Source: Vitrella brassicaformis CCMP3155
Taxonomy: Eukaryota; Protista; Chromerida
Length of the DNA stretch: 64,000 bases
Direction: 5' to 3'
Assembly: GCA_001179505.1 (NCBI GenBank)
Contig: CDMY01000153.1
Location: 1-64,000 of the forward strand
How positions within the stretch are numbered: position 1 is the first letter of the stretch; each line of letters opens with the position of its first letter. The position numbers and the translations under genes were made by a program. The notes beneath the pieces were generated by a model, which saw nothing but the letters and a program-made list of their open reading frames with translations, made no database searches and was not told the origin of the DNA. This document shows, in pieces, positions 1-64,000 of this stretch.

Positions 1-489
1 GGGGATGCAGTAGGTAGGTGCGCAACCTGTCTGTCTGTCTGTCTGTCCGTTCGAACAGGCAAAGGCACGTGCTTGAAGTGTCTTACGAGGCATTCCACAG
101 TGCTGGGGTCTTCGGCAGCGGCCAGCAGGCCGTGCTGGCGGCCCTCATGGGCCAGAAAGTTGGAGTCTACGTTGGGTGTATGCAGCAGGATTGGCTACTG
201 ATGCAGCACGAGGCATCCAGCCTCGCCGCGACCGGCAGCGCCTCATCGATCCTCTCCAACCGCATCAGCTACGTGTTCGGGCTCAAGGGGCCCTCCCTCA
301 CCATCGACACGGCCTGCTCCTCATCTCTCGTCGCCACGGACCTCGGCGCAAAGGCACTCATGCACACAGACGCTTGCAGACAAGGCGCACTCGTCGCCGG
401 CGTCAATCTCATGATGTCACAACACTCTTACGTAGCCGAGTGCAGGTAGGGACGACGAAAGAGGCAAAAGACCTTGTTGTTGCTGTCTC
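1..489 (+). repeat. Direct repeat of KS DNA including introns; second copy at 6874-7362 (and 881-1124 = 7663-7906)
   Basis: The sequences read identical at offset 6873, including the intronic (TGTC)n tract and intron 446-489. Confidence 0.95.
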
Positions 490-1170
490 ATTGTGACTTG
501 GTGTGACCGTGCATCTGCAGGGCTCAGATGCTGAGCATCGACGGCCGGTCCAAGACGTTTGACGCGAGTGCGAACGGTTACGTGCGTGGCGAAGGCGTGG
601 CGGCGGCGTTGCTTCAGCGGCTGGACCGTCCCGGCGAGGTGGAGCCTTTCGCGGTGATCCGTGGGAGCGCGAGCAACCACAACGCGATGAGTGCGTCCCT
701 GACGGCCCCCGCTGGCCCAGCGCAACAGCAAGTGATCCGCGAGGCTCTGAGGGAAGCCGACCTGTCGCCCAGCGCTCTGTCGTTTGCGGAGACGCACGGC
801 ACCGGGACACCTCTGGGCGATCCCATCGAGGTGTCGGCGCTCAAGAGCGTCTTCGGCGGGAAGCGGCCTGCTTGGTCGCCTCTGGTGCTGGGAGCTGTCA
901 AGACCAACATCGGCCACACCGAAGGGGCAGCAGGCATTGCCAGCCTCATCAAGGTCATCCTCACCTTGCGACACGGCTTGGCACCGCCAAACCTGCACCT
1001 CAAACAGCTCAATCCCTACATCGACTCGACGGGGGACTTCCCATTCGTCATGCCGGTCCAGGAGGGAGGAGGACTCAGGCTCAACACCACGGACGACACC
1101 TCACACACAGGCACACTCATCGGCAGTGCGTCGGCGTTCGGCTTCGGAGGGTCCAACGCGCACATCATCG
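59..1170 (+). other. PKS ketosynthase domain (first visible module)
   Basis: The Cys-His-His triad is intact: TIDTACSSSLVA, ETHGTGTPLGDPIE, KTNIGHTEGAAG; it ends with SAFGFGGSNAHIIVE. Confidence 0.95.
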
Positions 1171-4100
1171 TCGAGAGTCGCGTCGGACCGCTATCCCGAG
1201 GCATTCCAGGAAGTCACGCAGTGGAGCGAGCCCGCCCGCTTGTCACCTTTCTCTTCACTGGCCAGGGCGCCCAGTACGTCGAGATGGGCAAGGGCCTCTA
1301 TGAGACGGACGACGTGTTCCGAGTGAACCTGGATCGGTGCGCAGCTTTTGTGGACCCCCACCTGCCCCGGCCGATGCTTGGTCTCATGTACCCGAGCACC
1401 GAAGGAGAGCTGAGTGACACAGCAAGGGCGGAGCTTCAAGCAGTGCTGAACGAAACCCGCTACAGCCAGCCTGTGCTGTTCTCTCTGGACTATTCGCTGG
1501 CTCAGTCCTTGATCCATCGCGGTGTGTCACCCGACATGGTGATCGGTCACTCGCTCGGTGAGTACGTGGCTGCGACTGTTGCTGGTGTCATGTCGCTGGA
1601 AGTGGGCCTGTCCCTCGTCGTGGTCCGCGCGCGGCTCATGTACGACACCCCGCCTCAGGACGGTGTCATGGCAGCGCTCCTGGCCAGCGAGGACGAGGTG
1701 CTCAAGGGCATCAAGCAACTGAAGGACGGCGAGTCGTCATTCGACAGTCTGGCCGTCGCTGCCGTCAATGGCCCAAGAAAGGTGGTCGTGGCGGGCAAGC
1801 GATCAGAAGTGTCCACGCTTCTGAAAGCCCTGAAGGTCGACAAGGACGGCCACAAGATGCTCCCCGTGTCCCACGCCTTCCACTCACCTTTGCTGGGCTC
1901 GACGGTTCCACTCTTCCGCGACGCCATCCTCAACGAGCTCAGCACGACACCCCTGCAGGAGCCCTCCATCCCTTTGATCTCCACCGTCACGGGCAGGACA
2001 GCATCGGCGGGACAGCTGACGTCGGCCGACTACTGGGCCGAGCACATCACCAAGACTGTGAGGTTCATGGACGCCGTCAACAGCGCCATCAAGGCAGCCG
2101 AGGGAGGCCCGGGAGTGCAGTTCATCGAGGTTGGACCACAGCCGACGCTCATCAAGCTTGCGCGGAGCTTCCTCAAGGGTCATGCCTTGGACAAGGGCGT
2201 CACCTTGCTTGCACCTATGGACAAGAAGGGCGATGCCTCAGACCTTCTTGACTCCGTTGTCCGGACTGTCAAGGACTGGAAGTCGGCAAATGTGAAACAA
2301 GAGAAGAAAAAGGGGTGGCTTGACACGGACTACGACTGGAATCACCAGCCGCACTCCTGGCTACCATGCGGTGAGCAATACTATGGACAAGTGGACGACG
2401 GCGGGCCGTCTCATCCTCTCCTGGGCCGCCCCACTCGCGTGTCCTTCCCCTCTCCGTCTGGTGACGAGCGTCATAGCCACCGCTACGAGGCGACGTTTGA
2501 GCGTCGCGTCCGTCGGGACGTGTTGCGTATGCTGAAGGACCATGTGGTGTCTGGCGTGCCCATCATGCCGGCTGCCGCGTACATTGAGACAATCTGCGAG
2601 GCGGCCAGAAGCATGACCAAGACCGACGGCAGCTCCTCCCAAGAGGACGCATCGGTGTGTGTGCGGGGGATCGTGTTCGAGAAGCCGCTGAAGCTTTCCG
2701 ACGAGCTTCACTTGCACGTCACCGCCCGGCAGCAAGCTGGCCAGAACGGCGCGACGGTTATCACCCTCTGCTCGTCTTCCCTGGAGAGCAACAGCAGCGG
2801 CCCGCGGAAGGGCAAGCTCACCCAGCATGCCACAGGACGCCTCACGAGCGCTCAGCACTCTGTGAGCCCCTCAATGTGGTTTGTTGGGGTGGCAGCCGAC
2901 TCGGCCGCCGTGCATTCCTCCCATTCGCCGCACGTGGAGTCGGTCGATGCCTTGAAGGACCGGTGCCCGAAAGAGGTCGACGTTGAGACGCTCTACCAGG
3001 GGCTCAGGGACGCCGGGTTGTCTTACGGACCGGCGTTCCGCACCATCACCTGGCTTCGCGCCGGCGAGGGGGAAGTGCTGGCCTGCCTGCAAGAGCACGA
3101 CGGATGCATTGCTGCTTCATCGTCATCATCTATCGCCGGGACCTGGACGCTGCATCCAGCCGTCCTGGATGGAGCGCTGCAATCGGCCGCCGCGCTCTTG
3201 AGCGACGCCAAGGAGGACCACGACACTGCAGCAGCGGCACATGGTCCCCCCGCCCCCATGGTGCCTGTCAGAGTTGAGAAGGCTCTTGTGGTGGGAAGCA
3301 AGTCATCATCTCCCGCCTCGGCCATCTGCAGTCACGCCAGGCTCGTCAGCCGCGCCGCCCGAGCGGCTTCTCTCGACATCACTCTCACCGACATGGCCAC
3401 GGGAGACCTCCTCGCATCGCTCCAAGGAGTACAAGTCAGACAAATGGACGTGACGGCGCTCGTGCTTGCTACAGAGGAAACGGCGGAAATTGAGGACTCT
3501 CGTTACAAATCAGACGAGGCGTGCGCGTTGACGGATGAGGAGGCTGAGATGGACGCCGCTGGGATGGCGGCTCACGTTCGAGAGGTGGTGCTGGCCTCAG
3601 CCACGGAGGTCATGGGCGCGGCCGCCAGTCAACCGAGCAAAGAGGGCGGAGCTGCTGGTCCTGGNNNNNNNNNNNNNNNNNNNNNNNNNNNNNNNNNNNN
3701 NNNNNNNNNNNNNNNNNNNNNNNNNNNNNNNNNNNNNNNNNNNNNNNNNNNNNNNNNNNNNNNNNNNNNNNNNNNNNNNNNNNNNNNNNNNNNNNNNNNN
3801 NNNNNNNNNNNNNNNNNNNNNNNNNNNNNNNNNNNNNNNNNNNNNNNNNNNNNNNNNNNNNNNNNNNNNNNNNNNNNNNNNNNNNNNNNNNNNNNNNNNN
3901 NNNNNNNNNNNNNNNNNNNNNNNNNNNNNNNNNNNNNNNNNNNNNNNNNNNNNNNNNNNNNNNNGCGAGGGGGAAGTGCTGGCCTGCCTGCAAGAGCACG
4001 ACGGATGCATTGCTGCTTCATCGTCATCATCTATCGCCGGGACCTGGACGCTGCATCCAGCCGTCCTGGATGGAGCGCTGCAATCGGCCGCCGCGCTCTT

Positions 4101-7100
4101 GAGCGACGCCAAGGAGGACCACGACACTGCAGCAGCGGCACATGGTCCCCCCGCCCCCATGGTGCCTGTCAGAGTTGAGAAGGCTCTTGTGGTGGGAAGC
4201 AAGTCATCATCTCCCGCCTCGGCCATCTGCAGTCACGCCAGGCTCGTCAGCCGCGCCGCCCGAGCGGCTTCTCTCGACATCACTCTCACCGACATGGCCA
4301 CGGGAGACCTCCTCGCATCGCTCCAAGGAGTACAAGTCAGACAAATGGACGTGACGAGGTCTTCTGCGACAGCCCTGACGGACATGCTATGGGAGACCAA
4401 GTGGGAGGGACCCGTCGAGCGCGAGCAGAAGGAGGATGCCTCTGAGGAGCCTGCATGCCCGCGCCTTCTGCTTCTGGGCCTGACGCCTGAGTGGATCGCT
4501 AGGTTCGACGCATCTCGCGTTGGCCTGTTCGATGCCTCCCTGGTTCCGTTCGGTCACATCAGCAAGTACGGCACGGACGAGCTCAAGGCGATGTTGTCCG
4601 GCGCCACGAACAGTAGCCCGTGGGACGCCATCATTTACCTGGGCGGCGCGGACGACCAAGACCACGACCCATTGGCCGTGCTGGAGGAATGTCTAGCTCT
4701 GAGCCAGGCGCTTGACGGGATGGTGAGCCGCAAGAGGGGAAGCGAATCTCAGGACGTGGTCGCTCCCATGTGGCTCGTAACTCGCGGTGTCCACGCCATC
4801 AGTGGCGAGAGCGAGGCCGCAGCCGCCGCCCTCCCGCGTCATGCTGGCCTGTGGGGCTTTGCCAGGAGCGTGCGACTGGAATTGGCGGCCTCCTCTGGCC
4901 GGCTGGTGCCCTTCGGATGCGTCGATCTCGACTCAAGGGTGACCCTGGCGACAGACGCTGGCCGAGACGACGTACTCAAGGTACTTGTCTCGTCGGTCAT
5001 CAAGAGAGAGACAGGCGATATGATGGAGATTGCCCTTCGTCAACCGGGAGTAGATGGAGGGGACAAGCACGAGCTGTTCTACTCGCAGCTGGTCAAATCA
5101 ACTCTGAAGACCTACGTCGCCCACTCGGCCCTGGTGTCCGACAACGGCTGCTACGTCATTTCGGGCGGGCTGGGGTTCTTGGGTCTGCTGACAGCCAAGT
5201 GGCTGGCCGAGCAGGGCGCCAGGCACATTGTGCTGTTGTCTCGAAGGGGGCAGCCGACTCAGAGCGTATTGGACTCACCTCTCTGGGAGCTGCTGACGAC
5301 CGTCAAGGCATCTAAAGGGGTGGAGTTGGAGTGCATGGCCTGCGACGTGGCATCCTTGGACCAGTGCGAGGGCGTCGTCAAGGCAATGTCCTCGCGAGAT
5401 CTCACCATCAAGGGCTTCTTCCACTCCGCAGGGGTCCTGCACGATGCGCCTCTTGCCAAGCAAAGCCGGCAGACCATCGAGAGCGTCTTTCAGGCCAAGG
5501 TGAGTCACTCTCAGGTTGATCCATCCTGCAGTGACCCATCCTTGTGTCTGTCTGTGTGTGTGCCTGACTCTGGTTTGTATTCAGGTGGTGGGTGCGTGGA
5601 ACTTCCACTCGCTGCTTGACTCGTCGTCTCTGGACCACTTCGTCATGTACTCGTCTGTGGCAGCAGTCTTTGGCAACCTAGGCCAAGCCAACTACTCGGC
5701 CGCAAACGCATGCCTCGACGCCCTCGCGACCCATCGTCGGTCGCACGGCAAGCCCGCTGTGAGTATCCAGTGGGGCCCCTGGACTGAGGGAGGAATGGCG
5801 TCGCCACAGGTGATATCGCAGCTCGGCAAGGTGGGCATCAGGGGCCTGACAAATGAAGTGGGGTTGCAGCTCCTCGGTGACATCATGGCGGCAAGGGAAT
5901 CGGTCCGCACTGTGAGCTGCATCGGGGTGGAGTGGTCAAAATTCCTCTCATTGCGGCCCCCTGACAGCCAACGCTTCTTTGAGATCATCAAGAGACAACA
6001 TCCAGACGACAATGAGAGCCCCGGTGAAGAGGACGAGGCGTGCGCGTTGACCGATGAGGAGGCTGAGATGGACGCCGCTGGGATGGCGGCTCACGTTCGC
6101 GAGGTGGTGCTGGCCTCAGCCACGGAGGTCATGGGCGCGGCCGCCAGTCAACCGAGCAAAGAGGGCGGAGCTGCTGGTCCTGGCTCCTCCGATCAGCAGC
6201 AGAAGCAGCAGCAGCAGCAGCAGGAAGGGAGTCCGCCAGCTGCGCTGGGCGACGTGCCGTTCAACGACCTCGGGATTGACTCGCTGGGCCTGGTGGAGTT
6301 CCGAGACGCCGTGGCTCGCAAGCTGCGCGTCAAGCTGTCGGTCAGCCTGCTGTTCGATTACCCGACCATTAACGCGCTGATCGGGTACATCGTCGGCGAG
6401 AAGGTCGCCTTGCTGAGCAGGAGACGCTCGCCCAACAAGGCCGCCCCTGGCAGTGACACTCTCGCCGCCGCCTACCATGCTATTGGCCAGCGAGACCCAC
6501 CACCTCAGTCTCTGTCATCGGCGGGCGCCACCGTGAGCGCTGTGGGCGTCATGGGTCTCGCGTGCCGCTTCCCCGGCGGGGCCAACTCCTTGTCCACCTT
6601 CTGGGACGTGCTGCGGGAGGGGCGCAATTGCGTGACGACCATCCCCAGGGCGCGCTGGAACGCCGAGCTCTTCTACGATCCAGCTCCATTGGCCGACAGC
6701 AACACCCACTACACACGAGAGGGGGCATTCATCGACAAGGTGGAACTCTTCGACAATCAATTCTTCAAGATATCTCCAAGGGAGGCCAGGGCCATGGACC
6801 CCCAGTACGTAACGTAGCCATCCACAGACAGACAGACAGACAGACAGACAGGCAGATAGATAGATAGATAGATGGGGATGCAGTAGGTAGGTGCGCAACC
6901 TGTCTGTCTGTCTGTCTGTCCGTTCGAACAGGCAAAGGCACGTGCTTGAAGTGTCTTACGAGGCATTCCACAGTGCTGGGGTCTTCGGCAGCGGCCAGCA
7001 GGCCGTGCTGGCGGCCCTCATGGGCCAGAAAGTTGGAGTCTACGTTGGGTGTATGCAGCAGGATTGGCTACTGATGCAGCACGAGGCATCCAGCCTCGCC

Positions 7101-10100
7101 GCGACCGGCAGCGCCTCATCGATCCTCTCCAACCGCATCAGCTACGTGTTCGGGCTCAAGGGGCCCTCCCTCACCATCGACACGGCCTGCTCCTCATCTC
7201 TCGTCGCCACGGACCTCGGCGCAAAGGCACTCATGCACACAGACGCTTGCAGACAAGGCGCACTCGTCGCCGGCGTCAATCTCATGATGTCACAACACTC
7301 TTACGTAGCCGAGTGCAGGTAGGGACGACGAAAGAGGCAAAAGACCTTGTTGTTGCTGTCTCNNNNNNNNNNNNNNNNNNNNNNNNNNNNNNNNNNNNNN
7401 NNNNNNNNNNNNNNNNNNNNNNNNNNNNNNNNNNNNNNNNNNNNNNNNNNNNNNNNNNNNNNNNNNNNNNNNNNNNNNNNNNNNNNNNNNNNNNNNNNNN
7501 NNNNNNNNNNNNNNNNNNNNNNNNNNNNNNNNNNNNNNNNNNNNNNNNNNNNNNNNNNNNNNNNNNNNNNNNNNNNNNNNNNNNNNNNNNNNNNNNNNNN
7601 NNNNNNNNNNNNNNNNNNNNNNNNNNNNNNNNNNNNNNNNNNNNNNNNNNNNNNNNNNNNNNTCTGGTGCTGGGAGCTGTCAAGACCAACATCGGCCACA
7701 CCGAAGGGGCAGCAGGCATTGCCAGCCTCATCAAGGTCATCCTCACCTTGCGACACGGCTTGGCACCGCCAAACCTGCACCTCAAACAGCTCAATCCCTA
7801 CATCGACTCGACGGGGGACTTCCCATTCGTCATGCCGGTCCAGGAGGGAGGAGGACTCAGGCTCAACACCACGGACGACACCTCACACACAGGCACACTC
7901 ATCGGCGGATTGGGCTCCTTTGGTTTCGGAGGGTGCAATACTTACCTGATCATGGAGACTCGTATCGGTCCGGTATCCCGAGGGAAGGACAACGGAGAGG
8001 AGAAGGACTGGCTCTGCAACCCTGTGTCGTGGGATCATCGACCATTCGGGTGGGACATGGTTCAGCTAATGGTTGATGCCACTCAGTCGGCTCAGCGGAG
8101 ACTGAGCGAACACGGCCTCCTCGATGGTCAAGTATCCCAGCCCCTTGGTGAGGATGGGAAGGACATTGACCTCAAGACGATGAAGGAGGAGGATGTGTCA
8201 AAGCTGATGATTGAGTTGGTGGCGGATCTGTCGGGGCAAGAGGTCTCCGCTGAAACTCCCTTATTCGAGATGGGAATGGACTCCCGCGCCGTCATCGAGC
8301 TGCACGAGTCTGTGAGGAAAATGACGGGAATCGTCATGCCGCAGACCCTCCTCTTCGACAACCCCACCGTCACTACACTTGCCAAGTTCATCCTCGAGCA
8401 GGCGCACAACATGGACACCGCATCCATCGTCGACATCAGCTCCATCAGCACCACCCAGTCTCGGTCGCGCAAGCGGAGGGCCACTGACTTCGCCGTTGAT
8501 CCGCTCTATGACCTCGCCGACCTCAGGGCCAACCTCCGTATTGACTTGTCCATGACGGCTCCGGCCAAGCCGCCTCGAGACTACACCAATGTGCTGCTGA
8601 CTGGCGCAACAGGCATTGTGGGCCGCTTCCAGCTTGCCTCGCTGCTCGATCGCAATGTGGACGGCAAGAGACTCACCGTGCACTGCATCGTTCGCACCAA
8701 GAGCCGGAACGAGGGGCTCTCACGCATCAGGGCGGCCTGCGAGGAGGCCATGATCTGGAAGGACGAGTGGACAGCTCGGATTGTGGTGCTGCTGGGCGAC
8801 TTGAGCAAGGAGTTGTTCGGACTTGGCCAGGAGAGGTTTTCCACTCTCTGCGAGACCATGGACGCCATCTACCACACTGGAGCGAGTGTATCGCTGTACC
8901 AGGGGTATACTCGTGGGCGAGTGACTAACACACTTCCTCTGCTGCCCATGATCGAGCTGTGCACCACTCATCGCCTCAAGCCCCTCCACTTCACTTCCAC
9001 GCTCGCTATCTTCCCCGCCTTCACTGCCAACTTCACCAAGGAGTTTGCCGAGGAGGAGCTCGTGGAGGGCGCCGCGCCATCCATCCAGCACATGAAGAGG
9101 GTATTCCCACCCCAGCAGCAGGGCTACCCCTGGACTAAGTACGTGTGCGAGGAGCTGCTGAGGGAGGCACGTGACCAGGGGCTGCCGGTGACCATCTACA
9201 GGCTGCCCAACACCAACATGGCGATCTCGACTGGCTTCACAGGCATGTCCAACGTCGCCACGGCACTGATCGCCAGCTTCATCCAGGAGGGGTTCTTCCC
9301 GCGGGCCGCCAGCTGGGCCAACAACACACCCATCGACATGGCTGCTGACGTCATCGTCTCCCTTTCGCTCAAGGACGACAGAAAGCACTGGATGTACCAT
9401 GTCTGCAATCCCAGCGTCTTCACCGAGTAAGCAAGACACTCATTGAGTAGGCAGGAGTGTCACACAGATTGATGCAACAGCGTAATGGTTCGACATCAGG
9501 TCTCTGCTAAGAGAGTGGGCCCAAAGAGCAGGGATCATCCTGAGGCCTGTGAGCTTCGAGGACTTCACGGCGGCCATTAAGGCGAGGGGCCCCAAGTCGC
9601 CCATCTTCAACCATGTGCCCGTCATGCGGCACTGGCAGAAGTACTGGTACGAGGACCCCACATCGGACCGCACCGAGGTGCCCATCAGCACATCCAACAT
9701 GACGGAAGACATCGACGTCAGCTGGCCTGCCGCCGAGCAGCTCTGGAGAGCATCCCTGGTCTACCTGATGAGGCAAGAACTCCTGCCCAGCGACAGCAAG
9801 GCCATCGCCCTGGACCCACAGGTCCTGCTCGATATGGCTCGGGGGCAGACGGGACTCAGCCAGCTGGGGGGGTCGGTGGACGAGGAGGATGTGCTTGAGG
9901 CCTTTCGTGTCTTCATCCAGTCGGCCCTGGAGGAGAGCAGTAACATGTCCTTCCTGGGCAGGCTCTTGCTGAGCCACAGCATCCGCCAAAGACTCTGCAC
10001 CCTCCTCTACATGACTCACAGGGCCCACACCCACCCCGCCATCCGTTGTCAGCAGATCAAGCAGCCCCTTTTTGTCGTCGGTTTCGACAGAGCCTCAGTG

Positions 10101-11258
10101 ATGCTTGTGCAGCAACTGCTGGCCTGCGACGAGGGCAACAGGGCACCGACATTCAGTGAGATGCTCTGCCCCTTTGGTGAGGACGGCGAGTACGTCCACG
10201 ACTCGCCGGAGAAGGTGAGGTGAAGGGGAGAAATGGCTAGATGTGGATGAATCCTGTGCCCAACCCATTGCCTTGTATCCCGTCTTGTGTGTGTGTCTGC
10301 AGGATTCTCGCCTTGCACCAGCCCAGGAGGCGATGGATGTCATGTTCGGGAGCAGCGAGTGCGTGAACCGCCTCGGCCCTCTCACAGCCGACATGGCCTT
10401 CGACGACTCGATGATACTGCGGCCCGGGACGCAGTTTGACGCTCCCGAGTACGAGTCGCGGCTGTCAGGCAGCAGCGGGTCCGAGGCCCCCCAGGGCTAC
10501 GGCTTCCACAAGACGTTTCTGCAGCACCTGCAGTGGCAGCAGGGAGGGCAGCCCAAGAGGTGGCTGTTGGCGTCGCCTGACCATGTTGGCCACCTCGACG
10601 ACGTCCTCACCACATACCCTGACGCTAAAATTGTATTTGCACACCGGTATCGACAGCGTTGTACATTCAGGAGACTCTTTTCATTCAGTACAGTACACCC
10701 TGCGCGTATGTATGTATGCATGTATGTATGTATGCTGTCAGGGATGTGTGCGAGACGGTTGCCGGTCGGTGTCAAGAGACCCTGTCCCTCCGACATGGCC
10801 TCATGACGGTCGACGCATCCAAGGTGGCCGAGAGGGAGCTCCGCCAGATGGCGACCAACGCCAAGGCCGCGGGCGACTTCAGGAGGCGCCACCCGCACCT
10901 CAAGGCCCAGTTCGCCGACGTGACGCTGAGTGACCTCTTGAAAAACCCCGTGGGCCGCGTCAAGCGGCTGTACAGGAAGCTCAAGCTGTCTCCCTTGTCC
11001 CACCGCTCGTCCCAGGCCATGTGGAAGATGGTGCTGACCAACAGGAGCAAGTGGAGGACAATGGTCAAGGGTATGCCTGTGTCGGTGTCGCACTTTGGGA
11101 TCGACGAGGACGACAGCCGCGTCACTTGGCTGTCGGTGGAGAGCCTCATGGGCAAGAAAAGGAAGCGCAGGAGGCTGGTAGTGCGATGTGTTGGTAGCCT
11201 CCATCCATCGGTAGTGTGCTGTCGATCGGAGCCCACTCAGGTAGACGTTCTTCCTTGA
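59..11258 (+). CDS. Multimodular type I polyketide synthase / FAS-like megasynthase, 5'-partial, ending in a thioester reductase plus sulfotransferase-like domain
   Basis: The spliced reading gives KS (MDPQQR, DTACSSS, HGTGT, GHTEG), AT (GQGAQY, GHSLG, HAFH), DH (HVVSGVPIMP, LDGALQ), KR (GGLGFLG, LHD, YSAAN), ACP (LGIDSL; MGMDSR), R (TGATGIVG, YPWTK) and an ST-like region. GT-AG introns read at 446-520, 5500-5584, 6805-6931, 7319-gap, 9427-9499, 10215-10302 and 10647-10741. The stop at 11258 is taken from the ORF track; the last exon boundary is uncertain. Confidence 0.97.
1242..2220 (+). other. PKS acyltransferase domain, malonyl-CoA type
   Basis: FLFTGQGAQY; active-site GHSLG at 1545-1559; HAFH specificity motif at 1872-1883 (HAFH is the established malonyl signature). 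Confidence 0.92.
2412..3455 (+). other. PKS dehydratase domain
   Basis: HPLLG start, HxxxGxxxxP motif (HVVSGVPIMP, 2541-2570), YGPAF, and catalytic Asp in HPAVLDGALQ. Confidence 0.9.
3064..3455 (+). repeat. 392-bp direct repeat of the DH C-terminal half; second copy at 3965-4356
   Basis: Identical-looking sequence on both sides of the 3665-3964 gap, diverging after ...GACGTGACG. Confidence 0.95.
3513..3664 (+). repeat. Near-identical copy of the pre-ACP segment at 6032-6183
   Basis: Same DEACALTDEEAEMD...GAAGP peptide; two synonymous differences seen (ACG/ACC, CGA/CGC). Confidence 0.92.
3665..3964. other. Assembly gap (300 N)
   Basis: N run flanked by repeated PKS sequence. Confidence 1.
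4370..5960 (+). other. PKS ketoreductase (structural plus catalytic subdomains), probably B-type, no enoyl reductase
   Basis: Structural part (WLVTRG, GLWGFARSVRLE) followed directly by YVISGGLGFLG, HSAGVLHDA (LDD-like) and GQANYSAAN. No ER domain is inserted. Confidence 0.88.
6060..6400 (+). other. PKS acyl carrier protein
   Basis: PFNDLGIDSLGLVEFRDAV...LLFDYPTI; phosphopantetheine Ser at 6281-6283. Confidence 0.92.
6805..6931 (+). repeat. Representative intron with complementary microsatellite arms: (CAGA)n near the donor, (TGTC)n near the acceptor
   Basis: Seen directly in the sequence; the same pattern recurs in many introns of the glucan synthase, MRE11, alveolin and uS9 genes. Confidence 0.85.
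7363..7662. other. Assembly gap (300 N)
   Basis: N run inside the duplicated KS; the paralogous copy implies about 391 bp are missing. Confidence 1.
8180..8400 (+). other. Terminal acyl carrier protein
   Basis: ETPLFEMGMDSRAVIEL...LLFDNPTV; Ser at 8282-8284. Confidence 0.88.
8585..9760 (+). other. Thioester reductase (R/TD) release domain
   Basis: NVLLTGATGIVG Rossmann motif, VLLGDLSKELFGL, IYHTGASV, GYPWTKYVCEELL (YxxxK), VTIYRLP. Confidence 0.9.
9820..11100 (+). other. P-loop sulfotransferase-like domain (bacterial/mycobacterial-type family), with degenerate PAPS motifs
   Basis: MSFLGRLLL...HPAIRCQQIKQPLFVVG, FHKTFLQHLQWQQ...RWLLASPDH...YPDAKIVFAHR|D. These match, by recall, the layout of Sulfotransfer_3-type enzymes (PIFIVGLPRSGTT; RWVLKSPxH; FPDARFVxTHRDP). 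Confidence 0.75.
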
Positions 11259-12678
11259 TGGATGGGCGATGTGGTAAGTGTCTGTGTAGATGTATGTATA
11301 CAGATAGGCGAGGCGGGGGATGGATGCGATGCGATGCGATTCATGGTGTTTGTGTGTTTGTAAGTGCTTAAATGAAGGAGAGATGCAATGCAATGCATGG
11401 TGTGCATTGCATGACATTCACTCATTTATATGCGTTGCATGCTGCTGTCTGGACCGATCCATACATACATTAGGATACATGCACTGCACACATACATGCC
11501 GTGTGCCGCTGCGCCGCCCCCGCAGCCAGTGGCCCTTGGCGGTGTGGTGTGTGCCGTGTCTGTCTGTCTGTCTGTCTGTCTCTGTGTCTCTGTGTCTGTG
11601 TCTGTGTGCATCGCATCCATAACATCCATCCATCCATGGGACACTCCCTTACTTGCTTATTTGTCGTTGGTTGTATGTGGCATGCATTTTTCGTGCTGTC
11701 ACTTGCCTGTACGTACGTGTGTACTGATCTCTTCCCTGTAGGTGTGTGTACTGCCTGCCGTCCCTCGGCCCACAAAACGTGGGCTGCTTATCTTATTGAT
11801 CAGCGCTGCGGGGGAGCGGAGTGTCAGATATTATGAGGGAGGGGGTGTACCTGTCTGTCTCTGCTGTCAGTATGTTTCCATACGCACTTGTCATGTCAGC
11901 TCAGAGCGCTGCGTGCATACATACGTACAGGCAGAACCGATGTTGGGTTTCTGGGCATCGCATCGCATCGCATTCCATCTGGTGTGTTGCCTGTCTGCTG
12001 AACGGCAGCCAGGCAGACATGGTGATTTCCTACGACCTACACATCGCATAGTGTGTTGCTTCCTTGCCTGCGTACTTAGTTCCACATATGGGTGCGTCTG
12101 AGGACGCGCACTGCACCGCACCGCACCGCACCCAGCTAGTCGATTTTTGCCATCCATCGGTGTGTCCCCTCTTTTATGGAGAGAGTTTGTGTTGTTGACT
12201 TTGCGACGTACAGAGGTTTCGGACGATTGCCGACAGAGTGTGTTTTTTTCCTTTGTGCCCCTCGCGCCGCGGTGCCGTGTTGTACCTGTCTGGCGCGAGC
12301 CGTCACAAGGTTGTTCACACCGTTGTTGTCAGTCATGTGCTCCTTTCTTTCGTCTCTTGGTGTACATACATACATTACATGAACGCTGCACTGCACACAC
12401 CGTACACCCATCCATCCCTGTGCATCACTTGGGTTCTCTTTTCCTACACTGTGTCTTCGTCTTCTGTTTGTTTCATGCATTCATTGCATGCGTAGATGAA
12501 TGACATGTGCGAAGAGCCTGCTAGGTACGCAGAAGGGCTGACAGTGACAGACCAGACAGGTCTGTGAATATGGCGGAAACAAAAACACCAGACAGCGTGT
12601 GGCGCCACAGACTAATATTTCTGTCATCAACGGCCGCACAACAACACACAATACCACCAGCGCCGGCCGCCCGTTTCC

Positions 12679-15600
12679 ATGGGCAGTGGCTTTCAGGAAA
12701 AGCCCGAGAGCCCTGCCAGCAACGACTGTTCGTCGGGCGGCCAAACGACCTCCTCGGGCACCAACGTCATCGATCTCCAAGATGGCACTCTCTTCAACGT
12801 GCCACTTGGAGGCCCCCGCCACGCGGAGGTCGCTCGCCTCTCGGTCATCGCAAGGCAGGTCCTTGACACCGTATGCGGGCGGCAGGGCGGCTCGTGTGTG
12901 TGGGACAGCGCAGCACAGCGGTATGGCTTCCAGGCCGACAACGTAGCCAATCAGAAGGAGGATGTCACCATGACCCTGATTAACATGGTCCTGCGGGACG
13001 AGCCTCCAAGGTCCTTCCTGGCCCCACCTTCACCGCCCGAGGAGCGCGCGGACGCCGGCCACACGCAGCGCAGCAGCAGTGGGGCCGTGACGCCATCCGT
13101 CTACCAGCAGGTGGGTATGTACCTAATCTTATCGCATCGGCCACCTGACAGCTGTCTGTCTACACAACACACTCCTCCCTGCCTGTCTGCCTGCGTGCCT
13201 TGCCTGCTGTGGTGGTTGGTGTCCCAAGGTGCTGGTGGTCTACCACGAGAAGGTCTTCCGCAACTATCGGCGGTGGTGCAGCTTCCTGGGCCTCAAAGCC
13301 TTTCCCCTTCATCCACCCCATGCTGCAGTGAGCAGCGACCCGTCTGTGGCCTTTCGTCACCTGTCACAGGACATTGCTCTGTACCGTCTGGTGTGGGGGG
13401 AGGCAGCCAACCTGCGGCACTGTCCGGAGCTGCTGTGCTTTATCTTCCACTGGCTCTCGACTGACTGGACGGTGGCACTCAGCAGCGGGGGCGGCCATGG
13501 CCATGCTGCATCACCCACCCCACCCTTCATCGACGCAATCTCACCCCTCGTGCAGAAGGTAGGCAGGCAGGTCGGCCGGCGAGTGAGTATGGCGGGCCGG
13601 CATGGCGTGTGTGACTTAAGTGCTAGTGTGTGGGTGCAGATGTGGGATGAGATGCGCAAGCCAACCGACAACAATGGCCGCCTCAACTACGACGACTGGA
13701 ACGAGCTCTGCTGGAACAAGTGTACGTACGAAGGTCCTGGCTGCGTTGATGGGCGATGTGCATGCAGTTGTGTGTATGTGTGACATTCATAGGTGTGGTG
13801 TCTGCCAAGGTGTTCATGGGGCCCTGGAGGGGTCAGCTGCTGGAGGCTCTGGTGCCCAAGAGGTCGGCAGCCCGCAAGACGTTTGTGGAGCAGAGGAGCT
13901 ACCTGACTGTCTTGCTGGCCTTCTCCCGCATCTATTCCTTCAACATCATCACCTTCTTCCTCCTCATCACACTCGCAGTCGACCAACGAGGTCACTCTAC
14001 CAACCAACCACTCACTCAAACAGTCAGTCAGTCAGTCAGGAAAGGACAGCCAGGGAGGACAGGACTGACTGACTGACTGATACACACCTCCCCCGACCCA
14101 CATCTTGGCCAGACGTTGCCTGCCTGTCTGCCTGCCTGCCTGCCTGGATGTATGTGTATACGTATGTGTGTATGTGTGTACTGCGTCTGGTTTGTGTGTG
14201 TGACAGAGCGTTGGGCGTCTCGCGAGGGCCGTCCGCTGTCGTCATCCTTCTCGAGTTTGTCGTCCCTCGGCCGCCCCTCGGCATGGCTGGCCTGTACCCT
14301 CGTCATTGCCATGGCCCTGGGCGGCCTCAAGGAGCTTCTCGAGCTCTGCCTGTCACCCTCCAGGCCCTTGAACGGCGCCAGAAGTTGTGGGGCTGTCCTC
14401 GTGGCTCTACTAACCCTGCAGCGGACGGCACGCGCTCTGGCGTCGCTACTCCGACTGGTGTTCGCCGGTGCGGGACTGTACGCCTTCACCAACGACAACA
14501 CACACCCCTGGCTGAGCTGGAATGGTACGGACACCCGCCTCCACACCTGCCTACCTACCTACCAGCCTGCCTGCCTGCCTGCGTGGATGGCCATCGATCG
14601 TTGTCAATCGGGATGGTTCATCTCGCCCTGTTTGTGTTTCTGTCTGTCTGTGTGGACTCACTCCTGCCTGCCTGGCTGCAGGAATGGTGACGTTCCCGTT
14701 TCTGTGTTTCTACGTGCTGCATTGGTCGGTGTATGTGTGGGCGGCAGTGCTCAAAGGCATCAGTCGTGCGTCGAGGGTGCTGGAGGGTGCATGTGAGCGG
14801 CTCGTCCACTGGGCGGCTGTCCGCCACTTCACGGCCAACGTCCTCAGTGCTGCGGAAGAGCCAGGCCACATCGTGAGGTATTCGCTCTTCTGGCTGGTCG
14901 TCTGGGGGGCCAAACTCACATTCAGCTACTTCTACATCTGCAACCCACTACTCGGCGGTCAGCCAGACAACCATCCATCCATCCATCCATCTATCCACCC
15001 CCCACGTGTGTCTGTCTATGTATTCATCCATCTATCCATCGGTGGGTGCAGCGACATCGTTGCTATGGCAGCTTCCTGTGGACGTGTCGTCCAGTGTGGG
15101 GGCGAGTGTCATCAAGGCCCTCATGGTGCTCGCCGTCTGGCTACCCACACTCGTCAGATACTTCTGGGACACACAGCTGGTATGTACGTGCCTACACACC
15201 CACGTAGATGTGATGCGCATGTATCATTGCATTCAGGCAGGCAGGCAGGCAGGCGACACGCACTGAATTGGCCAACAGAAAGAAGATGGGGAGGCGATTT
15301 GACCCGTACTTGTTGTGTGCGTGTGTGTGTGTGCAGTTTTATGCGATCCTGCAGGCCATCTGGAGCAGTGTGGCGGCCTACTTGAGGAAGGTGGCGCTCG
15401 TACGCAACCCCTCACTCGTACAGGTCGGTAGGCACACAGACAGGTCCACACAATATACCAGCCAGCATGGGTGAGGGGAGTGGCTGTCTGTCTGCAGCGC
15501 CTGTTCCACTCGTTGCCCCTTCAATATGAGCGGATCTTGACTGAGGAGGCAGCAGGGGGCTTCAAGCTCATCACCGACACCACCAAGACACCCAGCGCGG

Positions 15601-18600
15601 CGGGCGCCACATGCACCATCCTGTCCTGCGGCGGCCGGCTATGCTGCTGCCGGCGGCGGAGGGCGGCCATGATTTCGCCTGGCAACAAGCGGCGCCCGTT
15701 GCCCCCCATTCCGGTGGGGCAGCTGGTGTCTGGCCACCTGTCCCAGTCGGTGTGGCGGTATTTCTCCAGCTGCTGGCCGCCCCCCGTGTACACGAGGAGC
15801 AGCAAGCCCTATCAGGTGGCCCTCAACGCCCTACGTGTCGAATATTCGTCGCAGCAGGGGGACCACCAGGTGGCCCACCCCCACCCTCACCCTCCCACCA
15901 ACATGATCTGCCCTCAACCCCCCGACCTGACGCTTGCCGTGACGCCCCTGTCAGTGGGTGTGAGCCGCAACGTCAGCCCAGCGGCCGTGCTGCGGCGTGT
16001 GGGAGGCGCAGCTACGGGTCGCATCCGTCTGGGTGACTTCACTCCATGCTACACACCCATACACCCACACATCCGCAGGCGGCTGTCCACAGGGGGCATG
16101 GCAGACCCACACCACCCACACCACCACAGCGGGACACAGACCTTGAGTGGCGGCAACAGGAGGGGGCAAAGAGCAGCTGGTGGGTGGGCAAGGAGGAGAG
16201 ACAACATCACCGGGGCTGCTGCAGCAGGAGGAGTCACTGCCCGCCACTCAGATGCGGATGAGTCGTCTGGCCCCGTGCTGCAGTACATGGTAAGCATCGG
16301 GGCGGGGCTTGCTCTCATCTGATGAGTGAGTGAGTGCCTGAAGGCCTTCCTGCAAGTGCTTGTCTGTCTGTCTGTCTGCCATCCGCCCTGGGATGGATGG
16401 ATGGATGAATGCAGCCCATCCGTCGCTTCGCTTACTTTTGGAACGAACTCATCGAGACGTTCAGACAGGTATGGATCCATCGATGGATCGAGAGCGCCAG
16501 ACACGTCGGGCCGTGTGCATGTGTGTGTGTGTGTGTGTGTGTGTAGGAGGATCTGTTGTGTCACGACGAGCGTCGTGGGTTGCAGTTCAACGAATTGCCC
16601 CTGCTCACGTTTAACAGCTGGAGGGACTTCTGGCGTGGCGAGGCACATGACGACCACCCTCTGGCTGGCGGGGTGGTCGTGCAGTGGCAGGAATCAGAGG
16701 TAGGTGAGGGCACCTGCCTGCCTGTCTGCCACCCAGTAGAGGCAGGCGATACGCCTCGCTGTCCCTCCATCGGTTGGTGTGCGCGTGTATGTGTGTACCC
16801 CACCAAGGTTCGTTATCCGGTGATGTTTTATGCGTCGGTGGTTCACCGTTTCCTGGAGCAGTGTGGCGTGCAGCAGGAGAAGGTCAAGGACATATGGCAA
16901 CGATTCGCACACAAGAGGTACGCAGGAGCCAGACAGACAGACAGACCGACATCCCTGGCCATGTAGGTAGGTCGATGGGGGTGGGTGGCTCTATGAGACG
17001 TACGTGTGGTGTGCAATGGATGGAATGTGCAGATCGGCGTGTGGTCGTCTCGAGTACCATCTGCGCAGCCTAGTGCGTTCGTTTCTGAGTCGTGAGTTCC
17101 CCTTCAGCCTGCAGCCCACCGCCCCGGACAAGGGCCGGTCGCCTCTCATGGGCTGGTGCCTCAAACGCACAGCCCGGGGGGCTGGGGGACCGCCGGTGGC
17201 CCACCAGGAGGCCAAACAGCTCAACCTCATGGGCGCCGAGGGCACCACGGCAGTACTACACGCCTTCGCCCTTCTGGAAATATTCCAGGGTAACCACCAA
17301 CCAAACCGTGTTTGTTACACTTACACTCGCACACGGGGGTGCCTAGCCATAGCACGTACGTACCGTACATGTGTCTGTGTGTGTCCCTCACTCACGGCAC
17401 GGCGTGGACTGCACTGGCTGCAGCGCTGTGCCTGTACCTGTCCCGTAGCTTCCAGCATGGATGGAGATGGTGAGCAAGGCAAGGCAAGGCAGGGCAGAGC
17501 AGACAGATGAAATGCAGGTCAGGTAGGGTAGGTCACATCAATAAATGCCCTTTCCTTCCTTCCTTTCTGCCTGGCTGGCTGGCTACCTGCAGTGTGGACG
17601 CCATGCACAAGATATGGCACCGGGTATGTACTAACCCACCCACACCATCCAATACCCACCCTCCGGGACTGCCCTGCTTCTTTCCTCGTCTTCTGTCCGT
17701 CTGTCCGTCTGTCTGTCCCTCTGTGTGTGTGTGGTGTGGTGTTGTTTGTCAGCTGACCGAGTGTCCGGTGTTGCTGTCGCGGCTGGACTTAACGGCCCTG
17801 CAGGCGTTGCAGCCCATCCTCACCGACATATTCCTCATCTCCCAGTCTCTCGACCCGCCACCAGACATGCGACGAAGGCTGGCCCACTGCAACGCACACC
17901 TACGAGCCGCACTCAAGAGCTTCGTGCTGCCACTCGGCACCCACCTGCCCCACATCGACCAGGGCAAGGGTCAGCTGGCCTTCCGGGAGCTGCGGCAGTT
18001 CACCGACACGGTCGACAAATGCTTCGATGGATGCTTCAAGCACGCCCAGCCGCCATCACCCTGCCCCACACGACCACGACCAGACCCACCCACTGGTGCT
18101 GGTCGTGGTGGTGGTGGGGGCGTTGAGGCTGGCGGGTCAGAGTTGCCCGCCCAGCTGACACACCCCTTCGAGCTCACCGACGACGTCAGATGGGACACAC
18201 CCACCCCCACCCCCACATCGCACTCCCACCACAACGAGCAGCAGCAGCAGGAGCAGCAGAGTTCGATGCCGCTGTTTGGGACAGGCGGCGTTAGTCGTGG
18301 CAGTGCAGAGGATGCCTCCCGGGTGCGGAGCGGCAGCACCATGGTGGCCTCCAGCTCGGGGCGAGGCGACACCCACCTGTCATCCGACGACCTCATGATA
18401 GCTGTCGATGCCGGCATGGACCAGCAAGACACCCCTGCCCTACCACACACCAGTGCAATAGGCTCACATTTCCCACCCGCAACAGCCTTTCGACGTCCGG
18501 GACCCACCACCCCTATGGCAGCAGCAGCAGCAGCACCGCCCGACAGCTGCTGCCACGGCACCACCGGCACACGGCCCTCAGCAAGTGAGTCGTCCGGGTC

Positions 18601-21600
18601 GTCTCTGCTGCCCGGCCAGCCCCACCGCGACCCCAGCCGTCGTGTGGGGGGTGGTGTGTCGTCGTCCCGTGGGGGCGCCTCGTCTTCTAGCCCATCGCGG
18701 GTGGGAGCGTCGGGTAGCAGCGGGGTGGGGACACACAATGGGAGGGACCCCCCGACCGACGGGAGTGTGCCGGGCCCCACCAGCGGTAGCCCTAGCTGGA
18801 GGAGGGACCTAGACACGTGCCTGGCGCTCTACTACCGAAGGGCTTACCGCATACTCACCGCCACCAAGTTCGACCTCGGCACCTCAGAAGCCAGACGAAG
18901 GTACGGGACACGACACGACTACACACGCACTCAGCCATGCACCGCCCAGCCCAACCGACCCGCACACCGACCGATCCATATATGCGTTGGGTTGTCTTGT
19001 GTTGTGAATTTATCTCTGTATCTCTGTGTGTGTATATAAGGTTGAAGTACTTCATGACGTCGATGTTCATGGACATGCCCGAGGCTCCCAGCGTGGCCAA
19101 GGCCATGTCACTCACCACCCTCATACCCTACTATGAAGGTAGGTAGGCAAGGCACACCACACAAGCCAAACCAAGACAACGCAACGCACACAGAAGAGAG
19201 AGACGTGTGTGTCCGTCCATCGACTGATTGCACGTATGTTGTGTGTATCTTCCTTCCTTGATTCCTTGCTTCATTCCTTGCTTCCTCCCTCCCTCCCGGC
19301 CCACCCTACTTGCCTACGATGCGATGCATGCCATGGCTGTCTGCAGAGGATGCCTGGCTGCCTTTGGATGAGTTGTACAAGACGACGAGCGAGGGCGTGA
19401 CAAAGCTGGAGTTCCTCCAATCACTCTACCCATCAGAGTGGCAGGTCAGGTCGGTCGGACCAGTCGGTCCAGTACACACACGAATAGATAGACAGACCCC
19501 CCTCCCCCCCTCCCTATTCTTTTCATTCCCTGACGTTGGGCGTGTTTAACCTTGTTCAGAATTTCCTGGAGCGCAAGGACCCCGACGGGCTCCTGTACTC
19601 GTGCTCAAGCCAACTCTCACAGGACGACATCAGGTCAGGCACCCCCCCCCCCCCCCCCCCCCCCCCCCNNNNNNNNNNNNNNNNNNNNNNNNNNNNNNNN
19701 NNNNNNNNNNNNNNNNNNNNNNNNNNNNNNNNNNNNNNNNNNNNNNNNNNNNNNNNNNNNNNNNNNNNNNNNNNNNNNNNNNNNNNNNNNNNNNNNNNNN
19801 NNNNNNNNNNNNNNNNNNNNNNNNNNNNNNNNNNNNNNNNNNNNNNNNNNNNNNNNNNNNNNNNNNNNNNNNNNNNNNNNNNNNNNNNNNNNNNNNNNNN
19901 NNNNNNNNNNNNNNNNNNNNNNNNNNNNNNNNNNNNNNNNNNNNNNNNNNNNNNNNNNNNNNNNNNNNCCCCCACCCACCCACACAGACATGCACTGCAC
20001 ACATAGCTAGCATATTTATGGGGATCTGACGGCTGAACGTGTCTGTCTGTGTGTGGCTTTTGTTTGTGTGTGTGGACTGCAGTGAGGAGGAGCTGCGTAA
20101 GAATTACTTCGATGTGTACGAGCGGCTCAACGGCAACCTGGTGGCTTTGGACGACTTCCGCGATGCGCTCCAGCAGTGGGCGTCCTTCAGGGGACAGACG
20201 CTCTGCCGCACCATCCGAGGGGTACTCTACAACACGCAGGCGCTCCAGCTGCAGGCATATGTGGAGGAGCAGCTCTTGACACACAACCACCGCCAATGGA
20301 GCCGATCGGCCGCTGGGGGAGAAGGGGCAGGCACAGGCCCCTTGGACGACTGTGTGGGGCAGGGTCTGCCGGGTGGGGCAACACCACCCATGCACCTATC
20401 CAGAGACAGGTGGGGGGGTCGGGGCACATACCATACCCTACCATACACACATCGTATGTGTCGTACCGGACACACACCTATTGATGTGATGCACCGCACC
20501 CATGAATGGACTGCCTGTCTCCCTATCCGTCTGCGGGGTTCCGCATGCATTCTATGTGCGTATATGTGTATGTATGTATGGGTGGGTGCGGTGTAGGAAT
20601 CAGCTGAGTATAGACGACGAGCACCGTTTGTGTTGGGAGTCGATAGCCCCACTGGGGGGCGACAGGGCACTCGAACCACACGAGACGGCACCATGCCATA
20701 TCTGGAGAGGTAGGTATATAGGTCACTCAACCGTACGTAATCCGCACTCACAGTCACACACGCACGCTCTGACGCATTCATTCATCAACCCTACATGTAT
20801 AATTGATTATGTGTGCGTTGCTTCTGCTCTGCATGTCCATCCATCCATCCATGCATACGTCCCTTTTGGCGTACGTACCGTACAGAGAGCAACCGCGTCA
20901 AGGCCTATCAACGTGATCCATACGCACTGGCGCTATCTGTCCTCAAGTAAGCATTATACATACCTCCCTCCATACACACACGCCTACCTACCGGCAGGGA
21001 GGGAGGGAGCCTTCATTGGTTTGGCTTCATTTATCGGTATGGCTGGTTGGTGTTGTCTGTCTGTTGCTTGTGTAGGTATCAGTTGTGCGTGGCAGCTCAG
21101 GTGTTCGGCCGTGACCTGGTGGATCAGACAGGCGACAGCCGTGCGGCTTTGCGTGTGAAGGGTCTGGTGGACATGCTGCAGCAGCACCACCTGACGCTAC
21201 GGGTGGCGTGCATCGAGGAGGCCCTCGTGGCTGGGGTGCTCCGCAAGGCGTCGGTCTTCTACAAGTGGTGCCCCGTAGCTGGCAGGCTCGAGCGTGTCTA
21301 CCGCATCCTGCTGCCGCACGTCGACACCGGAGACGGCACCAACCCGCTACCCGCTATCGGAGAAGGTACGTACGGAGACCAAGGGAGGGAGGGAGGGAGG
21401 GAGGGAGGGAGACGGGCGCGGAGACAGACAGACATGTGGGACACACATGGCATTTATTTGCTGTTGTTTGTTTGGTGTGTGAAGGCAAGCCCGAGAATCA
21501 GAATGCAGCCATGATTTTCACACGTGGGGAGCTGCTGCAAACCATCGACATGAACATGGACAGCTACTTCGAAGAGGTAGGTAGGTAGGCAGGTTGGTAG

Positions 21601-24600
21601 GTAGGTAGGTAGGTACCCACCCAGACGGATAGGATACTCCGGTACGGTACATGCATGTATGTATGTATGAATGCCTATCTATCTGACCGGATCGGATCAC
21701 ATCTTCTTCTTATCTTGCTTGTTGCGTTCGCCCGTCTGTGTGTGTGGCTTCACATAGGCGCTGAAGCTGAGGAATCTGACTCAAGAGTTCGCCATGGATA
21801 GACACATGGCCATATTGGGTAGGTATGCAGTAGGGTGGAGTGGAGAAGCAGCATACCACTCACTCCCACAGACACACACACACACACACACATCGCATCA
21901 GTCGTCGCCTCTGTGGCCATCCGTGTGTCTATGTGTGGGTGCGCGGCGCCTGCCTGGCTGCCTGGCTGGGGGCCTGGGTGTGTGTCGTCAGGTTTCCGTG
22001 AGCACGTCTTCACTGACAATGTGTCGGCCATCAGCCAGTACATGGCCATGCAAGAGACATGCTTCACCACCATGGCACAAAGGGTAGGCTTGCACGGACA
22101 CAGCCGGCATGGCATGCAATGCAACCGTGGGTGGGGGGCTGGGTGACATCAATCAGCATCTGGATGCTCCCTTGCGTGTGCGGCTTCACTACGGCCACCC
22201 CGACATATTCTGCAGAGCTTTCGTCGCCACATGTGGCTCCTGCAGCAAGGTAGGTGGGTAGGTGAGAAAAGCACAGGAGCAGAGGCCGGCCACGGTAGGT
22301 ACCTGCCATGCCAACCAGCCATGCGTGTCGGCACACATGGAGTGAATTGACGACTGCATTACATTGCATTGCATTGCATTGCGGTGCGTTGCATGTCTGT
22401 CGGCAACGCAGGCGTCTTTGGCCATTCATGTGAGTGAGGACATTTTTGCTGGCTACAATGCTATGAGCCGGGGGCTCACTGTCAAACACGTCGACTACTG
22501 TCAGGTTGGTTAGCACCACAAAGAACGCCTCTCTACCCACCCAATCACCTGTCTGTCTGTCTGTCTGTCTATCTGTCTGTCTGTCTGTGTGTGTCTGTGT
22601 GTGTGGGGCTGACTCTACCTACCTACCTACCTACCTATTGTTTTCATTGATAATTATCTATGTAAGGTGGGTAAGGGTCGTGACAACGGTTTGGCGCAGG
22701 TGTTCACGTTTGAGAGGAAGATAGCCCAGGGCAACGGGGAGCAGGTGCTCACCAGGGACGTACGCAGGCTCGCTGATACACTCGACCCTATCAAACTTTG
22801 CTCAATGTATGTAACCACGCACACACACGCAGGGACGGGGCCACACACACCAGAGACAGACAGACAGACAGACACTCGACCAAGAAAATACACAACACAA
22901 CCGCACACAAAGATGGAAGGGGACAGCACCTCACTAATTCAGCTCATGCCTGTCTGTCTGTCCGTCTGTCTGTCTGTCTCCGTGCTGTGCTTGTGTGGCC
23001 GCATATATTCTGTCTGTCTGTCTGTCAGCTATCACAGCGGCCCGGGTTTCTTCATCAACGTACGTACGTACGTACGTATGTTTGTTTGTGTGTATGGCCG
23101 GCCTCATTTGCACATTGCATCTTCACCTCACCCGACCGCCTGGCCGGTTGGCTGATGTATTGTTGTGTGCCACCCTTGCTTGCTGCATTGATTCATTGTA
23201 GGGCGTGCTGTCGCTGTGCGGTGTGTTCATGGCTCTGTACGGGAAGCTGTTCCTCTCGGTGGTCATTCTCTACTACACGGCGGCCGATGCCGATGGGGAG
23301 GACGGCGACGCGGCCCCATTCGCCACCATCGGAGGGGCGCACCACACCAGAATGCAACACAAAGCATTCGAAACAACTTCCATGTACGTATTGACGGACG
23401 GACGGACGTGCGTTACGTAGCCTACCCACCCATGGCCACCCCACCCCACCCACGCAAGACAGGCCAGGCACGGCACGGCACGGCACCAACAATAAAGAAA
23501 TGTCTGTCTGTCTGTCTCTTTGCTGTCTGTCTGTATCGTATCTCTCGATCCTCACTCAGTATGATGGGCTTCGAATACCCGTCAGTGAAAAGCCACATAG
23601 ATAGACAGATAGATGTGCATTACATACATAAAGCACAGACAGACAGGACTAGAGAGCCGGCCGCCCTGCTAACCCTTGTCTGTATTACTGTCTGTGTGTG
23701 TGTGTGTGTGTTGGTCAGCTACTTGTACATCTTGCCCTTATTCTTCATGATCGCTGTCGAACGAGGCCTCGGTCGGTGAGACACACAGACGGACAGCGGC
23801 AGACAGACAGACAGTCACGGACACTTCTGCTGCACTCCATCGACCAGTCAGTCATTCAGGCTCGTGTCTGTATTGCGGATGTAGGCAAGGCGTGTGAGGC
23901 ATTGGTATGGTTGCCGCTCAAAATGGCCCCGTTGTATTATGCATGGTCACTCGGTGCGCTACACACACACACACACACACAGACCCGCAGACCCACTTAT
24001 GTATTGTGTGGGTCTGTTTGCCTACCTCTCCTTACTTACTCCACCCACCCACCGTTCCTGCCTTTCTGCCTGCGTTGGTCCTTGCTCCAGGCACCAAGGC
24101 ATCCTACCTCGACAGCGCTCTCCTATTCGGGGGGGCAAGGTGATACATAGATGGTCCAATTATCTGACGGGCGGACACGTGCCTGTCTCTTTGTGTGTGT
24201 GTGTGTGTGTGTGTGTTGCAGGTACGTGGCGACGGGCCGAGGCTTCGCCATCGAGCATGAGGGGTAGGGTGGGTGGGAAGTCACACAGACAGACGACATA
24301 TGGGCGAGGGAGGGAGGGAGGGAGGGAACACCTGTAGAGCCAGACCCTCATGCAGTGAGTGGAGAGCAGTGTACCTGTCTGTCTGTCTGTCCGCTGACGA
24401 TCGATACATACCTGCACCCATCCATCCATTTACCTACCGATGCTTGGCTTGTCTTTTTGGGTTGTGCGTGTGTTCTTTTTGGGTTGTGCGTGTGTCAAGT
24501 GATTAATTGCATTGAATGTGTGTCCGTCCCTCCATCCCCCGCACCCTGCCTGCAGGTTCACGGGTTTGTGGCGGCTGTATTTCCCCAGCCATTTCGAGCC

Positions 24601-26210
24601 AGCACTGGAGCTGTCCTTCCTGGCCATCTTCTACTATGTACTGGCCCGGCCATCGCTCGCCATGTATCTGCGGGAGACCTGGTCCATACACCTACTCTCT
24701 CTCAGCTTCCTCTACACACGTACGGAACCTACGACCTACATCAACCATACACACACACACAGACGGACAGACAGACAGACAGACAGAGGTGAGGGAGGAG
24801 TCCAGCTGGCCGCACGTCACTCGCGCGCATGGATGGATTGCTGGTTGGTTGGTTGATGCAGCTTTCATCTTCAATCCCCTGGGGTTTGACTACACACGAC
24901 TCAAGGCCGACTTTAAAGAGGTCAGCCAGGGAAGCAGGCTGCAGGAAGGCCAGCTAGGGGACGCCAGTAGACTCATGAACGGGCGACAATTAAAGTCCCT
25001 CTGAGCCTCCATGTGTCTCTCTCCATGTGTGTGTGTGTGTGGCTGTACGTTGGTTGCCACTCACTAGTGGCAGGATTGGATGCATTGCAGCGACCCTTTC
25101 GACAGCCGGAGGTCGTGGTACGCATGGTGGCGTGTCACGCAGCATCCTAAGACCTTCGCATCCACTGTCAACCGCCTCATTATCCTCATACGCCTCGCGC
25201 GATTTGCTCTCTGGATCGGTGTCATCACTGTCGTCATGAGGTACGTACGTACGTATGTTAACATACGTATGTTAACATACGTACTACGTCAGCCGTGGAT
25301 AGGATAGAGAGATACACACATCATGGACGGACGGACGGACGGATGGAGGCACGGATGGGGTCGGGCAGCAAGCAAGGGAGAGAGAGAGGCAGGCAGGCAG
25401 GCAGGCAGGGAGGGAGGGGGAGGGACACACACGAGGTCTGATCGAGCGACTGATAATTGGGCTGTGTCTCCCTCCTCCGATCGTGTGCGTCGCCTGTTGT
25501 GGGCATGTGTGCAGCGTTCGGACGTCCCTGCCTTGTGCCGCCTTCTACCTGCTCTTCATGCTCACCGGGGTCGCCCTCATCGGACTCTTCGTATTCCTCC
25601 AAGGTGAGGAAGCACGCCGTGCGTACGGTCCTACTTGTGCCGACCGTGGACCGGTTATCGATATGACTGACATACACACGGACTCAAGTGCGTACACACA
25701 TTTCTGTCTGTCTGCCTGCCTGCCTGTCTGTCGTCTGTGTCATGTCATGCAGACGTTCGGCTGGTCGACCCCCATACGCATCGCGTGACGATTCTGGCGA
25801 GCGGCAGTGTGATGGGTGTGTTGGTGTGTTGGGCGGCGTTGGCAAGGGGCTGGCCCTGTGCGGTGCTGGACGTGTTCTTCGTGGGGTGCCTGGCCGTCCT
25901 GCACGTCTATGGAGGCCTGCAGGTGTGCATCTACTGCCTCTCAAACCTGTTCGATGGCCTGCTGCCCAACTACACCACTGCTGGCTGGGTAACACGCACC
26001 ATGCGGCTGCTGCATCTGACCTTGGGTTATGTCATATTCGCGCCCCCCTTCATTTTGGCGGCTATCACCACCCCCTCGGCCCTGCAGGGCCGCATACTCT
26101 TCAATGGCCAGTGGCTTAACATACTCAAGCTGGGTATCATGGAGAAAGGCCAGGCGTGCAAGAAGGCTCTCATCGCACGCAAACACCCAATGGCAGGCTC
26201 ATTGGTGTAG
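12679..26210 (+). CDS. FKS1: 1,3-beta-glucan (callose) synthase, glycosyltransferase family 48
   Basis: YGFQADNVANQKE, LVWGEAANLRHCPELLCFIFH, NYDDWNE, KTFVEQRSY, FMDMPEAPSV, WASFRGQTLCRTIRG, EGKPENQNAAMIFTRGELLQTIDMNMDSYFEEALKLRNL, GFREHVFT, RLHYGHPD, IHVSEDIFAG, GKGRD, KIAQGNGEQVLTRD; multi-TM C-terminus. Many GT-AG introns. Start codon uncertain; stop TAG at 26208-26210. Confidence 0.96.
19669..19968. other. Assembly gap (300 N) after a poly-C tract
   Basis: N run flanked by a C homopolymer in a glucan synthase intron. Confidence 1.
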
Positions 26211-27489
26211 ATAGATAGACAGACAGACAGACAGGCAGACAGGTGTTGCAGGTATATAGTATATACACACACATGCATACATACACACATGACATAGGTC
26301 CTTCATCGCGTCTGTCTGCAGCTAGCATATGTGGATATTTACGTCTGAGTGTGTGTGTGTATAAAGCAGGTCGATATGTTGGTTATGTGAATAGACAGAC
26401 GCTCTCGGCGTGCCTGGCCCGAGTGCGCACTGCCTGATGTCGCACCACACAGGTGTCTGTGCTTGATCATCAGACAGACTGCTGTGATTGAATGTGTGTC
26501 TCCGTGTTTGTGCGTACGTGTGTACGTGTGCGCGTGTGCATTCATTCAGCAAGAACCATGTAATCAATCGTCAAGAGCAGACCGTTCCCCGTCCACACAC
26601 ACTGCAGGTACGTTTCTTCCCTCCCTCCCTCGCTCCCCTCACCCGCCCTTGGTCTGCCTGTCCGTCCCCGAACGTTTGTTTCTTGGTCGGTGCTATGGCC
26701 AGCTACTGTACAACCAATCAACCCATTTATGTGGTCGCCAACCGTCCAACTAACTCATCGCCTCCTGAAGGGGGGACATGAAGAACGAATGGCCGTGGGC
26801 CACCACTTGTGTTTTGGGCCCGTCTGTCTGTCTGTCTGTCCGTCTGGAGTGCTCACTCACGGCGGGTAGGAAGGAGGTGGAAACGAGGGGGGTGGGGGCA
26901 AGCCGTAGGAAGCTGGCATGTCCTCACGCAGCCCCGCCAATTCCTCCTGACGAAAGAGACGCAACATACACACACCGACCGCATAGCATACATAAACCAC
27001 CTCGACTAGGCTACCTAGCTTGTTGCTTGCATGTGAAGGCCGTGTCCCTCCATCCATCCGTCCGTCCCCCCTACCTACCTCTGTTTCCTCGTTGACCGCT
27101 GGTAGTCTACCAGAGTGATGTGGGGCCTCGAACGGAACCTGGATGGATGGATGGATGGATAGAGGCGGCGACACACCAACGAACCACCACACCCCACACA
27201 CAGCCATCCCGGTGAATACCCCGTGATCTAGTCCCTCCATTCATTCCCTTCATTCCCTCTCTGTTTTGCGCCCTGCCTCACCTCCGGCGTAACATTAGCG
27301 ATACGAGCACTCTCATAAAGCGCAAGGCGCAGGGCTGCGTCCCTGCAATGAGTACACAAACATCAATCCAAGCAGCCAGAGAGAAAGGCATCCGCCCATG
27401 TATGTGCAGGGGTGATGCGATGGGTCATCCATTCATCCATCCGTCTGCCCCACGCCATCTATCTATCCCATTGCCCCTTCCTTCCTTTC

Positions 27490-30072
27490 TTACTCGCCCA
27501 TCCTGGATTGCTTTTCGAGCTGATTCTCCAGGTAACTCTCCCTGATGACTCTTTCCAACTCCTCGTCATGATCCGCCTGTTCGATGCCCCCGTGTGACGC
27601 AACGGATGCCCCTCCCGACGCCCCCGCAAGGGTCTCGTGGCTGCACACACCATAGTTAGGAACGTACAGCACACACCAGGTCGGTCAGTCGGTGGGTTGT
27701 GGGTGCAGCCAGGCAGGCGACAGTCTGTGTGTGTGTGATTCAAAGTGAGGGCTGACTCACGAGGGGGCGACTGGCGGTGCTTTGGGAGGCGCACGTGCCG
27801 GCGCTGGGGGTTGGTATAGCTGCAGGTGCTGCTGCTGCCGGTACTCAAAGTGCTGTTGGGCGGTCTGCCTCGACAGCTCCAGGACCCGATTGAGTGCCTC
27901 ATCCTCGGTCTCCCTGACACACAAACGCAGCACTCATGTGACAAAGCCAACAAAGGCGATTGATTGGTCGGCTGCGGGCCTGGCCTGGCCTGGCCTGTCG
28001 TAGATCGTGTGGGTGAGACGTCTGCCTAGATATCTGTCTGTCTATTTATCTCAAGCACCCACCCACCCGGTGATGTGCACGTCGCGCTTGGACTGTTCTA
28101 CCGCCTGCTGGACCTCCTTGGCCTCACGCATACTGACCGACACAACACCCCAAAGACAGGCAACGCGGGCGGCGTGGCGGGCACAGTGTCAGACAGGGAG
28201 GGAGGGAAGGGGCCATACATACATACATACATACATCACACAATGGAGTGTTTGTTTGGTTACTTACCTGGCCCATACATTTGCAGTCTCGTTGATCCTA
28301 TCCGTCCCCGACATGCCGCCCGCCATACGGCCGCCCTGGAAAGCACTAAATGCCTGCTGCTGCTGGTGGTGGTTGTGGTGTTGTTGGTGTTGCATGAGCT
28401 GTGGCTGGTTGTGGCGGTCGACTGGTATGTGGTTGTGGTTGCCTCCAGCGTGGGTACGGGTCCCCCCTTGTGGTATTGTTACCCCTTGCCCGTGCCCCTC
28501 GTCCTCCTTTTCCTCTCCCATGTCGTCGGCCGTGTGTGGTCTCTCTGCTGGCGTGAAGCCCAGGGAGGTGGGATCCATCCGCCTGCTCTGCTTCTCCTTC
28601 TGCTTCTCCTTTTTGCGCTGCGCCCTACGCGGCGGCACAGCCGCTGCTGCCGGAAGGTCATCCTGCGCCTTGCCCTTCTCACCCTCCTTACGCTTCCCCA
28701 ACTGCAGCCAGGCGCACACGACACGACGCGACGCGACACGACACGACACGACACGACACGACACACGGTTGGGGCACAAGGAAGAGGGGAAGGAAGGCAC
28801 AGTGTGTGCCTGCCTGACACCCATATCTCTTCTTGCCTCCCCGCTGCCTTAGTGTCTTTCATTTCGAGTTGGCACCGTTTTGAGGTATTTGAGTTCCATG
28901 TCTTGTGCGTCCAGTTGCTCCTGCTGGTCGTCTGGGCCATGGCGCGAGGGCAAGCCGCCGTGGGCCTTGTCCTCTTCCTCTACACTCGCCTGTTTAAGGA
29001 GAGGGACAGACAGACAGAGAGAGGAGGTAGGCGTGTATTCATGTGTGGGCAGTGTCCCGTCCGTCCCCCCCCCCGGTGGTTGGGTTGAGAAGTGACTGGC
29101 CGACCTGTGCAGTGAATTTGTAGAGGAGTCGGTGGCTCTTGTTCTGGTGGCGCTTGTCCTTGGCCTGTCGCTTCAAGGGTTCGTCGACCAAGAAGACCTC
29201 GGTGACCTGGCCGTCACAGCCTTGGCCCGGCAGGCTGATGACGCCGCTGCTGTTGTAGCTCTCATCCACCTCCCCCTCCTCGAACGACGGGTATTGCGAA
29301 GATGACGACCCGCCCTCCAGCGACTGGGGCGCCGCACTCCGCCCAAATACGTGCGCACCGTGACGCTTGCCGCACCCCATACGCATGCACTGTTGTATCC
29401 ACGGAAGACCCACACACACACATTGTGTACACACACATGCCAAGCCACAGCGCTGCTCGGTGTTTGCAGGTGTGGGTGTGTCCATCCCTCCCTCCCTCCC
29501 TCCCTCCCTGCGCACTCTGTCGCGTTTCCTCAGAGTGGAAGCCGTCATTTTGTTCATGATGGGTTCGTCAGCCCACTCATTCCTCCGTGCCTCCTTGGCG
29601 CTAACGGGCTCGCAGAGACCAAGCAACACCGCCAGGCGCTCACCGTCGTTCTGCACACAGACATACAAACATACAACGGACAGCGCGGCGACCGACATCA
29701 GACAGGCAGCATGATGCGATGTGATGTGATGTGCAGTACCCGCCGCTAATGGATGGTCGGGGTCTAATTCATGTAGTCTCACCTGTGTCCGAATCGCGTG
29801 GCCGAGATCATGACCATCCGGCGTCGAGCACAGCTTCCAGAAGCAATCACAGCGGTACCTGCGACCCGACCACAGGCATTGCATACATATGGATGGTGAG
29901 TGCCGTAGGGTGGGTGCGGCCATGGTCTTACTTACACGCTTGTGTGTATAGAGGACGTTCCCAGGCAATGGACCTCGACAAAGCTAAGACGGTCTGCATC
30001 CGAGGCGGCTTGCGTTTTCAGCGCTTTTCCGCAGACAGAGCACGGCATGTCGGCGTGGCTAGACTCCTCCAT
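27490..30072 (-). CDS. Uncharacterised protein with a Cys/His-rich N-terminus and three C-terminal ubiquitin-interacting-motif-like helices
   Basis: Minus-strand exons give MEESSHADMPCSVCGKAL...HCLG...YRCDCFWKLC, CMRMGCGKRHGAH, a low-complexity Q/H region, then EAKEVQQAVEQSKRD, ETEDEALNRVLELSRQ and DHDEELERVIRESYLE*. Exon joins are partly inferred. Confidence 0.6.
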
Positions 30073-30735
30073 CTTGACCACTGCTCCACTTCAGCTGCCG
30101 AGTGCTGTGCCCCAGGGCGCCCCGACAAGGGTGTGTGGCGGGTTTGCTCCGAGTGGAGTGGTAGTCGGTAACACAACTGCAAAACAGAGAAAGAGAGTAT
30201 GTCTGCATACCTACGTGCTGTGCGCATGTGGGTGGAGGGGGATTGGTGGCCTGCCTGCGGCGATGGGTCAGGGAGTTCACCTCGCGCAAATGGCTGGATG
30301 TGTGCTGAGATGCGTAGCACCGGTCGGCCCGCCTCAAATAATGGTAGGTACCCCTACAGGCATGACATACGGTGTGCGTGTGAACAAACAGACTTTTCTG
30401 GGCAGATGGTTACCTAGATGACGATGTCGGCGAGAGTGCTGGATAGAAGTTGGCCGTGCAGCGCCCCAGATGCCTGCAGGAGAGGGAATGACGATGCGTG
30501 TCGTGACCAGGCAAGTGCATTCGGCGTGCCTCAGGCGAGGTAGCCAACCTGTTGGACAGATACGACAAGGTAGGCCCTGGATGGAGACTACAGGCTGGAT
30601 GAGGGCCGCCACCTGTGTGCCCTCTGCCGGAACTGTCTACCCTCAAGCAAACCAAGTCAGCTGGTGTTTACCCGTGCCTTTCTTTACGGAAAAGCTCGCA
30701 CTCATTGTCCCCCTCAGCAAACGACCGCAAACGAA

Positions 30736-33673
30736 ATGCTGAGGCAAGGGAGGAGGAGCATGGCTGGCCATGGCTGCAGGCAGCAGAGAGCAGTCAGCCA
30801 CATAGCGGTCCAGCGCCACTCGCACAGGTGACTGACTGACTGATTGAGTGACAGCAACGCATACGCATATCCAAACACAACATCTGCTTGTGTGGCTCAC
30901 CGATATACAGCGGGTTAGGCAACATCTTGCAGTCCGAGGCCGTCAGGGGTGCTCTGCCACAGGTTGGCTGGCGCAACCAGCCACTGGGTGGGTATTGATG
31001 TGCTCTGGGTGTGCCTGCAGCACCAGAACAACCCACAAAAGCCCCCTCTTGGATTGTATGCAGAACAGATATCCGGCACAGGTGGGTGGGATCACCAACT
31101 CCCTCGTCACTGAGGGCCCCGCGGACAATGAATGTTGTGTTTTGCTTTGCCATTCCTCTTTACACCTTGATTGCTGGGCCCCTCACCGGCAAGCAGCCTT
31201 CACAGGTGGGAGGAGAAGACGCTTCACTGAACGTTTTGATTTCCTCTCATCCTGTGTCGTGTCAGTGCCTCGCTCGCAGAATAAGTGGGCCTGGTTCTAT
31301 CGACGTCAACCAAGCGTGCAGCACGGACCAGTTCGGTAAACGATAACACAGTCCGGGGGGTAAGAATTGTCACTCCGGCCGTGTCACCCGTGTGTGAGCT
31401 GACTGGCTCTCCCTCTTGGTGTTTCTGTGCGTGCCTGCCTTAGGTACACGCTCTACAAACGTGATGGCGAGAGCGATAACCCGCCTTTGGTGTTTCCCAT
31501 TCAGCTCCGCTGGTCCATCATTAATTACCTCAACAGCTGATGCACAAATGGTTCAAACTGCGCTAAGCATTCGTGATCGCGTATCGTAGGTCTCCCATCC
31601 CAATACCGGACGAGGGAGTGGACTTCGTCGATGGATTGCGGGCTGTCGCAAGGAGCGGCACGGGTGCAACAGCTTGCATCTACACCGTCAACAAGGTAAG
31701 TCACGTGTCCGGGCAAGACACGTGGCACATCCGCGTTTTTTGTGCCTTGTCTGGTTGCAGTCTATGTCCACCGAGCGTCGCTTCTACACCGACACCGACT
31801 CCGAGCTCCTTCTGGTCCCACAGGGAGGTCAGCCGCTCAGGACACTTGGGAGGCCGACACTGTGTCTGTCGGTTTCCATACAGGTCGCCTTCTGATTCGG
31901 ACGGAGTTCGGGGAGTTGCATGTCGGACGGCTGGAGATATGCGTCATACCACGGTAGGAGACAGCAGACGCTGGCCGGACCTCCCATGCTTGTTCCCTTC
32001 TTTGCAGGGGTGTCAAATTCCAGGTGGATCTCATTGATGCTACTGCCAGAGGCTATGGTATCAAAAGTGCAGCCAAGAGTGCAACGTATGCTCCCCGAAT
32101 GTATACACAGCCCTCGAGAACCATGGGACACAGCTTCAGTTGCCTGAGTTGGGAGTCATTGGAGCGTCGTCAGGGCTTGCCGCGGCAAGGTGAAGAGACA
32201 GAAGTCACTGTCGCGCAAGAAGGACAAGCAGCTCCCCCCGCCCATCTTCTGTCCAGGCACTTCATAGCCCCGTTGGCACAGTACGATGAGACGATCAATG
32301 AGCCCTGCACGCTCATCACTCGCTTCCAGGTTGGCCAACAGATGCACCACATGGAGACTACAGCTGCTTGGTCCGGAGACATGATTGTTGTGATTGTTGT
32401 TCCCTGTCATAGGGCGCGACGTACATCGGCGAAGCCCGAACATCCCCCTTTGACGTTGTCGCGTGGTTCGGAAGTCTGTGGCCTTACAAGTACGACCTAC
32501 GCTCCTTCACATGCATCAAGTGGGTCAGCATGTTATGTGTAATGAATGTTATGTGTACCGGTAACGATCTCTACTTTCGTCTCGTTGGTTCAGTTCAGTC
32601 ACGCACGACCATCCGGACCCTGTAGGTGCTCGAATAGCACGTGTGGTGATAGTGAATGACCGTACAGCTTGTGTCTATCCATGTGCGTGTAGTCCATCTA
32701 CACAGGTGAGAAAGGGCTAGGATACGTCGTCAACGTCCACATGTGTATGCGGTGTCAGTGCTGACCTCGCCATCACCTCAGACGGTAAGTGGCGCCACAA
32801 ACGTCTTGGCTGCAATGAGTGCTCGTATCTTATTTCCGTGGTGTGTTCCGTTGACAGGGCGTTGCAAGTATGCTCCTGTCACTGTCGCACACGTTTCTAT
32901 GAGCTTGAGCATGTATGTCTTTGGCAGACATTGATTTCGTCATTTTCCCTCCAAGGTGAACAAAAACCCGGTGCTCTCACCCGTGTTAACACTGCAGACG
33001 GCTTATCCCCTGCTGCCTGCAGGTGGGTCGTTGCGGAGAACACGTTTCGCCCCCCGTGGTTTCATCGGTACGAAGTGATGACTTCAAATGCAGTTCCCCG
33101 ACAGGGCGTCTGTGTATGAATGTTGCAGGAACTACATGAGTGAGTTCATGGTGAGACACTGACTGACACCTTTTATGGACAACAATGTGACACCTACCCT
33201 CACAGGGCCTTCTTCAGGGCTCCTACGACGCCAAGGAAGAAGGTTTCGCCCCAGGTATGCATTCAGATGTGTTGAAGGATGACATTCGCTGTCAATTACT
33301 ATCGGCGTCCATCTGCAGGGGGTTGCTCGATACACAACAGCTTCTCTGCTCACGGCCCTGACGTCAACGTTTGGCGGAAAGCGAGCGAAGAAGACACGAA
33401 AATCCCAAAGCGATATGAGGAGACGATGGCATTCATGTGGGAAGCCAACCGAGTCTGGCAACCAAGTGCGTAATGAGGGAGGAGCCAAACCACGAGAAGA
33501 AACAATCAAGGTATCATTTTCTTTCACACAGCGCTGTGGGCGATGAATTTGGAACAGCTCCAGCAGGATTATGCAGGTGGGCCAAAGCTGGAACGCGTAT
33601 GCGCTGATCCACTGACATAAGCCCATGTTTTTCAGAGACAGCCTGGAGTGGGTTCCCGGCCGCCGACTTGTGA
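30736..33673 (+). CDS. HGD: Homogentisate 1,2-dioxygenase
   Basis: The spliced reading gives [132 protein letters not shown]. Iron ligands His/Glu/His are present. About 24 exons. Confidence 0.95.
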
Positions 33674-33797
33674 TGATCGGCATAGTCTGCCCATGTATAA
33701 TGTGTTTCCGTTGCGGAATCTATGCAGTGTACGTGTGTGGACACACAGGCGTATGTACACCTCGTATGGTGCAAAAAAATCTGTCAAAGATGCACCA

Positions 33798-36700
33798 TCA
33801 GTCGAAAAAGTACAAACTATCGCGAACAGCGGTAATGTCAAGATCTCCTCTCGGCGGAAGAGGCTGCAAATGCTGTGCAAGGCTTCCCAAACGCGCTCTA
33901 ATATCTTCCTCAAAAGAGCCCTGTGTAGGACAGAGAACGGAGTAGAGACGCGATCTTATATCTTCCTCAAAAAGATGCCTCACCAGGATATTAGTCGAGT
34001 AAAGATTAATCCATTGGTCTCTTATGTGCCGGTTCATGGTGTCAACGCTGGCCGCATGTGTCCAGAAGGAGTCGTGCACTGCAGCGAAGTCAATGCCTGA
34101 AACCAAAAGAAGCCGAAACCCTTGACCTGATCCCTTCCTTTCTTAAGTCGTCGAAGATTCACCCTCTGTCTGACAGGCTTCGGCTGTCATCATCATGTGA
34201 GAAGCGTCCAGGGAATGGATAAAATTTGGAGGGAAACCACTTTTCTGCCTATATTTGTCAGTCTTCATCTCATCTGAGGGCTCCTTCAACAACACCGTTT
34301 TTTGCAGCGGCGTCCGTACTGTAACATTCGCGAGGTCTCGGTAAGGCTGATGACACGGCCTGCAAACGAAAAGAAAAAAATGAAAAGGACACGAAAAGTC
34401 GTCCGCTTACAAGCCGACTCCGCTGATCCAGGCTACCGGGACCCCTACTTTGTTGCAAATCCTTGACACGTCATCAAACCTATCACGACATCCCAACACA
34501 GTCAGTGTAGCATTTAAGCCTGCGTTCTCACCATTTCTTGATTCTCATCGCTTTGCGGAAAACCTCGTCGATTGACCTCAGGACCTGTGTGGCCAGGTAC
34601 TGCGCAATCTCAGCTAATATTTTCTCCTCTACAGTTTCCCCAAGAAGGTCTTCCAGCTGTGCAAGAACCTGAAACGTATACAGCATGTCCTGAAACTCGT
34701 CGGCAGTGGTTCAGAATAATAGTGACCTTACCTGGTCTTTCGCACCGAGTACAGTGACTCCGTAAACCACCGTCATCACCGTCTGCTTTACCACCTTAAA
34801 TGACCCCATTCGAGCGAGGACCAGACGATGGGTATGGTTACCTGCGTTGGTTCAGGTCTTATCACCTTTCGCTGCAGCACTTGGTGTTCGAGACAAAATC
34901 TGGCAATTTCTGATCTTCTTTCTGAACGTGAAGGGGCGTTAGCGTGCTCTTCGACCTACAACAATCGTGCACGAGGAGCATTGTCGTATTGTCCCATTCC
35001 TCACTTTTTCTTTGACGATATCGAGTACACGGGAATAGACGTCTTGGGGCCTCTCGCTCGGTGTGATGTTCACCGCTACAGCTCCATCGATATCACGGCC
35101 CAGTGCTGCATGTGATTGGATCATGTGTTCCTTGTGGGACGCTAGTTGTTGCTTACATGCGTAGTGTTGTAGTCCATTGCACGAGCCGTCTTGGTGTACA
35201 GGAATCGCGCTTCTATAGGTAGACGGCTCTCCCGATTCGATCGCCTCAATATACTCCAAAGATGCAGCGAGGGCCTGCCAAGGATCCTCCGCCTCCACCC
35301 ATGAGAAATTTCGCCGAATAAAGGCTGTCTCTCCATCTTCTTGGCTTAGCACTCTGTATTCTTCCCGCCACTTCGGCGTTTGCTGCTCCACCCATTCAAC
35401 TCGTTCAGCAAACGTCAATTTGTCGTTCCCCCACAAATTGGCAAGATGCACCTTCAGCCAGAAGAGACCTCTGTCACCCAAAGGCCTCGCCAGGTGGAAA
35501 CGCAGAAGGCCTCTTGCCACGTCGTCTCCTTGGTGGTTCAAGTGAGGCGGTATCGGATACACCCGGCCTCTAAAGTCGACGTTATGGGGAAAGTAAATAG
35601 CATCCGCGTGGCGAAAAGCATTGGCCGAGGACAACTTGAGAAGAAACGCAGGACGAAGCGAAAGCATTTTGACGCGCTCTCGTGCTTGCTAGGCGACGAT
35701 CGAAATGATGCATGCCAATCACGCCAAACGTAAAAAGAAGTCCGTTTTCTTACGTGTGAAAGGGTCAGACGCTCTAACCGCGACATCTCGTCCGCTTCGA
35801 CGACAAGCGCCTGTCCGTGATCGTTTTTGGAGTCGTGATCGGGCAACCTGATTGGCGACATCTCCTCCGCTTCGACGACAAGCCCCTGTCCTTGATCGTT
35901 GCCGGACTCGTGATTTAGTAATCTAATCGATTGGTAAAGCGAACAACCCATACGCCACTATGCCATTTGCCAGTTTCGATTTTCACCTCGGAGGCACGTT
36001 GCCGATCTTAACATTCTCGTCCCACGCAAGTTTCATCAAGTTCAGGATCTTCCCATTAATGTGCCACGGCACTTCCCCGAGCTTGGACACAATAGCGAAG
36101 ACACGTTCAAGCTTACAAGCCTTGAAGACATTCTTCAACGAGCGGGACGATCCCGTGACCCGGACAAACGAAGACCTGACACAGTGACTCAGGTTAAGTG
36201 TATGGTCGAACTGGCAGGGAAATCCGCACCTTATTGTGAGGTATCCACCTTCTGCATAACCTGTCCACGGAATAGGAGCGCAAACCATTGGCTGGAGTTT
36301 TGGCTTCATGTACACACAAAAACACCAATCCATACACACAAAAGTGGAGACTCTTGACTCGAGGTTGTTCCATTCCTTTCCTCTTTGCCGACGTGTGCGT
36401 ACATCAAGGAGCGCGACGTCGCTAGTAGTCATGGGAACGTCAAGCATCTCCGCAACGAATGGACGCATCTGCACAAGGCCGTACTTCTTCCCCTTGGCCC
36501 AGCGATAAGCATGGCGAAACGCCGGGACCTCAACCTTGAAAAAGTCTCGTCGACTGCGGAACAGCTCGTAGTAGTCTTCTTCGTTCCCAACAATGCAATC
36601 ACTGGATGGTAGGTCACCAGAAGCCCTTTCTTCCCTCCGCTCTCCTGCTAAAACCTTATCCAACAAATGGAGTAGAGGTTTGCCGCTTTGGTAAAGCGTT

Positions 36701-38067
36701 GTCAGCTTCTACCTTTTTTGCTTTATCGAAATCAACTGCTACAGTCGCATGCTGCAGCAACAAGTTGACTAGCAGGCCACCGACGGAGAGACGCTCAGCT
36801 TTGGGCCAAGTCGGGTTCTCCATACGGCTGCTCATGACCTGACAGGCTTTTCTTGTCGAGGTTTGCGCCGCTGCTTTCCATCGATAGTAGTCCGCATAGC
36901 TGCTAGATCCGAAAGTCCCCTCGATTTCTGTCAAGACATTCGGAAGAAGAAGATCTGCAAACCATTCTGTTTGGCTATGCATCGATACCCTTCGCGTTCC
37001 ATTCTTGGTTTACTACGTCCCCGACCGCCAGTCCGACCTTTTTAAAATAACAACATCGTCAGATCCAAATAAAAAATCATCAGATCCATCGCTGTGAATG
37101 CTTCCCGTCTTCAAAGCTAATATATTAAGCCCTCACTTGAGCAACGGTCGCTTCACGAAAAAGGGAAGGCTTGGGCATTGCAGACTTATTCCCCACAGGA
37201 GCATACAGAGTCTCCATCACCGTCTTGCACGTAATGACACTCAGTAACAACGATCCTAAAGTCTCCTTGGCCTCGATGAACTTCGCCGTAGTGTGTTTGT
37301 TTCCTCGGGCGACTCCAGTTGACGCTTCTCTATCGATGGCGATTTCCAAATCCTTAACCCACTGTCCCCATATTCGCTTTGTTTTGCTGGTGATTGCAAA
37401 ACGATCCACAGCCAATGATTCCCGGAACGTTTCGATTGCTGCCTCCCTGACATAGACAGAAGACTGTACACATGCGCATGCCGCATGCCACATGCCACAC
37501 GTCTTGCCGAATCAAGACTTACCATATGTTCCGCTCAATCATGCTCTGACGCTTCAATGATATCTCGCGTCTGTCCGTGCTAGTTCTCTTTCTCGAAATC
37601 CCCGAAGGAGACGGAATGGGAAAGGAGTTCTCTCCATATAAGGACTCTTTCCAAGCACCAACCACTTCTGCTGGAAAGAGGTCGTCCATTTCTCGAGGGA
37701 CGTATATCGAGGATTGAAGCTGCTCGATGTGGCGAAAGAATACCTCTTGTGGCAGGTCTGACAAGACTATCCCTTTTCCCATGAGATAGATCTCGGCTCT
37801 GCTGATGACCTCTGTCACCTGAGAAGGGGCTTGCGCCTCCAGGTCTGCCGCACGGCACTCGCCCAGAAGCTGAAACAGCACTCTCCTCTGCTGATCTGAC
37901 ATGTGCAGCAATGCGTCGAGTGCTCTGGAGGGCTCAGCAGACGTTGTGAACGCCTTGCTGTGGGCCACCCGCTGCCACCGCAAACAGATCCACGCTCGAG
38001 GATTTGATGCTCCACCCTTGTTGAAGGCCACCAAGCCCCTAGCCGCAGTGTGAACTCGCTGAATCAT
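33798..38067 (-). CDS. RPOT: T3/T7 phage-type single-subunit DNA-directed RNA polymerase, organellar (probably mitochondrial)
   Basis: LQPMVCAPIPW, IYFPHNVDFRGRVYPIPPHLNHQGDDVARGLLRF, PVHQDGSCNGLQHY|AALGRD (motif A), KVVKQTVMTVVYGVT (motif B), HDSFWTH (motif C), PPRGDLDI...YFF. Arg/Ala-rich, acid-poor N-terminus (MIQRVHTAARGL...). Multiple spliceosomal introns. Confidence 0.96.
33891..33972 (-). repeat. 25-bp near-duplicate (33891-33915 vs 33948-33972) shared by the last RPOT exon and the preceding intron
   Basis: ACGCGCTCTAATATCTTCCTCAAAA vs ACGCGATCTTATATCTTCCTCAAAA, 23/25 identical, offset 57 bp. Confidence 0.9.
35780..35915 (-). repeat. Two-copy 75-bp tandem repeat inside the RNA polymerase gene
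   Basis: Units start at 35780 and 35855 (GCGACATCTC...); the minus strand reads IRLLNHESGNDQGQGLVVEAEEMSP / IRLPDHDSKNDHGQALVVEADEMSR. Confidence 0.9.
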
Positions 38068-38387
38068 GATTGAATCCCCCAAATGAGATCCACGGTCACG
38101 TGAAGTGGTTAGAACAATGAGTTCAGTCTTTGCCTTCGCCGATCGAAAACAAAAGCTCGCCGAAAACAAAAGTTTGTCGAAAACAAGCTGGCGTCAGTGG
38201 AGTCCTCTCCACAGCGAAACAACTACTTGGGCAACACCTTCTTGCAATTGGTGGACCCGGCCGCTCGCCTTTGCATTTCGAGAACGTTACGAAGTGAGCC
38301 TCGCGTTGTGCACAGCCAGCATTCAAAGGAGGGAAAGGAACGCAATCATTCGTGTTGCGTGCTTTCTGTCATCATGCAGGCGTTGCA
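38068..38387. promoter_or_regulatory. Probable bidirectional promoter between RPOT (-) and PABPN1 (+)
   Basis: The two start codons are head-to-head about 320 bp apart, so both 5'UTRs and promoters must fit here. No specific motif identified. Confidence 0.5.
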
Positions 38388-39119
38388 ATGACAGACGCTG
38401 TCCAAGGTGATGATTTGGACCACATGGTAGGCGAACGAGAGGGAGTATGGGTGTGGAGGACAATCATCAACACAGGGGGCACTGTTTTGCGACTCGCTCG
38501 GTTGTTCCTTGTGCACCAGCAAGCGGAGCTCTCCCAAATGGCTGAAGGTTTGAAGGCCAAGGAGCCCGCAGCCGCACCCCATGAGGAGACCCACGGAGCA
38601 GCAACAGAGACCACACCTGCAGAAGGAGAAGACACGAATGAAGTCGACATGAGAAGGTGAGTACGACAGTGGAAGCCACTTCGCCCCTGGCACTGCTTGC
38701 TGTCCTCAACTGGTTGCTCTGGAATCAACAGCATTTATGTTGGCAACGTCGACTATGCTGCGACTCCGGAGGAGTTGCAAGATCACTTCAAAGCGTGCGG
38801 TACTATCAATCGGATTACCATCATGGTCGACAAGTTCACTGGCCACCCCAAGGGCTTCGCCTACGTCGAGTTTGGTGACTCTGAGTGTGTCACGCATGCG
38901 CTGTCACTCAACGAGAGCATACTGCGGGGAAGGCAGCTGAAGGTCACGGCGAAGCGCACCAATGTGCCTGGTTACAACAGAGCGAGAGGCAGGGGGAGGG
39001 GGAGGGGGAGGGGAGGCGGCGCAGCAGCGTACGGGTATGCGCCGAGGGGATTCTATGGGGGGTACGGTCCTCGTTATAGAGGCTTCCGGCCACGAGGTGG
39101 CTACGGCCGTCCGTACTGA
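38388..39119 (+). CDS. PABPN1: Nuclear polyadenylate-binding protein (PABPN1/PABP2), single RRM plus RGG tail
   Basis: EVDMR|[48 protein letters not shown]...[16 protein letters not shown], followed by an RG/GY-rich tail; two introns. Confidence 0.93.
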
Positions 39120-39345
39120 GCTCGGGTTGGCGCGGCAAGTGTCGACGCTGTCGTTGCATGTGTGCTGTGTTGTGCGTGAAACGAAAACTGATTGAATGGA
39201 AATGATGATCGTTGTCGAAATCATAGTTGTTTTGGCTGTGCTCGAAAAAGAAAGGAAAGAAGTTTTAGGGCATCGATCGCAAAACATATTTGTGACAAGT
39301 CAACGAAAGACGGCGAACCACACAACACCTCCGCGGCAGGTCCAG

Positions 39346-41161
39346 ATGGACTTCGATAGCTTATGCCGCTTCCGGACGTCTATCTGCGAGACCCAGCTCA
39401 AGTGAGTGACGCAGGAGAAACAGCAAACCGCGCATCTTTGCACATCTGCCTTGCTCCTCCTTGTCCCGTAGGCACGGCGACTGTAAGCAATCTTCCCCTG
39501 CTCACGACACCGCGCTTGATAGGGGCAGGATGGGATTGTTGTGCTGCGTGTGACGACTGTCAGGCCTGATGAAGGACCGGTGCGTGTACTCCCACTGCTT
39601 GAGCTGGAAGCGGCGGAATCCGAAGGAGTACCCTTACAGATCTCAGCTATGCCCCAACGTGCTGTTTCAGACTGAGAAGGGCAAGATGCGGGTCAAGAAC
39701 TTCTGTCGACGTGGGAGAATGTGTATGTACTCTCACTCAAAGGAAGAACAGGTGAGGAGGTGCAAAGAGACGACTCACACTGTAGCGGCGTCCTGGATGC
39801 GTGTTGTGTTGCTATGATACATGCGTCGTCAGATGTTCCATCCGCTGACATACAAGACGAAGCTCTGCAGAGACTTCATGTCGTCGGGGGCATGTCCAAG
39901 GTGAGCAAACGACGTGCTCCGGGGCGGTACAAACACCTGCACTTACGTTGAGTCACAGATATTTCTGCCCGTTTGCTCATGGCGACCAAGAACTGCGCGT
40001 CAACGTAGACTTCAAGTAAACCGACACACCCTTCGAACACACAGATGCAACGTTGGTCTACGTCGCTGATGTGTTCTTATTTGCAGAGTGCTTCAGGGTC
40101 CCGAGTGAGTGACACAGTCCTCCAGAAAACATCCAACTGTCATCTTGGTATCTCGCTCTTGTGTCACGTTGTACAGAGTGTTGGATTTGCCACCTATGGA
40201 GGTCCAGAACACGGCTGACTCATCCAACATGGCGTCACGAGGGATCCCTCAGACGGCGTCACCATTCCATCGCAGTCAGAGCCTCAACACTATCTCAGCG
40301 TGCGATGGAGCTGCTACGAGACCGAGGGCGGTGAGTGACCTTGGCAATTCGTCGTTCACCGCAGTCCCGTCCCCATCCCTGGCGGCGTCTGCACGCCCTA
40401 CTCCGCTAGCAGCACCTTCTTTGCCGGCTGACCTCGCCTTGCAGCGTGCCGCTTCTGATTGCAAGTGCGACTATTCAGCCCCTGCAATGCAGAATCTGTC
40501 AGCACAGTCCGCGCCGCTGAGTGTGGGATTCCCACCATCACTTGGCTTCGGGTACGGGAATACATTAACTGCACGCACAAATGGAATGGATTGGACGCAC
40601 GCTCCGTCGGTCAGATGGGGTGTGGGCGCTGGTTGGTCTCCCGTCGTGAAGCCACTTCCTCAGCCGAAAGAGCGGCGTGACATCCAAGTTGACAACACAG
40701 ATCCTGGACGCAGCCCTCGTTCTTCGTCGCCGTCGTCTCCCTATCCCGCCACGCAGCTAGGCTCAGACCTAGACCGTGGAGAACGACACGGCTCGGACTC
40801 GTCAACGGTGTTCTCTGATTGGAAACCGCCGGGGTGGGCGCCTGGCGCTCAGGACGTCAAGGTCAGCCACAGGAAGAAGCTGTACGAGCGGGCAATTCGG
40901 GATGACGGGGGCATGAGGATGCTGCTCACCAAGCAACCCGAACCGAATCACCTGAAGACGTCGTCATCGCTCCCATCTCTTGGTATGCTCGCATCCTTTC
41001 CCACAGTGAATGGGATGCGTTGCAGTGACCTGCTTGCTGTCGATCTGTCTTGTGTTGTAGCCGCTCGCGAGCTTCTAGACGCATCGGAGGGCGACAAGGG
41101 AGAGGCGATTTCCCATCGGTCCATTCCACTTTTCTTCACGCCATTCGACCGGGAGTCATAG
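39346..41161 (+). CDS. Tandem CCCH zinc-finger RNA-binding protein (Unkempt/TZF-like)
   Basis: Spliced: FRTSICETQLKHGDCLMKDRCVYSH, WKRRNP..YPYRSQLCP...FCRRGRMCMYSHSKEEQMFHPLTYKTKLCRDFMSSGACPRYFCPFAHGDQELR; then a long S/P-rich disordered tail. C-terminal end approximate. Confidence 0.85.
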
Positions 41162-41502
41162 CGGGTGTCTGACATGAGTATCGGTACGGCGCGGCAAGTG
41201 CCGAAACATTTTTCTGTTCGTGACGGTGTTCCGTGACTCTTTCTGTGGAAGTTGATTGATGGACAGCATAACATGGGGAAAAGTCGCTGGTGTTAGGGCC
41301 AAACAGCACTCTTGCAGGATTGAGATTGAATTCATACTTGAGTCATTCCCACGAGTGCCTCATGGCCGATGATGACGGCGCCAGGGGTATGGCGAGAGAA
41401 TAGGAAAAAATAGACACACCCAGGGATGCGAGCTTGCGAGCTTTCGGGAAGAAAACGGCCCGTCTTGACTGGAGTCGTTAACACAAGACTCAACTCAAAA
41501 GG

Positions 41503-44500
41503 ATGGAGAAAAGGGACAGACCGGTCGGTGCAGAGCACGGAAACGATGCCAAGAGGATGCGGATGAATGGACCTGGCGGGCCTGGGTCATTCCCAGCGCC
41601 ATCCGGTCCCAAGGTACGAAGCTGCCTGCGCTGCATCGCATCGCAGCGGCCTTTGATTTGCCGCGTTGGCTTGCGTGGTGCATCCACAGGTCACGTTTCT
41701 CACGAAGAAGCAGCGTGAGCGGCTCGCCCTCCAACAGAAGCAAGAAGCTGAGGAAGCAGAAAGGCTGAAAGCTGAAAAGCAGGAGGTCCTTCGTCGTGAG
41801 TTTTTGTTGTCTGAGGAGCTGCAGCGCGAGAAGGAGAGGCAACTGCGCATGAAAGAAAGGGAGCGCGCACGTGAAAAGAAGGAGGAGAGGAGGACCAAAG
41901 AGGAGAATGCGCATCGAGAGCAGAAGGAGTAAGCATGAAAGCTATCCCTTGACGAATCGTCATCTTCGTGATTGATGGCATGGAACAGGAAACGGCCGAG
42001 CGACATCCAACCTGGAAGCGGAGATCGACAGGTGTCTTCATGTCTGGACGTGCGCGCTTCGGCCAACGTATATACCTGATGCTATGTGTGTAGGATCGAC
42101 AGTCCTCATCCCTCGCGCATTTGGACATGCTGCGGCTCCCAGAGAGCGAGAAGCGCGCCAGACAACAAGAGAAAGAGCTTGCTCAGGTCGGCATTCTTGA
42201 TATTCAGACGGGCTCGACGTGAAAAATGGTGTGTCTTTTGTTTGTTTCTTTGTGCCTCAGATCAAAGAACACGTAGGGTTTAGGCAGGGCAGCACGCGCT
42301 GAGTGCTTTGTGTGTTTTGTGCAGTATTTGGGTATGCGCCGAGAAAAGAAGAAGGTTCAGAAGCCTTCAGGTAAATGAACAATGCACTTGATGCAGCGCT
42401 GGTTCTGCACGTATGTCACGCCTTTCTATGCCTTTTTTTTTACAGAGAAGTTCAGGTATACCGTGAAAGACAAACGACCCCGGACTCAGCATGGTATGTT
42501 TTAATAGGAATATTTTTACTTTTGAGTGGGACACAAGTGAGGACACTAATCGTGACGACTCCAACCCCATCTACCAAGAAAAACGAGAACCTCAATTACT
42601 CTTCGGGCGAGGCTTTAGGGCCGGGATTGATGTCAGGTAGACATGAACGAATGCTGGTTCACTGTGATGTAGTTTCCGTGTTTCTTTCCAACACGTGTTG
42701 TTAAAAGGGAACAGCGCAGGCAAAACAACTTCTACGACGAGCTGGTGAAACGGCGGGCTGAGCAGTCAGGAGAAGACATCTCTGCGTTTGTCAAGGCCAG
42801 AAACCAAGCCGACGAGAAGGGAGCTTCCCTGAAATCCCGCGATATCGAGGTCCAAAAAAAAAGGAAAAGATCAGAAGTTTTCGTTTTCTATCGACCTTCT
42901 GTTTCTTCACAGGAAAACGACCCGGCGAAGAGGCACTGGACCGAGAAGAAGCGGGAAGAAATGAACGACAGGTGATAAGCACAATCGCGATGATGCAAAA
43001 CCCGGTGGATGCGGCTGAATCGATTAATTTTCAGAGATTGGAGAATCTTCAGAGAGGATTTCGGTTCGCTCGAAAATCAATCCCAACCACGCAGTTGTTG
43101 GAGTAACATTGCTTTATCTTGTTCTTTCAGAGATCTACATCAAAGGAGGGCGTGTGCCGGCGCCGATTCGCACGTGGGCAGAATCTCCCCTTCCATGGGA
43201 ACTGCTCGAAGCCGTCAGGAAGGTCGACAACTGACATCACCCAATCGACTGTCGAGTAAAGTTCTGTCTCCCTGTCTCGCAGGTGGGATACGCGAAACCC
43301 ACCGCCATTCAAATGCAAGCGATTCCAATCGCATTGGAAGTGAGTCGCATAACGATATTAGTGACTGACCATTCAACACTACTTTCTGGACTTGTGTCAC
43401 GCAGATGCGAGACTGCATTGGCATTGCTGAAACGGGGTGAGAGGCAGAAGAGAGCGACTTGTTGGCCTTGTTCGCTGATTTGACTCCGCATTTTTCGGGT
43501 TCAGTTCGGGCAAGACTGCAGCGTTCGTTCTTCCCATGCTCACTTATGTCAAACAACTACCTCCGCTGAACGACGAGACCTCACAAGATGGACCATATGC
43601 TCTTGTCTTGGCGCCATCGAGGTACCGAAGCGAAGTGGAAAAAAACAGCCTGAATGATGCAACGAAACGAATTTGTCGCAGAGAGCTGGCACTTCAAATC
43701 GAGGAAGAGACCAAGAAGTTCGCGTCCTTTTGTCAGTGTCGCAGTGTCGCTGTGGTCGGTGGGAGAAATGCAGAATCGCAGGCATTCGAGCTTCGCCGCG
43801 GATGCGAGGTTGTCATCGGAACTCCCGGCCGAGTATGTGTTTTGCGGACACGATGTTCTGTTGCATGCACTGGTTGTTTCGCTTCGTTCAGGTGAAGGAC
43901 TGTCTGGAGAAATCCTACACGGTCTTAAACCAGTGTGCATACTTGGTGCTGGATGAGGTATTCGCTTTAAAGAGACAGATGAAAGGCTCCCAATATATAT
44001 CTTCCACCCCTTCTCTCGTCTTTTTCAGGCTGACCGGTACGGGACGCGACAATCTACGCCCCCCTTCAATTCGTTTTCTTTTTTGCAGGATGATAGATAT
44101 GGGTTTTGAAGAGATTGTTAACTGGATACTGGACCAGATTCCGAGCTCCAACCTGAAGTCGGAAAACGAAGACCAAGCCACGAAAGAGGAACTGGAGGCA
44201 AAGGCAGGACACAGAAAGTATCGCATCACGTAAGTTAATGCGAACACGGATCCCCCTCGACTGCGGCATCTACATGCTCAACGTTGTGGTGTTCAGCCAC
44301 ATGTTCTCTGCAACGATGCCGCCGGCAGTAGAGCGCCTTGCAAGGTATTCATGGAATGACTTTTGCTTATAGACTTCGAGGCTGTTTCGCTTGTACTTTC
44401 AGAAAATATCTTCGTGCACCGGCGTACATTTCCATCGGAGACCCTGGGGCCGGAAAGCGTGCAATTGAGCAACGCCTTGAATTTATGGCGGAGGCCAAGA

Positions 44501-45345
44501 AGAAGCAGGTCGATACGCATTGAACTAGCGTCTTGTTACAAGTCTGCGCGGAGATCCCTGTCTCTTCCACCGTTGCAGCGTTTGCAGGAGATTCTTGAGG
44601 AGGCAACTCCACCGGTCATGGTCTTCGTCAACCAGAAAAAAGTGGCTGACGTACTTGCCAAGTCCCTTGATAAGATGAACTTCAAGTATGGCTCGGATAC
44701 ATCAGCAATTCCCGCACCATTTCCGACTGCCTGCTTTCTCTTGTTCTTGCAGAGCGACGTCGTTGCATGGCGGAAAGGCGCAAGAGATCCGAGAGGCAGC
44801 CTTGGCGGGATTCAAAGATGGGACATACGATGTCTTGGTCGCCACCGACGTCGCTGGTACGGTCACACCTTTGCTCTCCTCTTCACTTGTGGTATTGCCT
44901 ACAACCCTCCTGTCACACAGGTCGCGGCATCGACGTCGAAGGTAGAAAAGGGGCTTTCTTCTGTTATTTCATCCGTCACTGTTGTCCACTTCAGGCGTTC
45001 AGCACGTGATCAACTTCGACATGCCAAAAAACATAGAAGACTACACGCACAGAATAGGTCCATAAAAGACTAAGGACTTCTTGCGTGGACTTCTTTTTGT
45101 ACAACCTCACCTTCCTTCTTTCGATCAGGACGTACTGGACGTGCAGGAAAAAAAGGTGTCTCTACTTCGTTTGTGACTGATGAGGACTCCCATCTGCTAC
45201 AAGACCTGCGTACCTTGGTCCGAAGAAGGCGTCTGGCTTGCCTTCCCGTTAGATTTTTCTATTGTTGATTCTTTTCTTGCAGCTTGTTTCGACGAACAAC
45301 ATCGTTCCTCATGAATTGAACTCCAAGCTGAAATCTCTGAGCTGA
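41503..45345 (+). CDS. PRP28: U5 snRNP DEAD-box RNA helicase PRP28/DDX23
   Basis: [53 protein letters not shown]|[38 protein letters not shown]|[33 protein letters not shown]|RGIDV, HRIGRTGRAG. Confidence 0.96.
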
Positions 45346-45619
45346 CCAGCTTTCGTGATACTATGACTTAGTTTCAGAGACTGCTGCGCATGTATTTGTA
45401 ACACTGTTTTCGTACTGCGTACTCTACGCACACCTCTGGCCACTAACAGTGTCCTTGTCAAAATGCACACGAAAGCTTTCTGAGTCGATCATCCCCTATA
45501 TGAATTCTCCGACCGGGGTTTTTTCCGCCTGGAATTCCGATGCGTGTAGGCAGCGTATGCGAGAGCTGTTTTGGTTAAGCAAAACTAGACAGTATGCTCT
45601 CGCTTCTGATGCCATCCAC

Positions 45620-48287
45620 ATGTCGTTCGGCAGCCGAACAAAGGAGGGAAAAAAGAAAACGATTTATGGCAATCCCTTCCAGTTTCACGGATTTCCCAAA
45701 CATCCCCTTTACTGTTTTACGAACACGCCTGCCCGAAGGGCAGGCACTGGCAGGCACTCCACTTGCCCGATGGTTCGGTGGCAATTTCCCCCATTCTGAT
45801 GCATTCGAAGGTGGAGGTGCTCAAAGAGTTCAAAAGGGGGAAGAAGGATGATGGGTTTGGGGAAACGCGCAGAGTTTTTCAAAGGACCCGTTTGCTGAAG
45901 GGACGCCCCGGACTCCCAGCTGGTGTGCAGGAGGCGGAGGATCTCCTTTTCCCGGAGGAGAAGCAGGTGGGGAACTACAAGCCATCTTCTCTGTGCATTT
46001 GTAAACTTTTTCACTTTCTCACCAGAACGCAGAGGCACAGCAAGATGACGCCGTCCATTCATTTGATCTGGAGTGGAAACAACTCTCACAAGACCTGGAC
46101 TCTCATGACCAATGGGCTGGAAAGCGGAGGAAGACCTCCGTCGAGAATGCGCATCGTAATGGCTCAATAGAGCCAACCTGTCCTGGCTATGACCGGCTGA
46201 CGAGAGAGCTGCTGTACGAGAAGAGGGCACCCGCCAGGGTGAGCGATCGACGGAGGCTACACCTGTGATTCTGCACTGGTGGACGTCTTGCTCGTTCGCT
46301 TACTTGGTCTGCAGGAGAGGCTGAAGACTTCAGGAGAGCTGGCACGAGAACGATCGCTGCAGCTGGAACAACAATCCCGGCGCGCAGCTGCTGGGACCGA
46401 GGAGCCTCCGGATGACTACGTGAGCGACATGGAACACTTTCTCAGCACTCCGTCGGCCACTCATGCAGCGCCTACCAGTCCGGACCTCCTTGGGACCGCA
46501 GCGGCTCGTCACCCATCGAGCCTGCAGATTGACGGTATGCCGGAGGACGATGCGGCGAGGCAGTTGGGAATGGCGGACCCCGAGATGGCCGAGATGCGCG
46601 GTGACGGAGAAGTCGCCGATTTACTCTCTTGCGGATACCCGACATCCGCCTGTAATGTTCAGCAAACTCTTTCGAATCGGTCTCTAAGTGAAGTGACGGC
46701 GTGTCTTCAGAGGTGATAATGCAGGGGGAAATGGACCAACAACGCGAATGCGTACGTTGTTTCACTCAGATTGATTCGGGGCTCGTCTCTGTTGACGGAC
46801 AAGGCGGATGGGAAGAAAGCATTTCTTCAATCGTTGATTGAATCGATCATCGACGGCTGGGCTGCCTGTAAGTAAGGCCTTCTGATGACGCCGAAGCCGG
46901 TCTTACGCTGTCCTGCTTTGGCCTACTTGTGTGGTTTGCTTGACAGGTGGTAGCGCCGGCTGGTCGCAGAACCTCAAATCGTACCAGGTGGGTCGTTGAT
47001 AGTCTCTGCTGTGTGCACAGATGCATCAACTGTTACGTGCTGCCTCTTTGTCAGGCGTCGCTGTGTGACCTTGCAGCGGAGCTTGGAAATGAAGCAGATG
47101 AGACCATCAGACATCTAATGCACGGGTGTGTGTCGTACGACATCCCTCCGGACGACTCGAGTGAGGCCAACCACACAACAAGATCGACAGGCGGCTTCCG
47201 GCTTTTGCGCCTGATAAAAGTCGTGGACGTACTGCTTGATCTTACCGGCGTCAGCGAAAAAGAGGCGAAGTACCGCGGTTCGCTACTCAGTTTGCAGATT
47301 GACGTGCTGGAGACCGCAGCATGGCGTCTGTTCGGGTGGACTAGCGATGATCCGCGAGGCAACCTCGGCGTAGCACCATCCATTCGGCCTGCCAAACTGG
47401 CGTCCGCGCTGAGCATTTTGAGTCTCCTGTGCTCTCTGTTGAAGAGGAGTCGTCGTTGCAGCCCCCTCTTCTGCGCTCTCACCATGGCTACCGTCAGCAT
47501 GCTTGCAGACAGAAGAAGATCCTCCCCTTCCGACGCAACTCTCTGTCAGCGCACCCACCACTTACAAGCCTTGCTGATCGAAGGCCTGGTAGACTATGTC
47601 AGCATGCTGGTAGGCAAGTATGGCAGGGAAGCAGGCAGGCAAGCCGACTACACCAACGCAACACCCACGCCTGCCTACACACCCAGCTGGCGTCTTTTAC
47701 CTGTCCTGTCTGCAGCGCGCTGAGACAGGTGGCGGGGTGGCCGTAGATGCGCTCGTGGACCACATTGTCATGGCGAGCCTCATGTGCGATCCGGATATGG
47801 TTGCTGGTGACCTTGCTGACAGTCTATCGTCGTGCCGACTGGAGGGCCAGGCGTTCCCCCTCTCACTCCAGTTCTCCAGGAAAAAAGGCATTCGCCTCCT
47901 GGACCCATCGTTCGGAGATCCTTCAGACACACATGGCACAATGCGCAGAGACGGCCGTCAGTCGGAGGTGGATTGGCTCAAGAGGCAGTCCAAGGCGGAC
48001 AAGCGATTCCTCAATCGGAAGGTGAGTCGGAGGCGAGTCGTCACGAATACCGAGGCACGTTATCCTCGATGATCGTTTCTGTGATACAGATTCGACGGGA
48101 GAGGGAGTTTTTGAGCGTTCTCTCGTCGAAGGCAGAGAAGAGGCGGCACAGCCACCTGGCGAAGAGGGAAAGATCAATTCATGCCGATTTGGAGAGGGAG
48201 AGAGGAATGGTAACGGCACTCAGGACAAGGGCCGTGGCCTTCAAGGGCGGCAGCGTCCACCAAAAGAAAAAGGGACGCAGTGCGTGA
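45620..48287 (+). CDS. NOP14: Probable nucleolar protein NOP14 (SSU processome)
   Basis: N-terminal GNPFQ and LKEFKRGKKDDGF; C-terminal GIRLLDPSF...EVDWLKRQSKADKRFLNRKIRREREFL and a basic tail. These resemble recalled NOP14 conserved blocks; the match is by eye and divergent. Confidence 0.55.
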
Positions 48288-48545
48288 AGGACCCGCGTGC
48301 CTGAGAACATGTGTACTGTGAATACATGCGGTGTCCAACCGCTGCAGTGCACGAGTTTAACATCGAGGATGCACGGCATCGGCATATCATTTATCGACGC
48401 TTTCACCCACTCTCAGTCTGTGAAACTGTCATTAACCGTGTCTGCATATCTATATCTACACACGCGCATTCACGCATGCTGAATCTGAGTAGATAATGAC
48501 AGACGCATCGTCTCTCTCCGACAGATAATCAATCTACACAAGCTG

Positions 48546-49201
48546 CTACCACCCATCCACATTCGCTTCCTTCGGTGTCTTCTTCTCGGCACTCGTCTTC
48601 GCCGTTGAAGGTGAGGAAGAGCGCTGCAAACAGAATGCGTGTGCGAGGGGAAATCTCTTTGCCGCGTCTCCCTTCCCCATCCCCCATCCTCACCGATGGG
48701 TCTTTCTTGGATACTTCAGTCACATCGATATCGAAGTCGGCAGCGATGTCTTCCTCCTGCTGTGGCGACATCTGCAATAGCGGGCTCAAACGCACGCACA
48801 CACACACACGCACCTTCATGACATGGCCCATGAATGCATGACAGTCCCTCGCTCACCCATACTGGAAGATTGCCTCCCCGCCTCTCCGCTTGCACTCCCT
48901 GCTCCTCTGTGAAGTAGCCCATTCCAAATCCCGTGGCAACGCCCAGCAGTGTCGCAGCCACCAGCACCCACGGGCTCTCTTCGAATGCTGCCAAGGGTAG
49001 AGTTGTTGCGGCGCTCTCAGCCACCGCCATCGAAGAACAGGGCTGTCTTGGCCTCAGCAACCTGCTTACTGCCCCTCCGGCCGGGCCTCGGCCTCGAGCA
49101 GTGAGAGGGACAGGCACAAATGCGGTGGTGGACGTACCCTCTGCTCTCAACCCGGAAGATCCCGCCAGGAAGACAGCCGTGACTACAGCAAACAGCGCCA
49201 T
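48546..49201 (-). CDS. Small plastid-targeted single-pass membrane protein, function unknown
   Basis: Signal peptide (MALFAVVTAVFLAGSSG), AFV cleavage-type motif, Arg/Ser-rich transit peptide, TM helix (PWVLVAATLLGVATGFGMGYF). Three exons ending ...EANVDGW*. Confidence 0.7.
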
Positions 49202-49402
49202 TCTACCAACCTCAACTCAAAACTCTACACACCCAGAAAGGTTTCTGGCGATCGCCATCACGGTTTAGGCTTTAGGGCATAAAGTCCGCACGCAACGCAT
49301 GTCTTGCCGTTTTCTTTGACGTTACGTCATGCGGAGGCGCTACCAGCGAATGAAGGTTTACATGAATCAAGACATGCGTTGGCCGAAATAGTCGGACTCG
49401 AG

Positions 49403-52400
49403 CTACCGTCTTCGAGACCACTGCACACAGGCAGCAAAAGGGCCACCGTCCATCGGCATCATGACGAGTTCACTTCTCACCTGTCGGGCTGCCGGAACGT
49501 CACCTTCATCGTCATCCATGTCGTCGTTGTTTTCACCTGCACAGAGACAACGACGACACACAAAAATACATCAACCGGCTCTTGACAATGGGTGCATGTC
49601 TGTCTGTCTGTTTGCATGTCTTGCAGGTGCTCATCACCTACTTATGTCGTCCAAGTCCTCCTCGTCCTCATCTCTTCGCCGCTTCTTGTTGTTCCACTCC
49701 GACAGCTTCGCCTTGGTTGGTTGTGATTGACCACACAAACCAAACCGACATTCATTCAAACATTAATTGAATACACACGCGACCGATTTCATCCCCGTAT
49801 CTTCTCCTCTCCTCTCCCTCCTGTGCCCTCTTCCGGCCTGGCTGCCTCTCCGCACAAGCTCACCTGCCGTAGCTTCGGCTTGCTCTTGGCTTTGCCTGAT
49901 GAACCAACGAAGAGAAAGGCATGAGGGTGGGAACATGCAGGGCATCCGTACGCACGTGTGTGCGTACGTGTTGCACACCTAACCTTTGGCTTTTGCTTTA
50001 GTCTTGCCCTTCGCTTTGGCTTTGGCTTTGGTCTTAGGCCGTGCGACGTGCTCACCATCGTCATCATCATCGGCCTCCTGATCGATGTCCATGCCACCCC
50101 GCGGGGCCGCTCCGGAACTCGACTGATCATCCGCAGCCGCACCAACCCCCTGATCCATCCATCCATCCATAGACACAATGAGTGACGTGTGCAAGCATGC
50201 AAATACATGGTTTGCTGTGTGTGCTGGCTGCGCGGCGTCTGTCGACCTACCTGTTGTTGGTCATTGCCGCCGACTCTGTCTGCCCTGACTTTCTGCGCAT
50301 GTTGCTTGGCGAGCTGTATGATGTCGTCCCGCACCTTCTGAGCATCGGTGCTGAGCTGAGGCCTAACAAAGAGCAGGAGGAGGACAGGAGATACACACAC
50401 ACAGTCACACATACATAAATAGATACACACCCTTCCGTCTGCAGGCCGGCAGGCAGGTGGGCATTGCTTACTTGATTTGTGATCGCGTTTTGTCGAGCAT
50501 AATCCCCACGAACTTGTCAATTGCCGAAGTCTCCTGCAGCCAGCGGCACGGCACAGCAGGGACGCGGATGCACGTACGAGCCCACGCAGGCGTCACTCCC
50601 TCACTGCCTGCCTGTCTGTCTGTCACTCACCATCTTGAGGACGTAGTCTTGAATGGCGAGATTCAGCTGAGGCTCCGACAGGATATCCAGGAAGCCCTCC
50701 TTCTCAATGTATGTGAAGATCTGACAGTCAATTGACGAGCCAGCCAGCCCAGCCAGCGATGGATGCGATGGATGCGCAGACAGAGAAATCAATCATGCAG
50801 CCACCCACCCAGCCAGCCAGTCTCCTGGCCCCATGCATTCATTTATTTGTATGTGTTGTGTGTCCTGAATGAATGGGTGGGAAGGCGGCCAGCCAGCCAG
50901 CCAGCGTGCGTACTATGTCTTGTATTTCCTTTCCATCGGCATCCTCCGTGTCTTCGATGACCAAGTTGGGGATGGCCTTGTTACGACGAGCACGCACGGT
51001 AGACGAAGCCGCGTCCCTGGGCACCAGCACACACAGACACACCGCCAGACAGCCATAGAGTGTCTCCAGTATGCAAACATGCACACTTCCAACCGACGTG
51101 GGTGGAGTGCGTTGCGTTGCGTCGCCTCGCCTCGCGTACTGACTTGTTGGCGCGTCGGCTCTTGTGGAAGAGAAGTATGTCGTCAGGATTCGCAACCTTG
51201 CCTGTGGGCCCCAGTCCACCCGACCAACACGACAGAATGCATGACATACATATGTAGGTTGATTGGCTGGTTGATCTCATCCGTAGGTAGGTGTACTTTA
51301 CTTACTGTACAGGCCAGTCCTATCGGTAGGTAGATATCTATCTGAGTGTAAGTCAACAACTCACCGACGAACTGCTGTCCAAATCGCTGATTGCTGATGG
51401 TTGGGTACCCAGAGTGCTCCACCTTCAACCTGCAGCCAGCCAGACAGCCAGACAGCCAGACAGCCACATGGAAACACACATCATACACACATGTGACATG
51501 CGTCCGTGCGTGTTTGGGTTCAGAGGTGGGCACCGCATGCATGCCTGCCTGCCTACGATGATAGGTGGTTTATGTGTGTACCCACCGTATCAGAGGCAGC
51601 ATCGGATCACGGGCCTCCCCACCTGCTGGTATGTGCCACGATGATGCGTGGGAGACAACGACCATGCTCAGCTGTCCGCCCGTTTGCGTGTGGGTGCGTA
51701 CTGAACAGGTGTGTGTGTGTTACCTACCGACCTGGCTCTTCATCTTGATCCTCCTGTTGCCTCTTGTGGGTCCTCTCGATAAGTGCCTCAACCGTCTGAC
51801 GAATGGACCCACGCACCGCACCAAAGCACCCAAGCACCAAGAAACGAACCGAGCCGTACGCAGGTCACACGTTGGTCGGTTGCTGTTTGGCCTGCCTGCC
51901 TGGCTGAGCAGTGCTATGATTCCCTCCTCGTCAGATGGGTCCAATTCACCCTCGTCACTCAGAGACACCTGACCGGTCGGTGCGACACACATGTACAGGC
52001 ACATGGATACGTACGTACGTACGTACGTACGTAGATATGTGCGCTCATATGTGTGCTAATTATACGTGTGCTTATATGTGTGTGCTTATATGTGTGTGCT
52101 TATATGTGTGTGTACATATGTGGGTGGGTGGGTGGGTGTGCGAATGTTGAGGCCTGCCTGCCTGTGTTCCCCTCCCTCTCTTCTTCCCCCTTTCTCTGTG
52201 CGTGTCGGTGCGTGTGTGTGGATGTATGTGATGTGATGTGATGTCGCACCTCCTGGAATTCGAATGGCCGGACTGTCTTGAGGCGCTTGGGGACCACACG
52301 GAAATTCTCACCGCTGCGCCATGGGTCGATCGACGTGCACACACATTGGTTGGATTGGTGCAGTGTGTGTGGACTCGATGCGTGTACCCTCCACCCAGCC

Positions 52401-54238
52401 ACCCACCTGATTTCTAGTATGGCCACATGTTTGGGTAGGGCTTCTCCTGCGGCCAGGGAGGTGGCGACAGACGAACCAGGCTGGACCACGTGGAAGTGAG
52501 ACTGGTGGATGGATGGACGGACGGACGCACGGGGGACAGGCAGGCAGGCAGACAGACAGACAAACACGAGGGAAACAGACTAGTTAGTCGTCTGATGGGT
52601 GGCGGATGGGCTGACCCTGACTGCCTCACTGACCTGTGCAGAGTCGACAGGATCAATAAGGCAGTCGTGCTCGTGACACTGCACACATGTACGTACGTAG
52701 ATGCAGGGGGAAGGGAAGGGCTATGCATGGCGGAATTGCAGGACGGGTCCGCTTGATTTGGCAGGCCAGCCAGCTTACCCATATCACGAGATCCAAAAAC
52801 TGTGGCAATTGGGCTTCGTGAATGCAGTTTTTTGACGTGGATCCGCCCCCATGACCCTTGTACCTGCACCACACAGATTCACCAAGCAAGTGAGCCTCGA
52901 TACGACGCCATATGGATTCCTCTACTCGATCCCGTGTGTGTCGCTACTGTTTATTGTCCTGTCTATTGTCCGGTTTGTTGTCCTGTCTGTCTGTCTGTAT
53001 CCTCCCTCTGTCCCCGTGTCTGTGTCTGTGTCTGTGACCTGTTTTGATGGATGACCATGAGGTTGAACCACTCGCTTGCACCAGGCTCCTGGCCATCAGA
53101 CGACCCATCCACACCTGTGCACCAAGGCGATCGCCATCAAACACACAGTATTGCGTTTTCGATCAGTGTGTGAGTGCATCGGTTATGGGTTGCTCTGACG
53201 GCCCAGCCCGCGGCGCCCCTAGGCTGACCCAGCCGTATGGCTCACCCATGTCATTATCGACCGCCACACTCCTCTTCGGCACATGAAACTTGACCTGTGA
53301 CACACACACACACAGAGTAGATACCATACCACAGAGAGGGGAAATATGGGGGCTCCCTACTGCACTGCCTCCCTCCGTCCGTGCGTCCCTCCCTTCTCCC
53401 CTCCCTCCCTCCCTCCTCCCCTACCTGGACATTGCTGAACGCCCGGTGCAGTCGCTCGTCGCGGATGTTGCCCAGCCCGTAGAGAGCCACCTTGGTCTGG
53501 CCCTTGCGCAGCAGGACTGGATACACATTGATGTTGTCCAGGTCTTCGCTCTTGCCGAAGTAATTCACCTGACACCCACACAGGCCCCGCACCGCACCCA
53601 GACGGGCACGACACACATAGAAAAGGCGTGGCGTGAATGAATGCCACGCACGACAGCCAGCATACATACATACGATACATAGATGGATGGATGGATGGCT
53701 CTCTTACAAGTGAGGCCGTGCTGAGAAGGTCGAGTGCTGAAAGGTTGTTGTCGCCCGAAGGATCGTCTGACCGAAGTGACACACCGACCGACCGACCGAC
53801 CAAGGCGCACACGCAACAAACGACAAACAACAGAACACCATGTTTCTGGATAGACGAGTACATACATACATACATACAGGATATGGACATGTGCAAGATG
53901 ATAGATTGAGCCGAACCTGCCTGACAGGGCTGGGGGGGNNNNNNNNNNNNNNNNNNNNNNNNNNNNNNNNNNNNNNNNNNNNNNNNNNNNNNNNNNNNNN
54001 NNNNNNNNNNNNNNNNNNNNNNNNNNNNNNNNNNNNNNNNNNNNNNNNNNNNNNNNNNNNNNNNNNNNNNNNNNNNNNNNNNNNNNNNNNNNNNNNNNNN
54101 NNNNNNNNNNNNNNNNNNNNNNNNNNNNNNNNNNNNNNNNNNNNNNNNNNNNNNNNNNNNNNNNNNNNNNNNNNNNNNNNNNNNNNNNNNNNNNNNNNNN
54201 NNNNNNNNNNNNNNNNNNNNNNNNNNNNNNNNNNNNNN

Positions 54239-54274
<36 letters not shown>

Positions 54275-54964
54275 CTGCCACCTGCCTGCCTGGGTGCCTG
54301 GCTACGTCCCGTATGTATGTGTATATGTATGCGCGAGTGAGTGACTGAGCGGTAGCGTCTGTCTGTCTGTCTGTCTGCACTCCGTGCATCCAGACGCACA
54401 CACACCCACACACACACAAATTCATACATCCATACATCCATACCGTGGTTTCCATGTACGATGAATACGGGTGTTTCGATGTTGAGGTTGGGGTCCTCGT
54501 GTGTGACTTGGCCGGTGGGGAAGACCCGGCGGTCGTCCGAGTTGAGCACCTCGAAATACACACCGCCCTCACCCACAGTGTACTTCCGCAGCAACGACGA
54601 CACGCGATTCCTACAGGTGGGTGGGTAGGTGGGAGTAGCAGTCACACACACACACACGCACACACGCACACCGCAATCAAACAGAGTGCATCCATCCATC
54701 ATCACTCTGTCTGTCTGCCTGTCTGTGTCTGTGTTTCGTCTTCTTCCAAGTGAGTGATTACATGCATGGTCGTGAGGGTTTGTTTTCGTCGTAGAGGTCT
54801 CCGCCGTGTAGGACGAAGTCCACGTCCTCATTTTTGCCTATCTGGAGGATCTCCTCGAGCGTCACGAACGAGTCGTCGCCCCGGATCTTGTCACGCTCCT
54901 TGTACCCCACGTGCGTGTCAGTTGCTACCAGAATACGCAACAGATCGGCCGCTCCGCCTGCCAT
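49403..54964 (-). CDS. MRE11: Double-strand break repair nuclease MRE11
   Basis: LRILVATDTHVGY, VDFVLHGGDLYDENKPSR, DPNLNIETPVFIVHGNH|DDPSG, VALYGLGNIRDERL, WFNLMVIHQN, QPGSSVATSL...EALPKHVAIL, LKTVRPF, RLKVEHSG...NQRFGQQFVG|KVANPDDIL. Acidic/basic tail ending QWSRRR*. Confidence 0.96.
53939..54238. other. Assembly gap (300 N) within a poly-G tract
   Basis: N run flanked by G homopolymers in an MRE11 intron. Confidence 1.
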
Positions 54965-55449
54965 ACCAACTTCACAGAATGATTTGCGAGCTTGACAGTT
55001 CTCCTGGCCGCTGGCCCGGAACTGAATTCATTCGAATGCTCGGTAGTGTAGTGTATGTAATTCACTGCATTGATTCTGTGTGTCTGCTGCATGTACGTAC
55101 GTACGTCGCTGCATGCGGCCGGGGGTCCGGCTCTGTCCTCTCTCTGCGGCACTCACTGACTGCATCCATGGTAGGAATGGAATGCACCTCCCTCCATCAA
55201 CCACGCAACCACGCACACATGCAAGGCTTGGCGGATCCAGGCATCAACCAATCGACTCATCCATACACACGTCCATCAATCCACGAGCAAAGAGGTCGGC
55301 GTGCCCTCTGCAAGGCAAGAGACAGACAGACGGTACACATGGTCCATCCACTGGAGTGGATATGTATGTGTGTACAAGTGTGTGTGTGTAGATGAAGGCG
55401 CCCCACCTTATTGATTGATTCATCCATGTGCAGGCAGGCAGCAGGCAGG

Positions 55450-56986
55450 CTAGACGAGCGCTGGAGCCTCATTCCTCGCGTTCAGATCCACAAACTGACA
55501 CACAAACACAGACAGACACACAGACAGACAGACAAACAGACAAACAGACAACAGAGACAGCCAAAACACGACACATAGATAGATAGATACATCCATCGAC
55601 GGATAGATAGATACATGAATGAATGCAATGCAATGCATGCATGAGTCAGGCCTACGTGTGAGAAAGGCATGAGTCCGAGTCTGGTTTGGATCATGAGGTC
55701 GGGGGCGGGGCCGGTGGGGACAGGACGGGGGATCTTACGCGGCACCTTCACAGGCACGTGCACGTCCTTGAACACAGGAACCTTCACTCAACAAAGATAC
55801 AAACAGACAACCAAGGGAGGGAGGCAATGCACACCAACATCACACCACACCACTAGCTACCACACGGCCCGCCTGACTAGTTTGCTCACTGACTGACTGA
55901 CTGACTGACCGGGACTTCGATAGTCTTCTGAGCGACGGGAGCGCCAGTCATGGGCACAAACACGGGCACCTCCTTATACCTTGACAAATATTTATTTACC
56001 CACAGAAGCGCACCACACATTTGTGGCCACACAACCAACCCACGACACAAGCGGGGTGCCGTGCTGTGCTGTGCTGTGCTGTGGCCGTAATTGATCATCG
56101 TGGGCATTTAACCAATCATGGATTTCCTTACTTTGGGACGATCTTGGGGATCTTGACGTGCTGGATGATATCGCCCGGCCCCGGCTCGCCGCCCTGAACC
56201 ACCTCAGGCTCCGGCAGCCCCCGCCTGCATAGCATACATACATCATGCATGACACACAACAGGACCCAACACAGTGGCAGCTCGGGTGTGTGTGTAAATG
56301 TGTGATTGATGGATTGCCTGGCTGAATGAGTGAGTGTTTGATTCCTCACTCAGCGGCTCCTTCAGTGGGTACGTGTCGGTACTGCGGGACGGGCTGGGGG
56401 ACGGGCTTGGGGATCTCCTTGTACTGAGGCACCGGAATCTCAACGATCTTCTCAACGTACTGATGGATGGAGAAAGGAGAGGAAGCAAATGCACACGTAC
56501 GTACGCCACACCACACCCATACCAATACAGCAAGCAAACCAACATGGATGGCATCCGTTGGCTGGCTGTCTCTTTGTGTGCATTGCATTCGTGGATCTGT
56601 CTGTCTGTCTGTCTTGCGTACACATACATACACATGCGTTGCTTGGCCATGTATTTATATATGTACATCTGTGTAGGTGTGTAGGTGCCCCACCTGTATT
56701 TGTGGGACCTCGACGATCTTTTCGACGGGCACGTGTCGTGGGACGATCTGTGGGACGGGAATGTCCTTGTACACATACTGCACCTCGGGCTGCGGCACCG
56801 GCTCCACCTTCTCCAACTGCACACACACACGCACACACACACACACACACACAGACAGCCACAAACCATGCAGGCGAGGGATGAGGAGAGACACGCGAGT
56901 GCAACTGCCTGTGCTGCCTGACAGCAGGCGGGGGCGGGGAGGGGCGTGAATGCAAGCTTCTCCCTTCCTCCCTCCCTCCCTCCTGC

Positions 56987-57017
<31 letters not shown>

Positions 57018-58133
57018 TGACCCTCGTCTGTCCCTGAATCTCTCCCTCCATGCCTCTATCCGACGTCCGTCCGCGCGTCCGTTAGTGTGTGTGACGATGT
57101 GTGTGTGTGTGTGTGTGTGTGTGGCTATTACCTGTGGGTGGATGAACTGTGGGACCTCGACAATTTTCTCCTGTGTGATGATCTTGGGGACCTCGACGAT
57201 CCTCTCCTGGACCTCGATCTTGGGCACATGGATGATCTTCTCCTGCACGATCGTCTGAGGCACCTCCTGGAACTTCTCGATGTACTGAATCTGAGGAACC
57301 TCCACTATCTTCTCCTGCAGGGACGGACGCATGGATCATACAAACACACACACACACGCAGAGACATGCGTGTGCATGCATTGCAAGGCAGACAGGGCGA
57401 GAGGAAGCAGACAGGGGAGGAAGGCATGCAAGGCAGTGGGCGCACACAGGACGGGACGCCCGACACGTCCATGTCCGTCCATGTGCCACACACACATGTG
57501 CGTACGTACCTGCCTACGTACGCATGCATCCCTCCCTCCCTCCGTCCGTCCTCTGATACCTGTATTTGTATCTTGGGTATTTCGATGATGCGTTCCTGGA
57601 CCTCCACTTTGGGGACATGTACGATTTTCTCCTGCACGACCTGCTGGGTCACCTCGACAATCTTCTCGACATAATGCACCTGCGGCACCTCCACTATCTT
57701 CTCCTCTACTATGGGCTTGACAACCTCTATCACACGCTCCTGCGGGCAGGCAGCATACATAAACCACACACACGCATCCACACGAGCACAAAGCAAACCA
57801 CACCAGATAGATATATGCATGGGCAAGCAGGGAGACAGACAGACCGGCATGGCATGTGCATTCACCAGCCACAGACAGACGACCCGACCCGCACGGATGC
57901 ATGGTGCAAACGAACGAAGGCCCAGAGGGCCTCCCTGCGCTTATAAGGTACCTACCTGCAGAATGGGCTCGGCGGTGAATTTCTCAGGAATGGTATACCT
58001 GCAGCAGCAACGAACCCCATGCAATGCAGCCAGCATGCTCTCAGTCGGTTCTGTCTACTGCGGTGGGGAGTGGTGGTAAGGCGTACCTCGGGGGTGCCGG
58101 GCCGTCAGGCCCCTGAGGTCCTGTGGGCATCAT
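55450..58133 (-). CDS. Alveolin / inner membrane complex (IMC1-like) protein
   Basis: MMPTGPQGPDGPAPPR|YTIPEKFTAEPILQ|ERVIEVVKPIVEEKIVEVPQVHYVEKIVEV..., with repeated EKIVEVP/VPQ/VPK units, the hallmark of alveolins. Confidence 0.92.
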
Positions 58134-58327
58134 CGTCGGCAAGGCGGCAAAGGAGAGACGGGGGAGGGAGGGGAGCGGGAAAACGACTCGGAGCTCGGGA
58201 AAGGAAGGACGCGAGCTCCCCCCTGGGGGCCTGAAGACGCGACGAACGGGGGCGGTCGCGCGCGAGGATTTCTCACATCCGGGGGAGCATGCAAAGAACG
58301 CGTTAGCATGTAACATCTGTGTGTCCA

Positions 58328-61300
58328 TCACTGCAGGAGAGCGTTTGGCAAGTCGAACATACTGATCCTCCTCAGCAATCTCAGGCGTGGCTCGTGAGGC
58401 ACACACTGACACACGTCCTCACGGAGCGGCTCGCACGGGCCGTGGAGGGGGTCCTGGTCTATGCCGCCCAGATCTGCCTCGGTGTGCGGCCTGCCGAGTA
58501 TCTTTGCTTGTTGGTGCGCGTCACAGCAAAGTGCGGCAAGTGTATCGACTGGGTAGGTCATGAGGATGGTGTTGAGGTACTCGAAGGCTGCGGGGCCGTA
58601 GAGGTCGACGTAGCTCCCTGCAAACGTCGTCAGCTTGGTCCGCGACTCACCTCGCCCACCACTCTGCATGCACGCGTATGTATGCACATATGTCATCCGA
58701 CAGGCAGGGCCGTGCAGGGAGGGAGGGAGGCAAGCAAGTAGGTAGGTAAAAGGTGGTCAGTCAGTCAGGCAGTCAGTCAGTCAAGGAGACTCAGCCCATA
58801 CATGCAGTAGTATGTGTGACCGCGTGTCCAAACGTTTGTACGTACGTACCTGCTGCAGCTGCTTCATGCAGTGCTCCATCGGCTTGCCCATGAGCATCCC
58901 GTTGTTGCCAACAGCTATCAGGTGACTCCCTGTCCACACAAACAGACAAGCCAACCATCACACCGACACTACACTACACCCACTCGGCCCCTCACTCTTT
59001 TCTGCCTCCATCTATCCATCTGTGTATCTATGTATGTGTTGACTGACTGACTCTAGGTAGGTAGGTGGGTAGGTGGGTTGGGTGGCTGTCTGCCACGTTC
59101 CCACTTACATACATACATACCTGCCTGAATGCCTGCCTTGGCGGCTGGCGAGTCAGGAACAACGTAGGCAACACGACACCCGCCTATTAGTACACACCCA
59201 CCACACCACACCGCACCACACCACAGCACACCACAGCACAGCACACCAACAGGCTCTTGACGCAAGGAGACGTATTTGTATGTATTTGTGATTGTGTGAC
59301 CATCTATCTGTCCGCTTGGCCTGTCTGTCTGCCTGCCTGCCTGACTGCTTGTCTCCTCTGGCTGACCGAGATGTTGTGGGTTTGGATCGATGGCAAAGCC
59401 GCTTGGCTTGTCAATTGTGTTGGTCACAGCACCAGGCAAGAACTTCAACAAAGCCTGACCAACCCACCCAAAATGGGACAATACCCTCCTCGCCCTGCCC
59501 ATTGTGCCTGGGTGTATGTATGTATCTGTGGATCGCATCGCATCGCATCGCGCACCGGCACGTTGTGGTCAGTGTTCTTGGCAGCGATGGCCTGGGCAAG
59601 CGCCTGGTGGGTGGAGTGGACGCACACACACGTGATTCGATACAGACAGACAGACAGACAGGTGCGTCTGGTCTGGATGGACGTATGTGTGTATGTATGT
59701 TGCAACAGCCAACAGCCCCCTCCGTATGAATATCCATCCACCCCACTTACCTCGTAGGGTACCCTAATGTCCTCCAGGAGGGCTGGTGGGGGCATCAGGG
59801 ACAGGGCTATCGCATACGCATTCTTGGCCTGCATCCCACGCACACACACAGTGAGCAAGCAAGCAACCAAGTGAATCCGCTCTCACACACACACACACAC
59901 ACACATAGGCAGGCAGGCAGGCAGGCAGGTCACTGACAGGCAGTGCAGTCGGTCCTGCCTGCCTCTCCCTTTCGATGGATGGCACTCACCTTCCAGAAGT
60001 CTCTGCTACACCGATACGCATCGCCCAACCTACACATCCATCGACCACACACCAAGTGCATCCATCCCATCCATGCATCCGTCCATCCATCCATCGTCAC
60101 ATCCCCGACTGACCTTTGCCATGCGAGGGGCATGTTAGGTGCCGCACGGACGGCATCGAGGGCGCACGACTCTGCCAAATTGCTCTCAGTGCCCACACCC
60201 GTCAACATGGCCTGCACACATAGATACACTCATGCATACAAACAATACATGTATGCATGTTCATGGAGGGGGGGATGCAGTCAGTGTGGGTGGGTGTGGG
60301 TGTGAGTGTGGGTGTTGGTGTGGGTGGGACCAGGCATTGGTAGGCAATGAGTTCTGCCCTCAGTGGGCAGATGGCGGGCAGGAACTTGAGCAGCTCACTA
60401 ACGCCCCCAGTGTTGGTCTTCTCCCCCACAAAGATCTTCTCTATCGCTAAACACGACAAGCAACGGTTGTGTGCGGCACACACACAGATAGAGATGGATG
60501 GATGGACATTCGCGCATGTCCTGGCCTGCCTTGGTTTCCTACCTCTCTCTGTCGAGTCAAATGCTGTGGCGAACGACATGCTGTACCTCCTGCATGCCAT
60601 GCATCCACGACAAAGACAGACAGACAGACAGACACACACACAGGCAGGCGGTCAGTCACTTAGTCTATATCTGTGTGCTGTGCTGTGCTGTTTGTGTCGA
60701 TATGTATAGATATCCCCCCGCCCTCCCATGTCCCTCCCCCCTCAACCCACTTGTGGTTGATGTCACTGGCGAGGCTAAGGACGTCGTTGACAGTGAATAT
60801 GTGTGTGTAGTGGACCAGAGTGCCGTTGGCGAACCTGAGAGTGGCCTCCACCTCCAGCCCCCGCTTGCCGAGCCCGTGGCCCTCACCCATCAGACCCCTC
60901 TTCTCCCCAGGCACCCGCTCATCCACACCCACACCCACACTCGGCCTGCCTCCCCTACTCTCACTACTCACTGGGCTGGCGCTGCTACCTGCATGCCTGT
61001 CGCCTGTGGCTGCTGAGGTGGCCCGTCGGCGGACCATGACGGAGGGCTGATTTGAGAGCCTCACAGAGCCATCATCCCCATGGCCACCCCCTGTCGACGG
61101 GCTGGCGGCCCTGGGGTGGCCGCCATACTCGTATGCGTATGCCTTGTCGTACGGGTCACTGTAGGCGGCCAGTATGTGGGTGTCCAAGACATCCTGGCGC
61201 TGCAAGGCTTCCACTTCGAGCTGCTGTGCCTGTGTCTTGGACATGCCCTTTGTCCAGATGTAGAAGCGCTCCTGGCCCTTGGCCTTGCGCGCCTTGACCA

Positions 61301-62108
61301 CCCTGGGGCTGGGGTGCTCCCTGCTGTCGTACACGGCATCGTACACCACACTGTCGGGACTCAGCAAGGCAGACGAGATGTTGACGAGAGGCGGCAGGGG
61401 GCCTGGTTCCAACATGCTGGGCGGGTAACACCAAGATGCAAAGGACGAGGGCGCTACCATGGCCGTGGCCGTGGCCGCTGACGAGTCGTTGCCTCCCACC
61501 TCTCTCATCCTGCTACTGCTGCTGCTGCTGGTGGTGGGTGTGGCTGTAGAGTGTGAGTGCAGCGGTGGTGTGTTGGCCCATAGGGGGTCGGCGATGTGTA
61601 TTCTGTAGTGGGGGTAGTTGTACAGGAGGGTCTGGAGGATGTTCTTGTAGTGCTCCAGCCTCAGGGTCTCCCACAAACTCACATCACCACCAGAGTCCCT
61701 AAACCGAAGCGATAGGTCCGCGGGAACCACCAGAGAATACTCGCCGTCACTACCCGACTCTCGTGGAAGCCCGCCAGCGCCGCCAGCCAGGAGGGCAGTG
61801 GCACCTCTAGACTCATCAGATTCATCGGCTGACCGCTGCAATGATGTCTGTGATGATGGTGGTTCACGGCCCGTGGCGTCCGCCGGCTCCATCTCAGCTG
61901 TCGGTGTGGATGCCGATACCATAGCGGGTCCGTCAACGACAAGCTGGGGTGGCGCGAGCCGCCGCCGCTTCAAGTGGTGGCGGGCGTGACGCACTGGCTG
62001 CCTCAGAGGTGGAGAGATGAAGGCTGCGGCTGATGTGTCGTGATGCAGTGGGAAGAGGTTGGCCAGTGAGGCATCGATGAAGCAGACAAGGGACAGCAGA
62101 CACCCCAT
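58328..62108 (-). CDS. Probable plastid-targeted protein with an unknown N-terminal domain, TPR motifs and a PDZ domain
   Basis: Leader MGCLLSLVCFIDASLA...SAAAFISPPLRQ. TPR-like ALDAVRAAPNMPLAWQR|LGDAYRCSRDFWK|AKNAYAIALSLMP. PDZ-like IDKPSGFAIDP...GCRVAYVVPDSPAAKAGIQAG|SHLIAVG. The 3' end is uncertain. Confidence 0.65.
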
Positions 62109-62364
62109 GGTGGATGGACAGACGTGGGCGTGCAATGACTCGTGCATCTGCAGTCGCACCATCAACAGCCACGTCCTCCCCATGAGTCAGTCAACAGGCC
62201 AAATGCCACATCGACACATCAACAGACTTCTTTCGGGCGGCAGATCTGGGAAACAAGGGGTCTCGTCCGCCTGCCTCCCTGGCTCTCTCTCTCTGGTGCT
62301 CGCCTCAGGGTCGATCGTAGGTCGATCGGGAAAGAAGGTTGAGATCTGCAGGGAAGTTAAGGAC
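62109..62364. promoter_or_regulatory. Probable bidirectional promoter between the TPR-PDZ gene (-) and the uS9m gene (+)
   Basis: Head-to-head inferred start codons about 255 bp apart. Confidence 0.4.
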
Positions 62365-62675
62365 ATGCAGTGTATCAGGGGTGTGGGTGCCTCCCGGTAC
62401 CCCATTTTGATGAGAGATCTGCCAAAAACGGCTCACTTGAGGCGGCCCTGGGCAGAGATCCGCTGGGCTTGTGCGCGGCAGCAGAGGAGTTTCACCTCTG
62501 AGGACCGCCGAGGCGCCAAGGTTGAGATTCAGCTCGACGATGGCAGCGATGGCACAGGCACCAAGGCCACGGATGCCAAGAAGCCCTCCTCATCTCGATT
62601 GGGACAACTCAGCATTGACGAGGTTAGGTTTGCCCACGTGGAGAGACAAATGCCACGTGGAGAGACAAATGCAGC

Positions 62676-62707
<32 letters not shown>

Positions 62708-64000
62708 GGGAGAGAGACTGTGATGAAGTGCCTGCCTGCCAACATGTCTGTCTGTCTGTCTGTGCATGTGTGAGCAGGTGTTGTATCTGTCCAAGGAGGC
62801 CGGCGTCGAGACGACCAAAGAAGTTCAGGCCATCATCATGAAATCGCCGCCTTTCTCACCGGTACACACATGAGCCAACCACGGTACGGGGCCAGAGGGG
62901 CTGGTCAAGGAATTAATGTTTGTCCGGCCGTCCCGTCCCGTCCATGTCTTTCAGGACAGGAGTCCGTTTCTGTTGGAGAATTTCTTTGAGTCGTCGGATG
63001 GCGGCGGCGCTGGCAGCCTCGTGACGGAGGCAGATGCGGAGTTTGGGCTCCCCCGGGATGTGGCGGATGGGTTGGACCTCTGCCTTGACAAACATGATGC
63101 CCTCTCGCACCAAGTGTCCGCAGACCTCGAGCCACACGAGAGCGGCCGGGGCGGGGGAGGGCCGTCATCGCCCGTGCATACGGCTGGTGAGGAGGATGAT
63201 TTTGATGATGGTAGTGGTGAGCTGCCCAAGGGCAGCCTGGGTGAGTTGGAGGGGGAGCGTGTGGGTGCGGTGGTCCACCCACCACACACACCACAGGGCA
63301 AGGGCGACACCGTCACGGCACACGTCGTCAACCAGATGATCCTCAAAGCCTTCCACGGCGGCCCTGACCAACAGGCCCACAAGGTAGGTAGGTATGTACG
63401 TACGTACCCACACACCCAGCCAGGCAGCCAGGGGGAGAGAGCAGGCACCATGGTCGATGTTCCTTCCCTTCCCTCTGTCTGTGTCCAATGTGTCTGTCTG
63501 TCTGTCTGTCTGTCTGTGTCTGCGTGTCTGTGTGTCTGTGTGTGTCTGTGTGGTTGCCCCCGTCCAGACGTTTGAGCACAAGGGTCGTGAGTGGCGTTTG
63601 GAGGCGGAGGGCCGAGGCACGCGTGCGCGAGCCGTCGCACATGCCGTCATCAAACGCGGGACGGGACAGGTAAACAGACAGACAGACAGACAGGCAGCCG
63701 GGGACGAGGGGGCGGTCGTGTGTGCGGTGTGTTGTGTAGATATCACATACTTTCAGGTGCTGGTCAATGGCGGCGCCGATGTGTATACATGGTGGAACTA
63801 CTTCTACAACAGGTCCGTCCCGTCCCGTCCACCCCTCCGTCAGTCGCTGGCTGGGGGGGCGTTGCGGCCCTGTCACGTCATGTTACGTCACGCGGGCATT
63901 CGTCCAAATCCACGAGTGTTCTGTCTGTGTTGTGTTAACTGGCTGGCTGCAGGATGGACGTGCTGCAGCCGTTTCTATTGACGGGCACTGCGGGGGTTTA
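62365..64000 (+). CDS. MRPS9: Mitochondrial ribosomal protein uS9, 3'-partial
   Basis: Arg-rich presequence (MQCIRGVGASRYPILMR...RRPWAEIRWACARQQRSF), acidic extension, then WRLEAEGRGTRARAVAHAVIKRGTGQ|VLVNG...|MDVLQPFLLTGTAG, which matches the uS9 core. Runs off the window. Confidence 0.8.

What the first reader, a model, noticed from the sequence alone, without database searches (positions are those of the whole stretch)
8180..11258. PKS ends in ACP - thioester reductase - sulfotransferase-like fusion
Seen: after the last ACP there is an intact R domain (TGATGIVG, YPWTK) followed in frame, across three introns, by a domain with the layout of bacterial-type P-loop sulfotransferases. Established: apicomplexan megasynthases such as Cryptosporidium FAS1/PKS1 release product through a terminal reductase, and the well-known PKS sulfotransferase arrangement (curacin CurM and olefin synthases) is ST-TE, not R-ST. 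Inference: reductive release to an alcohol followed by sulfation or another tailoring/binding step would give a sulfated polyketide alcohol or sulfolipid. I do not know of a characterised R-ST release module, but I cannot search for one.
Basis: partly seen in the sequence, partly recalled or inferred. Interest (0 to 1): 0.8.

Follow-up and report, generated by a model that had tools for sequence, protein, structure and literature searches.

The report
Polyketide synthase ending reductase plus sulfotransferase-like domain
The tail of a giant lipid-building enzyme gene of the alga Vitrella brassicaformis really ends in a chain-releasing reductase fused to a sulfotransferase-shaped domain, but this ending has been known from parasites and sponge bacteria since 2013, and this copy has lost residues that normally hold the sulfate donor.

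Summary
Window 8180-11258 (+) is the transcribed 3' end of a Vitrella brassicaformis type I PKS/FAS-like gene (public model CEL93275.1). It encodes the last ACP, an intact thioester reductase (NAD_binding_4, E 1e-47) and a Sulfotransfer_3 domain (E 2e-17). The predicted fold matches mycobacterial Stf1/Stf9. Spliced RNA contigs prove all three introns. The R/ST junction lies inside one exon.

The claim of novelty is not supported. R-ST was described in 2013 for bacterial SwfB and coccidian type I FAS (PMC3908369; drawn in PMC3760245). I found it here in gregarines, Rhytidocystis, Selenidium, Cardiosporidium, Colpodella, Chromera and three more Vitrella genes. This scan had already reached the same verdict on paralogous DNA of this genome (s1-205475, s1-197154). 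No paper found tests the didomain biochemically.

One point is new. This copy replaces five near-invariant PAPS-binding or catalytic positions: P-loop GTT to SVM, a Lys to Ala, and the 3'-phosphate Ser to Gly. Every chromerid or colpodellid copy examined departs at one or more of the six key motif positions, each at a different set of them. Yet the domain is under purifying selection (dN/dS 0.29).

My best reading is reductive release to an alcohol, with a non-canonical and probably non-sulfating ST-like domain. This is an unusual variant of a known, untested kind.

The parts
6398..6805 (+). N-terminal exon of the last ketosynthase (KS). No acyltransferase follows this KS.
   Evidence: Pfam ketoacyl-synt profile 3-89. 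tblastn with the paralog's KS.
6933..7362 (+). KS exon carrying the active-site Cys (IDTACSSS). It runs into the N gap. Window 6874-7362 is 100% identical to window 1-489, the KS of the preceding module.
7363..7662 (.). A run of 300 N (assembly gap) inside the last KS. By comparison with the upstream KS copy it hides about 390 bp, which would include the HGTGT motif.
7663..7990 (+). C-terminal part of the last KS (KTNIGHTEGAAG present).
   Evidence: Pfam Ketoacyl-synt_C profile 81-118..
8213..8392 (+). Last ACP, with phosphopantetheine site GMDSR.
   Evidence: PP-binding E 1.3e-10 at P0001 residues 128-187.
8597..9426 (+). Thioester reductase (R), Rossmann and catalytic part. TGATGIVG lies at 8600-8623 and YPWTK (Tyr/Lys of the SDR triad) at 9125-9139.
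   Evidence: NAD_binding_4 E 1.3e-47 with the full profile 1-258. Sequence read.
9427..9499 (+). Intron 1 (73 nt, GT..AG).
   Evidence: Removed in RNA contig X6 record 24, which runs from the KS region through ACP and R to 9644.
9500..10214 (+). Exon B. It holds the R C-terminal subdomain (to about 9820) and the first ~130 residues of the ST-like domain, in one open frame.
   Evidence: Relatives align over the whole exon at 32-38% identity.
10080..10103 (+). Degenerate 5'-phosphosulfate-binding loop GFDRASVM, where the family has G-L-N-R-S/T-G-T-T.
   Evidence: Among 37 relatives the three changed positions are G in 33, T in 31 and T/S in 36. The loop aligns with the TPST PRSGTT loop.
10215..10302 (+). 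Intron 2 (88 nt, GT..AG).
   Evidence: Removed in RNA contig X6 record 25.
10303..10646 (+). Exon C, the middle of the ST-like domain. Ala at 10570-10572 replaces the family's Lys (34 of 37). The His-Arg of the 3'-phosphate motif begins at 10642.
   Evidence: Sulfotransfer_3 E 1.3e-7 on the exon alone..
10647..10741 (+). Intron 3 (95 nt, GT..AG). It splits the Arg codon of the HRD motif.
   Evidence: Removed in contigs of two studies, X6 record 25 and X1 record 3.
10742..11258 (+). Exon D. It holds the C-terminal part of the ST-like domain (fold ends near 11181), Gly at 10764-10766 in place of the 3'-phosphate Ser, a basic tail KKRKRRR at 11154-11174, and the stop TGA at 11256-11258.
   Evidence: (contig unspliced across 10913-11550).

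Best explanation
This is the chain-release end of a Vitrella brassicaformis type I PKS/FAS-like megasynthase. In the window the domain order is ...KS-AT-DH-KR-ACP-KS-ACP-R-ST-like.

Shown:
- The last ACP, an SDR-type thioester reductase and a ~390-residue domain with the Stf1/Stf9 sulfotransferase fold are one spliced reading frame.
- R and ST belong to the same conserved didomain that ends apicomplexan and chromerid type I FAS/PKS and that forms bacterial SwfB.

Inferred mechanism:
- The acyl chain on the last ACP is released by NAD(P)H-dependent reduction to the aldehyde and probably on to the primary alcohol. This has been measured for the Toxoplasma relative TgTR.
- In canonical relatives the ST would then sulfate that alcohol with PAPS. 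This is proposed in the literature but has never been tested.

This copy departs from the canonical pattern:
- Five near-invariant PAPS-binding or catalytic positions are replaced: P-loop G, T, T to S, V, M; a Lys to Ala; and the 3'-phosphate Ser to Gly.
- The P-loop Arg, the conserved Glu and two His are kept.
- The domain evolves under purifying selection and is modelled as one compact unit with R.

I therefore think the ST-like domain here is most likely a non-canonical, catalytically impaired module. It would be kept for a structural or product-binding role beside R, so the product leaves as a long-chain alcohol rather than an alkyl sulfate.
For: One gene:
- Spliced RNA contigs remove all three introns.
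- The R/ST junction lies inside exon B.
- My translation is identical to CEL93275.1.

Domains:
- NAD_binding_4 E 1.3e-47 and Sulfotransfer_3 E 1.8e-17.
- AF2 model of the ST domain: pLDDT 88, pTM 0.87.
- Foldseek top hits Stf1 and Stf9. PDB sequence hit 2zq5 at E 3.8e-15.

Family membership:
- Relatives aligning across the R C-terminus plus the ST N-terminus end in ACP-R-ST where the ACP region is present.
- R-fused STs form one clade with 100/98 support.
- A bacterial member sits directly after a SwfA-like PKS.

Reduction to an alcohol:
- TgTR performs a 4-electron reduction to the primary alcohol (bioRxiv 10.1101/2023.05.23.541938).

Degeneracy of the ST domain:
- Column counts are, and the correspondence to the TPST PAPS motifs is.
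- The other Vitrella copies and the Chromera, Colpodella and GHVR01048845 copies examined each lack one or more of the six key motif residues, at different positions.
- 11 of the 16 apicomplexan-type rows keep all six positions, as do both bacterial R-ST rows (P0062, P0147) and all 13 stand-alone STs.

Signs that the domain is still functional:
- dN/dS against the paralog is 0.29 for ST and 0.24 for the R core.
- There is no rate asymmetry between the two copies.
- The R-ST didomain model has pLDDT 86 and pTM 0.83 with no disordered linker.
Against: - The catalytic-candidate residues are retained: the P-loop Arg, the Glu about 23 residues later, the invariant His, and the His-Arg of the 3' motif. 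The two closest paralog types keep a Ser or Thr at the last P-loop position.
- Other sulfotransferase families tolerate non-Gly P-loops (from my own knowledge, not tested here), so weak or altered PAPS binding cannot be excluded.
- Purifying selection is equally compatible with an active enzyme.
- No coordinates of the model were available to inspect the pocket.
- Whether the product is an alcohol or an aldehyde is inferred from relatives only.
- The link between this tail and the upstream modules crosses a 300-N gap that is flanked by a 100% identical repeat.
Confidence: 0.58

Rival explanations
1. The ST domain is an active PAPS-dependent sulfotransferase, so the module reduces the thioester to a primary alcohol and sulfates it, giving a long-chain alkyl or polyketide sulfate.
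For: - The domain is a full-length Sulfotransfer_3 / Stf1-type fold.
- It keeps the P-loop Arg, the conserved Glu, the invariant His and the His-Arg of the 3' motif.
- It is under purifying selection comparable to that on R.
- It belongs to the R-fused ST clade, whose other members are canonical.
- Alkyl sulphate was the product proposed for SwfB (PMC3908369).
Against: - Five positions that are 84-97% conserved in the family are replaced. They correspond to the PAPS-contacting loop, Lys and Ser of TPST.
- Other chromerid copies have lost different ones of these residues, even the P-loop Arg (P0156) or the His-Arg (Chromera P0016). That is the pattern expected once catalysis is no longer selected.
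- The Pfam score is about half that of the gregarine copies (65 bits against 113-128).
Confidence: 0.3
2. CurM/olefin-synthase-like logic. The ST acts on an ACP-bound hydroxyl to create a sulfate leaving group, which is then eliminated, rather than decorating the released alcohol.
For: - The fold search lists the CurM and OLS ST domains among the hits (4gbm E 3.6e-4, 4gox E 8.6e-4).
- A separate Vitrella gene fragment (CEL93269.1) has KR-ACP followed directly by the ST-like domain, without R.
Against: - No thioesterase follows.
- ST comes after R, not directly after ACP.
- The last module has no KR that could make a beta-hydroxyl.
- Similarity to CurM ST is remote (TM 0.32-0.44), whereas the Stf1/Stf9 matches are much stronger.
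- The same degenerate PAPS motifs argue against any sulfotransfer.
Confidence: 0.05
3. The fusion is an annotation or assembly artefact. R and the ST-like region would be separate genes, or the ST-like exons would be non-coding.
For: - No single RNA contig bridges 9645-9873.
- The scaffold has an N gap and a perfect repeat just upstream.
Against: - The R C-terminus and the ST N-terminus share one stop-free exon.
- Introns on both sides of that exon are spliced in frame in RNA contigs.
- dN/dS is 0.29.
- The gap-free paralog has the identical order.
- Transcriptome-derived relatives carry R and ST in one ORF.
Confidence: 0.02

Closest known systems
SwfB of the swf clusters of sponge symbionts (Poribacteria and others; Della Sala et al. 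2013, PMC3908369)
   Same: - It has an N-terminal thioester reductase fused to a C-terminal Sulfotransfer_3 domain.
- The ST belongs to the same R-fused clade.
- I confirmed a bacterial example sitting directly after a 2335-aa KS-AT-DH-ER-KR-ACP PKS.
- Its function is likewise untested. The proposed product is a primary alkyl sulphate.
   Different: - SwfB is a free-standing ~830-aa protein that works in trans with SwfA, whereas here R-ST is fused to the megasynthase after an ACP.
- The two bacterial R-ST copies in the alignment (P0062, P0147) keep the canonical RTGTT, Lys and Ser motifs, and this one does not.
C-terminal ACP-R-ST of apicomplexan and chromerid type I FAS/PKS. This covers coccidian FAS/PKS1 per PMC3908369 and PMC3760245, and the members found here: Gregarina niphandrodes XP_011134163, Gregarina sp. 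Poly1, Rhytidocystis, Selenidium, Cardiosporidium, Colpodella and Chromera Cvel_19857.
   Same: - Same domain order and homologous sequence, at 32-38% identity over the R/ST junction exon.
- Same Pfam pair.
- It is the closest family, and this gene is a member of it.
   Different: - Where the upstream region was scanned, relatives have (ER-)KR-ACP-R-ST. This gene and its paralog CEL96740.1 insert an AT-less KS-ACP before R.
- Chromerid and colpodellid copies, this one included, have degenerate PAPS motifs. 11 of the 16 apicomplexan-type rows keep all six key positions.
Toxoplasma gondii TgPKS2 release module, KS5-TR (Keeler et al. 2023, bioRxiv 10.1101/2023.05.23.541938)
   Same: - A terminal KS with a conventional active site sits next to a thioester reductase.
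- TgTR makes the primary alcohol by 4-electron reduction, which is the best experimental analogue for R here.
   Different: - The paper describes no ST domain in that module.
- An ACP lies between KS and R here.
- TgTR's NADH preference was not examined for this R.
Mycobacterial sulfotransferases Stf1 (PDB 2zq5) and Stf9 (PDB 2z6v)
   Same: They are the closest solved structures by sequence (E 3.8e-15; family profile E 2e-94) and by fold (TM 0.80 and 0.72 by target). The match includes the helical N-terminal extension.
   Different: - They are stand-alone ~400-aa enzymes in a separate clade.
- They carry RTGTT, Lys and Ser intact.
CurM / olefin synthase ACP-ST-TE off-loading
   Same: A sulfotransferase-fold domain is embedded at the end of a PKS.
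   Different: - The order is ST-TE, with no reductase.
- The ST there belongs to a distant branch (Foldseek E about 1e-4 to 1e-3, TM about 0.3-0.5).
- The chemistry is sulfation of a beta-hydroxyl, followed by decarboxylative elimination.

Membership tests
R-ST terminal didomain (SwfB / apicomplexan type I FAS-PKS tail) | Thioester reductase of the NAD_binding_4 type with a Rossmann GxxGxxG motif and the Tyr-x3-Lys catalytic pair | tested here: met
   E 1.3e-47 over the full-length profile. TGATGIVG and YPWTK are present.
R-ST terminal didomain (SwfB / apicomplexan type I FAS-PKS tail) | Sulfotransfer_3 domain directly C-terminal of R in the same polypeptide | tested here: met
   Same exon and same frame. 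Spliced RNA contigs and identity to the public model support this. Pfam E 1.8e-17.
R-ST terminal didomain (SwfB / apicomplexan type I FAS-PKS tail) | The ST domain groups with R-fused STs rather than with stand-alone STs | tested here: met
   In the ML tree the R-fused clade has 100/98 support, and the four Vitrella copies form one subclade.
R-ST terminal didomain (SwfB / apicomplexan type I FAS-PKS tail) | Served by a carrier protein of a type I PKS/FAS | tested here: met
   PP-binding lies about 70 residues upstream of R. KS, AT, DH and KR lie further upstream.
Catalytically competent PAPS-dependent sulfotransferase (Stf1/TPST-like, Sulfotransfer_3) | Sulfotransferase fold | tested here: met
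   AF2 pLDDT 88. Foldseek places Stf1 and Stf9 on top, and all 50 best hits are sulfotransferases.
Catalytically competent PAPS-dependent sulfotransferase (Stf1/TPST-like, Sulfotransfer_3) | 5'-phosphosulfate-binding loop R-[ST]-G-T-[TS] | tested here: not met
   The loop reads R-A-S-V-M. Arg is kept, but G, T and T are replaced. In 37 relatives these positions are G in 33, T in 31 and T/S in 36.
Catalytically competent PAPS-dependent sulfotransferase (Stf1/TPST-like, Sulfotransfer_3) | 3'-phosphate-binding motif: Arg, and a Ser eight residues later | tested here: not met
   His-Arg is kept, but the Ser is replaced by Gly (Ser in 33 of 37 relatives). The motif aligns to TPST R...S.
Catalytically competent PAPS-dependent sulfotransferase (Stf1/TPST-like, Sulfotransfer_3) | Conserved Lys before the P-x-H motif (aligned with the Lys of the TPST NKDPF motif) | tested here: not met
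   Ala is found here and in the closest paralog. Lys is found in 34 of 37 relatives.
Catalytically competent PAPS-dependent sulfotransferase (Stf1/TPST-like, Sulfotransfer_3) | Candidate catalytic base (Glu about 21-23 residues after the P-loop Arg) | tested here: inconclusive
   The Glu is present (FSEMLCP; 36 of 37 relatives have Glu). Its role as the base is inferred from the spacing in TPST2 and CurM ST, which I recall from memory.
Catalytically competent PAPS-dependent sulfotransferase (Stf1/TPST-like, Sulfotransfer_3) | Binds PAPS and transfers sulfate | not testable with these tools
   This needs binding and activity assays.
CurM / olefin-synthase ACP-ST-TE release module | ST placed directly after ACP and followed by a thioesterase | tested here: not met
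   R lies between ACP and ST. The protein ends about 25 residues after the ST fold, with no TE.

The most novel reading that the evidence does not exclude
Chromerid and colpodellid megasynthases carry a pseudo-sulfotransferase. The ST fold stays fused to the release reductase and is held under purifying selection after PAPS binding and catalysis were lost, in different ways in different paralogs. It would have been repurposed, for example as a product-binding or hand-off module, or as a scaffold that R needs. The parasitic apicomplexan and bacterial relatives would keep the active enzyme.
Probability: 0.4. Interest if true: 0.55.

Novelty: new variant of a known kind. Interest (0 to 1): 0.36.

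Why it matters
The R-ST tail is widespread. It occurs in coccidian oocyst-stage PKS/FAS, gregarines, chromerids and sponge-symbiont swf clusters. Its product, presumed to be alkyl sulfates, has never been shown.

The free-living, culturable alga Vitrella has several paralogs and would be a convenient system to test it.

The comparative pattern found here gives a concrete, testable contrast. Most parasite copies and the bacterial copies keep canonical PAPS motifs. Every chromerid or colpodellid copy examined has them degraded in a different way, and the two closest Vitrella paralogs are under purifying selection. The questions are whether these lineages make alcohols instead of sulfates, and what a catalytically dead ST domain does next to a release reductase.

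It does not open a new category of enzyme. The architecture itself has been in the literature since 2013, and this scan already flagged it on paralogous DNA.

Tried and rejected
1. The word-indexed protein search with exon B found nothing, because of its length filter. The exhaustive HMMER search then gave 509 hits.
2. My first guess for the intron 1 acceptor (9545) was wrong. The RNA contigs put it at 9500.
3. The five 'variant' bases at 10841-10890, seen in all runs, looked like an allele. They are exactly the paralog's sequence (L001:13701-13834), so this is cross-mapping.
4. I tested whether this copy's ST evolves faster than its paralog's. Tajima-type counts with six outgroups gave chi-square values all below 2, so there is no asymmetry.
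5. The antisense ORFs over the region (10497-11417 on the minus strand and 8720-9439 on the minus strand) have no Pfam family and were rejected as coding.
6. Ten long ORFs elsewhere in the window were scanned for sulfate-metabolism or tailoring genes. None had a Pfam hit, which is not informative for an intron-rich eukaryote.
7. Six literature searches looked for a biochemical test of R-ST or a chromerid description. One further search attempt failed on a term-length error. Only the 2013 domain-level descriptions and the TgTR work turned up.
8. The model's coordinates cannot be inspected with these tools, so the PAPS pocket geometry was not examined.

Full report
**What is there**

The window is GC-rich eukaryotic DNA. 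Its + strand from position 1 to 11258 encodes part of a multi-exon type I PKS/FAS-like megasynthase. Pfam on the long open frames gives KS(C-term)-AT-DH, then DH...KR, then KR-ACP-KS(N-term). After a 300-N gap come KS(C-term)-ACP-R.

The exact-sequence look-up identifies the organism as Vitrella brassicaformis CCMP3155. The public model is CEL93275.1 / A0A0G4ED51 (1056 aa, named 'Carrier domain-containing protein'). It starts at a Met just after the gap and is letter-for-letter my spliced translation.

**Checking the observation**

- The last ACP is at 8213-8392.
- The reductase is a full-length NAD_binding_4 domain (E 1.3e-47). It has the Rossmann motif TGATGIVG (8600-8623) and the Tyr/Lys motif YPWTK (9125-9139).
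- There are three introns: 9427-9499, 10215-10302 and 10647-10741. Each is GT..AG.
- Contigs of an RNA-like run (X6) lack all three introns. A second study (X1) lacks the third.
- One X6 contig of 2965 nt runs from about 1.1 kb upstream of 7700 through ACP and R, across intron 1, to 9644. Another runs 9874-10838 across introns 2 and 3. A third runs unspliced from 10913 past the stop codon (11256-11258) to 11550.
- The only unbridged piece is 9645-9873. It lies inside exon B, which is a single open frame. That exon holds both the C-terminal subdomain of R and the first ~130 residues of the ST-like domain. The fusion therefore does not rest on a splice prediction.
- On the spliced protein, Sulfotransfer_3 scores E 1.8e-17 (64.7 bits against a cutoff of 27) over profile positions 1-212 of 216.
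Antisense ORFs over the region have no family hits.

**Is it a sulfotransferase fold?**

Yes.
- The three exon pieces hit PDB 2zq5 collinearly. The whole domain hits 2zq5 (Stf1 of M. tuberculosis) at E 3.8e-15 and 2z6v (Stf9 of M. avium) at 1.7e-9.
- An AlphaFold2 model built on 40 homologs has pLDDT 88 and pTM 0.87.
- Foldseek puts Stf1 (TM 0.80 by target) and Stf9 (0.72) on top. Every one of the 50 best hits is a sulfotransferase, including TPST1/2 and the CurM and OLS ST domains at much weaker scores.

**How common is R-ST?**

An exhaustive HMMER search with exon B, which spans the R C-terminus and the ST N-terminus, against 1.84 billion representatives gave 509 hits. Of these, 43 were below 1e-10.

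Proteins that align over the whole exon end in ACP-R-ST wherever the ACP region is present in the sequence:
- Gregarina sp. Poly1 (5971 aa)
- G. niphandrodes 'putative type I fatty acid synthase'
- Rhytidocystis pertsovi
- Selenidium pygospionis
- Cardiosporidium cionae
- Digyalum
- Polyplicarium
- Colpodella angusta
- Chromera velia Cvel_19857 (6729 aa)
- three further Vitrella genes

Free-standing R-ST proteins of 770-920 aa also occur. One of them lies on a 337-kb metagenomic contig, directly after a 2335-aa KS-AT-DH-ER-KR-ACP PKS and before a second sulfotransferase. That is a swf-type cluster.

In a maximum-likelihood tree the R-fused ST domains form one clade (100/98 support), separate from ~410-aa stand-alone STs. 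The four Vitrella copies form one subclade.

**Literature**

- Della Sala et al. 2013 (PMC3908369) describe SwfB as a fusion of a thioester R domain and an ST domain. [quoted passage not shown] They suggest conversion of the carboxylate to a primary sulphate.
- Bushkin et al. 2013 (PMC3760245) draw ST at the end of coccidian PKS1.
- Keeler et al. 2023 show that the Toxoplasma TgPKS2 reductase performs a 4-electron reduction to the primary alcohol, and that the preceding KS5 has a normal Cys-His-His triad.
- Six searches found no biochemical test of an R-ST module and no description of it in chromerids.
- This scan's own earlier follow-ups on two other pieces of the same genome reached the same conclusion for paralogs.

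Its statement that no R-ST module has been characterised still stands.

**What differs in this copy**

The comparison uses 37 relatives.

Residues the window protein keeps:
- the invariant Gly and the Arg of the P-loop
- the conserved Glu about 23 residues later
- the invariant His of the P-x-H motif
- the His-Arg of the 3'-phosphate motif

Near-invariant positions it replaces:

| Position | Family | This copy | Frequency of family residue |
|---|---|---|---|
| P-loop, 3rd after Arg... (R-[ST]-G-T-T reads R-A-S-V-M) | Gly | Ser | 33/37 |
| P-loop | Thr | Val | 31/37 |
| P-loop | Thr/Ser | Met | 36/37 |
| Before P-x-H | Lys | Ala | 34/37 |
| Eight residues after the motif Arg | Ser | Gly | 33/37 |

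A profile of the family aligns these segments with the PRSGTT loop, the NKDPF lysine and the R...S motif of tyrosylprotein sulfotransferases, which have been crystallised with PAP. That these residues contact PAPS is established knowledge of sulfotransferases. I did not test it here.

The pattern is lineage-wide:
- The closest paralog CEL96740.1 has RVSVT, Ala and Gly.
- The CEL93269/A0A7S1KFH3 pair has RVSVS and Pro for the Ser.
- CEM36688.1 has lost even the P-loop Arg (GPDVLGNA).
- Chromera Cvel_19857 has RAAGS and lacks the His-Arg.
- Colpodella has RAGCT and Val for the Ser.
- Most gregarine, Rhytidocystis, Selenidium and Cardiosporidium copies are canonical: 11 of the 16 apicomplexan-type rows keep all six key positions. 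Both bacterial R-ST rows and all 13 stand-alone STs do too.

Different losses at the same functional sites in related copies are what one expects when catalysis is no longer selected.

**The domain is nevertheless not decaying**

I mapped codons of this gene and of the paralog (locus L001) and compared them. The three intron positions of the tail appear conserved.

| Region | dN/dS | dS |
|---|---|---|
| ST-like domain | 0.29 | 0.56 |
| R core | 0.24 | not stated |
| Non-conserved C-terminal tail | 0.73 | not stated |

- Relative-rate counts show no acceleration of this copy.
- A model of the whole R-ST didomain has pLDDT 86 and pTM 0.83, with no disordered linker. This suggests a fixed two-domain unit.

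**Best explanation and rivals**

- Shown: one gene, an intact R, an ST fold, membership of the known R-ST didomain family, degenerate PAPS motifs, and purifying selection.
- Inferred: R releases the chain reductively, probably to a primary alcohol as in TgTR. The ST-like domain here is probably not a canonical PAPS-dependent enzyme and serves a structural or product-binding role (about 0.58).
- Main rival: it is still active and the product is an alkyl sulfate (about 0.3).
- A CurM-like leaving-group role (about 0.05) and an artefactual fusion (about 0.02) are unlikely.

**Caveats**

- The tail is joined to the upstream modules across a 300-N gap (7363-7662). The 489 bp before the gap are 100% identical to window 1-489, the KS of the preceding module. 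The 321 bp after the gap are 92.6% identical to 881-1201.
- The gap-free paralog has the same order AT-DH-KR-ACP-KS-ACP-R-ST, so the architecture is credible. The join itself remains unverified.
- I could not inspect model coordinates.

**Verdict**

This is a real feature, correctly seen. Its kind has been known at the domain level since 2013 and remains biochemically untested. This copy is a divergent variant, with an inserted AT-less KS-ACP and a degenerate ST. Interest is modest.

Noticed in passing
window 1-489 vs 6874-7362; 881-1201 vs 7663-7983: The KS of the preceding module and the last KS share a 489-bp stretch at 100% identity. It includes 59 nt of intron and ends exactly at the 300-N gap. 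After the gap, identity drops to 92.6%. This is either very recent intragenic conversion between modules or an assembly collapse or mis-join.
   Followed up: partly
window 3665-3964, 7363-7662, 19669-19968, 53939-54238: There are four runs of exactly 300 N (scaffold gaps). Two lie inside the PKS gene, so the public gene models are split there.
   Followed up: no
P0003 (CEL93269.1, 1.5-kb contig) and P0004 (A0A7S1KFH3): Another Vitrella PKS fragment reads KR-ACP, then a 68-residue linker, then the ST-like domain, with no reductase in between. It is 95% identical to a transcriptome-derived protein. The order is ACP-ST, as in CurM, but no TE is seen.
   Followed up: partly
window 10811-10920 / L001:13701-13834: A contig with five differences appears in every run and is exactly the paralog CEL96740.1. 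In the RNA-like run it has about 3-4 times the depth of the flanking contigs. Contig depth is only a rough guide.
   Followed up: yes
window 11615-12578: RNA-run contigs cover this stretch downstream of the stop codon at about 3-4 times the depth of the PKS exons. The short ORFs there have no Pfam family. It may be a long 3' UTR or an unannotated neighbouring transcript.
   Followed up: partly
L002:2001-12535: This is a bacterial swf-like cluster on a 337-kb metagenomic contig. It holds a SwfA-like 2335-aa PKS, a SwfB-like R-ST protein (821 aa, start overlapping the PKS stop) and a third gene for a separate 355-aa Sulfotransfer_3 protein.
   Followed up: no
window 11154-11174: A basic run KKRKRRR lies near the C-terminus, after the ST fold. 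It is not conserved in the paralog, and the model has low confidence there.
   Followed up: no
L001:1-2154: Upstream of the paralog's model lies a separate gene model with AMP-binding (FAAL-like)-ACP-KS-AT. This suggests the paralog's full megasynthase starts with a fatty-acyl-AMP ligase loading module that the annotation has split off.
   Followed up: no
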